Origin: Guillardia theta CCMP2712
Lineage: Eukaryota; Protista; Cryptophyta
Assembly (NCBI RefSeq): GCF_000315625.1
Contig: NW_005434584.1
Coordinates: 249,550 to 313,549, forward strand
Reading direction: 5' to 3'
Length of the DNA stretch: 64,000 nucleotides
Shown: positions 1-64,000 of the stretch, in pieces
Position numbering within the stretch: the stretch's first letter is position 1
How the letters are laid out: each line of letters opens with the position of its first letter
Program-made: the position numbers and the translations under genes
Notes under the pieces: model-generated
The model's database searches: none
What the model was told of the DNA's origin: nothing
The model's input: only the letters and a program-made list of their open reading frames with translations

Positions 1-2971
1 CTGGTCTGTGCCTGCTGCAGGTATCCCATGCTTCCTACCAGCAGCTCAAGGGAGAGGAGAGAAACTGGCGGTTCTCTTTTCAACATGACACCATTGCAAA
101 CTGAATTGAACGATGAAAGTAAACCATGTTAATTCGTATCCCAGCAGAATTATGCGATGGGGAGCACAGCACAAATGTGCGCCGTCCCATTGCGAGCCAC
201 GGCATAAGCCTTCGTATTCACCGCAGGAGATTCTTGTCTAGAGCACCTCAGGCATGCAATACAGCCAACGCTTCCCGAAGCATCCTCTCATTTATTCATA
301 TTCGACCCAGTCATCCAGAGACGATCGAATGCAGAGCACAGCACAACTTTTGAAAAGGCCGAACATCGAGAGATCGCGAGTGAAACAAGTCGGATCCTTT
401 CAGTGTTCACCCTGTGGATATTCCATCTTATTTCAAAGAAATGTTTCTCCCTTAGGAGTGGCCATAAGACCCTTGATGGCTGCTTACTCAAAGTGCGTTC
501 TTTTTGACCCTTCTTGACTTTATTCTGTTCTGAATCTTGGCGATTCGCTGATCAGCCTTGTGTTTCGCCCTCTCTTCAAAGGGATCCGAAAAGATGTCCT
601 GCCAAAGTATCAAAACAGAGCGATTCAAGAATTTTTCACAACAAAATCGTTGGCTGAGTCGTTTTCTTCGACAGGTTTGGTTTGCTTGCACTCCTGTACT
701 TGCATGCTAATGGAGGTGAATCGCTTTGTGATTGAATCCACAGCCTCTTTCATTTCGGATCTTGCAAGAACTGCTTAATTTCATGCTTCCATTCATTTTG
801 CTGATTCCTTACCGCAAGTTCTCTAAGTGCTGGTGAGAACTTTTCTCCAGCTTGTCCAACTTCATCAGCATTTCTTCATTTTGATTTTGAATCTCCTCCG
901 AACGTCGCTTGACAAAATCGAAGACCTCAAGATAACGGTCTTAGAAATTCTTACGCAGACCATCACATCATTCAAAAACTTCAGCACAACAATTCAAGAT
1001 CTGCTTATTTCTGTTGCACCTGTGCCAATTCTTGTTCGATTGAACTCAGTTTCTTGAATGCGTCATCCTTTTCAGATGTTGACCTGTCGTCTTTCAACTG
1101 AAAACAGCTCTTAATCCTTATCAGAGCTTCGAGAGTTTCCTTGAATAAGTCGTCATAGATATGAATTGTCTGCTCTCTAAAGGAGTTCGTGATGGTATCG
1201 ATGGTGCCTTCACTCCTTTTCACTTCTGTGCGATCTAACTCATCGTTCATGGCTAGCAGGCGAGTGTACACCTACCACGACATCAGCATCGGTTCTGTAC
1301 AGTCAGATGATCATTCTACTGTCCTACCGGAGAAGGCATTCGTTTGCTTACAGTTTGAATGTATGAGTTCAGTGAGGTCATCCCAGGATGTACTAGAAGA
1401 CTATTGGCTGTTGCAGAATTTGGAATTCGCGAATGGCTGTAATGGGATGCTCTGCTTTGCGAAACTTGAGAGAAATTTGTTTCGGATTCCACCTGCAGAT
1501 TTACTCATAAGATCAGGGAGAGAATCTGCATCAATGCGCCATACCCAATGAGGCTGGTCTCTCGAAGCGCATGTTTGACTCTCTGGGCCTGCTGTGCTTG
1601 CCTGGCTCAACGAAGACTCGATGCTGTCTGTGGTGGACTGGCTGTCGAAGAGGAAGCTTCTTGGACCAGCCACACCTTCATGAGACGCTGCTTGCTGGGC
1701 ATACCTGCCGCTGAAGTCGCCATACCTGCGCATGGGGTCCTCCCGTCTCCCAGAGTGCATGGGCAAAGTTTGTGGCACCCCAAAGCGCGGGAGACAATGA
1801 TGTTTTACTCAACTTGGTCAATACTAAGGTGGAAACCGCAGTAGCCGGAGGACCGAAACAGAAGGTTCTGGGGCAGGCTCTCCTGCAGGCTCTCGGGCAG
1901 GTTCTGGGGAGCCAGCTGGCTCGGGAGCTGTCTGGGGAGGCTGCGAGGAGGGCAGCAGGGAGGGCAGCTCGGATGCTGTGGGCCAAGTTGGGGGAGAAGT
2001 GGGTGCCGAAATGTTGGGTACGCACTTCTGAAAAGCATTTTAGCCTGATAGTTCACGCCTGCGAACCTTGCAAAGTCTCCTCCTCCACTCCTTCTCGTCC
2101 TCCTCTCCCTGCTCGTCCTGCTCGTCCTCGTCCTCCTCGTACTCCTCCTTAGCTTCTTCTCAGCTACTCCCTGTTGTTGCTTCCTTGAAGGCTCTTGTTC
2201 TTCGTCTTCCTCCCTTCCTCTATCATCTTCCAATTCTTCTGCCTTCTCTTCTTCTGTTAGTCTCAAGATCAACGCGTCATGCAGCTTGCGAATGCGCTCC
2301 AAAGACCATCCGCATCCTTGATTTCTGTATAGAACCTCCCACGTCAGATCCTTCACGCCCGATCCTCGAGCCGGGAGGAGGTAGTCTTCATTCGCAGGCC
2401 AACACGCGGCTACATGGCAGTGAACCACCATAATGAACGCCATGAAGAAAAGAGACGAAGTCTTGCAACGAAGATGATCCTGAGTGCTGAGTCGTTGACA
2501 GAGGGATTGTTGACGACGAGAGGCCTTTCAGTTTGGACCCTGCAGGATACTCTGAGCTGATATGATAGAATGAAGCAACCTGGTAATGAAGGGTATACTT
2601 CCGTCCTTGTCAATCTGAACGATCCCTATATGTGAAATTGTGCGAGAAAGGATGACAAATTTTGTTGATTACTTTGCTATGTATTGTTGATATCCATTGC
2701 TGCTGGATGGTTTGTCTGGATGTCCAGTGAACCGACATGCAGGGTCATGTTGAATGATGTACTGCATCTGCAACGTCCCCTACAACTCATCAAACCATTG
2801 CTCTGACATGGCAGGCATCAATAATCATCGATAGTACGAATTCACTTAGAGTTTCACAATGCTCACTGCAAAACATCATGAAATTTACATCACCCCTTCC
2901 CGTCCTTCTCTTCACGTCAGGCTCACAGCATCATTACCATCGTTGTTCCTCCCACTCCCATCCTCCTCCAT
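1..2971 (-). CDS. Multi-exon hypothetical coiled-coil protein (exon structure uncertain; probably runs off the left edge)
   Basis: Series of minus-strand exon-like ORFs (1805-2443, 1401-1778, 1005-1271, 488-691) with E/K-rich heptads and a short ESLQESLPQNL repeat. No family recognised. Confidence 0.4.
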
Positions 2972-3268
2972 GTCAGCTCCTTGATGGAACTTCGAACGAT
3001 TGTCTTCAGTTCTTCTGCTTGTTGTAGTAGCCCAGCCAGCCATGAGGCAAATCCTCTTCATTCAAGATGTCAATCTCATTCTAGACATGGGTCTTTGTTT
3101 AATGAGACTATAACCACCGACATTCTCTCCTCTGCTCCTGTTAGCAAACTTGTCCTTCGCAAATCTCACCTAGATACATTCTTGGGATTGATCTACGAGA
3201 AAACTTGCCAGGAAACCTTTGACGATAAACAGTCAGATGTAATTTATTGTCACAGGAAGCACAATAAT

Positions 3269-5056
3269 CTATCGGCTCTCAGCTCGAGCGTTACACAGCA
3301 TGTTGTAGAAGATCATCGCAACCATGTTCATAGTCGGAGCCATCGCAAAGTGAAACCCGTCTGCTCCTCCCTCCCCTGTCGTGTCCACTCCAACGCTTTG
3401 AGTCGGCTCCCATGCGTCTATCACCTGCCAACCAGCCTGCTGGAACAGCCTCCTGTACTCTCCGTCCTTCTCCCTGAAAGCCCCCACGTCCCATCCTTGG
3501 TTCCTCTGACCTTGCAGCGCTACTGATGACAGGTAGTACTTTGCGGGCTCTTTGCAGCTGCGACCTGCGAATCTCTTCTCCCACCAGGCAAGGAAGTCTT
3601 TCACCCGGCCAGACTTGTGAGCAAACCCTGCATTGTAGATCATCACAGACACGTTGCAAGTCGACAGCCCCGCCTTCTCCGCTACCCCGTCCCACCACTG
3701 GCTGCCTGCTTCAGTCCATTCCTGGATGTACCTGAACGTGTACTGCCGCGTCCCCCCTGCCTTGCCCGAGCCTTCAACTACCCGAGTGATCATGCCGTTG
3801 GTTCTCTTCTCCTTGAAGTACTCTTTGACACTCTTCAGGTATGAAGGCGTCACGTCCCCCAGCCCCGCCAGGTAGGACAGCGAACCCCACACGACCCTTG
3901 CTTGTGAATCCCCGAGCACGAAGACGCTCTTGGAGCCCTCCGCCCCGATCTTGGAGAGGCATTCTTGTATCTCCTGCGAGTCATACATGTGATGTCGTGA
4001 CGACGATGGCTGAAAGAACCATCGGCTGGTTTGATTGGCAGCCGGCAAGATCTGCTCCATCTTCGTGTCCTCTCTGCTCAGCGCGAGAGGGTTGCCCGTG
4101 AAGAGCTCCGGGTCGTGGCATCTGGTGGGCGAGCAGGCATGGCGGAAGTTGATCCATCGCCCTGGCTCGCCCTCTGAGCTCTCAGCAGAGGGGCTGCTGG
4201 GCGAGAAGGAGAGAGGCAGGGACGTCAACCTGAGTCGCTCGGTAGAAAACTCAAACGGCTGCGGTGACGCAAACACGTTAGACGTGTTCTCGCAGTGTGG
4301 GAGGAGCCTGGGGATCTCGCAGTAGTCGCAAGTCCTCCGCTCGGTTCCTCCCAGGTACACAGACCCTCTCGGCTTCAGGATCCAACGCGCCTTCACCTCT
4401 ACCATGTACTTCCCACTCTCTCGCACTTGAAAATCGAGCTTCCAGAACTTTTCTCCGTTTCGCTCAATGGCGTGTGAGCGAGGAAAGACGATTGCTGGCC
4501 CAACGGCTCGCGCAAACACGGAGATATCATGAACTCCCACATCTCCGACCGCTGATGCGTTGCTGGTTTTCAAGCAATCAAACACGTACGCAGACAACGA
4601 GTTGTGCTTCTTCATAAACAGAACTCCAAGGAAAAGCTTCGCCTCGGAATACAGGAGCGCCTTGCCGCGACATAGATTATGGCGATGCTGATTCGGGGTA
4701 GCATGATTCAAATGCTCGCCACGTCTCTTCCATCTCTCGAACTCGTTGGCGCATTCCTGTCTCGATTCCGACAGCATCTGCATAAACTTCGGTAGACTCT
4801 CCTCAACAGAAGCTTCTTCGTGCTGTTCATACCCCGCTGTTCGCCTCGTGCTCCGTGAATAGTCTAGTCGAGTAAGCCGCGTGCTCCTGCTCACTCGCGG
4901 GACGAGAAGCCGGGAACGAGCCAAGGTGAAGCCTCGGAGTACGAGCAAGCAGAGGTACATCGTTGCAGCCGCCAGGCAGACTCTCCTGCTGCAACCCTTG
5001 CGGAAGCCCTGCTCCCCCGCACAGCCCCATCCTCCTCCTGTTGCCGCTCTATGCAT
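3269..5056 (-). CDS. NXPE/PC-esterase (TBL-like SGNH) family protein, probable type II membrane O-acyltransferase/esterase
   Basis: Long ORF with an N-terminal hydrophobic segment, an Ig-like strand (LDFQVRESGKYMVEV), a VFVLGDSQAR (GDS) motif and a C-terminal DGFH (DxxH) motif. Start codon uncertain. Confidence 0.7.
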   Translation of the reverse strand: MHRAATGGGWGCAGEQGFRKGCSRRVCLAAATMYLCLLVLRGFTLARSRLLVPRVSRSTRLTRLDYSRSTRRTAGYEQHEEASVEESLPKFMQMLSESRQECANEFERWKRRGEHLNHATPNQHRHNLCRGKALLYSEAKLFLGVLFMKKHNSLSAYVFDCLKTSNASAVGDVGVHDISVFARAVGPAIVFPRSHAIERNGEKFWKLDFQVRESGKYMVEVKARWILKPRGSVYLGGTERRTCDYCEIPRLLPHCENTSNVFASPQPFEFSTERLRLTSLPLSFSPSSPSAESSEGEPGRWINFRHACSPTRCHDPELFTGNPLALSREDTKMEQILPAANQTSRWFFQPSSSRHHMYDSQEIQECLSKIGAEGSKSVFVLGDSQARVVWGSLSYLAGLGDVTPSYLKSVKEYFKEKRTNGMITRVVEGSGKAGGTRQYTFRYIQEWTEAGSQWWDGVAEKAGLSTCNVSVMIYNAGFAHKSGRVKDFLAWWEKRFAGRSCKEPAKYYLSSVALQGQRNQGWDVGAFREKDGEYRRLFQQAGWQVIDAWEPTQSVGVDTTGEGGADGFHFAMAPTMNMVAMIFYNMLCNARAESR

Positions 5057-5551
5057 GCCACGACACAAGGAAGGGTCGTGCGTTTTCTTTCTTGCAGTAG
5101 GGCCAAGAAGAAATAAAGTAGTTTCGCAGGACAAGTGTGAAATACTTCATGTCTGTAACGGATACATAACCGGCATGTCCGGGATGAAGGGATCAAGAGT
5201 CGTCAAGTTGCATTCGGGCTCGACATCTGATCGGTATGGAGTATGACGACAATGATTTCTACTGTCCAGAAACATCACTACGAAGATGTTCGAATCCAAC
5301 TTGACAGACGCGCTGAGTTGATAGAGGAAGCTTTACCACTTGCCTGATACAGGACTGGCTAAGATCAAGGAAAGAGGAGGAGGAGGAGGCGGCGGCGAAG
5401 GAAGAGGAGGAGGGGGGTAGAAATTTGTAGGCAACAGTCAAGTAGTGGGAACAACAAAAGGGCTCAAACAAACAACATCGCGAATCGACAACACACATCA
5501 TGAGCGGGGACTAGAAACGTCAGGAGACACAGGTTCCCCTTGCTGTCCCCA

Positions 5552-8211
5552 CTAGGCCTCCTCCTGCTCCTGCGTCGAGTCCACATCAGCTGCTACCTCC
5601 TCCAGAGCCTGCTCCTCCTGCTCCACTTCCTTCCCGTCCCCCTCCCCCTCCTTCAGGCTCCCCTTCCACTGAGCTCGCTCCTGCGTCAGGGTCCTGCACA
5701 AGGCCTCCAGCCTCTCTTTCTGCTTCCGCATGCTCGCGAGCTCCTTCTTCGTCTGCTCGTTCTCCTTGCTGAGCTCCGAGGCGCTGCCGGTCTTGTCCAT
5801 CAGGTCCTTCTTCTCCTTCTCCAGCACCTGCACGACCGATCGCCGTCAGGCAAGGCGAAGTGGGAGGCACGACTGAAAAAGCAGGGGAGGAGAGGAAGAG
5901 AGGAGGAGCAGGGCAGGAGGAAGAGGGGGGCGGGGGTTGGGAGGGGGGGGGAGAAGGAGGAGAATGAAGTGAGGAGGGGAAGAGCAAGAGGAGGAGCGAA
6001 GAGGTGAGGGGAGCAGGGAGGAGGAGGAGGAGAATAAGGATTAGGTGGATAGGGATGAAGAGGAGGACGACGATGAGTAAAACAATGAGGATGCGGCGGG
6101 GGAGGAAGGAGGAGCACGGTGACCGATTGGACTTCCCACCTTGATTCTCTTCCTCAGCTTCTCCGTGTCCTTCTTGAAGGTGCTGAAAACCTCGTTGCTC
6201 TTAGCGAGTGCCTCCTGCATCACTTGCACCTTGGAGCCTGAAAAACAACAACAACAACATGTCACACTCTCCTCCTCCTTCCCCCTCCTCCTTCCCCCTC
6301 CTCCTCCCCCTCCCTGCCGCCCTCCTCCACTCCCTCCTCCTCCTCTTGCCTCACAATCCTTCCCTCGCTCGCCCCCTTCCTTCCTACTTTCCTTATCCCG
6401 TCCCTCGTTTCTTGTTCGTTGCTACTGCTCTTCTTCTCCCACAGCTCTCCTTCTCCTGCCTCCGTTGTCCTCCCCCTCCCTACCCCTATCTCTCTTCTCT
6501 ATATCTCTCTTCCTCTCTCTCTCTCCCTCCTCCTCTTCCTCCATCCCTCCCCGCTAACTCTCTCTCTCCTCCTCCTCCCGTACCGTACTGCTGGAACGTC
6601 TCCATGTGGGAAATCTGCTGCTTCTCCATCTCCTTCTTGTACGTCTCCGCCTGCTGGATAGCATCCTTGCAAATCTCCTGCGTCCTCTGCGACTTCGCCT
6701 CTGCGAGCTGAGAAAGAGCTTCAGGGCGCAAGGCCAAGGCAGCATGAGGAGGGGAGTCACTTGGCATTCGAGGTCCTTGGCGCGAAGTTGGTTCTCGTAG
6801 TACTGCTCCTTGACCTGAGGAAAAGGGTCAGGAGAGGAGGGGAAGAGCGAGGAGGAGAGGGGGAGGACGGACGAGGAGAGGGGAGAAGGGGTGAGCTGTA
6901 GAGGGATGGTATGATGGCTGGTTGCCTGTAGCGAGCGTTTGGAGGATGGGATGATTTAGGAGAGTTTTGGGGGAGGGGTGGGGGAAGTGATGACAGGATT
7001 GGGAGGAGGAAGAGGAGGAGGAGGGGTGGGAGCGAGTAGGAGGATTAGAGGAGGAGGAGGAGATTGAGATGGAGGTACAGGAGGAGGAGGAGGAAAAGGA
7101 GAAGGGGGAGGAGGACGAGGCGATCGAGAACGGGTAGGAATGAGGGAGATTGGGAAGAAGACAGGAGGAAGGACATGGGAAGATAGAGGATGGGTGGACA
7201 GGGGAGGGAGATGAACCTCGTATTTGCTGATGAACTCTCGGAGCTTCTCGCGAAGTTTGTCTGACTCCTCAGCCTCTGCCAGCCGATTCTGCTCGCCAGT
7301 CAGCTGGGGACCTGTCGGGCAACGTCGAGCTCGACCTTCTCCTGCTGCTCCATCTTCTCCTGGACGTCCTTGATGGTCACGTGAAACTTCTCGCTCAGCT
7401 CGTTCCTCCTCTTCTGTGGGACGGTCATCATCCTTCACCCTGTGCCGGCAGGGGAGGGGGAAAGGGGAAGGAGGAGGGGCGAAGGATGGGAGAGAGAGAA
7501 AGGGAGGACAACTCGCCTGCTCCTCCTCCGAGATCAACTTTGACCGTTCAAGGATGTCTTTGTTCTGCTTCTGGAGCTCCTTGCAGAGGACTTCCAGCTT
7601 CTGCTTCACCTGTTCCAACCATCTCAACGGGTGAACCCAAGTGCCGATCAAGGGTTCACTCACGCTGTTGACCTTGGACAGCTCCGCCTTCGCTGCGTCC
7701 CTCTCACTCTGCGCTTTCTCCAGCGATCTCTGCATCGTCCACATGCCCCGAAGCGCATGACGTCAGCAGACTGCAGCGGTAGGGGCAGCCATGCCCATAT
7801 CCTCAACGCTCCTCTCCTCACCTGCAGGTTCCCGTTGGTTCGCTCCATCCGATTGCACTCTTGCAGCTTGTCAAGGTACTTCTGCTGCAGCAGCTTCACT
7901 TTCTCATTCCCATCCGACATCCCCTCCAGCTGATCCTTCAAGTCCTTGGATGCCTTCTTGTACAACTTCGCTGCTCACCATCGCATCATCGGAGCTTCTT
8001 ACCAACAGCTCACATCATTCTTACCCAGAGCTTTCTCCTCGTCCTTGTCCTCCGACTGCTTCTTGTCCATCTGCGCTATCTTGGCCGCAAGCGCAGCCTT
8101 GAGGGTGTCGTCATAACTCACCACATCTAGTTGATCTCTGCAGTGGTCCCCGTTCCCCTCGTTGAGCTTCGCATCAGGAGGCGCGTGCATGGCAGCTTGT
8201 TCGTTTTCCAT
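5552..8211 (-). CDS. Taxilin-family coiled-coil protein (multi-exon)
   Basis: Exons encode KLEVLCKELQKQNK, KLREKLREFISKYE, QEALAKSNEVFSTFKKDTEKL and LEALCRTLTQER, all typical taxilin motifs; GT-AG introns. Confidence 0.85.
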
Positions 8212-8283
8212 CCTGCAAAGATGAAGTTCAATCGTGGGCAAGGACAGCTCACCATTCGTACACTTTACCAACTGTAGCCGTTC

Positions 8284-8856
8284 ACTCTCTCCCTCCCTCC
8301 CTCTCTGTCCCTGTCTCTGTCTCTCCCTCTCCCTCTCCCTCTCTGTCTGTCTGTTTTTTTGTCTCTCTGTCTCTGTGTCTGTGTCTGTGTCTGTGTCTCC
8401 CTCCCTCCCTCCCTCCCTCCCTCTGTCTCTCCCTCCCTCCTCTCTCTCTCCCTCCCTCCCTCCCTCCCTCCTGGATATTTGTTTGGAGGAATCTCGAGCG
8501 GTATGGGGTTAAAGTAAGAAAGTAATACTGATATTCTTAAAAGAGATAAGACGATTGAATACAACCAACTACAAAAGGATTTACNNNNNNNNNNNNNNNN
8601 NNNNNNNNNNNNNNNNNNNNNNNNNNNNNNNNNNNNNNNNNNNNNNNNNNNNNNNNNNNNNNNNNNNNNNNNNNNNNNNNNNNNTTCCCCTCCCTCCCTC
8701 CCTCCCTCCCTCCCTCCCTCCCTCCCTCCCTCCTCCTCCTCCTCCCTCCCTCCCTCCCTCCCTCCCCTCCCTCCCTCCCTCCCTCCCTCCCTCCCTCCCT
8801 CCTCCTCCCTCCTCTCCTCCCTCTCCCTCTCTCTTCCTCCCTCCCTCCCTCTCCCT
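8284..8856. repeat. CT/CCCT low-complexity microsatellites flanking a 100-N assembly gap (8585-8684)
   Basis: Seen directly in the sequence. Confidence 0.95.
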
Positions 8857-9189
8857 GCCAGTCTCCCTGCTGTGCCCCTCAGCTTTCTTCCCTCCAAATT
8901 TATTTTGAAAGTGGACTCGCTAACTTGAAAGTTCATGTTAAAATTTCATATTTCCAATTATTAGTGAAAAAATTGAAAAGCACATGAGAGAATTTCAGCA
9001 TACCGCATTCGGAGACTTCAATTTGCCAATTCAGTAGTGACCGTAGCCTACTCTTTACTCAAAGTTAAGTTAAAATCAGTACGAGGACAATCAGGAGAGT
9101 CGAGGAGGCTTGACCCTGACACTGTCGCACAGGCCAAACGGCGAGAAGAGAAAAGACAGCGAGAACCAAACCTAAACCTGCCGACTAAT

Positions 9190-9600
9190 GGCACGCGGCG
9201 GCGCGGCCGGGGCCCGGGGCCCGGGCCGCCGCGGCCCGGCCGTTCCGACACCGTGGCACGGTAGTACACTGATCCGATGGAGTCCGGGTCCGACCGTCCC
9301 GGCTCAGCCCGGCGTGCCGCGATGATGCCACGGTGCCCCCGGGGCCCGAGTCCCGGCCGCCCCGGCCCCTCCCCGGCGGCGGAGTCCGCCCGGCGCAGTA
9401 CGGTACACGGCGGCGTATAGACGGTAGGCCGCCGTATACTGAGTACCCGGGCCGGCGGCGGCGCCGCCGGGGCGGCAGTAGTCCGTAGCTGGGCCAGCCT
9501 CAGGGCCGGGCCACCGTGTGCGCGGCCGCGTGACGCCCCGGCCGGGCGGCCCGGGCGCGCCCGGCGGCGCCCGGCCGCCTTAATTAGTACTGCGGCGGTA
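9190..9600. promoter_or_regulatory. GC-rich, palindrome-rich island between divergent genes (putative promoter region)
   Basis: Very GC-rich, with dense GGCC/CCGG/GGGCCC words. Similar islands lie upstream of other genes (about 19185, 37405, 43950, 58185, 61610). Confidence 0.45.
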
Positions 9601-11183
9601 GTCTGTCATAGCCAAGGGAGGCGGAATGAGAAGCGACCAACAGTAACATGATTCCCGGTTTGAATCTCATCTCATCTCCTTGCCGCGGCGCTTCCTTTAT
9701 GTATCCGATCCCTTCACTGTCCCCTAAGGGATCCAAATCTGATAAATTTCATTCAATTTGTTCGAGTAAAATTGAAATTTGCAGCCAAACAAATTGATTT
9801 CGGTGTTGGGACCTCGAAACGCTGCAGGGTGCGGTTTCAATTTATCATTTTTCAAGTTGAAATATTTCGTCATTTTTCTAAATTTGATATGCAATTTTTC
9901 GTGCACCTGGTGATTGTTTGGGTTGAAGACAGTATTTTCGATGGGAATCTCTTGCTTTTAAATTACTTGGGAGCATTTCAAAGATAAAAGTCTATTCTAA
10001 GGTCCCTTTATACGCCCCCAGGCCTGAGAGCGGAGATGAAGATGAGATTTTCCATCCCCCGAGGACCCCCCACCCTCAAACGACACTACCCTTGCACACC
10101 GTACTTTTTTATCACAAAGAAGGGGTCCGTGAACCGGGGTCAAATATCTCATTGGAGGTAGGGGTACTTGGGGCGCTCTGGGTTTTAAATCTTCATTTTA
10201 TTCTAAGATTATATCAGAAAGCCCGAGATTTACCACACTTAAAGGTAATTAAAACTCAGTTTCATGTTTAAAACTCTTCTTGGGAGTTTAAAAACTATTT
10301 TACAGTACTTTCATAATAGTAATATAGTCTTCAAGTCATTAAATTGTTGATATGTTTGTTTTTCGAGTTATGAATAATATTTGTTAACATAAAACATTAT
10401 AATACTTGTTTCTAAAAGTCAGTCGCTTTTGTGATGCGGACCGTTGCGTTGTTGAAATGGAATGGCATGAGACCTAGCAGGTGGGGGTAGTGACCCGACC
10501 TCAAAGTACCCCCCATTTTCCACATTTTCTTCTATATGTTCAGGTCAAATGTAAGGTAGGGGTACAGTACCCTACCATCAAGACCAAGTCTCCTCATCGC
10601 GTTGGGGAGGAAGGAATGGCAGGGTGAACATGGAGGACGGGGGGAAGGGGAGTGAGGTCAGGGAGAGAGGAGAGGATGATTCACTCTCGTAGATGTTCTG
10701 TGAAGGAGATACGAAGTTGACTGTCGAGTTTGATGGCGAAATGAGCGCAGGACAAGGAGTTTGTAGGTAGATAATGGGCAAATGGAAGCAAAAGCATAGG
10801 ACGAGGCCTGTACTGCCCTCCAATGTGAAGCACTGAAAGGGTTTGGAGAAGAAAAGAGGAGATGATTTCATTCTGTTTGTTCCCTTAGCATGAGAGTAGC
10901 AGATTCGCTCGGTGGTTGGGAACGATTTCGAAGACGTCATGTAGTCAGCAAGACAGCGGCTAAAGGGTAGGGATGGAAGAGCTGGGGTTGGTCTTGGGAA
11001 CGGCTGCATATGTTCACAGTGAAGGAAACATGTTGATACGTTCCTGCATCTCTCATGCTTGTTTTGTTCCAGGGTATGAGACGGAAATGCACATTTCCAA
11101 GAGCATATAGCGCATCCGTACGCAAGAAAGCGAGTATAACAAGTACAAGTCTGAGGAGCATATAAGGCGGGAGAAGCAGCATC

Positions 11184-12345
11184 ATGGCTCCGAAGAGAGC
11201 TGCCTCGAGAAGTGAGGAAGGAGGAGTGAGCTTGAAGCGAGTGAAGGACGAGGAGAAGAATGGCAGGGCTGAGGTCGCTGGTACAATCAACGAGCGGGAC
11301 CTGGCGAGGCTGGGGGAGGCAACGGCCCTCGGCGCGGCCAAGGCGGCGACAGGGGGAGACAGAGGAAGCAGCAACGAGATTGGCTCCATCCTCTCGGGAC
11401 AGGCGAGCGCAGTGGCAGACTACACGGCAGCGATCAATCTGTTCTCCCTCAACGCAACTGGTGCTCACCCGTTCCACAAGGCACTCGCGCCCCACCCGTT
11501 CGTGCAAGTGGGAGCAGTCCCTCCCCCCAACCTCCCGATGCCCATCAGCACAGTCCCACTCGGCAACGGGCTCAAGGCCTCCATCTCCCCGGAGATCCGG
11601 TCGATGGAGGAGGCAGCGGGAGGAGCGTACGGGGGGGTCCTGCCCTCCTTCAAGCATCTCCCTTCCGCACTCTCAGCACAGTTCTCAGGCTCCTACGGGA
11701 CTGCTGTCCTCTCTCTCCCTCACTACCTCTCCAACAGCAACCTGACGGCTCTGACCGGCATCGACAAGACCCTCCCTGCTCAGTCGTTCCCCTCCAACGG
11801 CCTGCACAGCCCAGCCATGGCGGAGGCGGCGAAGGCTCTGAAACCCAGCCCTTCGCTGAGCAGGATGGAGAGCAAGGGAGATACCTCGAGCAATCGATCA
11901 CACGGGCCGTCGATGGACAGGTACGAGGCAGAGGAAGAGGAGGCAGATGATGATGATGATGGTGATGATGACGATGATGATGGTGGTGATGGTGATGGTG
12001 ATAACGATGATAGAAAGTGAACTGGACTGCAGGTACAAGAACAGGTGGTCGGATGACGAGATCCAGTCTCTCAAGAAGGGAGTCGCTCGTTTCGAGAAGA
12101 AGAACAAAAAGAAAGGGGAGGACAACAGCTCGGACAAGGGCAGGGGGGAGCAGGGAAAGAAAGGGGAGACAGAACATATGTGGGAGCATATCCTCAAGAG
12201 GTGATGGTCTTACCCTCGCCCTCCGCCGCTGACCCTGTTGCAGCTACAAGTTCCAGTCTTGCAGGACAGCAAGAGACCTCAAGGACAAGTGGAGGCAACT
12301 GAAGAAGAAGGAACAAGACGACATGCTGGGGGTAAGCGGAAACAA

Positions 12346-12407
<62 letters not shown>

Positions 12408-15400
12408 TTGCTCATCCCTCCTTTTCCCCTCCCATCTTCTTCCTCCTTCCTCTCTCATCTTTCTTTCACCTCCTCTACCTCCTTCCATCTCTTTCTCTTG
12501 CCGTGTCTTCTGTCCGTTCTCCCCTTTCACCTCTGTTCATCCTATCCTCCACCCCTCTCCTCCCCCCATCTCCACCTCTTTCCCTCCATCTCCTCCCTTC
12601 TCCTCCTCTTCTTCGATCTCACCAGCCCTTCAGGTTCGCGAGGAGGCGAGGAGGCTGCGCATGTTGGCGGTTGGGACCGGACGCAGCAGCGCGAGCAGCA
12701 GCAACACAAGCCAAGGGAACGGGCATAGCGGCGATAATGGCAGCAGCACCAGCAGCAGCAACGGGCATACGGCCAACACTGAGAGGGTAAGGAGAAGGAG
12801 AAGGAGAAGGAGGGGAGATAAGGGAGGAGGGGGGGAGGGGAAGGAGATACTTGGGGAGAGGAGATGGGAAAGTTGGAGAGGGATTGAGGAGGAGCTGCTG
12901 CTCAGTAGCAGGAGATGCTTGCTGACATTTTTCTCCTCGCAGGCGGAAAATCAGCTTGACAGTCCCGGCCAGACCTCCTCCTCCCCCCCGGCAGGGATGT
13001 CTTCCTCCGGGTCCACCAGCTCCCCAGCTCCTGTCGCCACGTCTTCGAGCAAGGGGCAGCAGGCGGAGAGCAAGGAGAGAAACTCTTCTCCCTCAAGCTC
13101 GAGCACGTCGGACCCCTCCAAGAACTCGTACATCGGGGGTGGGGTAGAAGAGAAGTGCAGGTCACAGGAGCAGAGCACGACGACCAACTCGAGCGAGAGC
13201 GGAGGAGTCGAGGGTCACAGCGAGGGGAGCGGGCAGGGGGAGGTGGCAAGCAGCGACATGAGCGGAGGAGGAGAGGGAGGGAGCGAGGGAGGAGAGGGAG
13301 GGAGCGACGGGGTGGGCTGCGGGAGCGAGGAGACGGGGGGGAGCGCGGTTGGGAGTTCTGGGATCGAGGGAGGGAGCGAGGGGAGCGGAGGAGCGGAGGG
13401 GGGGAGCGACGGGGGGAGCGAGTGGCGGGAGGACGAGTACTCTGCAGCGATGGAGACGGGGGAGAACGAGCCGGAGATGGAGAAGACGAGGAGGAGGAAA
13501 CGAGCAACTTCATGCTCGGGGCAGGAGGACAGGACGATAGGATGGGAGGAGAGCGGAGATACTGACTGGGCGCTGGCAATCGACATGGGATCGACATGCG
13601 TGCGCGTTTCGGTGAGTAGAGGGAGGATGAAGAGGAGGAGGAGATCAATAAGAGAGATGGTGGGGTGGGAGGAGAAGGAGGAGGAGGAGGAGAACAAGGA
13701 AGGAAAGGAGGAAGGGAGAAGAGAACAGTGAAGGAGGAGTTCATAGGAGATCATTTCAAGGAGTCTTACACTAGCTGGCAGCTCGTCGGCAAGGACGGGA
13801 GGCTGCTCGCTGGAGTGGAGGGGCAGAGGAGAGTCATCATGGACCTTCGCTCCCGCACCTTCTCAGCTGAGGAGTACCTGGCGGCCGCGTTCGCAGCTCT
13901 GGATGACACGCTCCTGCTCCTCCGCAAGCGCAACGCCATCATGAGCAGCTCAACGGGGAGGCAAGCTGAGATCTCGCTCTCCCCCCGCGCTGCCTCGCCC
14001 AAGGTCGCCAGCATCTCCTGCTTCGCCATGTCGCTCGTGGGACTCGGGGAGGGAGGGACGGCAGTCACGCCCATCTACACCTACGCTGATGCTCGAAACT
14101 CCGCGTGAGACCCTGTTGCTCCTGCTGCTCCTCCTCCTCCTCCTCCTCCTTCCGCTCTGTCTTCCTCTCTTTCTTCTTCTTCTTCTTCTTCTTCCTCCTC
14201 CTCCTCCTCCCTCCTCCTCCTCCCTCCTCCCTCCTCCTCTTCCTCCCTCCTCCCTCCTCCTCTTCCTCCCTCCTCCTCCTTCTCCTTCCTCGCTTTCTTC
14301 CACCTCTTACGTCCTCTCCTCTCCAGGTTCGCCAGCGAGCTCAAGCGCAAGCTAGCAGAGGAAGGCTCTCTCGACTTTGTGGAGAGAAGGACAGCACCGT
14401 TACAGTCCTGCTATGCTCCAGCTCTCTTCATGCGCCTCAAGCAGAGCGGAATCGACGCTGTACAGCCGGTGACTCTCCCTCCTACATCTCCTCCTCCTTC
14501 CCCTCCCCCTCCCCTCCTCCTCCTCCCCATCCTTCTCCACCACCTCCTCCTCCTGCACCGCCTCCTCTTCTCTTTTCATTCTCGTCCAGGTCAAGTCATG
14601 GAGCACTCTTTCCGGCTACTTCCTTTCTCAGCTCATCGGCAAATTTCAACCGGTCAGCAGCAGCACACCATCATCATCCTCCCTCCTCCTGCTCCTCTTC
14701 TCTTTTTCTCTTCCCTCCTCCTCACTTGCTCCCTCCTCCTCTTCCCTTTCTCTCTCTGACCCCGAGCAGGTGACCTTCTCGGAGGCGAGCTGGACGGGGC
14801 TGCTGGACAGGGAGGAGCTACAATGGCACCAGGGTCTCCTCAACCTACTCGGGGTCTCCCTCTCCTCCCTTCCTCCTCTCTGCGACGCCGACGATCTCTC
14901 CTTCGATCCTCTCCTCCCCTCCTTCGCTCAGCGCTGGCCCGAGCTCTCCCGCGTGCCGTGGGCTCGGGGGATCAGTGAAGGAGCAGCGGCGAGCGTCGGG
15001 ACAGGATGCGAGAGCAGAGCAAAGCTCTGCATCGCACTGGGGACCAACGCGGCCCTGCGCGTCTGCATCCCCTGTCGGGACAGGAGGAAGCCTGCGAGCA
15101 AGGGGAGCGGAGGTCACAAGGGAGGAGGGAGGAGCGAGCACTGGAAGCTGAGCAAGGCGGGGATGAAGCACAAGGAGGAGGCGGAGGTCGCGGAAGTGCC
15201 CAGGGGCTTGTGGTGCTACTCGGTCAAGCGGGACATGCAGATCGCGGGAGGGACGCTGATCGATGGAGGAAGCATCTACGCGTGGGGGCTGGAGCAGTTT
15301 GCTGGTGAGGAGGGAGGAGGGGAGTGGGGGAGGAGAGTGAGGAGGAGGAGGAGGGAAGGTGAGAAGAGGAGGAAGAAAAGGAGGAAGAGGAGGAGGTTGA

Positions 15401-16327
15401 AGGGGGGGACGAGGGAGGAGGAGGAGTGAAATTTTGTCTCTCAGGAGGTCTTGAGGGGATGGCTCGCCTTCAGGAAGAGGCTTCGGCCATGGACGCTGAC
15501 TCGCACGGCTTGACGGTCCTCCCTTTCTTTAATGGGGGATCGAGCACGGTAAGGAGGAGGAGGAGGAGGAAGAGGGAAAAATGATAATGATAATGATGAT
15601 GATGGTTGTAATGATAATGATAATGATGATGACGACGACGAGGAGGAGGAAGAGGAGGAAGCGGAGGAGGAGGCAACCTGATTCGTCGTCCAGGGTTTTC
15701 GGGACGGCGCTACGGGGACAGTGACTGGCATGACGCTCAAGACAAGCAGGGCAGACATTCTGAGAGCGATCATGGAGTCAGTCGCCCTCAGACTCCGCGG
15801 GATGTTCAACGCGATCCGCCCCCTCATGAACGAGAACGGGCTAGAGGTCAGACAGAGCCCTCCTGTTCCTCCCTCCTCCTCCTCCTCCTCCTCCTCCTCC
15901 TCCTCCTCCCTCCTGTTCCTCCCTCCTCCTCCTCCTCCTCCTCCTCCTCCTCCTCCCTCCTCCTCCTCCTGCTGCTGACGTCCAGCAGGTCTATGCTACG
16001 GGGGACGCGCTCTTCAAGTCTCCTCTCTGGCAGCAGATCCTCGCCGACTCCTTCGCCCTCCCCATCCGCATCCTTTCAGGCGCGACGGTCGCAGCGAGCA
16101 GAGGAGCCGCCATTCTAGCGGTGAGAGAGAAGAGGAGGAGGAGGAGGAGATGGTAGTCAAAGGCTGGCTTCTGATCGCTTGCTCGCAGTGGAGATCAATC
16201 GGGGAGGAGGCGACGGTGGAGCAGAAGGCAGAGACGACGGTGATGCCCGTTCCCTCCAGCGTTGCCGCGCTGGCCATGGCGTTCGAGCGGCAGGAGGCGC
16301 TGTTCAACCGCCTGCATCGCTCGTAGG
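11184..16327 (+). CDS. Telobox (TRF-like) Myb/SANT protein fused to a degenerate FGGY (gluconokinase-like) carbohydrate kinase domain
   Basis: Phase-compatible introns 11921-12032, 12201-12243, 12331-12633, 12787-12942 and 13612-13781. Myb: RWSDDEIQSLKKGVARF...WEHILKSYKFQSCRTARDLKDKWRQL. A S/G-rich linker in the same exon runs into WALAIDMGSTCVRVS, followed by FGGY motifs ISCFAMSLVG, TPIYTYADAR, TFSEASWTGL, GLWCYSV, GLTVLPFF and ILRAIMESVALRL; stop at 16327. Confidence 0.8.
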
Positions 16328-16379
16328 GACTTGTAAGTTAGGATAGAGCAAGTAGGAGGCTGAGAGACGCCTCTTGTTT

Positions 16380-19007
16380 CATAGGAGCAATCATGAAGAA
16401 CATGTAATAAGAACGAACTGCTTTCCAGCAAACACCTGCTGCTGCCGCTGTGCTTCTAAAGTTGTTTCCTTCTACCTCTTCTATTATCACTTCTAGACAC
16501 GCCTCTCTCCTCCATCTCCTCTCCTCCTCCTCATCGCTCGCTTACTCCCAGCATGAAGTTGGTGAAGGGCAGCCTCATCGAAGTCCCTCCCTCCTTCAAG
16601 TTCCACACCGACAGCAGCCTTCCGCACCCTGGGGAGGAGGCGACAAACTTCACCAGCCATGACCCCAGAGCGCGGAAGTCAGAGCTCGCATGCCTGTGGC
16701 TCGACTCTCCCTCGAAGCTGACGATGACAAGCTGCGGCTGGCAGCTCCTCATCTGCTTCTCCAGCCCCTCCAGCTTCTTCCGCATCTCCTGCGGCTGCGC
16801 CGGGTCCTGCAAGCCGAACACCGTGACGTCAGCATCGGCCAGCAGTGCGTCTGGGAAGCTGCTGCCTATGGCGTCGAGGACCAGCACGCTGCCGAGCCAG
16901 CTGTACCTCGTCCTCGCGTACAGGATGGCGAAAGAGAGGGGGAGAAAGTCGCCCGGGGCTCCCTGCTCAGTGCCCACGAACTTGGAGAAGATGGCGGCGG
17001 CATGTGCAGCGGAGGAGGAGCAGAGGCTGTCGATGCCTTGGAATAGGCAGCCCATGATGTTGCTGGTGGAGGACTGGGAGAGGCTCGATCCGAAGCTCCT
17101 CCGCAGCTCCTGCAACTCCTCCTCCTCCTCCCGCTCGCAGCTGCTGACGTCCACTCGCGCCATCGACGGAGCCTTTTCGGGACACTTACGCCATCCGTCA
17201 AGGCAGGCGCTGACAACGATGGAACAGCGCTCGGCCGAAAGACAGTCCTTGGGGTACAGGACGAGAGAGAGGGCAGGAGGCTGAGTCTGCGTCTCTTCCA
17301 CCTGTCCAAGAGCATGAGCAAGCACAAGGCAAGAACTGTCTGTCCTACCTCCACACGTGCGATGTCACGGTAGACAGAGGTGAAGAGCTGGTCTATAGAC
17401 GAGATCAGGCTCCTGGACAGTTGGCCGAGGGACTGCTGGGGCTCACTCGAGCTGCCCGGCTCGTCTTGAGTGAGCAGCACAAGGAACGCCGCGGCATGCC
17501 GCAGCTTCGCATGCCTCGCTTTGGTTGTCCTCACCTTGTCTGTGAAAAACTGCTTGTACTTAGATATGAGAAGTTTCCTTAAGCCAACTTGTCAGTCCAC
17601 GAGCAGGAGGGGAACTGACAGTCCCACCGCTGAGCATCTGACAGCGCGTCCGCTCCTCCCTCTTCTTCTATCGCGCTCTGATCCCGCGCCTTGTAGTGCT
17701 CCATCAAACGAGTCAGAGCTTCCCTGTTCCCACCACAGTCAGCTACCTCTACCTCCACCTCCACCTCCCTCGTTTCACTTGTCCTCTTTGATGGCCTCAT
17801 GCTCCTTCTGCAGGGCGTTGACCAGCACCTCGTTGCACTTGGACTTGAGGAACTCCTGCGTCTCCTTGAAGAAGTCCGCCATGTGACAGATGAGACTGAG
17901 TTGGTCCCCTGATACGCTCAAGTTCTGTAGCGCTCTGTTGAGCTCCGTCCTGCTCACGTTCAGCTGCAACGAGACTGCTCGCAGCTCTGGCTGGTCCATG
18001 TTCGGGGCCTCTGGCTCTTGACTCGGTCGAGCATCGTCGGTGGACTTGGAGGCAGCGGCCGTGTCGCCTTCCTGCATCAGCCTCTCCACCAGCTCCTTCT
18101 GCCTTGCGATCTCGGCGTTGACCTGGGCGATGGATCGCTTGACCCTCTCCTCCTCGGACTTGAGCTCTAGCAGCGCTTGCTTCGACTTGTTCAGCTCGAC
18201 CTTGTGTCTGTCTGCAACCATCTGCTCTCGCCTCCTCGCGTCCTCCACCTCCTTCCTCCTCGCCTCGTACTCCTCTCGCTTCTGGTCCACCTTGGTCGCC
18301 ATCTGCTGCGCGTACGCCACGAACCTATCCTCCACGTTCTCAGCTCCCTCTGACATCTTGAACTCGATGTCGAACGCCATGGCGACACATTCTTTGAGCG
18401 GCAGGTCGTTGAACTTGCCAAGATCCCTGAGGGTCTCGATGAACCTCTTGGGGAAGACCGACTGATGCATCATGCTCAGGATGGTGGCGTCGCCCGTGTA
18501 CGTCTCTGAAGTTATCTCCTTGTGCACTTGCATGATCTCTGACACAACCTTGGCACAAGATCTCCTGCCACACTCACAGATCAGTATATCGAATTTGGTA
18601 TGCATGCGAGTCTGTACTTGTCAAGGAACTCCGATGAAGCCTGAACAGCATCTGCCCAGTTCTCCAATGCCTTCAGGATGTCATCTACTGCAACTCCCTC
18701 TGGAAGCTGCATGCTCGCTTGAGCATGATCGTCCGATGCCTGAAAGGAAGGCGGTTTTACACGCTCCCTAGAGTGCTGGGACTCTAGATCAAATGAACTC
18801 TGAGATCTGTGATGAAATCAGAACAGAGAGAAGCATCATAACAACAGCGAACCTGCTCTGTTCTGGCACGTTGACCATAGATGGCGCATCTACAATCATT
18901 TCCTCACCGTTCTCGCCATGTTCCAGTCCTGCCATCGACGCCATAGTTTGCTCAAGGTACCTCCAAATTATCCTCACAGGAGAATCGCGACGCTCGCTTG
19001 CTTTGGT
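16380..19007 (-). CDS. Coiled-coil protein with a C-terminal degenerate histone-deacetylase-fold domain (multi-exon; ends approximate)
   Basis: Coiled-coil ORF 17775-18605. ORF 16531-17325 follows HDAC topology (SVLVLDAIG..., DADVTVFG, QPQLVIVSFEG, DFRALGSWL...CGRLLSVW) but lacks DxH, GxD and LEGGY. Confidence 0.5.
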
Positions 19008-19256
19008 GACAACCTGAAGGCTTCTTCTTCCTCTCAAGTCGATCTTGTGCTCCTTCCTCCGTCCTCTCCTCTCCTCTCGCTCCCTTCGCCTTCCCCGCTC
19101 CTCTCCTTATCTCCCGCCATTCCTCATGCCGCGCCCACCTCAGGTTCTGGATTTGTGGCCCATGTCCCTCATCCCCGCACATACCCGGCCCTGCCGCGAC
19201 CGGCGGACCGGGCCACGGGCAGCCAGCCGGGCAGCCCAGTGACCGGGCGGTTGGAG

Positions 19257-21378
19257 TTGAGGCCAAGTCCTTGAGCTGTCGAACTCGGAAAGAGGATCCG
19301 GTCGATCGACACGAAGCTCGAAGACACTGGAATCTTGAAGACGCAAGCGATCTGTCAGTTCAATGAAAGGAATGTTCGACGTTGAGAGCCACACGAGAGT
19401 CACTGTGAGGGCGAAGATGTTGATCGAGGGCATCGCGAGCGGCTTCCATGTGCACTTGGACGGCTCCGCGAATGGCGTCGGGATCATCAGACGAGTTGGA
19501 AAGGGCAGGAAGAGCCATTTGAGTTTTGACATGGCGGCCAAAAAGAATCTCGAATGGTGCAAGGCTGTTGAACGTTTGACAGAAGAATCGTAATGCATCT
19601 CGAAGAGAGGAAGAGCAAGAGTTCGAAAAGTCCAGAAGGCAGAAGAATCGTAATAGTCCAGAAGGCAGAAAAGAAGATTTTTGCATGACCTGAAATGATT
19701 TCGTTGGGAAGGCCTTGGTTGGTACAGACTTTCGAAACGAAAAGATCGGCAGCTTGTTGAGAGGTGAGAGTTCTCGAGTCGTAGTGAGAACGAGTCGGCG
19801 GGAAGCCGGAAACAACATCGATGGAAATTGTAGCAAAACGATCAGATGGAGCTGCTTAACTGTGCGAAGGGCTCATCTACGGCTTGCGATAAGTTTTGTA
19901 CCGAATGCAAGATTGACAGGAAAGAATGTAGCGTTCAACTTGTTGACAGGAACAAGAGCCAAATATGTTCGAGAGAATCCACGATGACTGTGAAGGTCAT
20001 GGGCACGGTAGAGAACTTCCTTGCGAACAGATTGAGGAATGCAAATGCGTTGCCGGTGAAGACTATCTGTTAGAATCAGGAGATGGTTAGTAACTGCTGG
20101 ATGGATTGTAGAACATGTACGATTGCATCGTGAAGAGATTGGACGCGAGAAACATTGTCACCAGGAACATCGAGAGCGAGAAGATGATGAAAATCTTGAT
20201 CCTCTGAATGCAAGATTGCATCGGTGCGTGGAGGTGTCCGGGTACTGGCGGCTGAGGGCGTCAGGGACAACATTGCCGGTACCTTTCACGTGCGCGATCT
20301 CGACGATAGAGAATTCACTGAGAGTTTCTAGCCAGCGGCGAAGACGACCTTTGAGATCCTTTTGGGTTTGAAAGTACGTGAGAGCCTTGCGATCAGTACG
20401 AATCTTTGATGGCCAAGAGTTCACGTTAAGTGGTTTGATAGTTTCTTTCTGCATCAGTTAAGAGGCGACTGTAGAATCCAATGACTTCCTCCTTCTTGTC
20501 AGCGTCGTACTGAAGAAGAACACCGCCGAGAGCTGTGTTTGAGGCGTCGGTGTGAACATCTGTCCTAAGCGCAGGATCAAAGTGAGAGAGAATTGGGGAG
20601 GAGGTTAACCGGTGTTTGAGAAGATCAAAGGCTTGCTGAAACTCGGGTGTCCATTGAAAGACAACATGCTTACGAAGAAGAGCATGAAGAGGAGCAGCAA
20701 TGTGAGCATAGTTGCGAATAAAGCGACGATAGTAGCCGGAGAGCTCAAGAAATATTTTGATCTCCTTGGCGTTGCTGGGTGGTGGCCAGTCAAGGATCGC
20801 ACTGGTCTTGCTGGATTGGGTCGATATGCCATCGGCGGAGATTTGATGACCGAGGAACTCGACACTATCTTGAAAGAGCTTGACTTTTGATTTCTTCAGG
20901 TAAACTTGATTCTCGCGACATCGCAGAAGAACACGACAAAGAGTGTTGAGGTGTTGATCAAACGTACCGAAATCAAGGATGAGCAAGTCATCAATGTACG
21001 GAAATACACTGGTAATATCACGAAAGAGAAGGGTAATCCATTCTTGGAAAATGTTGCTGGCGTGAATGTAGCCAAAGGGAAGATTACGAAACTGATGTTT
21101 GCCGAATTTGGTGATGATGGCGACGTATTTGCGATGATCAGGGGCAACAGGGATTTGCCAAAAACCGCGGAGAAGATCGAGAGCTGAAATCCAAAGTTTG
21201 TATTCAGAAGGGTGCAAGAAACGCTTGGATTTGCGAATGACCTCGGCGACAGATTCCAACATCTCCTCAGGGTTAGGAGCCTGTGGGTATCGTGGGTTGC
21301 TGTTGACCATGGCGTTGAGTTTTCTCAAGTCAGTGCAAAGACGATAGCTGGATGGATCTGTAGGAGATCGAGGGCGTC
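19257..21378 (-). mobile_element. Decayed Ty3/Gypsy pol fragment (RT, RNase H, integrase) with frameshifts and internal deletions
   Basis: LDLLRGFWQI, LPFG, YIDDLLI, FLGHQIS, TDVHTDAS, NVVPDALSR, APFEILFGR. Confidence 0.9.
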
Positions 21379-21570
21379 GGCCGCTCCTTGATCTTCTCCC
21401 GCCAGCACTCTCGCATGATCGCATACACTGCTGGAGGGCATGCAGCAGGAGCCGCTAGTCGCTCCCCGTCCACAACCTTGGGTCCTACAAGCTCATCGTC
21501 GGTGATGGCCCAGTAAGGGACTTTGCCGTAAGTCCAGACCTCCCACAGCGTCACCCCGAACGCCCACACG
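21375..21570 (-). pseudogene. Isolated protein tyrosine kinase fragment (subdomains IX-XI)
   Basis: VWAFGVTLWEVWTYGKVPY...RLAAPAACPPAVYAIMRECW...ERPT; no upstream kinase subdomains. Confidence 0.85.
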
Positions 21571-21789
21571 AGGAAACGAAGGAGGCAGCGAAAACCGCTA
21601 CTCCAACCACGCAAGCCTCGGCATGCACGACTAGCAGGGGAACAAGGATCAGGACAAAGAGCAGTAGCGCAAGGCCCCTGCGAGGAGGACGGCAAGACCC
21701 ATACGAGAGCGATACTGCCGAAACAGACGAGCACGCAAACGATGAAAGCCAGGGTCCCCATACACCGCCTCCTGAGCGCATCCATCCCA

Positions 21790-22960
21790 CTCCGCTGTCA
21801 GCGTAGCTCCATGGTGATCCGCCAGGTAGTCAGTCAGCATGAAGAAGACCATCCGTACCCGCAGTGAAGGGAAGAAAGGCCTTCGGCGGGTGATGGGTGC
21901 CAGTCCGGTTGTAGGGATGAGTCATCATGAAGTCCAGAACCAGCCCATTCCAGGTGTGGGTGGAGAGGCCAGGGAGCCAGAGGTCGCCCATGTGTCGCTT
22001 CCCGGTGACACAGATGTCGCGAAGAGCCACAGTACACTGCTCATGTGCGGTGGTCCAGAGAGCGGTGAGCGCGATGACGACAATTGGCCAAATGAGAGAC
22101 ACTGCTTCCCGCCGATGGATCCAGAGCTGTAGCACAACGATCACAGGTGGGAGGCAGCCTAGCCGGGGGTAGCCCATGCAGGAAGCGATCGACCCCTCGT
22201 TAGAAGGGTGAACGTTGGTGGCCTCCATCATAGGGTACTGCAAGCGACGCTGTGGGTTTTGAGTCTTCCGAAGGAGGGGCTCCAGGGGGAACGGGGTAGA
22301 AGACTGACTCGCTGACTCTGGGGGATAGAGCTGCACAGTGTAGCTGCCATGAGCCTAAACCCTAAACCCCGGAGGAGAGCTGCCTGAACCTGAGACAATT
22401 GCGCCCGCCGCTCAAGATGAGGGGGAAAAGTCTGCATCAACCGTCCAGTGACTGAGCGCTGGGGGGGGAGAAAAGGAGGTCCGCCCGCAAGTTGAAAGAG
22501 CGCTGGAGATGGGATCGAACTCCGACATCCCATCTGACTGTGCCAACGGGAAAGTCCGCTGCCTGTAAAGATGCAAGCCATTCCTGGGAAGATACCGGGG
22601 AAGCCGAACGCAACAACCCGTGGCCCGACGACGGCGGCGGGGGGACGGCCCGGCCCTGGCGTTAGAAGAGCTGGGCGGCGCCCGCCTTGCCGACGGCGAA
22701 GACCTTGAAGCCTCGGCCTCAGAGGGAGGCAGAGGGGCTCTGCTGGATGGAGGAGCTGTGAGCAAAGAGGCAGTGCTGATACACGTCTGTCTGATAGGTG
22801 TGCGACCGCCGAAAGGCTGTACGAAGCCTCTGAATCAGCACTGACTTGGCTCATCGGACAGCGGAGGAGTAGGTGGAGCCTCTGGCTCCGAGGGTCTGGC
22901 AGATGGGGGGTCCAAGGTAGCACCAGAACCTGTAGTAGATGAAGCTAAAGTCGTACCAGT
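21790..22960 (-). mobile_element. CRE/R2-group non-LTR retrotransposon 3' fragment (zinc finger remnant + restriction-like endonuclease)
   Basis: HLANC...WTTAHEQ zinc-finger remnant, then HMGDLWLPG...GLVLDFMMTHP...AFLPFTAGTDGLL, the REL-type PD..D pattern, internally deleted. Upstream boundary approximate. Confidence 0.55.
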
Positions 22961-23382
22961 GTTGCCAACGGAAAGATGATCGTTCGATGAAGAGGGCCCT
23001 CCTGATACCTCAGGGTCTCTGATAGGAGTTACTTGAGCGGTTACCGTCTAATTCAGTTAACCGTAGCTTAAGCTATCCATCGGTTATTATAAATCTATCC
23101 AAAAGCTTCCTATACGTTCAAGTTGGTTCAAGTTCATACTACCGGGTTGAAAGTACATCATCAGAATTGTCAATCCCTAACATTCGTAGCGTAAGGTTTG
23201 GTTTTTGTTTGAAGTAATTGCGGATTACGACAATTTGATTTCATCGAAAAGGAACTTGAAAGGCAACCTCTGGACATGCAATCGGATGTAGGAAGGACAA
23301 GAAGGTCTCCTGGAGATGGTCCTCTTGGGAGTTCAGGCTTGGCAACAATGCTTGACAACTTCAGAAGGATCTGAACATCCGA

Positions 23383-24430
23383 ATGTTCAGGGCTGATGCA
23401 ATATGCATGCAGAATGATGAGAGCATGTCGACGACACTACATGTTGATGCATCAAACAAGTTTGTTAAGCCAACTCCCCTGGCGAAATTTCATTCCACTG
23501 ATATTTCTCGATTTAATGGAGAAATGACGCTAGAGTATTCTGTTGCCAGTTGGTTTGGGGAACTTGACCAGCAGGTAGATATTGCCACCACGCTGGTAGG
23601 AAACAGGGTACGAGATTGGATGCTCACTTTGCGTGGAAACAACAAGCAAGCTGTCGATCGTGGTCCCTGGTAAGAATTTAAGAAAATCATGGTCGCAGAA
23701 TACCTTCCATACTCTCAGGTTCAAAACATTTTGAATCAAATAACTTATACTAAACAAGTCAGTAAGGAAAGGATCAGCAATTTCGTCGATCGTTTCTCAG
23801 CATTGGCAAATCATTATATTGCTTGTTGTATGACAGCTGAGAACGAGGCGGAATACATGAGCACGGCATGTACCAAATTTGGCTTAGAACGATACTTCGT
23901 GCAGAATTTGTCGAGTGAAGTAACAGCTAGTTTTGTACGGAAACTACTACTTTCGCTTGACAAGGAAAACGCTACATGTTGCCCGAGCTGTACCGCGAGG
24001 CAAAAGCTCTGAATGTGGCGCGATCGTTTACCGCGTCTTCGCAAGAAAGAGGTCACGTCGGATCTAGGGCAGTGAATGCGATCAGTGGTAAGAGCTAAAC
24101 CCCTGAGGTCGTCTCTCATCAGCTGACACTGTATTTGATCCAGGGGTAGTACCTCCAGATGCTGAAAGCAGAAATGTTGTGGTATGCAAGATGACGAGTA
24201 CAGCTCAAACGTACAAGTTGCCGTGCGTACCGCTTGAAATCAACGTATTGGGGAAGACTTTTACTTTAATCGCACTGCTAGACAGTGGGGCAGAAGAGAA
24301 TTTCATCTCAGTGGAATGTATGAAGCGTATTGGTTCGCAAGGTCGACAGGCAAAAGATCAAATTCTCTCAGTTTTCATGGCTGATGGAACCATTCGAATC
24401 TTGATGCAGAGAATTTTCGAGTTTACGCAC
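23383..24430 (+). mobile_element. Retrotransposon gag + aspartic protease fragment
   Basis: Gag-like SVASWFGEL and KQVSKERISNFVDRFSAL; protease ALLDSGAEENFIS; contains stops. Confidence 0.7.
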
Positions 24431-24651
24431 GATACCAGGACGCTGTTGTGGATTTGCCTACATGCTTATGCAAAAAAGGAGCGTGGCGGGCGGTGAGCGA
24501 CCCGCTGCTGGGGTGCGCCCCGCTGTCTTGGGGTGGCAACCTCCTGCAATGCATGGGGAGGGGAGCGTGAGCCGACCCGTTGTTTTTTCTCTCCGCCGAT
24601 TCATATAAATGGGGTGAGGGGGAGAGTGGGGTCAAGAGGATATTGTGGCAT

Positions 24652-25486
24652 GGCTCCGCGAATGGCGTCGGGATCATCAGACGAGTTGGAAAGGGCAGGA
24701 AGAGCCATTTGAGTTTTGACATTGCGGCCATAAACAATCTCGAATGGCGCAAGGCTTGTTCAACGTTTGACGGAAGAATCGTAATTCATCTCGAAGAGAG
24801 GAAGAGCAAGAGTTCGAAACGTTTAGTCCAGAAGGCAGGAGAGAAGATTTTTGCATGACCTGAAATGATTTCGTTGCGAAGGCCTTGGTTGGCACCGACT
24901 TTCGAAACGAAAAGATCGGCAGCTTGTTGAGAGGTGAGAGTTCTCGAGTCGTAGTGAGAACGAGTCGGCGGGAAGCCGGAAACAACATCGATGGAAATTG
25001 TAGCAAAACGATCAGATGGAGCTGCTTAACTGTGCGAAGGGCTCATCTGCGGCTTGCGATAAGTTTTGTACCGAATGCAAGATTGACAGGAAAGAATGTA
25101 GCGTTCAACTTGTTGACAGGAACAAGAGCCATATATGTTCGAGAGAATCCACGATGACTGTGAAGGTCATGGGCACGGTAGAGAACTTCCTTGCTAACAG
25201 ATTGAGGAATGCAAATGCGTTGCCGGTGAAGACTATCTGTTAAAATCAGGAGATGGTTAGCAACTGCTGGATGGATTGTAGAACATGTACGATTGCATCG
25301 TGAAGAGATTGGACGCGAGAAACATTGTCACCAGGAACATCGAGAGCGAGAAGATGATGAAAATCTTGATCCTCTGAATGCAAGATTGCATCGGCACGTG
25401 GAGGTGTCCGGGTACTGGCGGCTGAGGGCGTCAGGGACAACATTGTCGGTACCTTTCACGTGCGCGATCTCGACGATAGAGAATTC
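24652..25486 (-). mobile_element. Near-identical second copy of the decayed Gypsy RNaseH/integrase segment at 19462-20316
   Basis: Same sequence with only scattered differences; the ORF track gives almost identical peptides for both copies. Confidence 0.9.
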
Positions 25487-25500
25487 GAGCTTCAGCTGAG

Positions 25501-25940
25501 AAGATGAAATGAGAACAAAGAAGATGAAATGAGAACAAAGAAGATGAAATGAGAACAAAGAAGATGAAATGAGAACAAAGAAGATGAAATGAGAACAAAG
25601 AAGATGAAATGAGAACAAAGAAGATGAAATGAGAACAAAGAAGATGAAATGAGAACAAAGAAGATGAAATGAGAACAAAGAAGATGAAATGAGAACAAAG
25701 AAGATGAAATGAGAACAAAGAAGATGAAATGAGAACAAAGAAGATGAAATGAGAACAAAGAAGATGAAATGAGAACAAAGAAGATGAAATGAGAACAAAG
25801 AAGATGAAATGAGAACAAAGAAGATGAAATGAGAACAAAGAAGATGAAATGAGAACAAAGAAGATGAAATGAGAACAAAGAAGATGAAATGAGAACAAAG
25901 AAGATGAAATGAGAACAAAGAAGATGAAATGAGAGCAAAG
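25501..25940. repeat. Tandem array, 20-bp unit AAGATGAAATGAGAACAAAG x22
   Basis: 21 identical copies plus one variant. Confidence 0.98.
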
Positions 25941-26860
25941 CTGGGGCTCCATAGAAGAAGAAATCATGTTCGTCGTCGAACTGCGAGAACCGAGAGCATG
26001 ACCTGCGGTACCCTATTCCTGAGGCGGAGGATCAGCAGGAGGCTGAGCTCGTGCTGACGAGGACGAAGAGACTGTCCCAGGAGGAGCAGAAGCGGGAGCA
26101 ACTGCGGGGGAATGCATGACGGGAGAGCCCGGGCCAGGAGCGGGAGCACCATTCTGAAGGAGAGCCGTGATGGCATGGAGGATGGCGGCTTGACTCGCTG
26201 GAGGATGGCAGGGCTGTGACACCGAGGAAGAAGCATTGCGATCAGCTTGCTTTTTCTTGTGGCAGTACTTCAACGTGTGTCCGGAACATTTGCAGTACGT
26301 GCAGAAATAATTCGGTCGAGGACCGGAGGACTGTGCAGGAGCTGTGGAGGGCTGAGCTCCTGGCGTCGACGGAGAGGGTTGAAGGGCACAAAGAGGCTGG
26401 GGAGCAGGAACCGAAGAAGACGGTTTGCTAAAAGCGACATCGTGGCAGCCGTAGGAGGGTGGATGTGCGGCATAGGAACCATGACGAGTTTGAGATGAGG
26501 GTCGAGGAAACCATTGGCAAATTGTTGAAGAAGACTGGGCTCTTGAAATACGACAGCCTCAGATTTGTAGAGCAAACGTTCGTCAGTACAACGTTGCGTG
26601 CGAAGAGTATAATCAGTGATCGATTCGTTGAAGGAACTATTCGTGAAGAGGACGATCGTGAGACATGCGTTGAAGAACAGCGTCGTCAAGAAAGGTCGTC
26701 GTATAGTAAACCCATAGGTTGCCGGGGATGCGTTGAACCGACATAGGACGTCCCATCTGAGAGAGCCAGCTGTGAATGCTTCGAGAGTCAGCCTGACCAA
26801 GAAAGGGGATGATGGACGTTCGGGCTGAAATTTCAAGAGAGGCTGAAGACTTCAGCAACC
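25941..26860 (-). mobile_element. Gypsy gag-like fragment
   Basis: PFLGQADSRSIHSWLSQM...IPGNLWVYYTTTFL resembles the gag at 47079-47615 (PTYKGMTDTRSIDDFLRQ). Confidence 0.5.
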
Positions 26861-26919
26861 AACGGTATACCCAAGTTAAAAACAGATAGCTGATTCTGGG
26901 AGAGATTCACCAAGACCTA

Positions 26920-27990
26920 CTAAGTGACGCCAGCCAGTTGGAGCCTGAAGAGAGCTGAGAAAGTTTGGAGGAGGAAGAAGGAAGGAGAGAGTGGAAGGGA
27001 TTGGGAGGAGAAGAGAACTGGGCGATAAGAGCCCCCTGTCTCTGATTTACTAGGGACTGAAGGGCTGCAGATTCTTCTAGATGCTTTCCTGAAACAAGGA
27101 CGTATCAGATCCGAGCACAAGGACGTATCCATTGATCACAGATCTGAGTCATCCCCCTCCTCAGTTGAAATAGCTGGAGACGACTCACTGACCTCATCCC
27201 GAGAACAGAAAGTAGACAGAACGATGAACGAATGTGCTGAGAGATTCTTCATGTTTCTTATGCAACTGTCTTGTTAGCGCCTTGGTGAAAATGTCGGCTG
27301 TGTTATCTGTACTCCGGATGTAGGAAACAGAAATAGCATTTGAATCTTGAAGTTGTCTGGCATAAAAGATCTTCATGTCAATGTTCTTCACCTGTGTGAC
27401 ATAACCTGAATTAAGAGTGAATGCAATAGCTGCGTTATTGTCACAAACACAGGAATGGGAAGAACTTGCAACTGATCATCTTCACAATCACGCAAAACGA
27501 AAAGTAGGCTTTGAGTTCTGCGCCAAGCAGAGACAACGCGGCATACTCGGCAGCAGCTGTAGAGAGAGAGATGGTAGGAAGTTTCTTTGACTTGAAGCCA
27601 ATAACAGCATTGCGATAGAAGATTGCCCATCCCGCTTGACTGTACATCACTTCCCCAATTGGAATCAGAGCAAGCAGAAATGAGATTGTCTGCTGGACAA
27701 GATGATGAACTGGAAGAGGAAAAGTTGTATTCCAAAGCTGAATCCTTTTGTAGTTAAGATATCCCAGCAACTGAGACAGAGCACAAAGATGATCTTGAGT
27801 TGGGGAATCAAGATATTGAGAAAGTTCAGACAAGACAAAACTGAGGTCTGGTCGTGTTAAGGTAGCAAGAAAATTGAGCTTGCCGATGGCTTTGCGATAA
27901 TGTTTGAAAGGGTTTAGGGGAGTCGAAAAAGCACTTGAGAGGACTGGTGTGAATCTCTTCTAAGAGCTCTCTGACATACTTGGACTCAGA
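26920..27990 (-). mobile_element. Ty1/Copia RT C-terminus + RNase H, PPT and partial 3' LTR
   Basis: YRKAIGKLNFLATLTRPDL, KSKKLPTISLSTAAAEY, NTADIFTKAL; PPT GAGGAGGGGGA followed by TGACTCAG near 27152; related LTR sequence at 33160-33397. Confidence 0.85.
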
Positions 27991-28734
27991 TATTCAACTT
28001 TCAAGGCTTGAATATCTGGAGCTCTCCATCACTGCTACCCGATCGTGGACAAGAAGAGGTCGATGTTTTCGAGTAAGAGAAGCAGAGGTATTCTCTCGTT
28101 TCCATGCATCAAGATATTCAGCATAGACTCGTGAAGGTGAGACATACAGTTCTCTATCATTGCGATCCAACGCATCCGCATACCGCTCACCTCGTCTTGT
28201 ATGATTGCGATGGTGAAGGTCATAAATCGTGGGACAAACTGAAGGGGCATTTGAAGGAAGCATCTATAGAGTCTATCAATAGGTTTGTTAATAAGGCTCT
28301 GCAATATGCTCCAGCAGGCAACCCGGCATATTTTGCCTGTCAGAACGTTATGCATTACATCGTCATGTATGTGTATAGACCTCGATTGTCAAGCATGGCA
28401 GACGAATGTCTTAAAGATTTCCATTCTGGATTTTTATCCAAGACCAGAGAACACCTTTACAAAACATGACATCAATTTGGAAATGATGCACAAAACTATG
28501 CGTGATGATCTTTCTGATGGTATCAGCAGGAGAACTAAAACTAATTTGCTGTTCTTGATTTCACCGATGTCAGATTATGTCAAACGGACATTCGATATCC
28601 TTAAACCTTACAGGTATCTACAACATGATCTGGGTGAGGATGTTCTGCGTATCCATTTGACGTTCTGGTTGTATGTTCACGAGGTTCATGAGTTTTTAAC
28701 GAAGAAATTATCCTAAACGTACCGACTTCTGTCA

Positions 28735-29384
28735 TTAAATCATCGTCGTAAGGCTTGGCTGCCCGACGGGCCTGAGCCCCTTGCCCTCCCTCACGCTCGC
28801 GACCCCCACGAAGGAGTGCTCAAGGTGCCCCGATCCCACGACCCTGGAGATCTCCGCCCCTCCGGCGGTGCAGGTGAGCATGTCTCCATGGAAGCTCATG
28901 GCGCAGACGTTGGTCTCGTTCTGGACGGTCTGCTGCCCCGCCACCTTGCGGATCGCGTGGAGTTGGTTGAAGTTGGGGAGGACGGAGAGGTAGCGGTGGT
29001 ACTGGTCCCTGTAGGGCTCGCGGTTGAGCACCCGCATCTCCGGCTTGACCGTGCTGTAGAGATTGTCGGGGTCGATGGCGAGGTTGATGTTGCCCTCCGC
29101 GGGGGGGTCGTAGAACACGATGGGGTTGGGCCATGGCTGCTTGATGTCCGTGAGTTGTTCGTGGTCCCCAAGGAATATGAAGGACATGACGAACATGTTC
29201 TTCCCCTCGTAGGGCTTGTCGATGGAGCTGTCTCGCTGGAACCTCTGCAGGTCGTGCCATCGGATCACCGAGTTGTCCATGCCGCCGTTGTAGCCGTCGA
29301 ATCAGAGGCGGATAAGGTTGTGCTCGTTGTGGATCAGAGCCTTGGCGTTGTGGATCAGAGCCTTGGCGTGGTACTTGTACCATG
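28735..29384 (-). pseudogene. Probable C-terminal fragment of a mirusvirus-type (HK97-fold) major capsid protein
   Basis: WYKYHAKALIHNEHNLIRL..FDGYNGGMD...CAMSFHGDM...GSGHLEHSFVGVASVREGKG-stop, matching my recollection of the mirusvirus MCP C-terminal pattern. GC3 is much higher than in the flanks; carries a 21-bp duplication and a stop at 29302. Not confirmed by a search. Confidence 0.55.
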
Positions 29385-29770
29385 TAATCCAGAACAGGTG
29401 CGTAGGTTTCATCATAGCTTCGTGTTTGGAACGTGTTGATTTTGAAAACAAGTTTGGAAAGTAGGACTTTAGCACCGGGGGGTGGGTGAGCAGTGGGAAG
29501 AGCTTCATGTACCCCCTTGTCTTGAAGCGCCTGAAGCCCCGTTACAATGCTCTTCATCCAAGCATCGCGTTGAGGGGATTGAAATGCCTGCCGCAGGTTC
29601 GAGAGTTACAGGGCAATGGCGGTGCCCCAGCATTCCGAGAAAACATGTAAACTGACGGATACTGTTTACCAGAACGAAGAAAACGAAGTGGGTTGAACAC
29701 ATCGCTCACGCAGCGAGCATGGGGAAAGGTATTACGGAATGCCTCCATGAAAGAATAACGGGCGCCTGAC
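29385..29770 (-). mobile_element. Copia RT N-terminal fragment, internally deleted
   Basis: PPGAKVLLSKLVFK...YDETYAPV with the intervening KARLVA segment missing. Confidence 0.7.
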
Positions 29771-30085
29771 AATTGAATATCCAGGATCTTGCCAATGTCT
29801 TCAGAAATCGGGGCATCAACAAATTGGCATTCTATTTAGAACACTTTGTTGTGCTTGCCGGAGTCGCAGTGCTCTGGGCAGAAGAGAACTGTTCTATCAT
29901 GAATCAAACGCTTAGCCAGATGCTGAGAAGACAGAGAGGAGAGGAAAGGACCATTGTCACTTACACAGACGCTGAGGAGACAGAGAGGAGAGGAAAGGAC
30001 CATTGTCGTTTGTATCGATGTCGATATCAGGCTGATTATCGACGCGCAGAACGGTCAAGAGCAACATGATCCTCAGTGGAAACAG

Positions 30086-30430
30086 TCACAACAGTGACGT
30101 CACTTGATGGTATAACTCGAAGATCAGATAAGACCCTGGAGAACTTGGTTCGCAAGGAGAAAACTCTCTCGTCAAAACGAACGTTAGTTGAGGTATAAAC
30201 TCGCCTTCATGCAGGGTGAAAGACAATATAGCCCTTGCGACCAAAACCCTTCGCTGAGCCGAGATAGACTTTTTCAATAACCGTACCTGACTCGGAGGGA
30301 GACTGTGACTGAACGTTGGACTGAGCTGATACAGGAACGGGAAGCTGATATGACCGAGGAGGTGATGGAACAGACGAACGAGGTGATCCTCGGGCACGGT
30401 TCACACCACCACATGATACTCGACGAGTAG
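30086..30430 (-). mobile_element. Copia GAG-pre-integrase fragment
   Basis: RLFHHLLGHISFPFLYQL (LWHxRLGH motif). Confidence 0.55.
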
Positions 30431-30529
30431 ATGAAGACCAGAAATGGTTGGGGCAGGGAATCGCGGGGTCGATGCTCTCCGCGCAGTAGTATCGCTCCGG
30501 GCAGACGTGACGCCATTGGGGAGAAGGTC

Positions 30530-30641
30530 CAAGGCTTACACGCACACTCCTCGACGTGTGAGATGTGCAAGGCTTACACGCACACTCCTCGACGTGTGAG
30601 ATGTGCAAGGCTTACACGCACACTCCTCGACGTGTGAGATG
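30530..30641. repeat. Tandem array, 38-bp unit x about 3
   Basis: CAAGGCTTACACGCACACTCCTCGACGTGTGAGATGTG starting at 30530, 30568 and 30606. Confidence 0.95.
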
Positions 30642-30836
30642 CTCTGCTTGGTGTAAGTGCCGTTGGGGCAGGGCTCGATGCCATAGTGGAACAGATATTA
30701 CACCCATCCCCCTGCTTGCCCATTTTGCTGTAGAAACCAACCACACAGCTTCACCCGATGGGAAACCCTGTTCCGCGATCGCTGTAACTGTGCTCGGGGC
30801 AGTCGTGCCTCGTGTCGTTGCGGCAGTACGAGCTCT

Positions 30837-31206
30837 CTTCTCGCTATACCCCTTCCTACACTCCCAGTAGAAGCTTCTCGCTATACCCCCTCCTACACTC
30901 CCAGTAGAAGCTTCTCGCTATACCCCCTCCTACACTCCCAGTAGAAGCTTCTCGCTATACCCCCTCCTACACTCCCAGTAGAAGCTTCTCGCTATACCCC
31001 CTCCTACACTCCCAGTAGAAGCTTCTCGCTATACCCCCTCCTACACTCCCAGTAGAAGCTTCTCGCTATACCCCCTCCTACACTCCCAGTAGAAGCTTCT
31101 CGCTATACCCCCTCCTACACTCCCAGTAGAAGCTTCTCGCTATACCCCCTCCTACACTCCCAGTAGAAGCTTCTCGCTATACCCCCTCCTACACTCCCAG
31201 TAGAAG
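30837..31206. repeat. Tandem array, 37-bp unit x10
   Basis: CTTCTCGCTATACCCCCTCCTACACTCCCAGTAGAAG, head-to-tail, no spacers. Confidence 0.98.
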
Positions 31207-31697
31207 TTCCTCACCTTGTGGAAGCCGTTGCTGTTGTGCTTGCACTCGATGTTCACGTTGATACCCTCGTTTTTATTCACGCAGGCCTTTCCATCTCTGC
31301 GATTACCCGCATTGTGCTCCGAAAGCACCTGTTTGTTTTGGGAGGTAGAGACATGTTTGTTTTGGGAGGTAGAGACATCCACGTCCCAGGAGTTGGAGCC
31401 CCTCAGGCACTCGTCCACATCCGCATACACGAGCCCGTGGAGCTCCCATCCTAGGTTCCAGGTCCAGGCGTTGGAACCGACGGTGTGCTGGCAGACTGCA
31501 AGGAGAGATCAGGGAGACACCAGTGTAAATCATCGACGTCCTCAAAGAAGGCAGATGAAGCAGACCGATACCCGGGGTTGCACTCGCACTCTGAGAGCTG
31601 GGACCTCCTCGTACCGCCGTTGTTGCTGCCGGCTGGGCATGAGGTGCAGACCAAATTCCCCAGATCGGACTTGTATCCCAATGGGCAGGTGTAACAA

Positions 31698-32489
31698 AGG
31701 CTGTAGCTGCAGTAGCCATCAGGCTGTAGCTGCAGTAGCCATCAGGCTGTAGCTGCAGTAGCCATCAGGCTGTAGCTGCAGTAGCCATCAGGCTGTAGCT
31801 GCAGTAGCCATCAGGCTGTAGCTGCAGTAGCCATCAGGCTGTAGCTGCAGTAGCCATCAGGCTGTAGCTGCAGTAGCCATCAGGCTGTAGCTGCAGTAGC
31901 CATCAGGCTGTAGCTGCAGTAGCCATCAGGCTGTAGCTGCAGTAGCCATCAGGCTGTAGCTGCAGTAGCCATCAGGCTGTAGCTGCAGTAGCCATCAGGC
32001 TGTAGCTGCAGTAGCCATCAGGCTGTAGCTGCAGTGCCATCAGGCTGTAGCTGCAGTAGCCATCAGGCTGTAGCTGCAGTAGCCATCAGGCTGTAGCTGC
32101 AGTAGCCATCAGGCTGTAGCTGCAGTAGCCATCAGGCTGTAGCTGCAGTAGCCATCAGGCTGTAGCTGCAGTGCCATCAGGCTGTAGCTGCAGTAGCCAT
32201 CAGGCTGTAGCTGCAGTAGCCATCAGGCTGTAGCTGCAGTAGCCATCAGGCTGTAGCTGCAGTAGCCATCAGGCTGTAGCTGCAGTAGCCATCAGGCTGT
32301 AGCTGCAGTAGCCATCAGGCTGTAGCTGCAGTAGCCATCAGGCTGTAGCTGCAGTAGCCATCAGGCTGTAGCTGCAGTAGCCATCAGGCTGTAGCTGCAG
32401 TAGCCATCAGGCTGTAGCTGCAGTAGCCATCAGGCTGTAGCTGCAGTAGCCATCAGGCTGTAGCTGCAGTAGCCATCAGGCTGTAGCTG
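31698..32489. repeat. Tandem array, 23-bp unit x about 34
   Basis: AGGCTGTAGCTGCAGTAGCCATC; two 22-bp variant copies. Confidence 0.98.
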
Positions 32490-33159
32490 ATGTAGCCTGG
32501 CTCACAGAGGCATGAGTCGATGGACCTGCTCCCAGGTTCAGACTTCGAGGATGTTGAGCATTTAACGCACCGGCCTGATCTGTGTACGTGTCTTTTGGGC
32601 AGGTCCATTCCCTTTGCATCCTTGTACTTCCTTACTGGGCAGGCGGAGCAATACTCCCCACCTGCCTGGTATCCCTCCAGGCAGTAGCCGATGGACTGGG
32701 ACTCGGCGCTGCTGTTCGAATGGCTTGAGGGCTTGCAGGTACCGAACCCTGCCTGCGCCGTCTCGTCCTGGTAGGTACCGGCATGGCACGCCCGGCAAGA
32801 GCCCAGCTGTGGTCATGTCAGGGCGTGGCTCCTGGTCGCAACCTCGCATACCCCAAGGCTGTCCACGGCATCCTCCCCTTGCACGGAGATCCTTGATCGC
32901 ACCGCCGAGCAGCTGACGTTGAGCGTGCCCGAGAGATGGATGTGGCTCTAGCAGGCGGCGTTGTAGAGGTTCGTGCTGGAATTGCCCACCCAAACCTCGA
33001 TCAATGGCACCCGAGCAGGACCCACAGGCCTGGGAGCACCACCGTGACGCTCGGGCTTGTCTCTGTCGTGGTAGAGGAGACGGTGGCGGCGCTGCCATCG
33101 ACGAAGGCCGTGAGATCCGCACTGCCGGATGCAGTCGGTCGGCTCGGTCGATGCCTCCT

Positions 33160-34080
33160 GTAGGGTGAAGATACAAGTGAAGATGAAAACGGAGAGGGAA
33201 CCCTTGGCGGCTCGAAGGAGGGAAGTTGGGAGCGAGGTACATATAAGACAGACAGAACTGACTGTGCTGCATGAAGAGAGGACAGGGCTAGTTGGAGCCT
33301 GAAGAGAGCTGAGCAAGTTTGGAGGAGGAAGAAGGAAGAGAGAGTGGAAGGGATTAGGATGACGTAGCCATTGATCACAGATCTGAGTCATCCCCCTACA
33401 CGCACACAACTTGAGCGAGTAGTTGTGTCCTGCCATCACGCCGCTGATCTGTAACGGTAACAGTGCACCTAGGCGAGTCTAAACCTACGCGAGCCGCTGA
33501 GAGCTCGGATAAGCTCCTGCTTGAGGCAATCTCTAGGCGCGAGTAAATCATCCCTCGCAGCAGTGAGAAACAAGCAACATGCACACCGTCACAGTCTGTC
33601 AGACGCTAGCGACCTCTAGTAGAGAAGTTAGAAAGTGCCTCAAGCAGGTAAGGCTGGGACGACCAAGACCTACACGAACACGTCACAACACGCAACCACA
33701 AAAGCTGTGCAAACACAAAATACACTCAAAAGCAACTTGAAGCACCAGCCAGCACTCAGCCCATGCGAGAAGCCGCGTAGAACAGCAAGGAGAGGCAAGC
33801 AACAAGACCTCAGTAGCATTCTTTCAGTGCAGGGGCTGGTTGCCAGCTCCTGGCTGGTGTGTGTAGTGTGATTGCGCAGCTTTAGTCGTGGCGGTGTTGG
33901 ATTACTCTCATGCTCTGTAACAATTCCTCAAGCAGGAAGGAAGAGACTAAGACCTCAGGAAACGTTGGGCTGAGGTTTTCCTGCATCATCTTGCAAGGGT
34001 CCTCAGCAGGCGGTGCGTGTTAGGGTCGCATCAACGGCAAGCAGAGGTGTAACGGGCGCATCAGCTACTAGAAGTGTAAC
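33160..34080. mobile_element. Cluster of LTR/repeat remnants
   Basis: 33160-33397 is similar to the Copia LTR at 26920-27152; 33630-33780 resembles the repeat at 51160-51280; several TGTAAC termini. Confidence 0.5.
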
Positions 34081-34122
34081 GGATCGGGAGGCTATTCGCG
34101 ATTTATTAGTCTCTCTGGCTTG

Positions 34123-37100
34123 TCACTGCTTGTACTGCAAGGGAGGGTGACTAGGAGCAGGAGCGAGTCAAAGGGTTTGGGGTTTAGGGTACCTGTCTGA
34201 TCTCTCGCATCAGAGCCGTCACTTCCTCTCTGTCCACCATCTCGCTCTCCAACAACCTCTGACAGAAAATCTGTTGGCAACCCTTCGTCAGTCTCATCTC
34301 ATCCCTCCTCCTCCTCCTCCATTACCTCCGCGTCATCCAGTCGATTCAGGCTGGGATTTCTAAAGTAGCGGGCGAGGAAGAGCAGGGCATCGATGGTTTG
34401 CTGGCTGTTGACCTGATCGACAAAGTGAGAGCAGATGAAGGAAGAAGAGGAGAAGGCCAGGAGGGAGGGAAGGGAGGATGGGGAGGGAGCAGTGAGTAGT
34501 GAGGAGGGTGCAGGTTGGTCTGCTCTTCGCGTCGCCTCCACCTGCTCGCTATCGAGGATCCTCAAGTTGTTCTCGTAGTGCAGCGCCGCCTGCTCAAGGT
34601 CCAGGATCTTCTCCGCGTACAGCCTGCCGAGCTTGTTGAGCGCCATCCCCTCCCTGCGCCCCCGTCAGCCGCTAGATGGATGGCTCGCCCTCGCCTGTCG
34701 CCGTTCTCGTGCGCTCGCTTGTAGCACTTGATCGCCTGCAGGCAGATGAGAGTAAGAGACCAAAGAGCAAAAAGATAGAAAAGAAAAGGAAAGAAAGAGG
34801 GAGGGGGAGAGAGAGGGAGGGAGGGAGGGAGGGAGGGAGGGAGGGAGGGAGGGGGAGAGGGAGAGAGGGCGAGGGAGGGAGGGAGGGATGGAGAGGGAGG
34901 CAGGGAGGAACCTCGGGGTATTTGTCGAGGCACTCGTAGCACTGACCCATGGCACACCTACAGGTAATGTTAGCAACCTTGAGGTCAACGGCAACTGACA
35001 TGCTACCACATCCTCGCGTCATAGGGACGTAGAGCCGTCGCCTTCCTGCCCCTTTCACGTCACACCCTCCCCCTTGTCTCCTTCCGGCACCTGAAGTAGT
35101 GAAGCGAGTAGAAATGCATCTGAAGGATCTCGTACGTCTGGTAGGATAAGGATGAGAATGTAGCGGCTCAGAGAACAGACCGGAGAAGGAAATCACGTTA
35201 AGGGAGAGAGGAAGAGAGGAGTGGGGAGGAAGAATGTATGCATCAACGGCAGGTGATAGTGTGGTAGGATGATGCAGGAGGAGGAGGAGGAGGAGGAGGA
35301 GGAGGAGGAGGAGGAGGAGGAGGAGGAATAGTAAATAGTATGATGCGGAGGCGGCAGGTAGGGTATAGCTCACCTGTCCAAGGCCGTACCACGCGCGGTA
35401 GTCGCGGCTGTTGATGTCAAGAGCCCGTCGGTAGGCCTCGATCGCAGCTGCCGTGTTTCTGATCTCGACGTACTCGTGACCCATGAGGGTCCAGGCAGAG
35501 AGGTAGTGCGAGTCCAGCTGCAGGGCGCGCTTGAAGTAGAGCACAGCCTTCTCGTGCTGCCCCTTGAGCGAGTAGTAGTTGCCTGCTTCTCTCAGAGCTA
35601 GCGCGCGGAGTCACGAGGCTCACCAACGATGCAGCATGTCTCGGGTCGATACTTCTCGTTCTTCATGGCACTGTGAGCGACGAAACTGTAGCCCAGCATC
35701 CATCCATCCATCAGTGAAATTTTGCCGAAGAGGAGAGGAGACCTTAGCTTCGTCTTCTCTTCCTTCACGTAAAGGATGTTGGAGTACGTGTCGATGTTGT
35801 CCAGGCGATATCTGCCGGTCCGTCAGAGCTTGAGGGTGTGCGAAACATGCTTACGGGTCTTGCGAGAGGATTTGTTCAAAGGCCGACTGAGCAGAGTTGA
35901 ACTCTCTCATGTTGTACTGCGCGAGAGCCATCTGCTTCCGATGTCAGATAGTCCAAGCAGGATCAGAGCAGTTGAAGTTGAGCCTGAGAGACGATGTAGA
36001 GGGAGTGCGGGAAGATCCGCTGGAGGTCGAGGTATCGAGCAAGTGCCTGTTTGTTGCTCTGCAGCTCTAGGTCCATGTGTGCAAGGAAGAAATTCTTCAT
36101 CCAGTGATCGGGCAGGCTCAGCTCCTGCAGCTATGAAAGGGTCAATAATCCTCTTCCTCTTCCTCCTCCTCCCCCTCCCTACACCCTTCCCTGCTTCCTC
36201 CAGCCGTGGATGGACCCATGGGAGGAGACAACCTGAGGCTGCGAGTGGCAGAGGGACGCGAGCTCCAGCCACGCCCCCCAGTTCCACGGGTACGACCGCA
36301 CGGACTGTTGGAACGCCTTCCTCGCCTCGCCTTCGAGGTCCAGCGCCTTGAGAACCATCCCATACAGGAAGAGGCAGAACCCGTCGAGCTCACCCCTGCA
36401 CAAGACCCTCAGACCCGCAACGACCTACAAGCTGCTCCTGCCTGCCATTCATGCGCGCCAGCTCCTTATGTAGCTCGCTCAGCTCTGCCTCGTACTCGAG
36501 GGTCGCCGCGCTGGCGGCAGAGGAGTCGATCTCGCTCTCCTGCTTCCGCTTCTGACCGGACAGGTAGGTCGCGTATCCCCGCAAAAACACTCCTCGGCTC
36601 GATCGGCACTCCCGCAGAAGGTAAGCCGCTCGCCTGGACGAGCGATCAGCATGAGGTCACGGTCAAGTCGGAGACGCACTTGTACTCCTTCACATCCACA
36701 TAAGTTTTCGCGAGGTCGACAAGGTCCTCCTCCTCTCCTCCCTTCCTCTGCCCTGTAGACATCCGCTGAGCCGCCGCCGCCTCATCTGCCGTCACTTCAC
36801 TAGCAAACCCGTTGAGCTATCAGCAGGTGGTCAGCATGGAGCTGGATGCTGGTCAGCACATGGCGCTGTACCTGCTCTGCCGCCCACTTGGCTCCAAACA
36901 GAAGTCCATGCTCAGAGAGATGTTTCAAGGCAAGGCGAAGCTCACCCTGGCAAGAGTCAAGAAAGACACCAGTCACCAAAATCTCAAGCGATCAGACTAT
37001 GGACATGTTTTCTATGTACGCATGTACATCATCAAGACAAAAGACAATCTCAAACAATGTCTCCAGAAAACTTCAAGGATTGCAGGGCGTTCAAGGGAAA

Positions 37101-37261
37101 GGCGGTTGGCATGAGCAGACGGGATCTCTTAGTATCAGCGTGTTGAGAATGTAAGATCTCTTGGCATCCACATGATCATTTTCATCTCTCGCATCTTCGC
37201 GTCTCTTCACCTTCATCAGCTGCGGCTGCTCCTCCACCTCCATCGCCGACCCTCCCGCCAT
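34123..37261 (-). CDS. CDC23: Anaphase-promoting complex subunit 8 (Cdc23), TPR protein, multi-exon
   Basis: [88 protein letters not shown]. Confidence 0.95.
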
Positions 37262-37725
37262 TTTTGAACGATGAAACATTTGACTTTTTACTCATCGAAG
37301 GATTGTGAAACAAATCAAGCTTGCCTCATGTGATTTTATGGAAAACCAAAAAGACAGCAATTACTACTAGGTGGTTTCTCTATCTCTCGGTTGTGACTCT
37401 CTGCCAGGCCCGCCCGGGGCTCCGAGTGCAAGTGCGGGCTATGATGCATATGTGCAAGACCTGTGTTAACTAAAAGCGAAGAGCCGCTGGGCATGGAGTC
37501 CGAGCGACGAAGAGGAGGAGAGGGAGAGGGAGAGGGAGGGGGAGAGGGAGGGGGAGGAGGAAGGAGGAGAGGGAGAGGGAGAGGGAGAGGGAGAGGGAGG
37601 AGGAAGGAGGAAGGAGGAGAGGAGAAGAGGGAGGAGGATATGGGTGAAGTGAGTGAACGCATGTCTCTGATGCTTGGTGTGAAGGTAACGGGGTGCTTGA
37701 CGACGCGAGACATCTTCGAGGGAGG

Positions 37726-39894
37726 ATGGTAGCCAGCAGGACTCTCAAGCTTGTGAGCGCATCGGCTCTGTGCATGCTCGTCCTCGTCGTTGCTCTTGTG
37801 TCGTTCCATCCTACCAGTCCCTCTCGCTTGTTGTCGTTGGGAGGAGACGAGGCTCAATCCTCTTCCCACGCGTGGGGCAGGTGCTTGAGAAGGAGAGGAA
37901 GGGCGGGGGGAATCTGATGAATGGTGTTCACAGGCTTCGAGATCGTACAAACTCCCGCTCCTCCTCTCCTGAGGTAACCTCCTCCCCTTTCTTCTATGCC
38001 TTGTGTGTTTGTGCCATGCGTTGTTTCTTGCTCAACTTCTTGTCCTGTCTTGTGCATCCCACCCTCGTCTCATCGATCGCTGCAGTCCTGGAAGTCTGGG
38101 AGGCGCTTGAGGGAGAGCATCTCCGACGCTCAGGTAGTTGGCGCTGCTGTGAGTCGGTGTATGAGGGGCGAGCAGGCGAGCTTGCGGCGTCTGCGAGGGA
38201 GAGAGGAGCTGCTGAGGGCGCGTCAGGCAGCGATCAAGCAGGAGGTGAGGGGAGACGTGGACTGTGAGAGTCTCTCTGACGCTCCTCTAGATCTCCCGCC
38301 TCACTTCCGCCGCTCAAATGGCGGAGGAGCAGCTGAAGGGGCTGAGGGGGCAGTACACCATGCAGGTCCGCGACTTGAGGATGGAGTACAAGCAGGCCAA
38401 GGCAGCACTCAAGCTGGCGAGAGACAAGGAAGAGAGGATGCTGGCGAAGAACGACGAGGAGCGTTCTCAGCTGCGCCAAGAGGTCACGTGGCATCGGATG
38501 CCGTCGGTCTGCCATCCAATACTGAGACTTGCTTGATAGATTATCGCACAAGTCGAGCGACTTGCGTTTTACAAGCAACAAGCAAAACTTGCCAACGACG
38601 AGGTCAGTCGCATTCGTCTGCTGTCTGTCCTGATGTCTTCACAGGCTTCCAACATACATCGCCGAGCGGAATCGCTCAGGGCCGACGAGTTGGAGAGCCG
38701 AGACGTGGCGCACAAGTTGGAAGACTTGACGTCAGCAGTCAAGTGAGTTCAGCTGACCCCCATGATAGAGGAGGAGGCGCGTCAAGGAGGAGCTGAGAAG
38801 TCTGAGTGGTCATCGACGCTGAGTGTGACGAGTTTGACTTGCAGGGCCGCTGAGCAAAGGTCGAAGGGCAGGAAGAAGACAGCTGAGGTTGAGTCGGACT
38901 TCATCGACCAGTACACCAAGATCAACGCCAGGGCCTCTGCTGCCGTCGCCGCTCGTGATTCTCGCAGAATTCAAGTTGATGCAGAGACGAGAGTCGAGGA
39001 GAAGCTTGAAGCTGCTGCTAAGGCAGCGGCTGATGCAGCGGCCGCCGAATCGAAGGAGAAGATGAAGGAAGCGAGTGAGTATGCGGCGAAGGCCGAGCAG
39101 GTGGATCAAGAGTTGCTGTCCGCGAGGGCGGAGAAAGCACAGGCGTTGCTAGAGGAGAGGAAGTCGATCTTGTCGCTGGAGGATGCCAAGGAGGAGTATG
39201 ACAGGATCATGGCAGCCATAGAACAGGCGGAGAACGAGACGAGGAGCGAGAACTCGCTCGTTGACCTGCTGGACGCAAAGCTGAGGCACCTGGAGACGGA
39301 GGGGAAGCTCGCGCAGCTCAAGGAGGAGGGGGATGCCGCGCTGGCGGATCTGGCGAGGTCGCAAGGAGAGAAGGAGCTGCAGGCGATGGAGGAGAAGCAG
39401 ACGGTCAACGAGCAGATCGCGACCGACGAGAAAGCGCGACGGGAGCAGCTGCTGTCCGACATGCTGCAAGAGCTCGGCGAGGACCTGGCGGCTCATAACC
39501 TTGCAGACTCGCTCCGAGCCCGCGCCGAGTTTGTGGGGCAGAACGCGACGGCAGCAATGGAACGAGCTGAGAAGCGCGACAAAGAGGTATGACACGAGTC
39601 GAGCTGGACCCCAACTGGTTGGTCTGACGTCTCCCTGTCAGGCGGACACGCTGCTGGGGTCTGTCTACAACTTGGGAGTGTTGGCAAGAGAAGCAGCTGA
39701 GGTGAGACAGCTCTCGAGCTTCCTGCGCTCCCTTTCTCCTCTCGTTGGCTCGTCCTGATGTGCTTGGGCAGGTGGCGGCCAGGGAGCGGGTGAAGGCTCA
39801 AGGAGTCGTTCCGTGCGGCTCCTCCTGCGTGACTCCCGTAGCGGCTGTGGCGAATCCTTCGGTGAGTGTGCACGTGGTGCCCAACGGTCAATAG
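37726..39894 (+). CDS. Hypothetical membrane-anchored coiled-coil protein (multi-exon; ends approximate)
   Basis: N-terminal hydrophobic segment ALCMLVLVVALVSF; E/A/K-rich coiled-coil exons (38318-38482, 38845-39586). Confidence 0.6.
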
Positions 39895-39978
39895 AGAGTT
39901 GAAGAATAGATGAACGTGTACCATGACAAAGTCCTCCACCTCCTCCTTCTCTCCTTCTCTCCTCCTCCTCCTCCTACA

Positions 39979-42900
39979 TCATTGCTTCTTCTTCTTCTTC
40001 TTCTTCCCATCCTTGCTTGTGCCCCCGACTGAGCTCTCCTCGGTGACCCGCGTGGCTTCACTCTCCTCCTCCTTGTCTCCGACCTGCTGCTCCTCTCCCT
40101 CTCGCCCAGCCCACATCCCTCCCGCCTCACCCTCCGAGCTGTAAAAATCTGCCAAGGACGTGAGCAGCTGAGGCCAGCAAGTCGCTCTCACCTGCTGGCT
40201 GCGAAGGCGAGAGAGCGTCGAGAGTTTCTGAAGAGAGAGGAAGCGAAGAGAAGGAAGAGACAAGTCAGAGCGAGGGAGAAAGAGAGTCAGGGGAAGAGAA
40301 GCAACGGTGAGGGCACATGGCAGTCTACCTGTCTTCTCTTGGACCAGCTCAGGGCGGCTCGAAGTCTCAGCAGGAGGTGAAGGGATCAAGTCCTCGTCGA
40401 AGAGCATCGTGCTTGCCGCAAGCCCTGGGCCCCCTGAGCTTCCCCTACCTTCGCCATCGCTGTCTTCCTCGTCACTCGTCCAGCTGTCTCGTCCAGCTGC
40501 GGCTGGCCCTGAGGGTCCAGTACCCTCACTCGCCCTCTGCGCCTGCCCCATGAGCGACATCCCAGCTCTGAGCGAGCTGCTCCAGGAGCTGGGGGCCCTG
40601 AGGCTCGAGGGAGGGGCAGGCGCGAGAGGTTCGACCAGGAAGTAGTCGTCGAGGTCGCTCTCGCGAAGCTCCTCCGCCCGTCCACCAATGAGAGACGTGG
40701 GGACCTGGCAAGGGGTCCTGTCACCTCTTGAAAGAGGGGGAAAGTACCGGTATGACCTGCTCGTGTAGGATCTCTTTGTCCTGCATGTCCTGCTTCTGGT
40801 GCTCGAAGGAATAAAACTTGACGGACGGGCAGGACCAGATCGACTCCTCCCCCCGCTCGTGAGTCTGCATCTCCACGTTCGCAACCCACTTGGGCAGGCC
40901 TCCCTTGCCTCGTTCCCCCTTTCCCCCTTCACCTCTTCCTCCTCCTTCACCTCTTCCTCCTCCTTTTCCTTCTCCTCCTCCCCCAACTTCTTGTTCTCCT
41001 CGTCCCTCTGGTCCCTCTACCCCGACATGCTCCTTCCAGTGTTGACAATCGCATGCTGCCATCCACGATCGCAATGACACAAGAGGGAGCGATCCTGGCT
41101 GAAAGCCCTGCCTCTCTCCTTCCCAGCTGCGTTCCCAGCAGAAGTCCAACAAGCCCTTGAGCAGCAGCGTCAGAGGTGCCTCGCCTGCTTCCTCGTCTAC
41201 CTGACTCTCCGTCTCCAGCAGCAGCAGCTCTCGATGCGTCTCGGGATCCACGTGTGCGCGAGGAGAGAGACGATAGCGGGCCATCCGAGCGTCTCCTGAC
41301 ACCACCAGCAACAGGCAGCCAGCCGCAGAGGAGGAGGAGGAGGAGACTCTGTCTCCAGCAAAGTGAAGGCAAGTCTTGGCCGTCCTGCCGGAGGAAGGGA
41401 GAGGTTCTCGTGCTCTGATCCTCGTGGTGGCAAACAAGGTGATGGGGCCTTGAGGGAGAGAAAGAGAGGAGGAGGCAGAGGGGTAGGAAGCGCCAGCGCA
41501 AGAGTAGGAAGAGGAGGAGAGGGCGTGAGTCTCGACCGTCGCAGCGCTACCGTCGGCGTTGATGGCATAGAGGTGGACTGTACTGCTCTTGGAGGTGATG
41601 GCGACCCATCGGGTGTCCCAGCTGAAGGCGATGTCGACGATGGTCGTGCTCGTCACTCCCCGCACAAGCTTGTACAGATGCCGGGGAGCCAACACACGCG
41701 GCCCCTTCCCGTCCCTCCCCCTCGCCTCCACCTGGAAGATGTTGATGTTGTGCCCGTCCTGCCCGCACGCTTGTCAGGGGGGGTGAAGGGAATGAACGGG
41801 AGTCACCGCAGCTGCCGTCACGAGGAGGAGACCGCTGGGGTCGAACTGCAGCATTGCGAGCGGACAGTCGTGAGCTCGGAAGTGATGGACTACCTCATCA
41901 GACTGAAGGTCGCGGAGCAGCACAGTCCCTGCGTGCTCCAGGTAAGGCTCGGGAGGGGAAGGAGCAGCAGGAGGGGAAGAGCCAAGGTACGAGTTGAGAG
42001 TCCTAGACCAGCGTTAGTCCAACACAATCTGTTCCTCCTGTCTCCTCCAACCGCAGCCCGAGCTCTCCCAGCTGCTTCGCGCCAGATGCCATGCTGCCTG
42101 CGACTCCCACCCCGACGTCGAGGTACGCGCTGCCGTAGGAGTTGAAGGAGGCGACATGCCCGCCAGCTCCCTTCCTCGGGGCCTCGTCGGCGGGATAAGC
42201 CATCCACCTCGGGCCAAGCGCGAGGAGCTGCAGAGGGTCAGAGGAGACGATGACGCTCAAGTCTTTGCGTCACCCCAGCAGACGTCGGGCAGGGGAAAGT
42301 GTTCAAGACACGGACGAGGCTGAGCGTGGCGATGTCGTGAACAAGGATCTGAGGGAGAGGATGAGAAGCAAACGATGAGATCGATAGGAAGAGACAGGCC
42401 GACAGATCACAACAGCAGCAGCTGCTCTCACCCTCATCCTCTCACTTGTAAGTGAGAGGATGAGAGTGAGGAAAACGAGGAGTAGAGAAGATTGAAGCGG
42501 GTTCAAGACGCTCAACGATGAGACCTGCTCCTTGAGCTGCACGACGACATGCTGACGGTTGCAGGCAACGACGTGAATGTCGGCGTGGAAGCGAAGGGCG
42601 TGAAAGGGTGTGTCCTCCTTCAAGCTCAAGATCTTCACCTCCTTCATATCCCCCAGCTCGTCTCCAGCCACCAGCGCCACTGCCGGCTGTCGCCCAGCAA
42701 GAAGAGCGCCGGGAGGAAGAGCAACAGACGGGATGACCTTGACCAGCCTCGTGTATCCCTGACGATACATCAGTCACCCATGCCTCCTCGGAGCGAGCAC
42801 TAAGAGATCAGACAGTAAGACCTGGCGGACCGATAAAACTTCTCGAAGAGGAAAAACATCCGGGAAGGAGCGACTAGTTTCTTCCTTCTCTTCCTCCTCC

Positions 42901-43571
42901 TCAGCTTCCATGACTTGCCACACTTGAAATCCATTTCTGCGACATGTATGAGCCCTGCCGCAGCTCCAGCCATGGAACCTCAAGCAGATGAAGAGAAAGC
43001 GACGACGCGAAGTCAGTCCACTGTCAACATCGAAACTGATGTGAAGCACCTGTAACATCAATCAGAGACTAGAGAGCATGATACGGTCGGGCTAGAGATG
43101 AGACCAGACATGACACAACATGACATGAGCAGAAGAAGACAGCAGAGCTTGTCAGCATTCGACCACCTCGTGTCGATCGGTCATGTCTTGAGAGCACTTC
43201 TCCTTGATAGGAAGGAATCCGGTCACGGAAGGGACGCACTGAGACAGGTAGCTCTGCGACGGCACCTGCCAAGCGACCGCTTACCCTCCCCTCGCGGCGA
43301 GGAGGAGCTTACCGATGACGACACCACCCCCACCACCCCTGACGCGACTCCTCCCAACCCTGAGACCGTCTTGGAGACACTCTCAACCTGTTGCGTGTCA
43401 GAGGAGGAGGAGGAGGAGGAGGAGGAGGAGGAGGAGGAGGAGGAGGAGGAGGAGGAGGAGGAGGAGGAGGAGGAGGAGGAGCTAGAGGCCATGAAGAGGA
43501 GGCAGAGGACGTGAAGAGCTGACCGAGGGGAGATAGTTGCCCCAGTTGGATGAGGGACTCCACGAGGACAT
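39979..43571 (-). CDS. BCAS3: BCAS3/ATG18f-h-like WD40 (PROPPIN-related) autophagy protein, multi-exon
   Basis: LALGPRWMAY, LQFDPSGLLLVTA, GHNINIF, HLYKLVRGVT...IVDIAFSWDTRWVAITS..STVHLY; C-terminal WVANVEMQTH...IW...VKF. Confidence 0.85.
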
Positions 43572-44018
43572 CTTGACCGATTGAATGCTCTAGCGTATGG
43601 GTCGAGAGCTCCTCTCTAAGGTCCTCTTTGCTTGCACGAGGTCCTCTTTGCTTGCACGAGATGTTTCATCGTGATGGAAGTTGCATTTCTGGTACCGCAG
43701 AAGAATCAACTCTTCGTTTCTTTCACTTTCTCCTGCCTGTCTCCTTACCTTCTTATCTCCTTACCTCCTCATCATCTTCTCTTCTTCTTTTCTTCTCTTC
43801 TTCTCTTCTTCTTTTCTTCTCTTCCTCCCTTCTCCACTCGTCCTCCTCGGTCAATCCTTGTTCCCCTGAAATTTAATGTTGCAATGCGGGAATTCCCTGT
43901 TGCACCCTTGTAAGTACGCAGTCAACTATTTGTGTTAAGTACGCATTCCGGCGTGACGGAGTCACGGTAGCGGCCGTACCGTGTAGTACGGTCGATCGGA
44001 CCGGGCCGGCAGGCCCGT

Positions 44019-47000
44019 TGACGGAATACAAGTTTGTTAGACTTGTACTAGTCCAAAGTCACGCAGATATCACATCGACCTTAGTTGTAACAAGACAGTT
44101 TTGCTCAAGACCAAGTTTAATGCACACAAAAACCAGAATTGAGGAGCACATGAGAGATAGACTGTATGCTAGGACTCGATGTGAACCCCCAGCATCCAGA
44201 CATGAGAGGACCTTAACAAGACGGCTAGGAAAGCCCCCTCTTCGTCCCACACGCTACATGCCGCCTTGAAACACGTAAGTCGTCTTGGTATACAGGAGAG
44301 TTTTTGTTAACCGGCGGCGCTATCTGACTCAGGCTGGCACGGCTGGCATCAGTACGCTCCGATCCTCCCACCGACTTCCTGAGACGGTACGTTACGTCGG
44401 ACGTCAGAAAGTCACACAAACAAGAAAATGTCAGCAGAGTTCCAAGTCGAGATACGATAGGGCTATTAGATGTGCAGTAAAGAGATAAGGAGATGCATAG
44501 CGAGCGGATGCAATGAAGAGAGATAGAGTAAAGATAAGAGTGTCTGAGAAGAGAGAAGATAAGAGAAGACGAGAGAAGTTTGCTCGCCAGCATTTGAAGA
44601 CCAAAAGATAAATTTTTGAACCGTGAAGAACTTGTGACCAGAGATTGCTGTCGCGAGATTGGAACATCCGTTTCAAGGCATTTGAAGATGTTTTGCAGTT
44701 GTACCTTGTTCGCCGATCCAGATTGAAGTAGCTCCAGTTATGCATGCCACAGCCTAGCTCCATGACATGAAAACTTCCGCCAGATCTCCTGGTAGTTCCA
44801 TTTGATCCTACTCAAAGATCAAGAAAAATAAGAATCGAATAAGCTCCCAAGTGTGTTTCCACAGTTCGAGTCAGATATTCGACCGACCAATCTGGCTGGG
44901 GAAAGGCTTGTTTTTCCTATTCGAAGATCAATCAAACAATTTGAGGCTGAGATGAGAGGCCTAAACAACTTGCGGCTAGAGAGAGAGCCTGATTGAAGAG
45001 AGGAGTCATCCGAATGTGTAAGGCTTGATAGAATTGCATGAATTTTCAACAGCAACGAAACGATACCAAGAAAGAAAAAACTCCAGTAAACAATTCAACT
45101 AACCAAATATAAGATCAACATGATTGAGCATGTAATCGAGGCTCATAACCGACGGAATACAAGTTTGTTAGACTTGTACTAGTCCAAAGTCACGCAGATA
45201 TTGTATACACAACACAGAGGTTCAGAACGAGGCTAAGCAGAAGTTAGGAGATAACTTGAGAGCAAGAGAACAAAGGTAGACTACGTTTACTTAAGGTAAA
45301 CTGCACACACGCACTGCGCACGGTAGCGCATGCGCGTCAAAGGGAGGCCGTATTTAGATGTCAGGGCGGATACTAAGTACCCGTACGAGTATCCGAGACG
45401 TCCGGATCCTCACGGATACAACATCGCTCCCATCTGCGCTTGACAACATAGTTCCATCTTGTCCTTCGCTGTCACATGAGGATCGACGACGAGGATCAAT
45501 TGTCTGAATCAGAAGAGTCCGACGGCGGAAGCGCGGAGGTGGGGAGAGCTTGAAAGTCCTGACGGGCTTCGAATTGACGAATCAATTCACGCAATCCTGT
45601 CTTGCGTTGCAGAAGATGCGCAGGCAACCAAGTGCTTTCGCTAGCTTGATTGTAACCAGTCCATTTGACGAGATATTGAGTGCCACGGCCACGACGACGT
45701 TTGCTGAGAATGCTCTCGATTTCATATTCGAGGCCGTCGCGAGTGACGAGCGGGTCAGGCGGTAGGTCTGGCGACATGTAAGCAGGATCTCTGTCGACGT
45801 GAGGTCGAAGCCACTTGATGTTGATCACGGTGTTCCTGATGGAAGCAAAGCGCGATGAGACTTCGAGACGCACGGTGTTGTCCGAGACAAACTCCAGGAG
45901 TGGAGAGCCAGACCATGTCACCAACTTGGTAACTGGAGGGTCGACGAGCAAGAGCTAGGCGATCCTCGGTGGCACGAGCAGCTTGTTCCAGGGCGTCACG
46001 AGCGGCTTGAGCGCTGACTTCAGAGGCTTCGATGATGGAATCTAGCGTTTCCTCCTGATGATCAGCGGCAGCTGGAAGAGTGAGCTGAGTGCGGATCTGC
46101 TTGCCAAACATCACTTCGAAGGGGCTGAGTCCAGTAGGACGTCGCACGGCGGCGTTAAGATGGGTCTCCAGGATGGGAAGATACTTGTCCCAGTCGGCAC
46201 GAGGGTACTGATTGCAGTAGATGCGAAGAGCTTCGAGCACAACTGAGTTCATACGCTCGGGTCGGCCGTTGCTTTGAGGCATGAAGGGCGACGAATGCTT
46301 GACGTGAACGTTGAGCATCTTGAAAAGCGCATTCCAGAACTTGGAGGTAAAGAACCTTGGGAAGGCCTTGCGAACGAAACACTCTTCTGAGCGGCTTGCT
46401 CAGAGGTAATGGTTTTACGACAAGGTGTCAGGTACACCCGTCCTGTGAACTCATCAATGAAGAGTAAAATAGAATCCGATTCTTATCTGAGGTCCGAGGT
46501 AGGCCAGTGAGGAGGTCGAGAGACACGACTTCGAATCGGTTGGCCGGCACTGCATGGGAGTGCGGGTTGCCCATCTGCTTTTGGCGATAGGACTTGCCTT
46601 GAAGACAGTGAGTACACGAGAGGATGTACAGCTCGGTGTCCTTGCGGAGTTGAGGCCAGTAGACGGTCGCGGCGAGTTGTAAGTAGGTCCGCGAGAATCC
46701 AAGGTGAGACTGCAGATCGTGAGCACGTTGCAAGACTTCGCGCCGAAGAGCTTGAGGAATGCAGAGGCGCACGCGACGTAACGAATCTGTGTAGAAGAGT
46801 AGGCCGTCGTCGAGATGATACCGGGAAACAACTGTCTTGGATTGCAGACGTCGAATGATGTCCTGACTGAACGAGCAGGCAGGGTAAGCGGCTCGAATAG
46901 CTTCGGTAAGCGGTTCGAGGGTGCTCACGGTGAACGCAAGCAAGTATCCGTCTTCAGGACGGATGAGCTGCTCATGATGCGGAGCATCAGTGGAAAGGGC

Positions 47001-48826
47001 AGGGAGAGGAACGAAGAGGAGGAGGCTTGAGCAGCAGCAGCAGAAGCAGAAGGTGTCGACATCGAGCGATTGGACGGCTCAAGTAACTTCTGTGTGTAGG
47101 CGACAAGTTGAGAAAACATAGCGGCACCTATTCCGTAGTGGTCGCGATAAATGGCGAACCAGGTATGCAGCGAGCCACGCGTCTGAGCGCATTGATGAAG
47201 AGACGTAAGGTCGTGTCATTGACGTAAAGAACTGCTGCGCTGACTTGCTTCTCAAGTGTCTTGAGCAAGGTCGTAGCACGCGCCAAATAAGCTCCGAAGA
47301 GGACTGCTTCAGCTCGGCGAGTTCAGCCTGATAATCCTTGGAACGCATGGCGGGCGCCATGCAGTTGCGGAGCTGATTGCCAAACTCGGTCCAGGAAAGA
47401 CGATGGATGTCCATCTGCGAGGGATAGATACAATCGAGCATCACCATTACCTCTTCCGTAATCAACGGGCATATGGATTGCACCCGGCATTTGGCTTCGG
47501 GGATCTCTTGCGAGGCCAGAGCTCGTGAACACTGCCGAAGAAAGTCATCGATCGAACGTGTATCGGTCATACCCTTGTAGGTGGGGATGCGGCTCCCGTT
47601 AAATTTGGGCGCCACGGTGCCACCGTGGGAGTAGGCAGAACTTGGAAAGTGTCCGTCGAAGGCGCGGATGGCGGAGTGAGCTGAGCTGGCACGATGCTGT
47701 CCGATGGGACCTTCAGGGGGACGGAATTCATAGATGGAGCTGGCATCGGCGTGAGGACAGCATCCGACAGGGGCGCCTGGCCGGTCAGCATGGAGAGCTG
47801 AGGCGCCAGCACGGCAAGACGTGGGTCATTGTCGGCTAAGATGGCACAAATGTGGCCGAGCAGTTGGAGGCATTTGTCTGTTTTAGCATCCAACGTTGCG
47901 AGGTGATCAGAAGAAAAATTTTCTGACCTGGGCAGACATGCAGGATTTGCAGAAGAGGCTGCTCGTGGTTGAGCTGTCTCGACTGATCTTGGAACATTTG
48001 GTTGGGAAGCGTCCTCCCCGATTCGGGCCCGTTGCTCCACGCCTGCTGGCATGATGCTTTGCATGTCTCCGCTCATAATAAGTTGTGTCGGGATAATCTC
48101 GGCGTCCGTTCCATGAGCACTAACTTGGAATTTCCGTTTCCCGAGCAGGGGAGATCGATTCTTGAATCTCCGTTCCCTCTTGTTCGCTACCAGAGTCTTC
48201 TTCTTGAATGAATCTTAACTCTGATTGTCTGCTTCTTGACGATGGGCTTCTCCCTGAAGCAGCTTGCTTTCTGTATCCTGTTCCTCTACCGTACTTCGAT
48301 GGCATGAATGAACCAACTTCGCTTCCAGAATGTTGTATACACAACACAGAGGTTCAGAACGAGGCTAAGCAGAAGTTAGGAGATAACTTGAGAGCAAGAG
48401 AACAAAGGTAGACTACGTTTACTTTTAAGGTAAACTGCACACACGCACTGCGCACGGTAGCGCATGCGCGTCAAAGGGAGGCCGTATTTAGATGTCAGGG
48501 CGGATACTAAGTACCCGTACGAGTATCCGAGACGTCCGGATCCTCATTGATACAAACAGATACCATATCGACCTTAGTTGTAACAAGACAGTTTTTGCTC
48601 AAGACCGAGTTTAATGCACACAAAACCAGTATTGAGGAGCACATGAGAGATGGATGTGAAACCCCAGCATCCAGACATGAGAGGACCTTAACAAGACGGC
48701 TAGGAAGCCCCCTCTTCGTCCCACACGCTACATGCCGCCTTGAAACACGTAAGTCGTCTTGGTATACAGGAGAGTTTTTGTTAACTCGGCGCTATCTGAC
48801 GGCTGGCACGGCTGGCATACGCTCCA
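44019..48826 (-). mobile_element. Small non-autonomous Copia-type LTR element (TRIM/LARD-like), copy 1; 5' LTR split by a Gypsy insertion
   Basis: LTRs of about 340 bp (44019-44360; 45151-45201 + 48564-48826), TG...CA in the family; half-tRNA-iMet-type PBS GGTTATGAGCC (45140-45150); PPT beside the 3' LTR; about 0.8 kb internal region without pol. Confidence 0.8.
45202..48558 (-). mobile_element. Internally deleted chromovirus (Ty3/Gypsy) with both LTRs
   Basis: LTRs 45202-45423 and 48331-48558; TSD GATAT/GATAC; gag 47079-48076; integrase (SNGRPERMN); chromodomain YEIESILSKR...YLVKWTGY...STW; PR/RT/RH missing. Confidence 0.9.
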
Positions 48827-49456
48827 TCACCCGCGGAGTGGCACAGTGAACTCGGAGCCCACGGCCCGGCCCGGCTGTGACTTGCTGACGCGGCCCACAC
48901 TGACTCAGTAGTGAGAGAATGTGAAACACACTGTATACATCTATCGCACGCGAGTAAAACTCTGAGTCTCATTGAACCTTCAGACTCCTGAGAGTCTGCA
49001 AGCGCCGCCCGAGTCAAGCAGAAGAAAGCAGGAACTTCGGAACAAGCAATACCGTCATGCACATATCACACAGCACATTGAACAAAAGCAGTCGGAGGAG
49101 ACCGCCACCCCTCCTTGCGGCGGTACCGTACAAAATAACCAGCCACTCCTTATATAAGCATGGGGTCCTTTCTTCTCTTCTCTCTCTCTGTCCTCTCTCT
49201 TTTCTCTCTTACTCTTTCAGACTCAGTGACTCTTACTCTACTTCATAAATACTCTTATCTCAGAAGTCAATTACCTACCTGCTCTTACTTCGCTACTGCA
49301 CACAGGCAGTCCACTGTACCGGCAGCCCACCAGCGGGAAGCCTCGGCGGCGTCGCGTCAGATTTTCTCCATCCTAGCATACACTCACAAACTGGGAATCA
49401 AAAGGAGGAGGCAGCGAAAACCGCTACTCCAACTCAGTACTTCTCCGAGGCACGGC

Positions 49457-50071
49457 TGACGGAATACAAGTTTGTTAGACTTGTACTAGTCCAAAGTCAC
49501 GCAGATATCACATCGACCTTAGTTGTAACAAGACAGTTTTTGCTCAAGACCAAGTTTAATGCACACAAAAACCAGTATTGAGGAGCACATGAGAGATAGA
49601 CTGTATGCTAGGATGTGAAACCCAAGCATCCAGACATGAGAGGACCTTAGCAAGACCGGACGGCTAGGAAAAGCCCCCTCTTCGTCCCACACGCTACATG
49701 CCGCCTTGAAACACGTAAGTCGTCTTGGTATACAGGAGAGTTTTTGTTAACTCGGCGCTATCTGACTGGCACGGCTGACATACGCTCCATCCTCCCCCCG
49801 AGTTTCTGAAATAGTACGTTACATCGGACCTCAGAAAGTCACGCAAACAAGAATGTCAGCAGATCCAAGTCAAGATACGATGATACAACGTCAAGTTCAC
49901 TGTCATGCTGAGTGGGCAATAACCATTCAAGGATTGTCCATTCTGAAGAAGATTTTCATGCAGGGCTATTAGATGTGCCGCAGTGCAGAGATAAGGGAGA
50001 TGACTGGCGAGCTGATGCAATCACGAGAGAAGGAGGATAAGATAAGAGAGTCTGAGGAGAGAACTTCAGAT

Positions 50072-50106
<35 letters not shown>

Positions 50107-50870
50107 TGCCCGCCGGCATTTGAAGACCAAAAGATAAATTTTTGAACCGTGAAGAACTTGTGACCAGAGATTGCTGTCGCGAGATTGGAACATCCGTTTC
50201 AAGGCATTTGAAGATTGTTGTGCAGTTGTACCTTGTTCGCCGATCCAGAAGTAGCTCCAGTTATGCATGCCACAGCCTAGCTCCATGACCGTACATGAAA
50301 ACTTCCGCCAGATCTCCTGGTAGTTCCATTTGATCCTACTCAAAGATCAAGAAAAATAAGAATCGAATAAGCTCCCAAGTGCGTTTCCACACGGTTAAGC
50401 AGATATTCGACCGACCAATCTGGCTGGGGAAAGGCTTGTTTTTCCTATTCGAAGATCAATCAAACAATTTGAGGCTGAGATGAGAGGCCTAAACAACTTG
50501 CGGCTAGAGAGAGCCTGATTGAAGAGAGGAGTCATCCGAATGTGTAAGGCTTGATAAGAATTGCATGAATTTTCAACAGCAACGATGAAAACAATACCAA
50601 GAAAGAAAAAACTCCAGTAAACAATTCAACTAACCAAATATAAGATCAACATGATTGAGCATGTAATCGAGGCTCATAACCGACGGAATACAAGTTTGTT
50701 AGACTTGTACTAGTCCAAAGTCACGCAGATATCACATCGACCTTAGTTGTAACAAGACAGTTTTTGCTCAAGACCAAGTTTAATGCACACAAAAACCAGT
50801 ATTGAGGAGCACATGAGAGATAGACTGTATGCTAGGATGTGAAACCCCAGCATCCAGACATGAGAGGATC
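49457..50870 (-). mobile_element. Small non-autonomous Copia-type LTR element, copy 2 (5' LTR truncated)
   Basis: LTR 49457-49789; PPT GGGGGGAGGA; PBS 50671-50681; partial LTR 50682-50870. Confidence 0.8.
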
Positions 50871-51426
50871 AAGCAACAAGCAGCAACAAGCAGCTTTGTT
50901 TTGCTTGAGGCACTTTTTACCTTCTGCCAGTAAATCCGTATCTTTTTTAGCAGCAGGAGCATGCAGGAGGAATTCCTCCTCGCTAGCCTCCGAGTCAGCG
51001 GTAGCCGAGACCAACACCGCCCGTGACGACGGCGACGCCGCAGCCGCCGTTGAATCATCGGCCCAAGGACCGGCGGGACCCGACCGATGCCGGGGAGGAA
51101 GCAGCCTGCCGAGCTCGGACCAGCAGCAAGGCCTATGGATTTACTGGCAGAAGGTAAAAAGTGCCTCAAGCAAAACAAAGCAGGAACAAGCTAAACCTCC
51201 AGGCACACAGCGCACAGCGAGAAGCTGCACAAACACACACAAAACACAAGCCCGAAAAGCCAGCAGTGCTGGCACCCAGACGCGGCACCGCCAGCCCAAG
51301 CAACAAGCAGCAGGAGCATGCAGGAGGAATAAAATCCCTTAGACGCGATACCCGGAGGCAGCCGACTGACCACTGTGCAAGCACCCCAGTAGTAGGATTT
51401 ACTGGCAGAAGGTAAAAAGTGCCTAA
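50870..51426. repeat. Unclassified repeat with a 45-bp inverted repeat and a partial 258-bp tandem unit
   Basis: IR 50893-50937/51137-51181; unit restarts at 51395; 51297-51376 recurs at 57811-57890. Confidence 0.75.
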
Positions 51427-54400
51427 TGTTGTATACACAACACAGAGATTGTCAACGACACGAGTAAAGTAAGGATGAAGAAGATTGAGAAGCAGGAAAT
51501 AGAAGTCTCTAAGTTTACTAGGAGGTAAACTACGCACAACCACCACACTCACTGTGCATGCAAGTGGGGGAAATTCAGGAGGCCGTCCGCACGAGATGCG
51601 TCCGCCTATATAGGGAATATCCGGCAGAGTATCCGACGAGTATCCGAGGTTCCGGATCCTCATGGATACAACATCGCTCCATCTGCGCTTGACAACTTAG
51701 TTCCAACTTGTCCTTCGCTCTTACCATGAGGAGATGAACGATAGGATTCAAAGTTCCACTTCAGACGAGTCGGAGGAGTCCAAGGCGTTGGAGGGTAAAG
51801 CTTGAAGAGCTTCACGGTGTTCAAATTGACGGATGAGGTCGCGAAGACCTGATTTCTTCTGCAACTCACGAGCAGGGAGCCAATTGTTCTCACTGACTTG
51901 ATCATAGCCTGTCCACTTAACAAGGTACTGAATACCTCGACCGCGACGACGTTTGCTGAGGATGCTCTCGATCTCGTATTCCAAGCCGTCTCTGGTGGCC
52001 AGAGGTTCGGGTGGTCGCTGGGGATCTTGATAGGCAGGGTCGCGCTCTGTATGCGGACGAAGCCACTTGATGTTGATGACGGTGTTTCTGATCGATGCGA
52101 AGCGAGGAGAGACGTCGAGACGAACGGTGTTGTCTGAAACAAATTCCAGGATGCGGAAGGGACCAACGAAGCGAGGGTTGAGCTTCGAGGCGGCGTCGGG
52201 GATGTTGAGGTTGGCGGTAGAGAGCCAAACCAGATCTCCAACTTGATAGCGGCAGGGACGACGGGCCTGCGCAAGGCGAGCTTCGGTGGCGCGCGCTGCA
52301 GCTTCGAGAGCAGCTCGGGCAGCTTCGGCGCTGACTTCGGTTGCTTCACGAATGGAGTCGAGGGTCATGCCGTTCACAAGGCCATATGCAGGCTCTAGCA
52401 AAATTGGTCTTTTTTTTTCTCCTTGGGAAGGGGTTCATATATACACTTCCATTCAGCTACCCCGGTTTTTGCTCTATTACTGGGGGGTAGTGAGACAGGG
52501 ATAAAGTAGGGTGGGGTGATTTGAATTATACTGGCGTGGTACCCTGTCCCCCGCCTTACTTTTTGAAGCACTTCATTTTAATTGTTTAGTCAGCGCTTCA
52601 ATCGTACACATCTATGTACGGATGAAGTGCCTCTGGTACAGTCTGTACTATTCTTTTAAAGTGGTTTCGACAGGCGTCTCGAATAAGCCTCCACCCTAGT
52701 GACTTCCTTTGTCTGGAGGGGTAGAGGACCGAAAGATTCTCTCATACCCGTGCATTTCACTGTATCACGGTACGTGGGGGTGCTAATGGAAAAGAAGGCA
52801 TTTCGATTGCCGTTTGAGCTCACCACGCCAATACCCCCGGTTCCCCTTCATCACCTTTACGAAAGGCGGGGTGGGTAGCTAGCAAAGAATACAAAACTAC
52901 CCTTTGATTCAAGAGTTTGAAATTGGGAAATAGGGGGTAGGGTGCTATCTCCACTCTCCTCTCCCCAAATCCCCCCTCCCTGGGCAAGCAAGAGATGGCT
53001 GCTTGATCCTTCACCCGCATGCAACGACAAGTCATCATGGTGAGAGGCTTCGAATCTATTGCTGCTTGAATGTGGATGAGAATTTAATCGTCTAATGTAT
53101 CCATGTAGATAGACTAAGACCTTTTCTTAGTCTCTGACTTTGAAAGAAAGTTTTGAATTCCGCTTCTCTTACATGACTGCATGACAGAGAAAGCTGTCTA
53201 GGAATGAAGATGTCTTTAGAATACATTGAAAAAGATGAATACACCTTTTCTGCTCTCTTATTCGTTGTTTCAAGCATGAGAGCCGTATGTATGAGGATTC
53301 AGAGAGGAAGTATGGTTTACAATGCTGCACCATCAGTTTGCAAATGAGGTGCTTTCATGCACTCCAATCTTGCAAATATGCTAGAAAAATTCAAGTAATT
53401 GCAGTTCAGATCCTCAAAAGCAACATCTTCACATTATTTCTGCTTGAGCATGCATTCAAGATGCTCAAGGATCAACATGCTCCACGTAGCTGTGGCGACA
53501 TGGAAAGTCTGTTTCAACCACAGGATGAGAATCCTACAGCAATCAATGTGGCTTACTAGAGCTACAAGCATACATTGTGCATAATTAGGTTTATTTGCAA
53601 CTTTTTGATGTATCTCTGCTATGCAGGCACAACGAAGAAACCAATGTGAGGCTTATTGTGCTGACCATTGAACATGTATTTGATGCTACTTGCGGTTGTC
53701 ATTGTAATGAGATTATTGCAAAGAATGATACCTCATGAATGTATAAAGATTTCTGCAATCAGATCACTACCACTTTTGATGTCGATCCCAAGCTTACAGT
53801 GAGTCGGAATGGTCTACAGGGGAAGCGATGTTTTCATCATCATTCAACCCCTGCATGCATTCTGCATTTATGTGAAATGAAAGAAGATACAGAAATGCTC
53901 TTTAGCATGGCCTCGAATGCAAGACTGAGATCACTTTATTTCACAATAGAACAAATAATACATGTGTGCATACTGTGTTGACGGTTCAAATGTCCGACAT
54001 CACAGCTAGATGAACGCTCAAAACTAATCCCACGCATCAAGAAATCAACACACTCTGCAAATCTGAGAAGTGGAGACTCTCGACGGTGTTCAAGGCTTAA
54101 GACGTCTTGATTGCCTCTGGCGGCATCAGTGTTTACATGCAATCAAACATCCTAACTGCAGTAGGCGAAATGCATGCAGAAATCTTGTGAAACAATCTAT
54201 GCAATGCTTGATGTCTAATATAACAAGTGAGCTTGACTAATTACGTGGATCTGCAAAATGATGCAATCTCCATCAAACAAATCTTCAAGGCATCGCATGT
54301 GGAAAATATGCAATTCAAAAATCATTCATCACAGGGAAGTATCTTATGATTATTCTGCCATAAGGTTGGTGTCAAGTCAAAATGACAAGCGATCTCCTAC

Positions 54401-57400
54401 ACTGGATTCAAACCTCATGTTTTCATCATCTTGTTCTTCATAATAACCTTTTGAACCATGGATCTCACAACGCCATTGCTGCACACTGTGTTGTCACCGA
54501 ACGCATCACCACGAACCTAGCGGTCTCAGGTCTCAAACTGTGCTGACTAGAGAGCTTCAAACCTAACAAAGCCTTGCATGCTGAGATCTGATGCTGGCTA
54601 CAGCAGCGGATGGTCTTACAGCGGCATCGTTGGAGGAGCAGCTTTGGTGCTACGTGCCGGCGTGTAGGGGAGACATGAGTCGGGCGTGTACGATGTTGAA
54701 AACATTTCAACCCTCTGAAATGAAAGTTAAAATACATGTAAAGGCCTAGCAGAAATGATAACTAAACTGCACTGGTACTCTTTGGAGGTATCTCTTGCTG
54801 CCGTTGAAAACTTGTTTGAATTCACACGCCACCCCAAAAAAAACTTTCTCGAAAAGAAGAGTGGAAATTAACGAAAGGGCTAAAAGTGAACGGCATGCTC
54901 GTCCTGATGATCGTCAGGTGAGGGCAGAGAGAGTTGTGTCCTGATAGGTTTGCCGAACATGACTTCAAAAGGGCTGGCACCGATGGGACGGCGAACAGCT
55001 GAGTTTAGGTGAGTCTCCAGGATGGGGAGGTACCTATCCCAATCGGCTCGAGGATACTGCGTGGTGTAGATACGCAGAGCTTCGAGGACGACGGAGTTCA
55101 TACGCTCGGGTCGACCGTTGCTTTGAGGCATAAAAGGCGACGAATGCTTCACGTGAACGTTGATGGCAGCGTTGTCGCTGATAAGGACTTGAGGAAGGCC
55201 TTGGGATCGAAACACGGTTTCGATGAATTTTTGAGCAGCTTGTTCAGAAGTAATCGATTTACGGCAAGGGGTGAGATAAACTCGCCCTGTGAACTCGTCA
55301 ATGAAGAGAAGAATTGCATCGTTCTTATCTCGAGTTCGTGGGAGTCCGGTCAGCAAGTCGAGACTGACGACTTCGAAGCGTGTCGAGGGAATGTCGATAA
55401 GATTTCCCTTGAAGACAATGCTGGCATGACAGGATGTAAAGCTCGATATCTTTCCGAAGCTGGGGCCAATAAACGGTTGTTGCTAGCTGAAGGTAGGTTC
55501 TTGAAAACCCGAGGTGGGACTGAAGGTCGTGGGCGCGGAAGAGAACTTCTCGACGCAATGCTTGCGGAATCGGAATGCACAGGCGGATGCGGCGCAACGA
55601 ATCTGTATAAAACAGAAGCTCATCATCCAGATGAAAAGAAGTTACGGAAGACTTGGCGCGGAGACGTTGGAGAAGAGGACGACAAAAGTCGCACGTCTCG
55701 TAGGCGGCTTGAATCTGGTCCGACAAAGGCTGCAAGGCGCTGACGGTGAAGGCGAGCAAGAAGCCGTCCTCTTGACGAGAGAGTTGCTCGTGATGAGGAG
55801 CGACTGCAGTCGAGAGGGGAACTTCATCTTGACGGCTGAGAGCGTCGGGGACGACGTTCTGAGAACCTTTGACGTAACAGTACTCGGTGATTGCAAACTC
55901 GCTGAGCGTTTGAAGCCAACGAATCAATCTGCTGTTGATGTCTTTCTGTGTCTGGAAATACGTAAGAGCTTGATGATCAGTAAAGACCTTGAATGGAGTC
56001 CCTATCAAGTAGAACTTGAAGAAAAGGATGGTATCCTTGATTGCGAGTAACTCTCGTTCGGTCGCGTGATATCGTTGTTCGGTCGGAGTCAACTTACGAC
56101 TGTAGAATCCGATGACGCGGGCGGGGGCGTTGGGAGGCTGCTGTAGAAGTACGCCTCCTATCCCGACATTGGACGCGTCGCAGTGCACTTCGGTCGGAAT
56201 GGACGGGTCGAAGTGATGCCGGAGGGGCTGAGACGTCAGAGCTTGCTTGAGGTTGTCGAACGCGCTTTGACATGCTGCAGTCCACTGAAACTGAGCGCCC
56301 TTGCGGAGAAGGTCAGTCAGAGGGGCTGCTATTGTCGAGAAGTTGCGGATGAACTTTCGATAATAGGAAGCTAGTCCAAGAAACATCTTGACTTGTTTAG
56401 TAGTCGTCGGTAGCGGCCACGCGGAGATAGCCGCCGTCTTGGAGTGTTGGGTCGTCACGCCGTCAGCGGAGACACGGTGACCTAAGAAGTCAACACTAGT
56501 GCGAAAGAATTGAGCTTTCTCTCTCTTAAGGAAGACCTGATGCTCGCGACAGCGTTGAAGCACGGCGCGAACGTGATCTGTATGAGCTTCCCAGGTGGAG
56601 TACGTAGCGATGACGATGTCGTCGATGTATGCAAACGTGTGGGGTAGATCATGGAGGACCTGCTGGATGAATCCTTGGAATATGCTGCTGGCAGTGATGA
56701 ATCCAAATGGTAGGCGCTTGTATTGGTAGTGACCAATCGGTGTAATGAACGCGAGATATCGGCGATCAGGAACACGTACGAGTACCTGCCAAAAACTCTT
56801 GATACAATCAAGCGTAGTGATGCATAGCTGCTCATCGGTTTTGCGACGGGCTTTGCCTTGACGGACTGTGTCGGCGATCTTTTCCAACATCTCATCGACG
56901 GTAGGAGTTGCGGCGGTCTGCTGATTCAAGACGACTTGGTTCAAGCGGCGAAGGTCGCAGCAAAAGCGGTAGCTTTTGGGATCAGTTGGGGAGCGTGGAT
57001 CATTGGGGCGTCGACTGAAAAGCACAGGAAAGGCAAACTCACTATTGGATGGCTCGATGATGTCGTGTTCGAGCATGTACGCGATGGTAGCCTGGAGTTC
57101 TCCTTCAAGATGAAGGGGGATGCGATATGGCCTGCAGTTAATGGGCAAGGTCCCTGGCTTGAGCTGAATGTGAGCGTCAAACTGATCGTCGACGAGGACG
57201 TCGGCGAATTCCTCAGAGAGGGCTTGAGCAAGGTGAGCAGGGGCGCCCACTGGCGGGTCGGCGGAAGAGGCCGAGGCGGAAGCTGTCGTTGGGACATGCA
57301 GGTGCAACAAGAACCATTCCTCGTTAGGATTGGCGACACGCAGAGCCTCCGTGAGCATCGGTGAGCGAGACGGTTGTCACGGCTAAGACCGAGTCCTTGT

Positions 57401-57800
57401 AGGGCACTTGATGCTGAACTGGCAAGCTAATCGGAGGGGCTCGTCGAGCTTTGGGGGAATCGACGAACACTTCTCGGGTCCGCGGAACGTAGACAGCGTT
57501 GTGACGATGTATCCACTGGAGGGACAAGATCAGGGGTTGAGAACAACGTGGCAAGATATGAAACGTATCTTTGCTTGAAAAGCGGCCGATGCGATAGGCG
57601 AGCGAGATGGCGCCGAGGGTTTGCACTTGGCGGTCGTCCGCAACTTGCACGGTGAACTGCGTATCACGCTGTAGCAGAGTCTCGGAGAGTCCCAGCTGCT
57701 GAAAAAGCTGCTGAGACATGATATTGATCGTCGCGCCGTGATCGAGCAGGGCAACGGTCTGGTGAGCAAGCGCGAAGCCGCGCAGACAAGCAGCCTAAGG
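51427..57800 (-). mobile_element. Chromovirus (Ty3/Gypsy), 5'-truncated: PR-RT-RH-IN-chromodomain and 3' LTR
   Basis: LTR 51427-51673 (TGTTGTAT...ATACAACA); 677-aa ORF with LPFG, YIDDIVI, HCDAS and VPDALSR; integrase 54898-55356; chromodomain about 51800-51980. Confidence 0.92.
52366..54897. mobile_element. 2.5-kb TIR element inserted in the Gypsy integrase without a TSD
   Basis: Perfect 12-bp TIR CATGCCGTTCAC/GTGAACGGCATG; removing it restores DHQDE-TLDSI; AT-rich interior with no recognisable ORF. Confidence 0.8.
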
Positions 57801-58809
57801 GTCAGGCAATCAAGCAACAAGCAGCAGGAGCATGCAGGAGGAATAAAATCCCTCAGACGCGATACCTGGAGGCAGCCGACTGACCACTGTCAGTCGAGAC
57901 GTCCGCTGCCGCCACAAAGCGGGCGGCCGCGGACGGAGCAAGGGCAGCCGCCGACAAGGAGCCGGCTAGTCGGCGTCGACGAATCTCCTGCTGCCATCCA
58001 CGAGTCCTAGGTTCTTGCTGTCTTCTTCATGATTCTCCTACGTCGTCCTTATTGTAGCTGTTGCTGTCCTCTCCAGGGATGCATTCCGGGCTAAGCATCT
58101 GTGCACTTGAGCCACGCCGGAGTCGATTGCTTGGCATTGTCTGAGGTGAAGCTTGCTCCTATCAGGTGCTTCAGTCATCAGTTAGCCGGGCGGTCACCAC
58201 GGTGCCCGGCCCCCGGAGCCGCCGCCCCGGCGGGACGGTGAACCGTTCGGAACTTCGGAACTCGGGCCCGGGGCCGGCGGCCGCGCGGCGGCTGAGGCTG
58301 GTAACTTATTGGGGTGTGGTAACTAAGGAGGTTGGTGGCGAAGAGACGTGATGCTTGTAAAGCTCTACAACGGGGTGTCGCAGGAGGCGCTGAAGGGGCT
58401 GAGAGAGATGAACCTCTCCTCCTCCTCCTCCTTCTCCATTGGCTCCGATCCCAACGCCTCCAACTGGTCTCAGCTCCCTACTCAGAGCTACACCCCTGGC
58501 ATGTAAGTCATCAGTTGCAACGTAGTGGAGGTGATGAGCGAATAGAACATGTCAAGCAGTAAAACTTGATGAGCTTGTTTAGCTTGCTTTAGCTCCTGCT
58601 CCCTCACACCGAATTCACGGTGATCTGCATCAACCCCCGCAAGCGTCGAAAGTTCTTTACGGGTTCACCATACTTTAGTGCATTCAACAGCATGAAGGGT
58701 ATGGAGTGACAGCGCGGTTGGATCGGTTTCAGTTCTTTTTTCTATCGTAACATATCAAGCCTAACGCTCTCAAGCCTCTTTGCCGGGGTTCCATCTCTCC
58801 TTGATATGC

Positions 58810-61505
58810 CTACTTCTTCAGGGCTTGACGCATGTCTGCTCTCCTCTTGTTGTCACTTGACCTCCACCGCTCTCAACCGTCCGTTCAGCATCTCCTCCTC
58901 CTGCACACAACGCAACAAGTCACAGACTTCCATCGTCCTCCTCCTCACTCACCCGAGCCGCTTCATCCTGCCACTGCTGAGCTTCCTCCAGCTCCTTCTC
59001 TACCTCCTCATCCGCCAATGGCTTGTCAGGTTTGGCGCGGCTAGAAGCTTCAGTAGAGGTCTTTTTCCCCTTGACCTGCTCAGAAGAGGGAGGGAGCAGG
59101 GACTTGAGCGAGCCAACAGCACGCGACAGGTCCGAGTGTTCCAGCCGATCCATGCTCGTCCATCCCTCCCTGGGCAGCTCCTGCCCAGCAGACACCAGCC
59201 CAGGCTCCAAGCTCCTCCTACCTCGCGTGTCGTAGCCCCACACATCCTCATGCTTGTACGGCATCCACCCGCTGTCCACGTTCACCCCTGGCAACCGGCC
59301 GGGCCCTCCCTCACGGTGCTCGACGGGTCTATTCAAGGAGACGTAGCTGGGGGTCGAGGCCTCTGACTTGTCCGCCACTTGATCTGATGGAGCCTCCTCC
59401 CCCGCCGCTGCCTCCTCCCCCGCCGCTGCCTCCTCCTCACGCGTCTCATTCTCCTGCAGTTCGGCTTCTTCTCGATCCTCAAGACTCTGACGCAAAGTTC
59501 GCGGGCTTAGCGGGGCTGGCACCTGCATCAGCAACTCGTTCTCATCCTCTTCCTCGTCCCCAGCAGGAGCGCGAGCTGGAGGTCTGTTGCCGTACATGAA
59601 CGGCGTCATGGGCGCTACTGTGCCCATCCCACTGGCCTGCACTTGCTCGGCAGGCACTTGCACGTCAGCAAACGAGTCCGGGGAGTAGCACTGGGAGAAC
59701 TCGCTTCCGCAGTTGACGCGCTCCATGGGGTCCAAGTTCTTCAAGTTGCTCGCGCTCATCGACTTGGGCGGCAGGATGAGCGACAACTTGGTAGCGCGCA
59801 CTGCTTGTCCGATGCCGTACTGTCTTGTCAACAAGTTGTTGTTTCCCACCTTCACTTGCCTGTCGTGCATTGAACAGGGAAAAGTAGTGGAGCTCCCACA
59901 CGGGTTGAAGTCACGGAATGAGAGATCCTTCATGAAGTTCCGGGAGACGCTCTACAGTCATTCATCAGCCGACTAGCGATGACAAGTGTGAAAACACATC
60001 AGGAGCGAATTTCAGAAAGGAGAAACGGGGGCACAAGGCGGGTAGCACTCGTTGAAAACAGCGACATGCATCTTCACCTGACTTGGATGGCGCACGGGAA
60101 CATCCCAATCCAGCCTTGAAAGAAGAAAACAAAAGTCACCATGGCGTCGAGGATAAGCTTGAAACTTACGCAATAGAAGGATGAGTATGATGTGGGACGA
60201 GGTATCCCAGTGTTGAGAAGCAGTCCAAGAATGTCGAGCACTGCTTGCCCACTTGCTCCAGGTTTTGTATCCTTGCCTTGCGCACCTGTGCTGTACCACG
60301 CTGAAGCTTCTCAGCAGAAGCGGCGGGCTTTGACGATAGAGAGGAACCGAAGGCCTCAGCGGCAGCGGCAAGGTCTTGGTCCTTCATGTCTTGCAGCAGG
60401 TTCACGCCATAGTTCATGTCACCGGCTGCCTTCACCGCTCGCCTTTTGTCCTCAAACCCCAGCAACTTGCTCATCGAGGGCCCAAGGTGAAGCCCCGAGG
60501 CGGAGTCGCAGTGCAACTTGCCGTGAGCATCAGGCCAGCAGCCCCCGAACGAGCGCGTGCCCTCTCGTCCCTTGACGGGCCCGTACAAGTCCGGGATGAG
60601 TGTCCAGCTGTTCTCGTTCACTCCAGGCAGCTGCCGCTCACGCTTGTAGTTGAAGCTGCCGGGAGCGAAAGGCCACGAGTCTTCTTTGACCCCCGGGATG
60701 TGCCTGCCGTCTCGCCTGCCGACCGCTAGCGCCCTTCGCACTCCTCCTCCCCACGAGTCCTTCTTGATCCCCTTCAGCCGCGACTTCTTCGAGCCCCTCC
60801 TCGACAAGACCTCCTTGGTTGGCTTCAGCTGGACCTTGTCTGCATTGCTCGTCCTGCTGGCTGCTTGTTCGCTTGCTCCCGTCGGGAAGGTCGAGGCCTC
60901 GCCCGACAGGACGCTCTTGTCCGGCAGAGCCATCGTGAGAGGGTTCAAGGAAAACTTCTTGGAGTCCCTTACGTCGGCCTTGTCTTGGGATGTCCAGCCC
61001 TCCGTTGGAACCTCATCCCTGCTGTCGCGCCTTCTCTGCGAGGCTTGGAGGACTTGCGTCGCAACTATCGCCTTCACCTACCGCATCCTCAGCATCTCCT
61101 TGTACCCACCACTCCCTCTCTACCAGTTTGGGGGCACCAGCCAGGATGTCGTCAGAACCCTCGCGCTGCACAGACACGATCATGCTAATTGAAGGATAGC
61201 AGAACAAGCGTGAGAAGCAGGGGCGTGGTGAGCTGGGGACAGACAGAAGGGGCAGAGAGAGAAGGCTGGGGTGAATGTAGTAGAAGGACAAGCACGAAAA
61301 CACTCGATGAGAAATCGACCTGCTCGAGCTCGGGAACTTCCGCTGTCCTCTCGCTCAAGTTGAACCCGACTAGAGTACTGACGGCCAACCCTGCGAGGAG
61401 GAAGGAGAGGAGAGGAGAGATTGACCTGGTTCTTCTCAGAAGAGGCTCTTGTACTCTGCTTGCTACTCCCCTCCTGCTCTCCTTCGAGGCGAAGCGTCCG
61501 CTCAT
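58810..61505 (-). CDS. Hypothetical type II membrane/secreted protein with short internal repeats and a Cys-rich segment (multi-exon)
   Basis: N-terminal TM LLSFLLAGLAVSTLVGF; ORFs 60166-61077 and 58920-59933; repeated (L/I)PGVxx(D/N)S(G)W and PxEGWTSxD motifs. Confidence 0.6.
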
Positions 61506-61609
61506 CCCTTCCCTCCCCTCCCCTCCCTCGCCTCCCATTTGTTCGCGGCTCTTCGCTTCCTTGAGAACGAGGGAGATGAGTGCGACTTAAAACCTTCACT
61601 GAGTATAAT

Positions 61610-61860
61610 CATCGGCCGGGCCCGGCCCGGCCCGGACGGCCGGATCATCCGGGAGCACGCGGCACGCGGGCCCGGAGAGGGCGAGACTGGCACTCACAAA
61701 GATGACTCCGCTCGGACTCCGGAGTCCGACCGAACGCGCTTCTACTCAAAGTGAAGTTCAAAATCAGCAGTCACAGTGGCTGCCGCCGCCGACGGGCCTA
61801 CGGCCCCGCATGGCCGGGCGCTCGCCGCTCAGCAGGGCGGCCGGCCCTCATCAGATGCCG
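61610..61860. promoter_or_regulatory. GC-rich palindromic island between divergent genes
   Basis: GGCCGGGCCCGGCCCGGCCCGG-type words located between two gene 5' ends. Confidence 0.45.
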
Positions 61861-62342
61861 GGGGATCGGGAACCCAAAAAAAAACGTGTAAAACCTTTTG
61901 GTCTTCGCGACGTGGTCAAGCGCTATGCAGGCGAAACAGAACGAAAGAGGAGGAGGAGGGGGAGGGGGAGGGGGAGGGGGAGGAGGAGAAGGAGGAGGAA
62001 ACAAGAAGAGAAGATGAAGGAGGGAGAGGAGAAGAGAGGAGTTATAGGAGGAGGACGACAAAAGAGGAAAATGGGAAGGAGAGGAATAGATATAAGAAGA
62101 GTGAAGAATGAAAATCAGGGAGATTCAAAGTAGTGACAAGCCAGAAGAGAAAGGATAAGTAGAGCATGAGAAAGAAAACTGGAGATATTGGGGAGGAGAG
62201 TAATAGAAAGAAGAGAAGATGGAAATAGAGCAACATTCAAATGAGAAACCAATCAGAATAGAGTTAAACAAGAGGGGTACACAACAAGTGTAGAGAACTC
62301 CTATACTGATTGAGACATCAGGATACCGGTTGCCAAGTCGCC

Positions 62343-63275
62343 ATGGTTGTCACCTGCGAGTTTCGCATCCCGATGCCGATGACGGTACAGGAGTACTTCA
62401 CTGCGCAGCTCTATATGACCGCCAAGACCACGAGGATGGAGGCTGAACGGGTGGGAGGAGCGGGGGTAGAGATTCTCAAGAACGAGCCGTGCGAACATCC
62501 CAAGCATGGACGAGGGCAGTACACGCTCAAGGTCTATCACTTCCACCACAAACTCCCGCGATGGTTGCGAGCCGTGGTTGCCAAGAACAAGGCGACGCTG
62601 AGAGAAGAGAGTTTCAACTGCTTCCCTTACATCAAGACCACCCTCACCATCGAGTCCTTCAAGAAGTTCCAAGTCGTGGTGGAGACCCAACACCTCCCGA
62701 GCACGGAGGAGGAGAACGCGCACCATCTGAATCAGAAGCATCTCAAGGGGCGCAAGGTGGAGTACCTGGACATCGCCATGGACGAGGTGGATCAGGATGA
62801 GACCGGGACGATGGGAAGTGAAGACCCGAAGAAGTGACAACCTTGACGACTTGTTGCTTGTGATGTAGAGAAGCTCAAGGCCTCAACAGGTTCCGATCGC
62901 TCAAGACAGGACGAGGACCTCTGAAAAAAGACTGGAGGAAGACTTCACGCCAGCTCATGTGCGCGTACAAGCTGGGGGGTGAACGTTGAGGAGGGAGGGA
63001 AGAGTGAAGGAGGCGCAGGTGCGAGCCAAGTTCGACTACTTCGGTCTGAGGTCAAAGGTCGAAGATTTCATCATCAACTACGAACGAAATCTGTTCCTGT
63101 GAGTGAGGAGGGGAAGTGTGCTCCGGGGGGGGGGGGGGGGGGGGGCGAGGAAGCATGTTAAGAAAGAGAAGGAGGAGGAGGAGGAAAGGAGGAGCAGGTC
63201 TCAGTGAAGAGCAGGTCAACTCACAAGCAAATCTTCTGCTGGATGGACGAATGGTATGGCCTGTCAATCCAACAG
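62343..63275 (+). CDS. Phosphatidylinositol transfer protein (PITP, START-like fold); continues beyond the window
   Basis: EFRIPMPMTVQEY..AQLYM, GVEILKNEP, GQYTLKVYH, EESFNCFPYIKT, SLKTGRGPL, MCAYKL, FCWMDEWYGL. Confidence 0.92.
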
Positions 63276-63346
63276 GTGAAGAAGAATGAGAAACTCTTTC
63301 TTGCTGCTTCCTCTCTTGATTCTTCTCTCTCCTCTTCTCTGGTGTA

Positions 63347-64000
63347 GTCTACCTCTACCTCTACCTCTACCTCTACCTCTACCTCTACCTCTACCTCTAC
63401 CTCTATCTCTATCTCTATCTCTACCTCTACCTCTACCTCTATCTCTACCTCTATCTCTATCTCATTCTCTATCTCTATCTCTACCTCTATCTCTATCTCT
63501 ATCTCTATCTCTATCTCTATCTCTATCTCTACCTCTACCTCTATCTCTACCTCTATCTCTACCTCTACCTCTACCTCTACCTCTACCTCTACCTCTACCT
63601 CTACCTCTATCTCTACCTCTATCTCTATCTCTATCTCTACCTCTATCTCTACCTCTACCTCTACCTCTATCTCTATCTCTATCTCTACCTCTATCTCTAT
63701 CTCTACCTCTATCTCTATCTCTATCTCTACCTCTACCTCTATCTCTACCTCTACCTCTATCTCTACCTCTATCTCTATCTCTATCTCTACCTCTATCTCT
63801 ATCTCTATCTCTATCTCTACTCTCCTACCTCTATCTCGTACTCGTCTATCTCTATCTCTACCTCTATCTCTATCTCTATCTCTATCTCTATCTCTATTCT
63901 AGTCTCTATCTCTACCTCTACCTCTATCTCTACCTCTACCTCTACCTCTACCTCTACCTCTATCTCTATCTCTATTCTATCTCTATCTCTATCTCTAGCT
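63347..64000. repeat. (CTCTAC/CTCTAT)n hexamer microsatellite in a PITP intron
   Basis: Seen directly in the sequence. Confidence 0.97.

Follow-up and report, generated by a model that had tools for sequence, protein, structure and literature searches.

A single Guillardia theta gene joining a telobox-type Myb domain to a gluconokinase-like FGGY fold

The window analyzed here, a 64,000-nucleotide stretch of the genome of Guillardia theta CCMP2712 (contig NW_005434584.1, positions 249,550 to 313,549), contains one real protein-coding cryptophyte gene at positions 11184-16326 of the plus strand, whose 13 exons encode a protein of ~1134 amino acids. From its N-terminus onwards, this protein comprises a single Myb domain split by an intron, a Ser/Gly/Glu-rich linker, and a complete FGGY gluconokinase-like fold. 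As indicated by sequence comparison, this Myb and FGGY-kinase-like architecture is shared with at least four other organisms and is conserved in several cryptophyte algae. A literature search found no description of such a fusion, in agreement with an earlier note on this DNA, to whose author the architecture was unfamiliar. With a probability of about 0.5, the product is a nuclear homodimeric factor, in which the FGGY-like half would dimerise and bind a ligand while the resulting pair of Myb domains would bind TTTAGGG-like DNA.

Gene structure and conservation of the fusion

The gene model comes from a reading of the sequence and of its three-frame translation. All 12 introns possess GT-AG borders and compatible phases; phase compatibility had been stated for five introns in the earlier note. 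The exons add up to 3405 nt, corresponding to 1134 amino acids, and terminate with a TAG stop codon at 16324-16326, the end previously proposed (16327) being one base too long. Exon 1 (11184..11920, plus strand, as all the following) encodes an N-terminal region of ~245 amino acids, mostly of low complexity and without a match to any Pfam family, and ends in phase 2. It starts with a bipartite-NLS-like motif, MAPKRA...GG..LKRVK, and finishes with RSHGPSMD|R. The start methionine, the KR...KRxK motif, and the terminal RSHGPSxDR are kept in two relatives (L013:997-1956 and L015:834-1781).

The same collinear exons are present in at least four relatives, namely Baffinella frigidus CCMP2293 and marine metagenome contigs of three kinds. 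Exon peptides match collinear exons in L005, L006/7/8, L009, L013/14, and L015 with E-values down to 1e-64, so the gene cannot be ascribed to chance. In two relatives, the Myb, the linker, and the kinase N-terminus lie within a single uninterrupted ORF: that of L015 (P0152, 639 amino acids) extends from the Myb helices through the linker into the FGGY N-terminus, and that of L006 (206-1504) from Myb helix 3 through the linker into the N-terminal lobe of the kinase. The ortholog P0002, also a continuous ORF, confirms the junctions from exon 6 to exon 13. Individual junctions are corroborated in the same manner: exons 2 and 3 are contiguous in L015, where they read ILKSYKF exactly as predicted by the splice model; exon 3 runs into exon 4 without an intron in L005, L006, L013, and L015, confirming the junction QDDxLG|VREEA; the exon 5/6 junction is continuous in L006 and L013; and exons 8 and 9 are contiguous in L004, L005, and L013. 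Although the linker exhibits only 29-38% identity to its relatives, its reading frame matches that of the domains on either side in L006, L013, and L015. The collinear exons in relatives and the single ORFs in two of them thus indicate that the fusion does not result from the merging of two genes, as had been argued earlier from the location of the linker and the kinase start (AIDMGSTCVRVS) in one exon; this exon is indeed common to both (exon 5).

The Myb domain

The Myb domain reads NRWSDDEIQSLKKGVARF, followed by a charged, basic insert of ~28 amino acids, and then by MWEHILK|S|YKFQSCRTARDLKDKWRQLKKK. Exon 2 (12033..12200) contributes helix 1, the insert, and helix 2, and matches Pfam Myb_DNA-binding over positions 1-20 (E 0.044). 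It shares 47-71% identity with the collinear exons of L006, L009, L013, and L015; the insert, already noticed in the earlier note, is conserved in all four. Exon 3 (12244..12331) contributes helix 3 with the signature RTARDLKDKWRQLKKK. It matches Pfam Myb_DNA-bind_5 (E 0.008) and displays 76-93% identity in five relatives. The telobox signature of helix 3, in which a conserved Arg-Thr precedes (V/x)DLKDKWR, is present in this exon as RTARDLKDKWRQL. When the uninterrupted Myb of L015 was compared with solved structures, the 17 matches obtained were all Myb domains of TRF1, TRF2, or Terfa, with marginal E-values (0.0036 at best). In Pfam, the match of the uninterrupted ortholog Myb is split by the insert and remains below the cut-off for both Myb_DNA-bind_5 (20.5 bits, cut-off 21.7) and Myb_DNA-binding (19.3 bits, cut-off 24.4). 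A single-sequence AF2 model of the domain was poor (pLDDT 65), and a Foldseek search with this poor model returned nothing significant. Taken together, the sequence data support the assignment to the TRF/telobox type that the earlier note had put forward.

Exon 4 (12634..12786) encodes a post-Myb segment, VREEARRLRMLAVG, after which the Ser-rich linker begins. This segment is nearly invariant among orthologs, the exceptions being one R-to-Q and one V-to-G change, both in L009, and it may form a fourth helix or an extension of the Myb. The telomere repeat of the genome is TTTAGGG: a four-unit pattern gives 811 forward and 964 reverse matches against 0 for the control, and the listed matches are mostly located close to contig ends. 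A second close copy of the telobox helix was not found in the genome with a 29-residue query, which is insensitive for other telobox genes.

The FGGY domain, its predicted dimer, and its altered motifs

Exon 5 (12943..13611) covers ~200 amino acids of the Ser/Gly/Glu-rich linker before entering the FGGY N-terminus, which includes phosphate loop 1, WALAIDMGSTCVRVS. FGGY domain I continues with its first part in exon 6 (13782..14104; 40-50% identity to relatives), the segment GSLDFVERRTAPLQSCYAPALF in exon 7 (14327..14468; 51-88%), and a short strand or helix in exon 8 (14590..14652). Exon 9 (14770..15304) comprises the end of FGGY_N, the catalytic-base stretch GISEGAAASVG, the phosphate loop 2 stretch LGTNAALR, a basic insert of ~45 amino acids, and the start of domain II. 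A helix and HGLTVLPFFNGGSST follow in exon 10 (15445..15548; 73-94% identity to relatives), the FGGY_C core TGTVTGMTLKTSRADILRAIMESVALRL in exon 11 (15694..15846), and the FGGY_C adenosine-motif region ATGDALFKSPLWQQILAD in exon 12 (15989..16120). Finally, exon 13 (16189..16326), which is 49-60% identical in L003, L005, and L013, encodes the C-terminal helix AFERQEALFNRL and the stop codon.

Collinear, partial Pfam matches were obtained for exon 9 (FGGY_N positions 172-245, E 0.001, 19.2 bits), exon 11 (FGGY_C positions 104-142, E 1.1e-5, 25.8 bits), and exon 12 (FGGY_C positions 154-194, E 3.6e-5, 24.1 bits), each below the cut-off because the exons are short. The best NCBIfam match of exon 9 is gntK_FGGY (TIGR01314, E 1.2e-8), with 34 bits for a cut-off of 648 that a single exon cannot reach. 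This exon could be aligned with both XylB (2ITM) and gluconate kinase (3GBT), and 806 relatives were found. The ortholog P0002 exceeds both Pfam cut-offs (PF00370 and PF02782, 36.2 and 77.6 bits), and its AF2 model (pLDDT 89.5) matches gluconate kinase 3GBT with a TM-score of 0.79 (E 6e-28). The fold is two-lobed, with FGGY_N and FGGY_C in canonical order, and the Pfam, NCBIfam, and fold searches all identify the domain as FGGY and not ROK.

The kinase domain of P0002 is predicted to form a homodimer, with an ipSAE of 0.71 against 0.00 for the best control, at least 98% of contacts agreeing across runs, and a partner pLDDT of 81. In a benchmark, 21 of 30 solved same-chain pairs attained the mark applied, against none of 23 proteins solved as single chains. 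The predicted interface runs from the end of exon 9 through exon 10 into the start of exon 11, and includes the best conserved kinase segments. To note, the modeled chain is that of the N-terminally truncated ortholog, not of the Guillardia protein, and the high score may reflect solved FGGY dimers that the model has memorized.

A comparison was made between the fused clade and 86 canonical relatives over 55 residue columns that are at least 85% conserved among the latter. Most structural invariants are kept in the fused proteins. Phosphate loop 1, D-x-G-(S/T)-(S/T) with the Mg-binding Asp, is intact in the Guillardia gene (IDMGST), whose first Asp is retained as stated earlier; in orthologs, this Asp is replaced by His (L009), the Gly by Arg (L015), and L006 reads GAA. 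The tyrosine of GSLDFVERRTAPLQSCYAPALF, which we take to be the equivalent of GlpK Tyr135, is kept, and a canonical Gly in exon 7 is Ala in every member of the clade. The Gly of RTG is changed in all scored members. At the catalytic-base position (GlpK D245 / XylB D233, in G-D-G/x-A-A), exon 9 provides a Glu at about 14973 (GISEGAAA), opposite GGDNAA of 2ITM and ASDGYL of 3GBT. The residue is Asp in 100% of the 86 canonical relatives; in the fused clade, it is Glu in six of eight sequences and Asp in the two others, and the Gly that follows is changed in 7/8. The GDG to SEG replacement announced by the earlier note is therefore real, as alignments with solved kinases and with canonical relatives show, but Glu in place of the catalytic Asp represents a conservative change and not a loss. 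An acidic residue is found here in all eight sequences.

The alignments also bear out two other replacements. Phosphate loop 2, G-T-(S/G) in the family and GTS in canonical proteins, is GTN in the Guillardia gene, with the 95%-conserved Thr kept and the following residue altered; orthologs read GTS, SSS, GNT, or GAN, the Thr being changed in 4/8. The GER motif, part of GER-x-P-x-W in FGGY-type gluconokinases, is GGS in exon 10; within the fused clade, its Glu is changed in 5/6 (L003 retains it) and its Arg in all scored members. This motif is likewise missing from active glycerol kinases, and its absence here is accordingly not decisive. Conversely, the GG to GD change in the adenosine motif is no departure, as the nearest canonical relatives themselves read ASGTAL. 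The phosphate loops thus appear to degenerate in a lineage-specific manner, and the kinase half is a probable pseudokinase. The earlier note had reached the same diagnosis, which stands as far as residues conserved at 95-100% are lost, though the acidic residue, the first Asp, the GST of loop 1, and the GT of loop 2 are kept and may sustain residual or altered kinase activity.

In the phylogeny, the fused proteins form one clade (SH-aLRT 99) with a stem of 1.06 substitutions per site and root-to-tip distances of 1.6-2.4, compared with a mean of 1.37 elsewhere. A canonical paralog of the clade was not found in the genome of Guillardia, so the gene may be the sole possible supplier of the ancestral activity.

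Proposed role and known systems

In the proposed homodimeric factor, the protein would be located in the nucleus and its FGGY-like half would no longer be mainly a metabolic kinase but a homodimerisation module, whose cleft probably still binds a small ligand. The dimer would unite two single Myb repeats, as TRFH does in TRF1/2, and would recognize TTTAGGG-like (telobox) sites, arranged in tandem or in pairs, either in promoters or in the TTTAGGG telomeres of this genome. By closing on a sugar acid, a sugar, or a nucleotide, the two lobes of the kinase would tune DNA binding or the recruitment of partners, making the protein a eukaryotic analogue of the bacterial ROK repressors. A further proposal, tentative and with the odds somewhat against it, is that of a cryptophyte-specific, ligand-gated telobox factor: a gluconokinase-derived pseudoenzyme would have replaced TRFH as the dimeriser of a TRF-type Myb, and would make its binding to TTTAGGG-like DNA, whether in promoters or in telomeres, directly dependent on how much sugar acid, sugar phosphate, or adenylate pool is available. 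If real, such a factor would represent the first “one-component” regulator in eukaryotes to be based on the FGGY fold.

It is rather doubtful that the protein is instead an active sugar or sugar-acid kinase, slower or of altered substrate, which the Myb tethers to chromatin or to the nucleus and whose catalysis (a local product, auto-regulation) is the point of the fusion. The carboxylate at the catalytic-base position in 8/8 sequences, what the Guillardia gene keeps of loop 1 (Asp and GST) and of loop 2 (GT), the putative substrate-site Tyr, the SEASWTGLLD segment, and the preserved adenosine-motif region would all suit catalysis, as would the fully intact fold of the P0002 model and the lack of a detected canonical paralog in the genome. 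Against it, residues conserved at 98-100% are changed across the clade (the Gly next to the catalytic Asp, the Glu and Arg of GER, the Gly of RTG) and the phosphate loops are hit differently in different lineages (His for Asp, Arg for Gly, and Ala, Ser, or Asn for Thr), which is how a relaxed constraint on ATP handling would look; the stem branch of the clade is also long.

A structural, shelterin-like TRF analogue at telomeres, in which the FGGY domain would replace TRFH as a dimerisation scaffold only, with no part in ligand sensing or transcription, is less probable still. Such a protein would accord with a Myb that resembles, among solved structures, only TRF1/TRF2-type domains, with the TTTAGGG telomeres, with the predicted homodimer, and with the absence of a second close telobox-helix copy in the genome as judged by the insensitive 29-residue query. 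However, the cleft residues (the acidic residue, the Tyr, and SEASWTG) are conserved beyond the needs of a pure scaffold, and plant telobox Mybs, TRB among them, are also active at teloboxes in promoters. Already largely refuted, and by far the least probable, is an artefact joining an adjacent Myb gene and FGGY kinase gene through a stop-free, purine-rich linker: this linker is of low complexity and T-poor, so that open frames are cheap there, a second frame of exon 5 is likewise open across much of its length, and the Baffinella locus is annotated publicly as two models, but the linker frame is kept with both domains in five organisms despite its low identity and many indels, the L015 and L006 ORFs span the junction, the conserved gene start is the exon 1 Met with none near the kinase, and homologous exons were left unannotated between the two Baffinella models.

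The closest systems for the FGGY half are canonical gluconokinase-like proteins, which share its fold and domain order: Lagenidium giganteum A0AAV2YBH7 (“Gluconokinase”) and a Pythium brassicae homolog among eukaryotes, and the bacterial GntK/XylB structures 3GBT, 3LL3, and 2ITM. With the nearest of these relatives, exon 9 shares 40-48% identity, and SEASWTGL, RWPEL, DGGS, HGLTVLPF, and ESVALRL are common to both groups. Canonical members, of ~460-650 amino acids, lack the Myb and retain GIGDGAAAN, TIGTSAA, and SGERAPGW, all changed in the fused clade. The Myb half, for its part, resembles TRF1/TRF2, TRFL/TBP1, and TRB/SMH in being a single repeat with the helix 3 signature xDLKDKWR and, as in TRF1/TRF2 and plant telobox Mybs, strong DNA binding would need a separate dimerisation domain. 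Unlike these proteins, it is accompanied by a sugar-kinase fold instead of a TRFH or H1/H5 domain, harbors the basic insert between helices 1 and 2, and is located in the N-terminal third and not at the C-terminus.

ROK repressors (NagC, Mlc, B. subtilis XylR) possess an N-terminal DNA-binding domain followed by an ASKHA sugar-kinase fold that serves as a non-catalytic, ligand-binding, and oligomerising sensor. The Guillardia protein has the same order of a DNA-binding domain and a sugar-kinase fold of the ASKHA superfamily, a functional analogy only: the ROK repressors are bacterial, with a winged helix-turn-helix and a ROK-branch fold, whereas the Guillardia protein combines a eukaryotic TRF-type Myb with the FGGY branch and, unlike them, a disordered linker of ~270 amino acids. 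In yeast Gal3 and Hxk2 and plant HXK1, a sugar-kinase fold (GHMP in Gal3, a different ASKHA branch in the hexokinases) has been reused to couple sugar status to transcription via partner proteins; in contrast to the Guillardia protein, these carry no DNA-binding domain of their own.

Gene model and FGGY half

The gene under study lies on the + strand and is modelled, from the translation of the three forward frames, as 13 exons, all introns being GT-AG and all junctions phase-compatible. Exons 1 to 5 occupy 11184-11920, 12033-12200, 12244-12331, 12634-12786 and 12943-13611; exons 6 to 10 occupy 13782-14104, 14327-14468, 14590-14652, 14770-15304 and 15445-15548; and exons 11 to 13 occupy 15694-15846, 15989-16120 and 16189-16326. 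They total 3405 nt, i.e. 1134 codons plus the stop, a TAG at 16324-16326; the gene end at 16327 of the earlier note was one base too far.

This region of the window is eukaryotic, with short introns. Strand-biased simple repeats make up nearly all introns (11921-12032, 12332-12633, 12787-12942, 13612-13781, 14105-14326, 14469-14589, 14653-14769, 15305-15444, 15549-15693, 15847-15988 and 16121-16188), for instance a (CCTGCT)n repeat at ~12350-12410; introns 6, 7, 8 and 11 hold CTC/CCT runs, introns 5, 9 and 12 GGA/GAG runs, and introns 1 and 10 runs of the GAT/GAC type. Four contigs of relatives (L005, L006, L013 and L015) lack introns 3 and 4. In the window, a single frame, which is not the one read in exon 3, stays open for 497 codons (12238-13731) across introns 3 and 4 and exons 4 and 5; intron 4 (156 nt) is in frame and stop-free, so that its retention would only add 52 residues. 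Upstream, on the - strand, an ORF at 6956-7744 has a weak Taxilin-like coiled-coil match (Pfam, E 1.6e-6, below the cut-off); no Pfam family was found for the remaining neighbour ORFs, and these neighbours yielded no evidence on synteny.

Searches were run with individual exons of the gene or with natural uninterrupted ORFs from relatives. The exon-by-exon Pfam matches are weak but collinear: Myb_DNA-binding positions 1-20 for exon 2, Myb_DNA-bind_5 positions 56-76 for exon 3, FGGY_N positions 172-245 for exon 9, and FGGY_C positions 104-142 and 154-194 for exons 11 and 12, respectively. Against solved structures, neither exon 2 nor exon 6 alone gave a meaningful match. With exon 9, the NCBIfam gluconokinase model (gntK_FGGY, E 1.2e-8) ranks above xylulokinase and glycerol kinase, and this exon aligns to the solved E. 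coli xylulokinase 2ITM and L. acidophilus gluconate kinase 3GBT. A Glu faces their catalytic Asp: GISEGAAASVG in the window versus GGDNAAGAVG (2ITM) and ASDGYLSTIG (3GBT).

With exon 9 as the query, exhaustive HMMER searching returned 806 relatives, the five closest of which display ~50% identity and catalytic motifs unlike the rest. When six sequences of the fused type (Myb plus FGGY) and 100 canonical relatives without Myb are placed in a tree built on the exon 9 region, the six form one group (SH-aLRT 99) whose stem measures 1.06 substitutions per site, the median for terminal branches being 0.65; root-to-tip distances are 1.6-2.4 in this group versus a mean of 1.37 in the others. Those canonical relatives that have a name come from the oomycetes Lagenidium (protein named “Gluconokinase”) and Pythium.

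The exon fragments were aligned one by one to the full-length sequences of 86 canonical relatives, and scoring covered the 55 residue columns that at least 85% of these conserve. The fused clade retains most of them: structural Gly/Trp/Pro residues, SEASWTG, RWP, DGG, the Arg of GTSAAxR, and a Tyr that we regard as the counterpart of GlpK Tyr135. Its changes concentrate on catalytic and phosphate-handling positions. The Gly of RTG (100% in canonical relatives) is Ala in all scored members; the catalytic Asp (100%) is Glu in 6/8 and Asp in 2/8; the Gly that follows it (100%) is changed in 7/8 and retained in the window; the Thr of GTS (95%) is Ala, Ser or Asn in 4/8; the Glu of GER (98%) is Gly in 5/6, and its Arg (99%) is Ser or Asn in all scored members. 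In phosphate loop 1, the Asp is His in the cryptophyte Baffinella frigidus and the Gly is Arg in the ortholog from a TARA metagenome (L015:3026-3352, protein P0152), whose loop reads DLRRES. The motifs on which a probable pseudokinase had been proposed stand in part: the Asp to Glu change and the loss of GER hold, but the “GG to GD” change in the adenosine motif is no sign of decay, as canonical relatives read ASGTAL there.

The ATP-site residues that are hit differ between lineages, with the fold and other surfaces kept, as is typical of pseudoenzymes, and catalytic decay of the FGGY half is likely, with a probability that we put at roughly 0.6. Two further points call for caution: a carboxylate is retained at the position of the catalytic base in every fused-clade sequence scored, and active glycerol kinases likewise lack GER. 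The alternative of an active kinase tethered to chromatin is rather unlikely, the changes at the other catalytic and phosphate-handling positions speaking against it.

The FGGY fold is intact, with altered invariants. A natural 485-residue ORF, P0002, covers the kinase domain of an ortholog without its first strands and passes both Pfam FGGY cut-offs. Folded with an 87-sequence alignment (pLDDT 89.5, pTM 0.88), its best solved matches are the gluconate kinases 3GBT and 3LL3 (TM 0.79, E ~1e-27), followed by xylulokinases and glycerol kinases. Modelled with itself, P0002 reaches an ipSAE of 0.71 versus 0.00 for the best control, with contacts at least 98% alike between runs and a partner pLDDT of 81; this mark is reached by 21 of 30 solved same-chain pairs and none of 23 solved single chains, and the pass may reflect the model's memory of solved relatives. 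The predicted interface involves exon 10 together with the last part of exon 9 and the first part of exon 11, among them the kinase segments best conserved in the clade (73-94% identity for exon 10).

Myb half and telomere repeat

The Myb domain is best read from a relative in which it is uninterrupted (L015:1871-2161). It has 17 matches among solved sequences, all of them Myb domains of TRF1, TRF2 or zebrafish Terfa (best E 0.0036), and judged from these matches the domain is of the TRF type, in agreement with the telobox assignment of the earlier note. Its Pfam scores are slightly below the cut-offs because of a basic insert of ~28 amino acids between helices 1 and 2; this insert, described earlier as charged, is present in all five orthologs covering the segment. 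Helix 3 (RTARDLKDKWRQLKKK) displays 76-93% identity across orthologs, and the 14 residues directly after it (VREEARRLRMLAVG) are nearly invariant. The latter segment is reminiscent of the “Myb extension”, a fourth helix in telomere-binding proteins of plants, a likeness that we retain as a lead only. A single-sequence AF2 model of the same L015 domain has a pLDDT of 65, and Foldseek returned no match for it below E 2.4.

The assembly of the window's genome comprises 87,145,349 bases in 669 contigs, in which the Myb-FGGY gene is single-copy. TTTAGGG is the telomere repeat of this genome: a four-unit pattern occurs 811 times forward and 964 times in reverse, versus 0 for the control, and most of the matches listed lie close to contig ends, oriented as expected. 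Such arrays (e.g. C2:105-188, C5:1227386-1227651 and C7:1226352-1226491) indicate that several contigs reach or approach telomeres. A purely structural telomere protein, which would fit a TRF-type Myb in a genome with this repeat, we regard as improbable.

Queried with P0008, a canonical member of the clade, this genome yields only the Myb-FGGY gene and a distant FGGY-family gene on another contig (C32:538784-539143, - strand, open frame of 536 amino acids). The latter shares 26% identity with the C-terminal portion of P0008 and is probably a different FGGY kinase, e.g. a xylulokinase or a glycerol kinase.

Continuity of the two halves in relatives

The contigs of the five closest exon 9 relatives were searched by tblastn with each exon peptide separately. 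The same exons occur in the same order in L005 (a Logan contig), in L006, L007 and L008 (one organism, three independent assemblies), in L009 (Baffinella scaffold MU646657.1 of GCA_026770585.1), in L013 and L014 (a 9.4-kb contig with exons 2-13 by tblastn and exon 1 by alignment), and in L015 (the TARA metagenome scaffold). Two single ORFs run from one half into the other. L006 ORF 206-1504 encodes, uninterrupted, the linker flanked by Myb helix 3 and the N-terminal lobe of the kinase; a length-limited homologous-protein search with it returned two relatives. P0152, a 639-residue ORF of L015, covers Myb helices 1-3, the linker and the FGGY N-terminus, its called product beginning inside helix 1. 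P0152 seems to skip the equivalent of exon 7, which may reflect intron read-through or a deletion.

Relatives also confirm the splice junctions. ILK/S/YKF of the window is continuous as ILKSYKF in L015, QDDMLG/VREEA is contiguous in four relatives, CVRVS/LVGKDG is continuous as CVRVSLVNKHG in L013, and P0002, on contig L003, spans the junctions of exons 6 to 13. Exon 1 is conserved in its initiator Met (M-A/G-PKRA), a KR...KRxK motif resembling a bipartite NLS, and the RSHGPSxDR end at the donor site. The linker displays 29-38% identity between organisms and varies in length, and its frame is never broken. One conserved gene therefore carries the Myb and FGGY halves, and the view that the fusion is not a product of gene merging is borne out.

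The reading of two adjacent genes falsely joined, which could draw on a public Baffinella annotation that splits the orthologous locus into two models, is rejected given the conserved exon order, single ORFs, confirmed junctions, conserved exon 1 and in-frame linker, and the two models leave homologous exons between them unannotated. They are hypothetical proteins at 4822-6304 and 10001-13839 (L009:4822-13839), and no annotation covers the stretch at ~6665-9400, with the exons for Myb helix 3, the linker and the N-terminal part of the kinase. More generally, public annotation splits or truncates this gene and the records of these proteins hold no Pfam Myb call, so that architecture searches would miss the fusion.

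Proposed mechanism and known systems

In the reading that we favour, the fused protein would work as follows. It would be imported into the nucleus through its N-terminal KR...KRxK motif; the FGGY half would homodimerise and display a pair of Mybs, each on a long flexible linker; the dimer would bind paired TTTAGGG-like sites; and a sugar acid, sugar or nucleotide in the cleft would modulate DNA binding.

That an enzyme fold can be reused as the sensor of a DNA-binding protein is a known concept. To our knowledge, a DNA-binding domain joined directly to a metabolite-binding enzyme fold is uncommon among eukaryotic regulators, and sugar signalling by kinase folds (Gal3, Hxk2, HXK1) normally runs via partner proteins. 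The Myb-FGGY architecture and its lineage appear undescribed: full-text literature searches that paired FGGY with Myb plus pseudokinase, with cryptophyte or with telobox found nothing relevant, and none of the protein-search matches has a precomputed Myb annotation. Cryptophytes are an ecologically important and poorly studied group of algae.

The gene establishes a conserved covalent link between a TRF-type Myb and a gluconokinase-like fold. Should a ligand bind to the kinase half, the fusion would offer a compact and directly testable route from carbon metabolism to chromatin. It would also mean that a metabolic enzyme dimer was recruited to solve the problem that a single Myb needs a dimeriser, for which TRFH is the animal solution. 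The same dimeriser logic would be shared with TRF1/2, of whose family the fused protein is not a member, and nearest in function to the proposed mechanism are the bacterial ROK repressors, to which it does not belong either.
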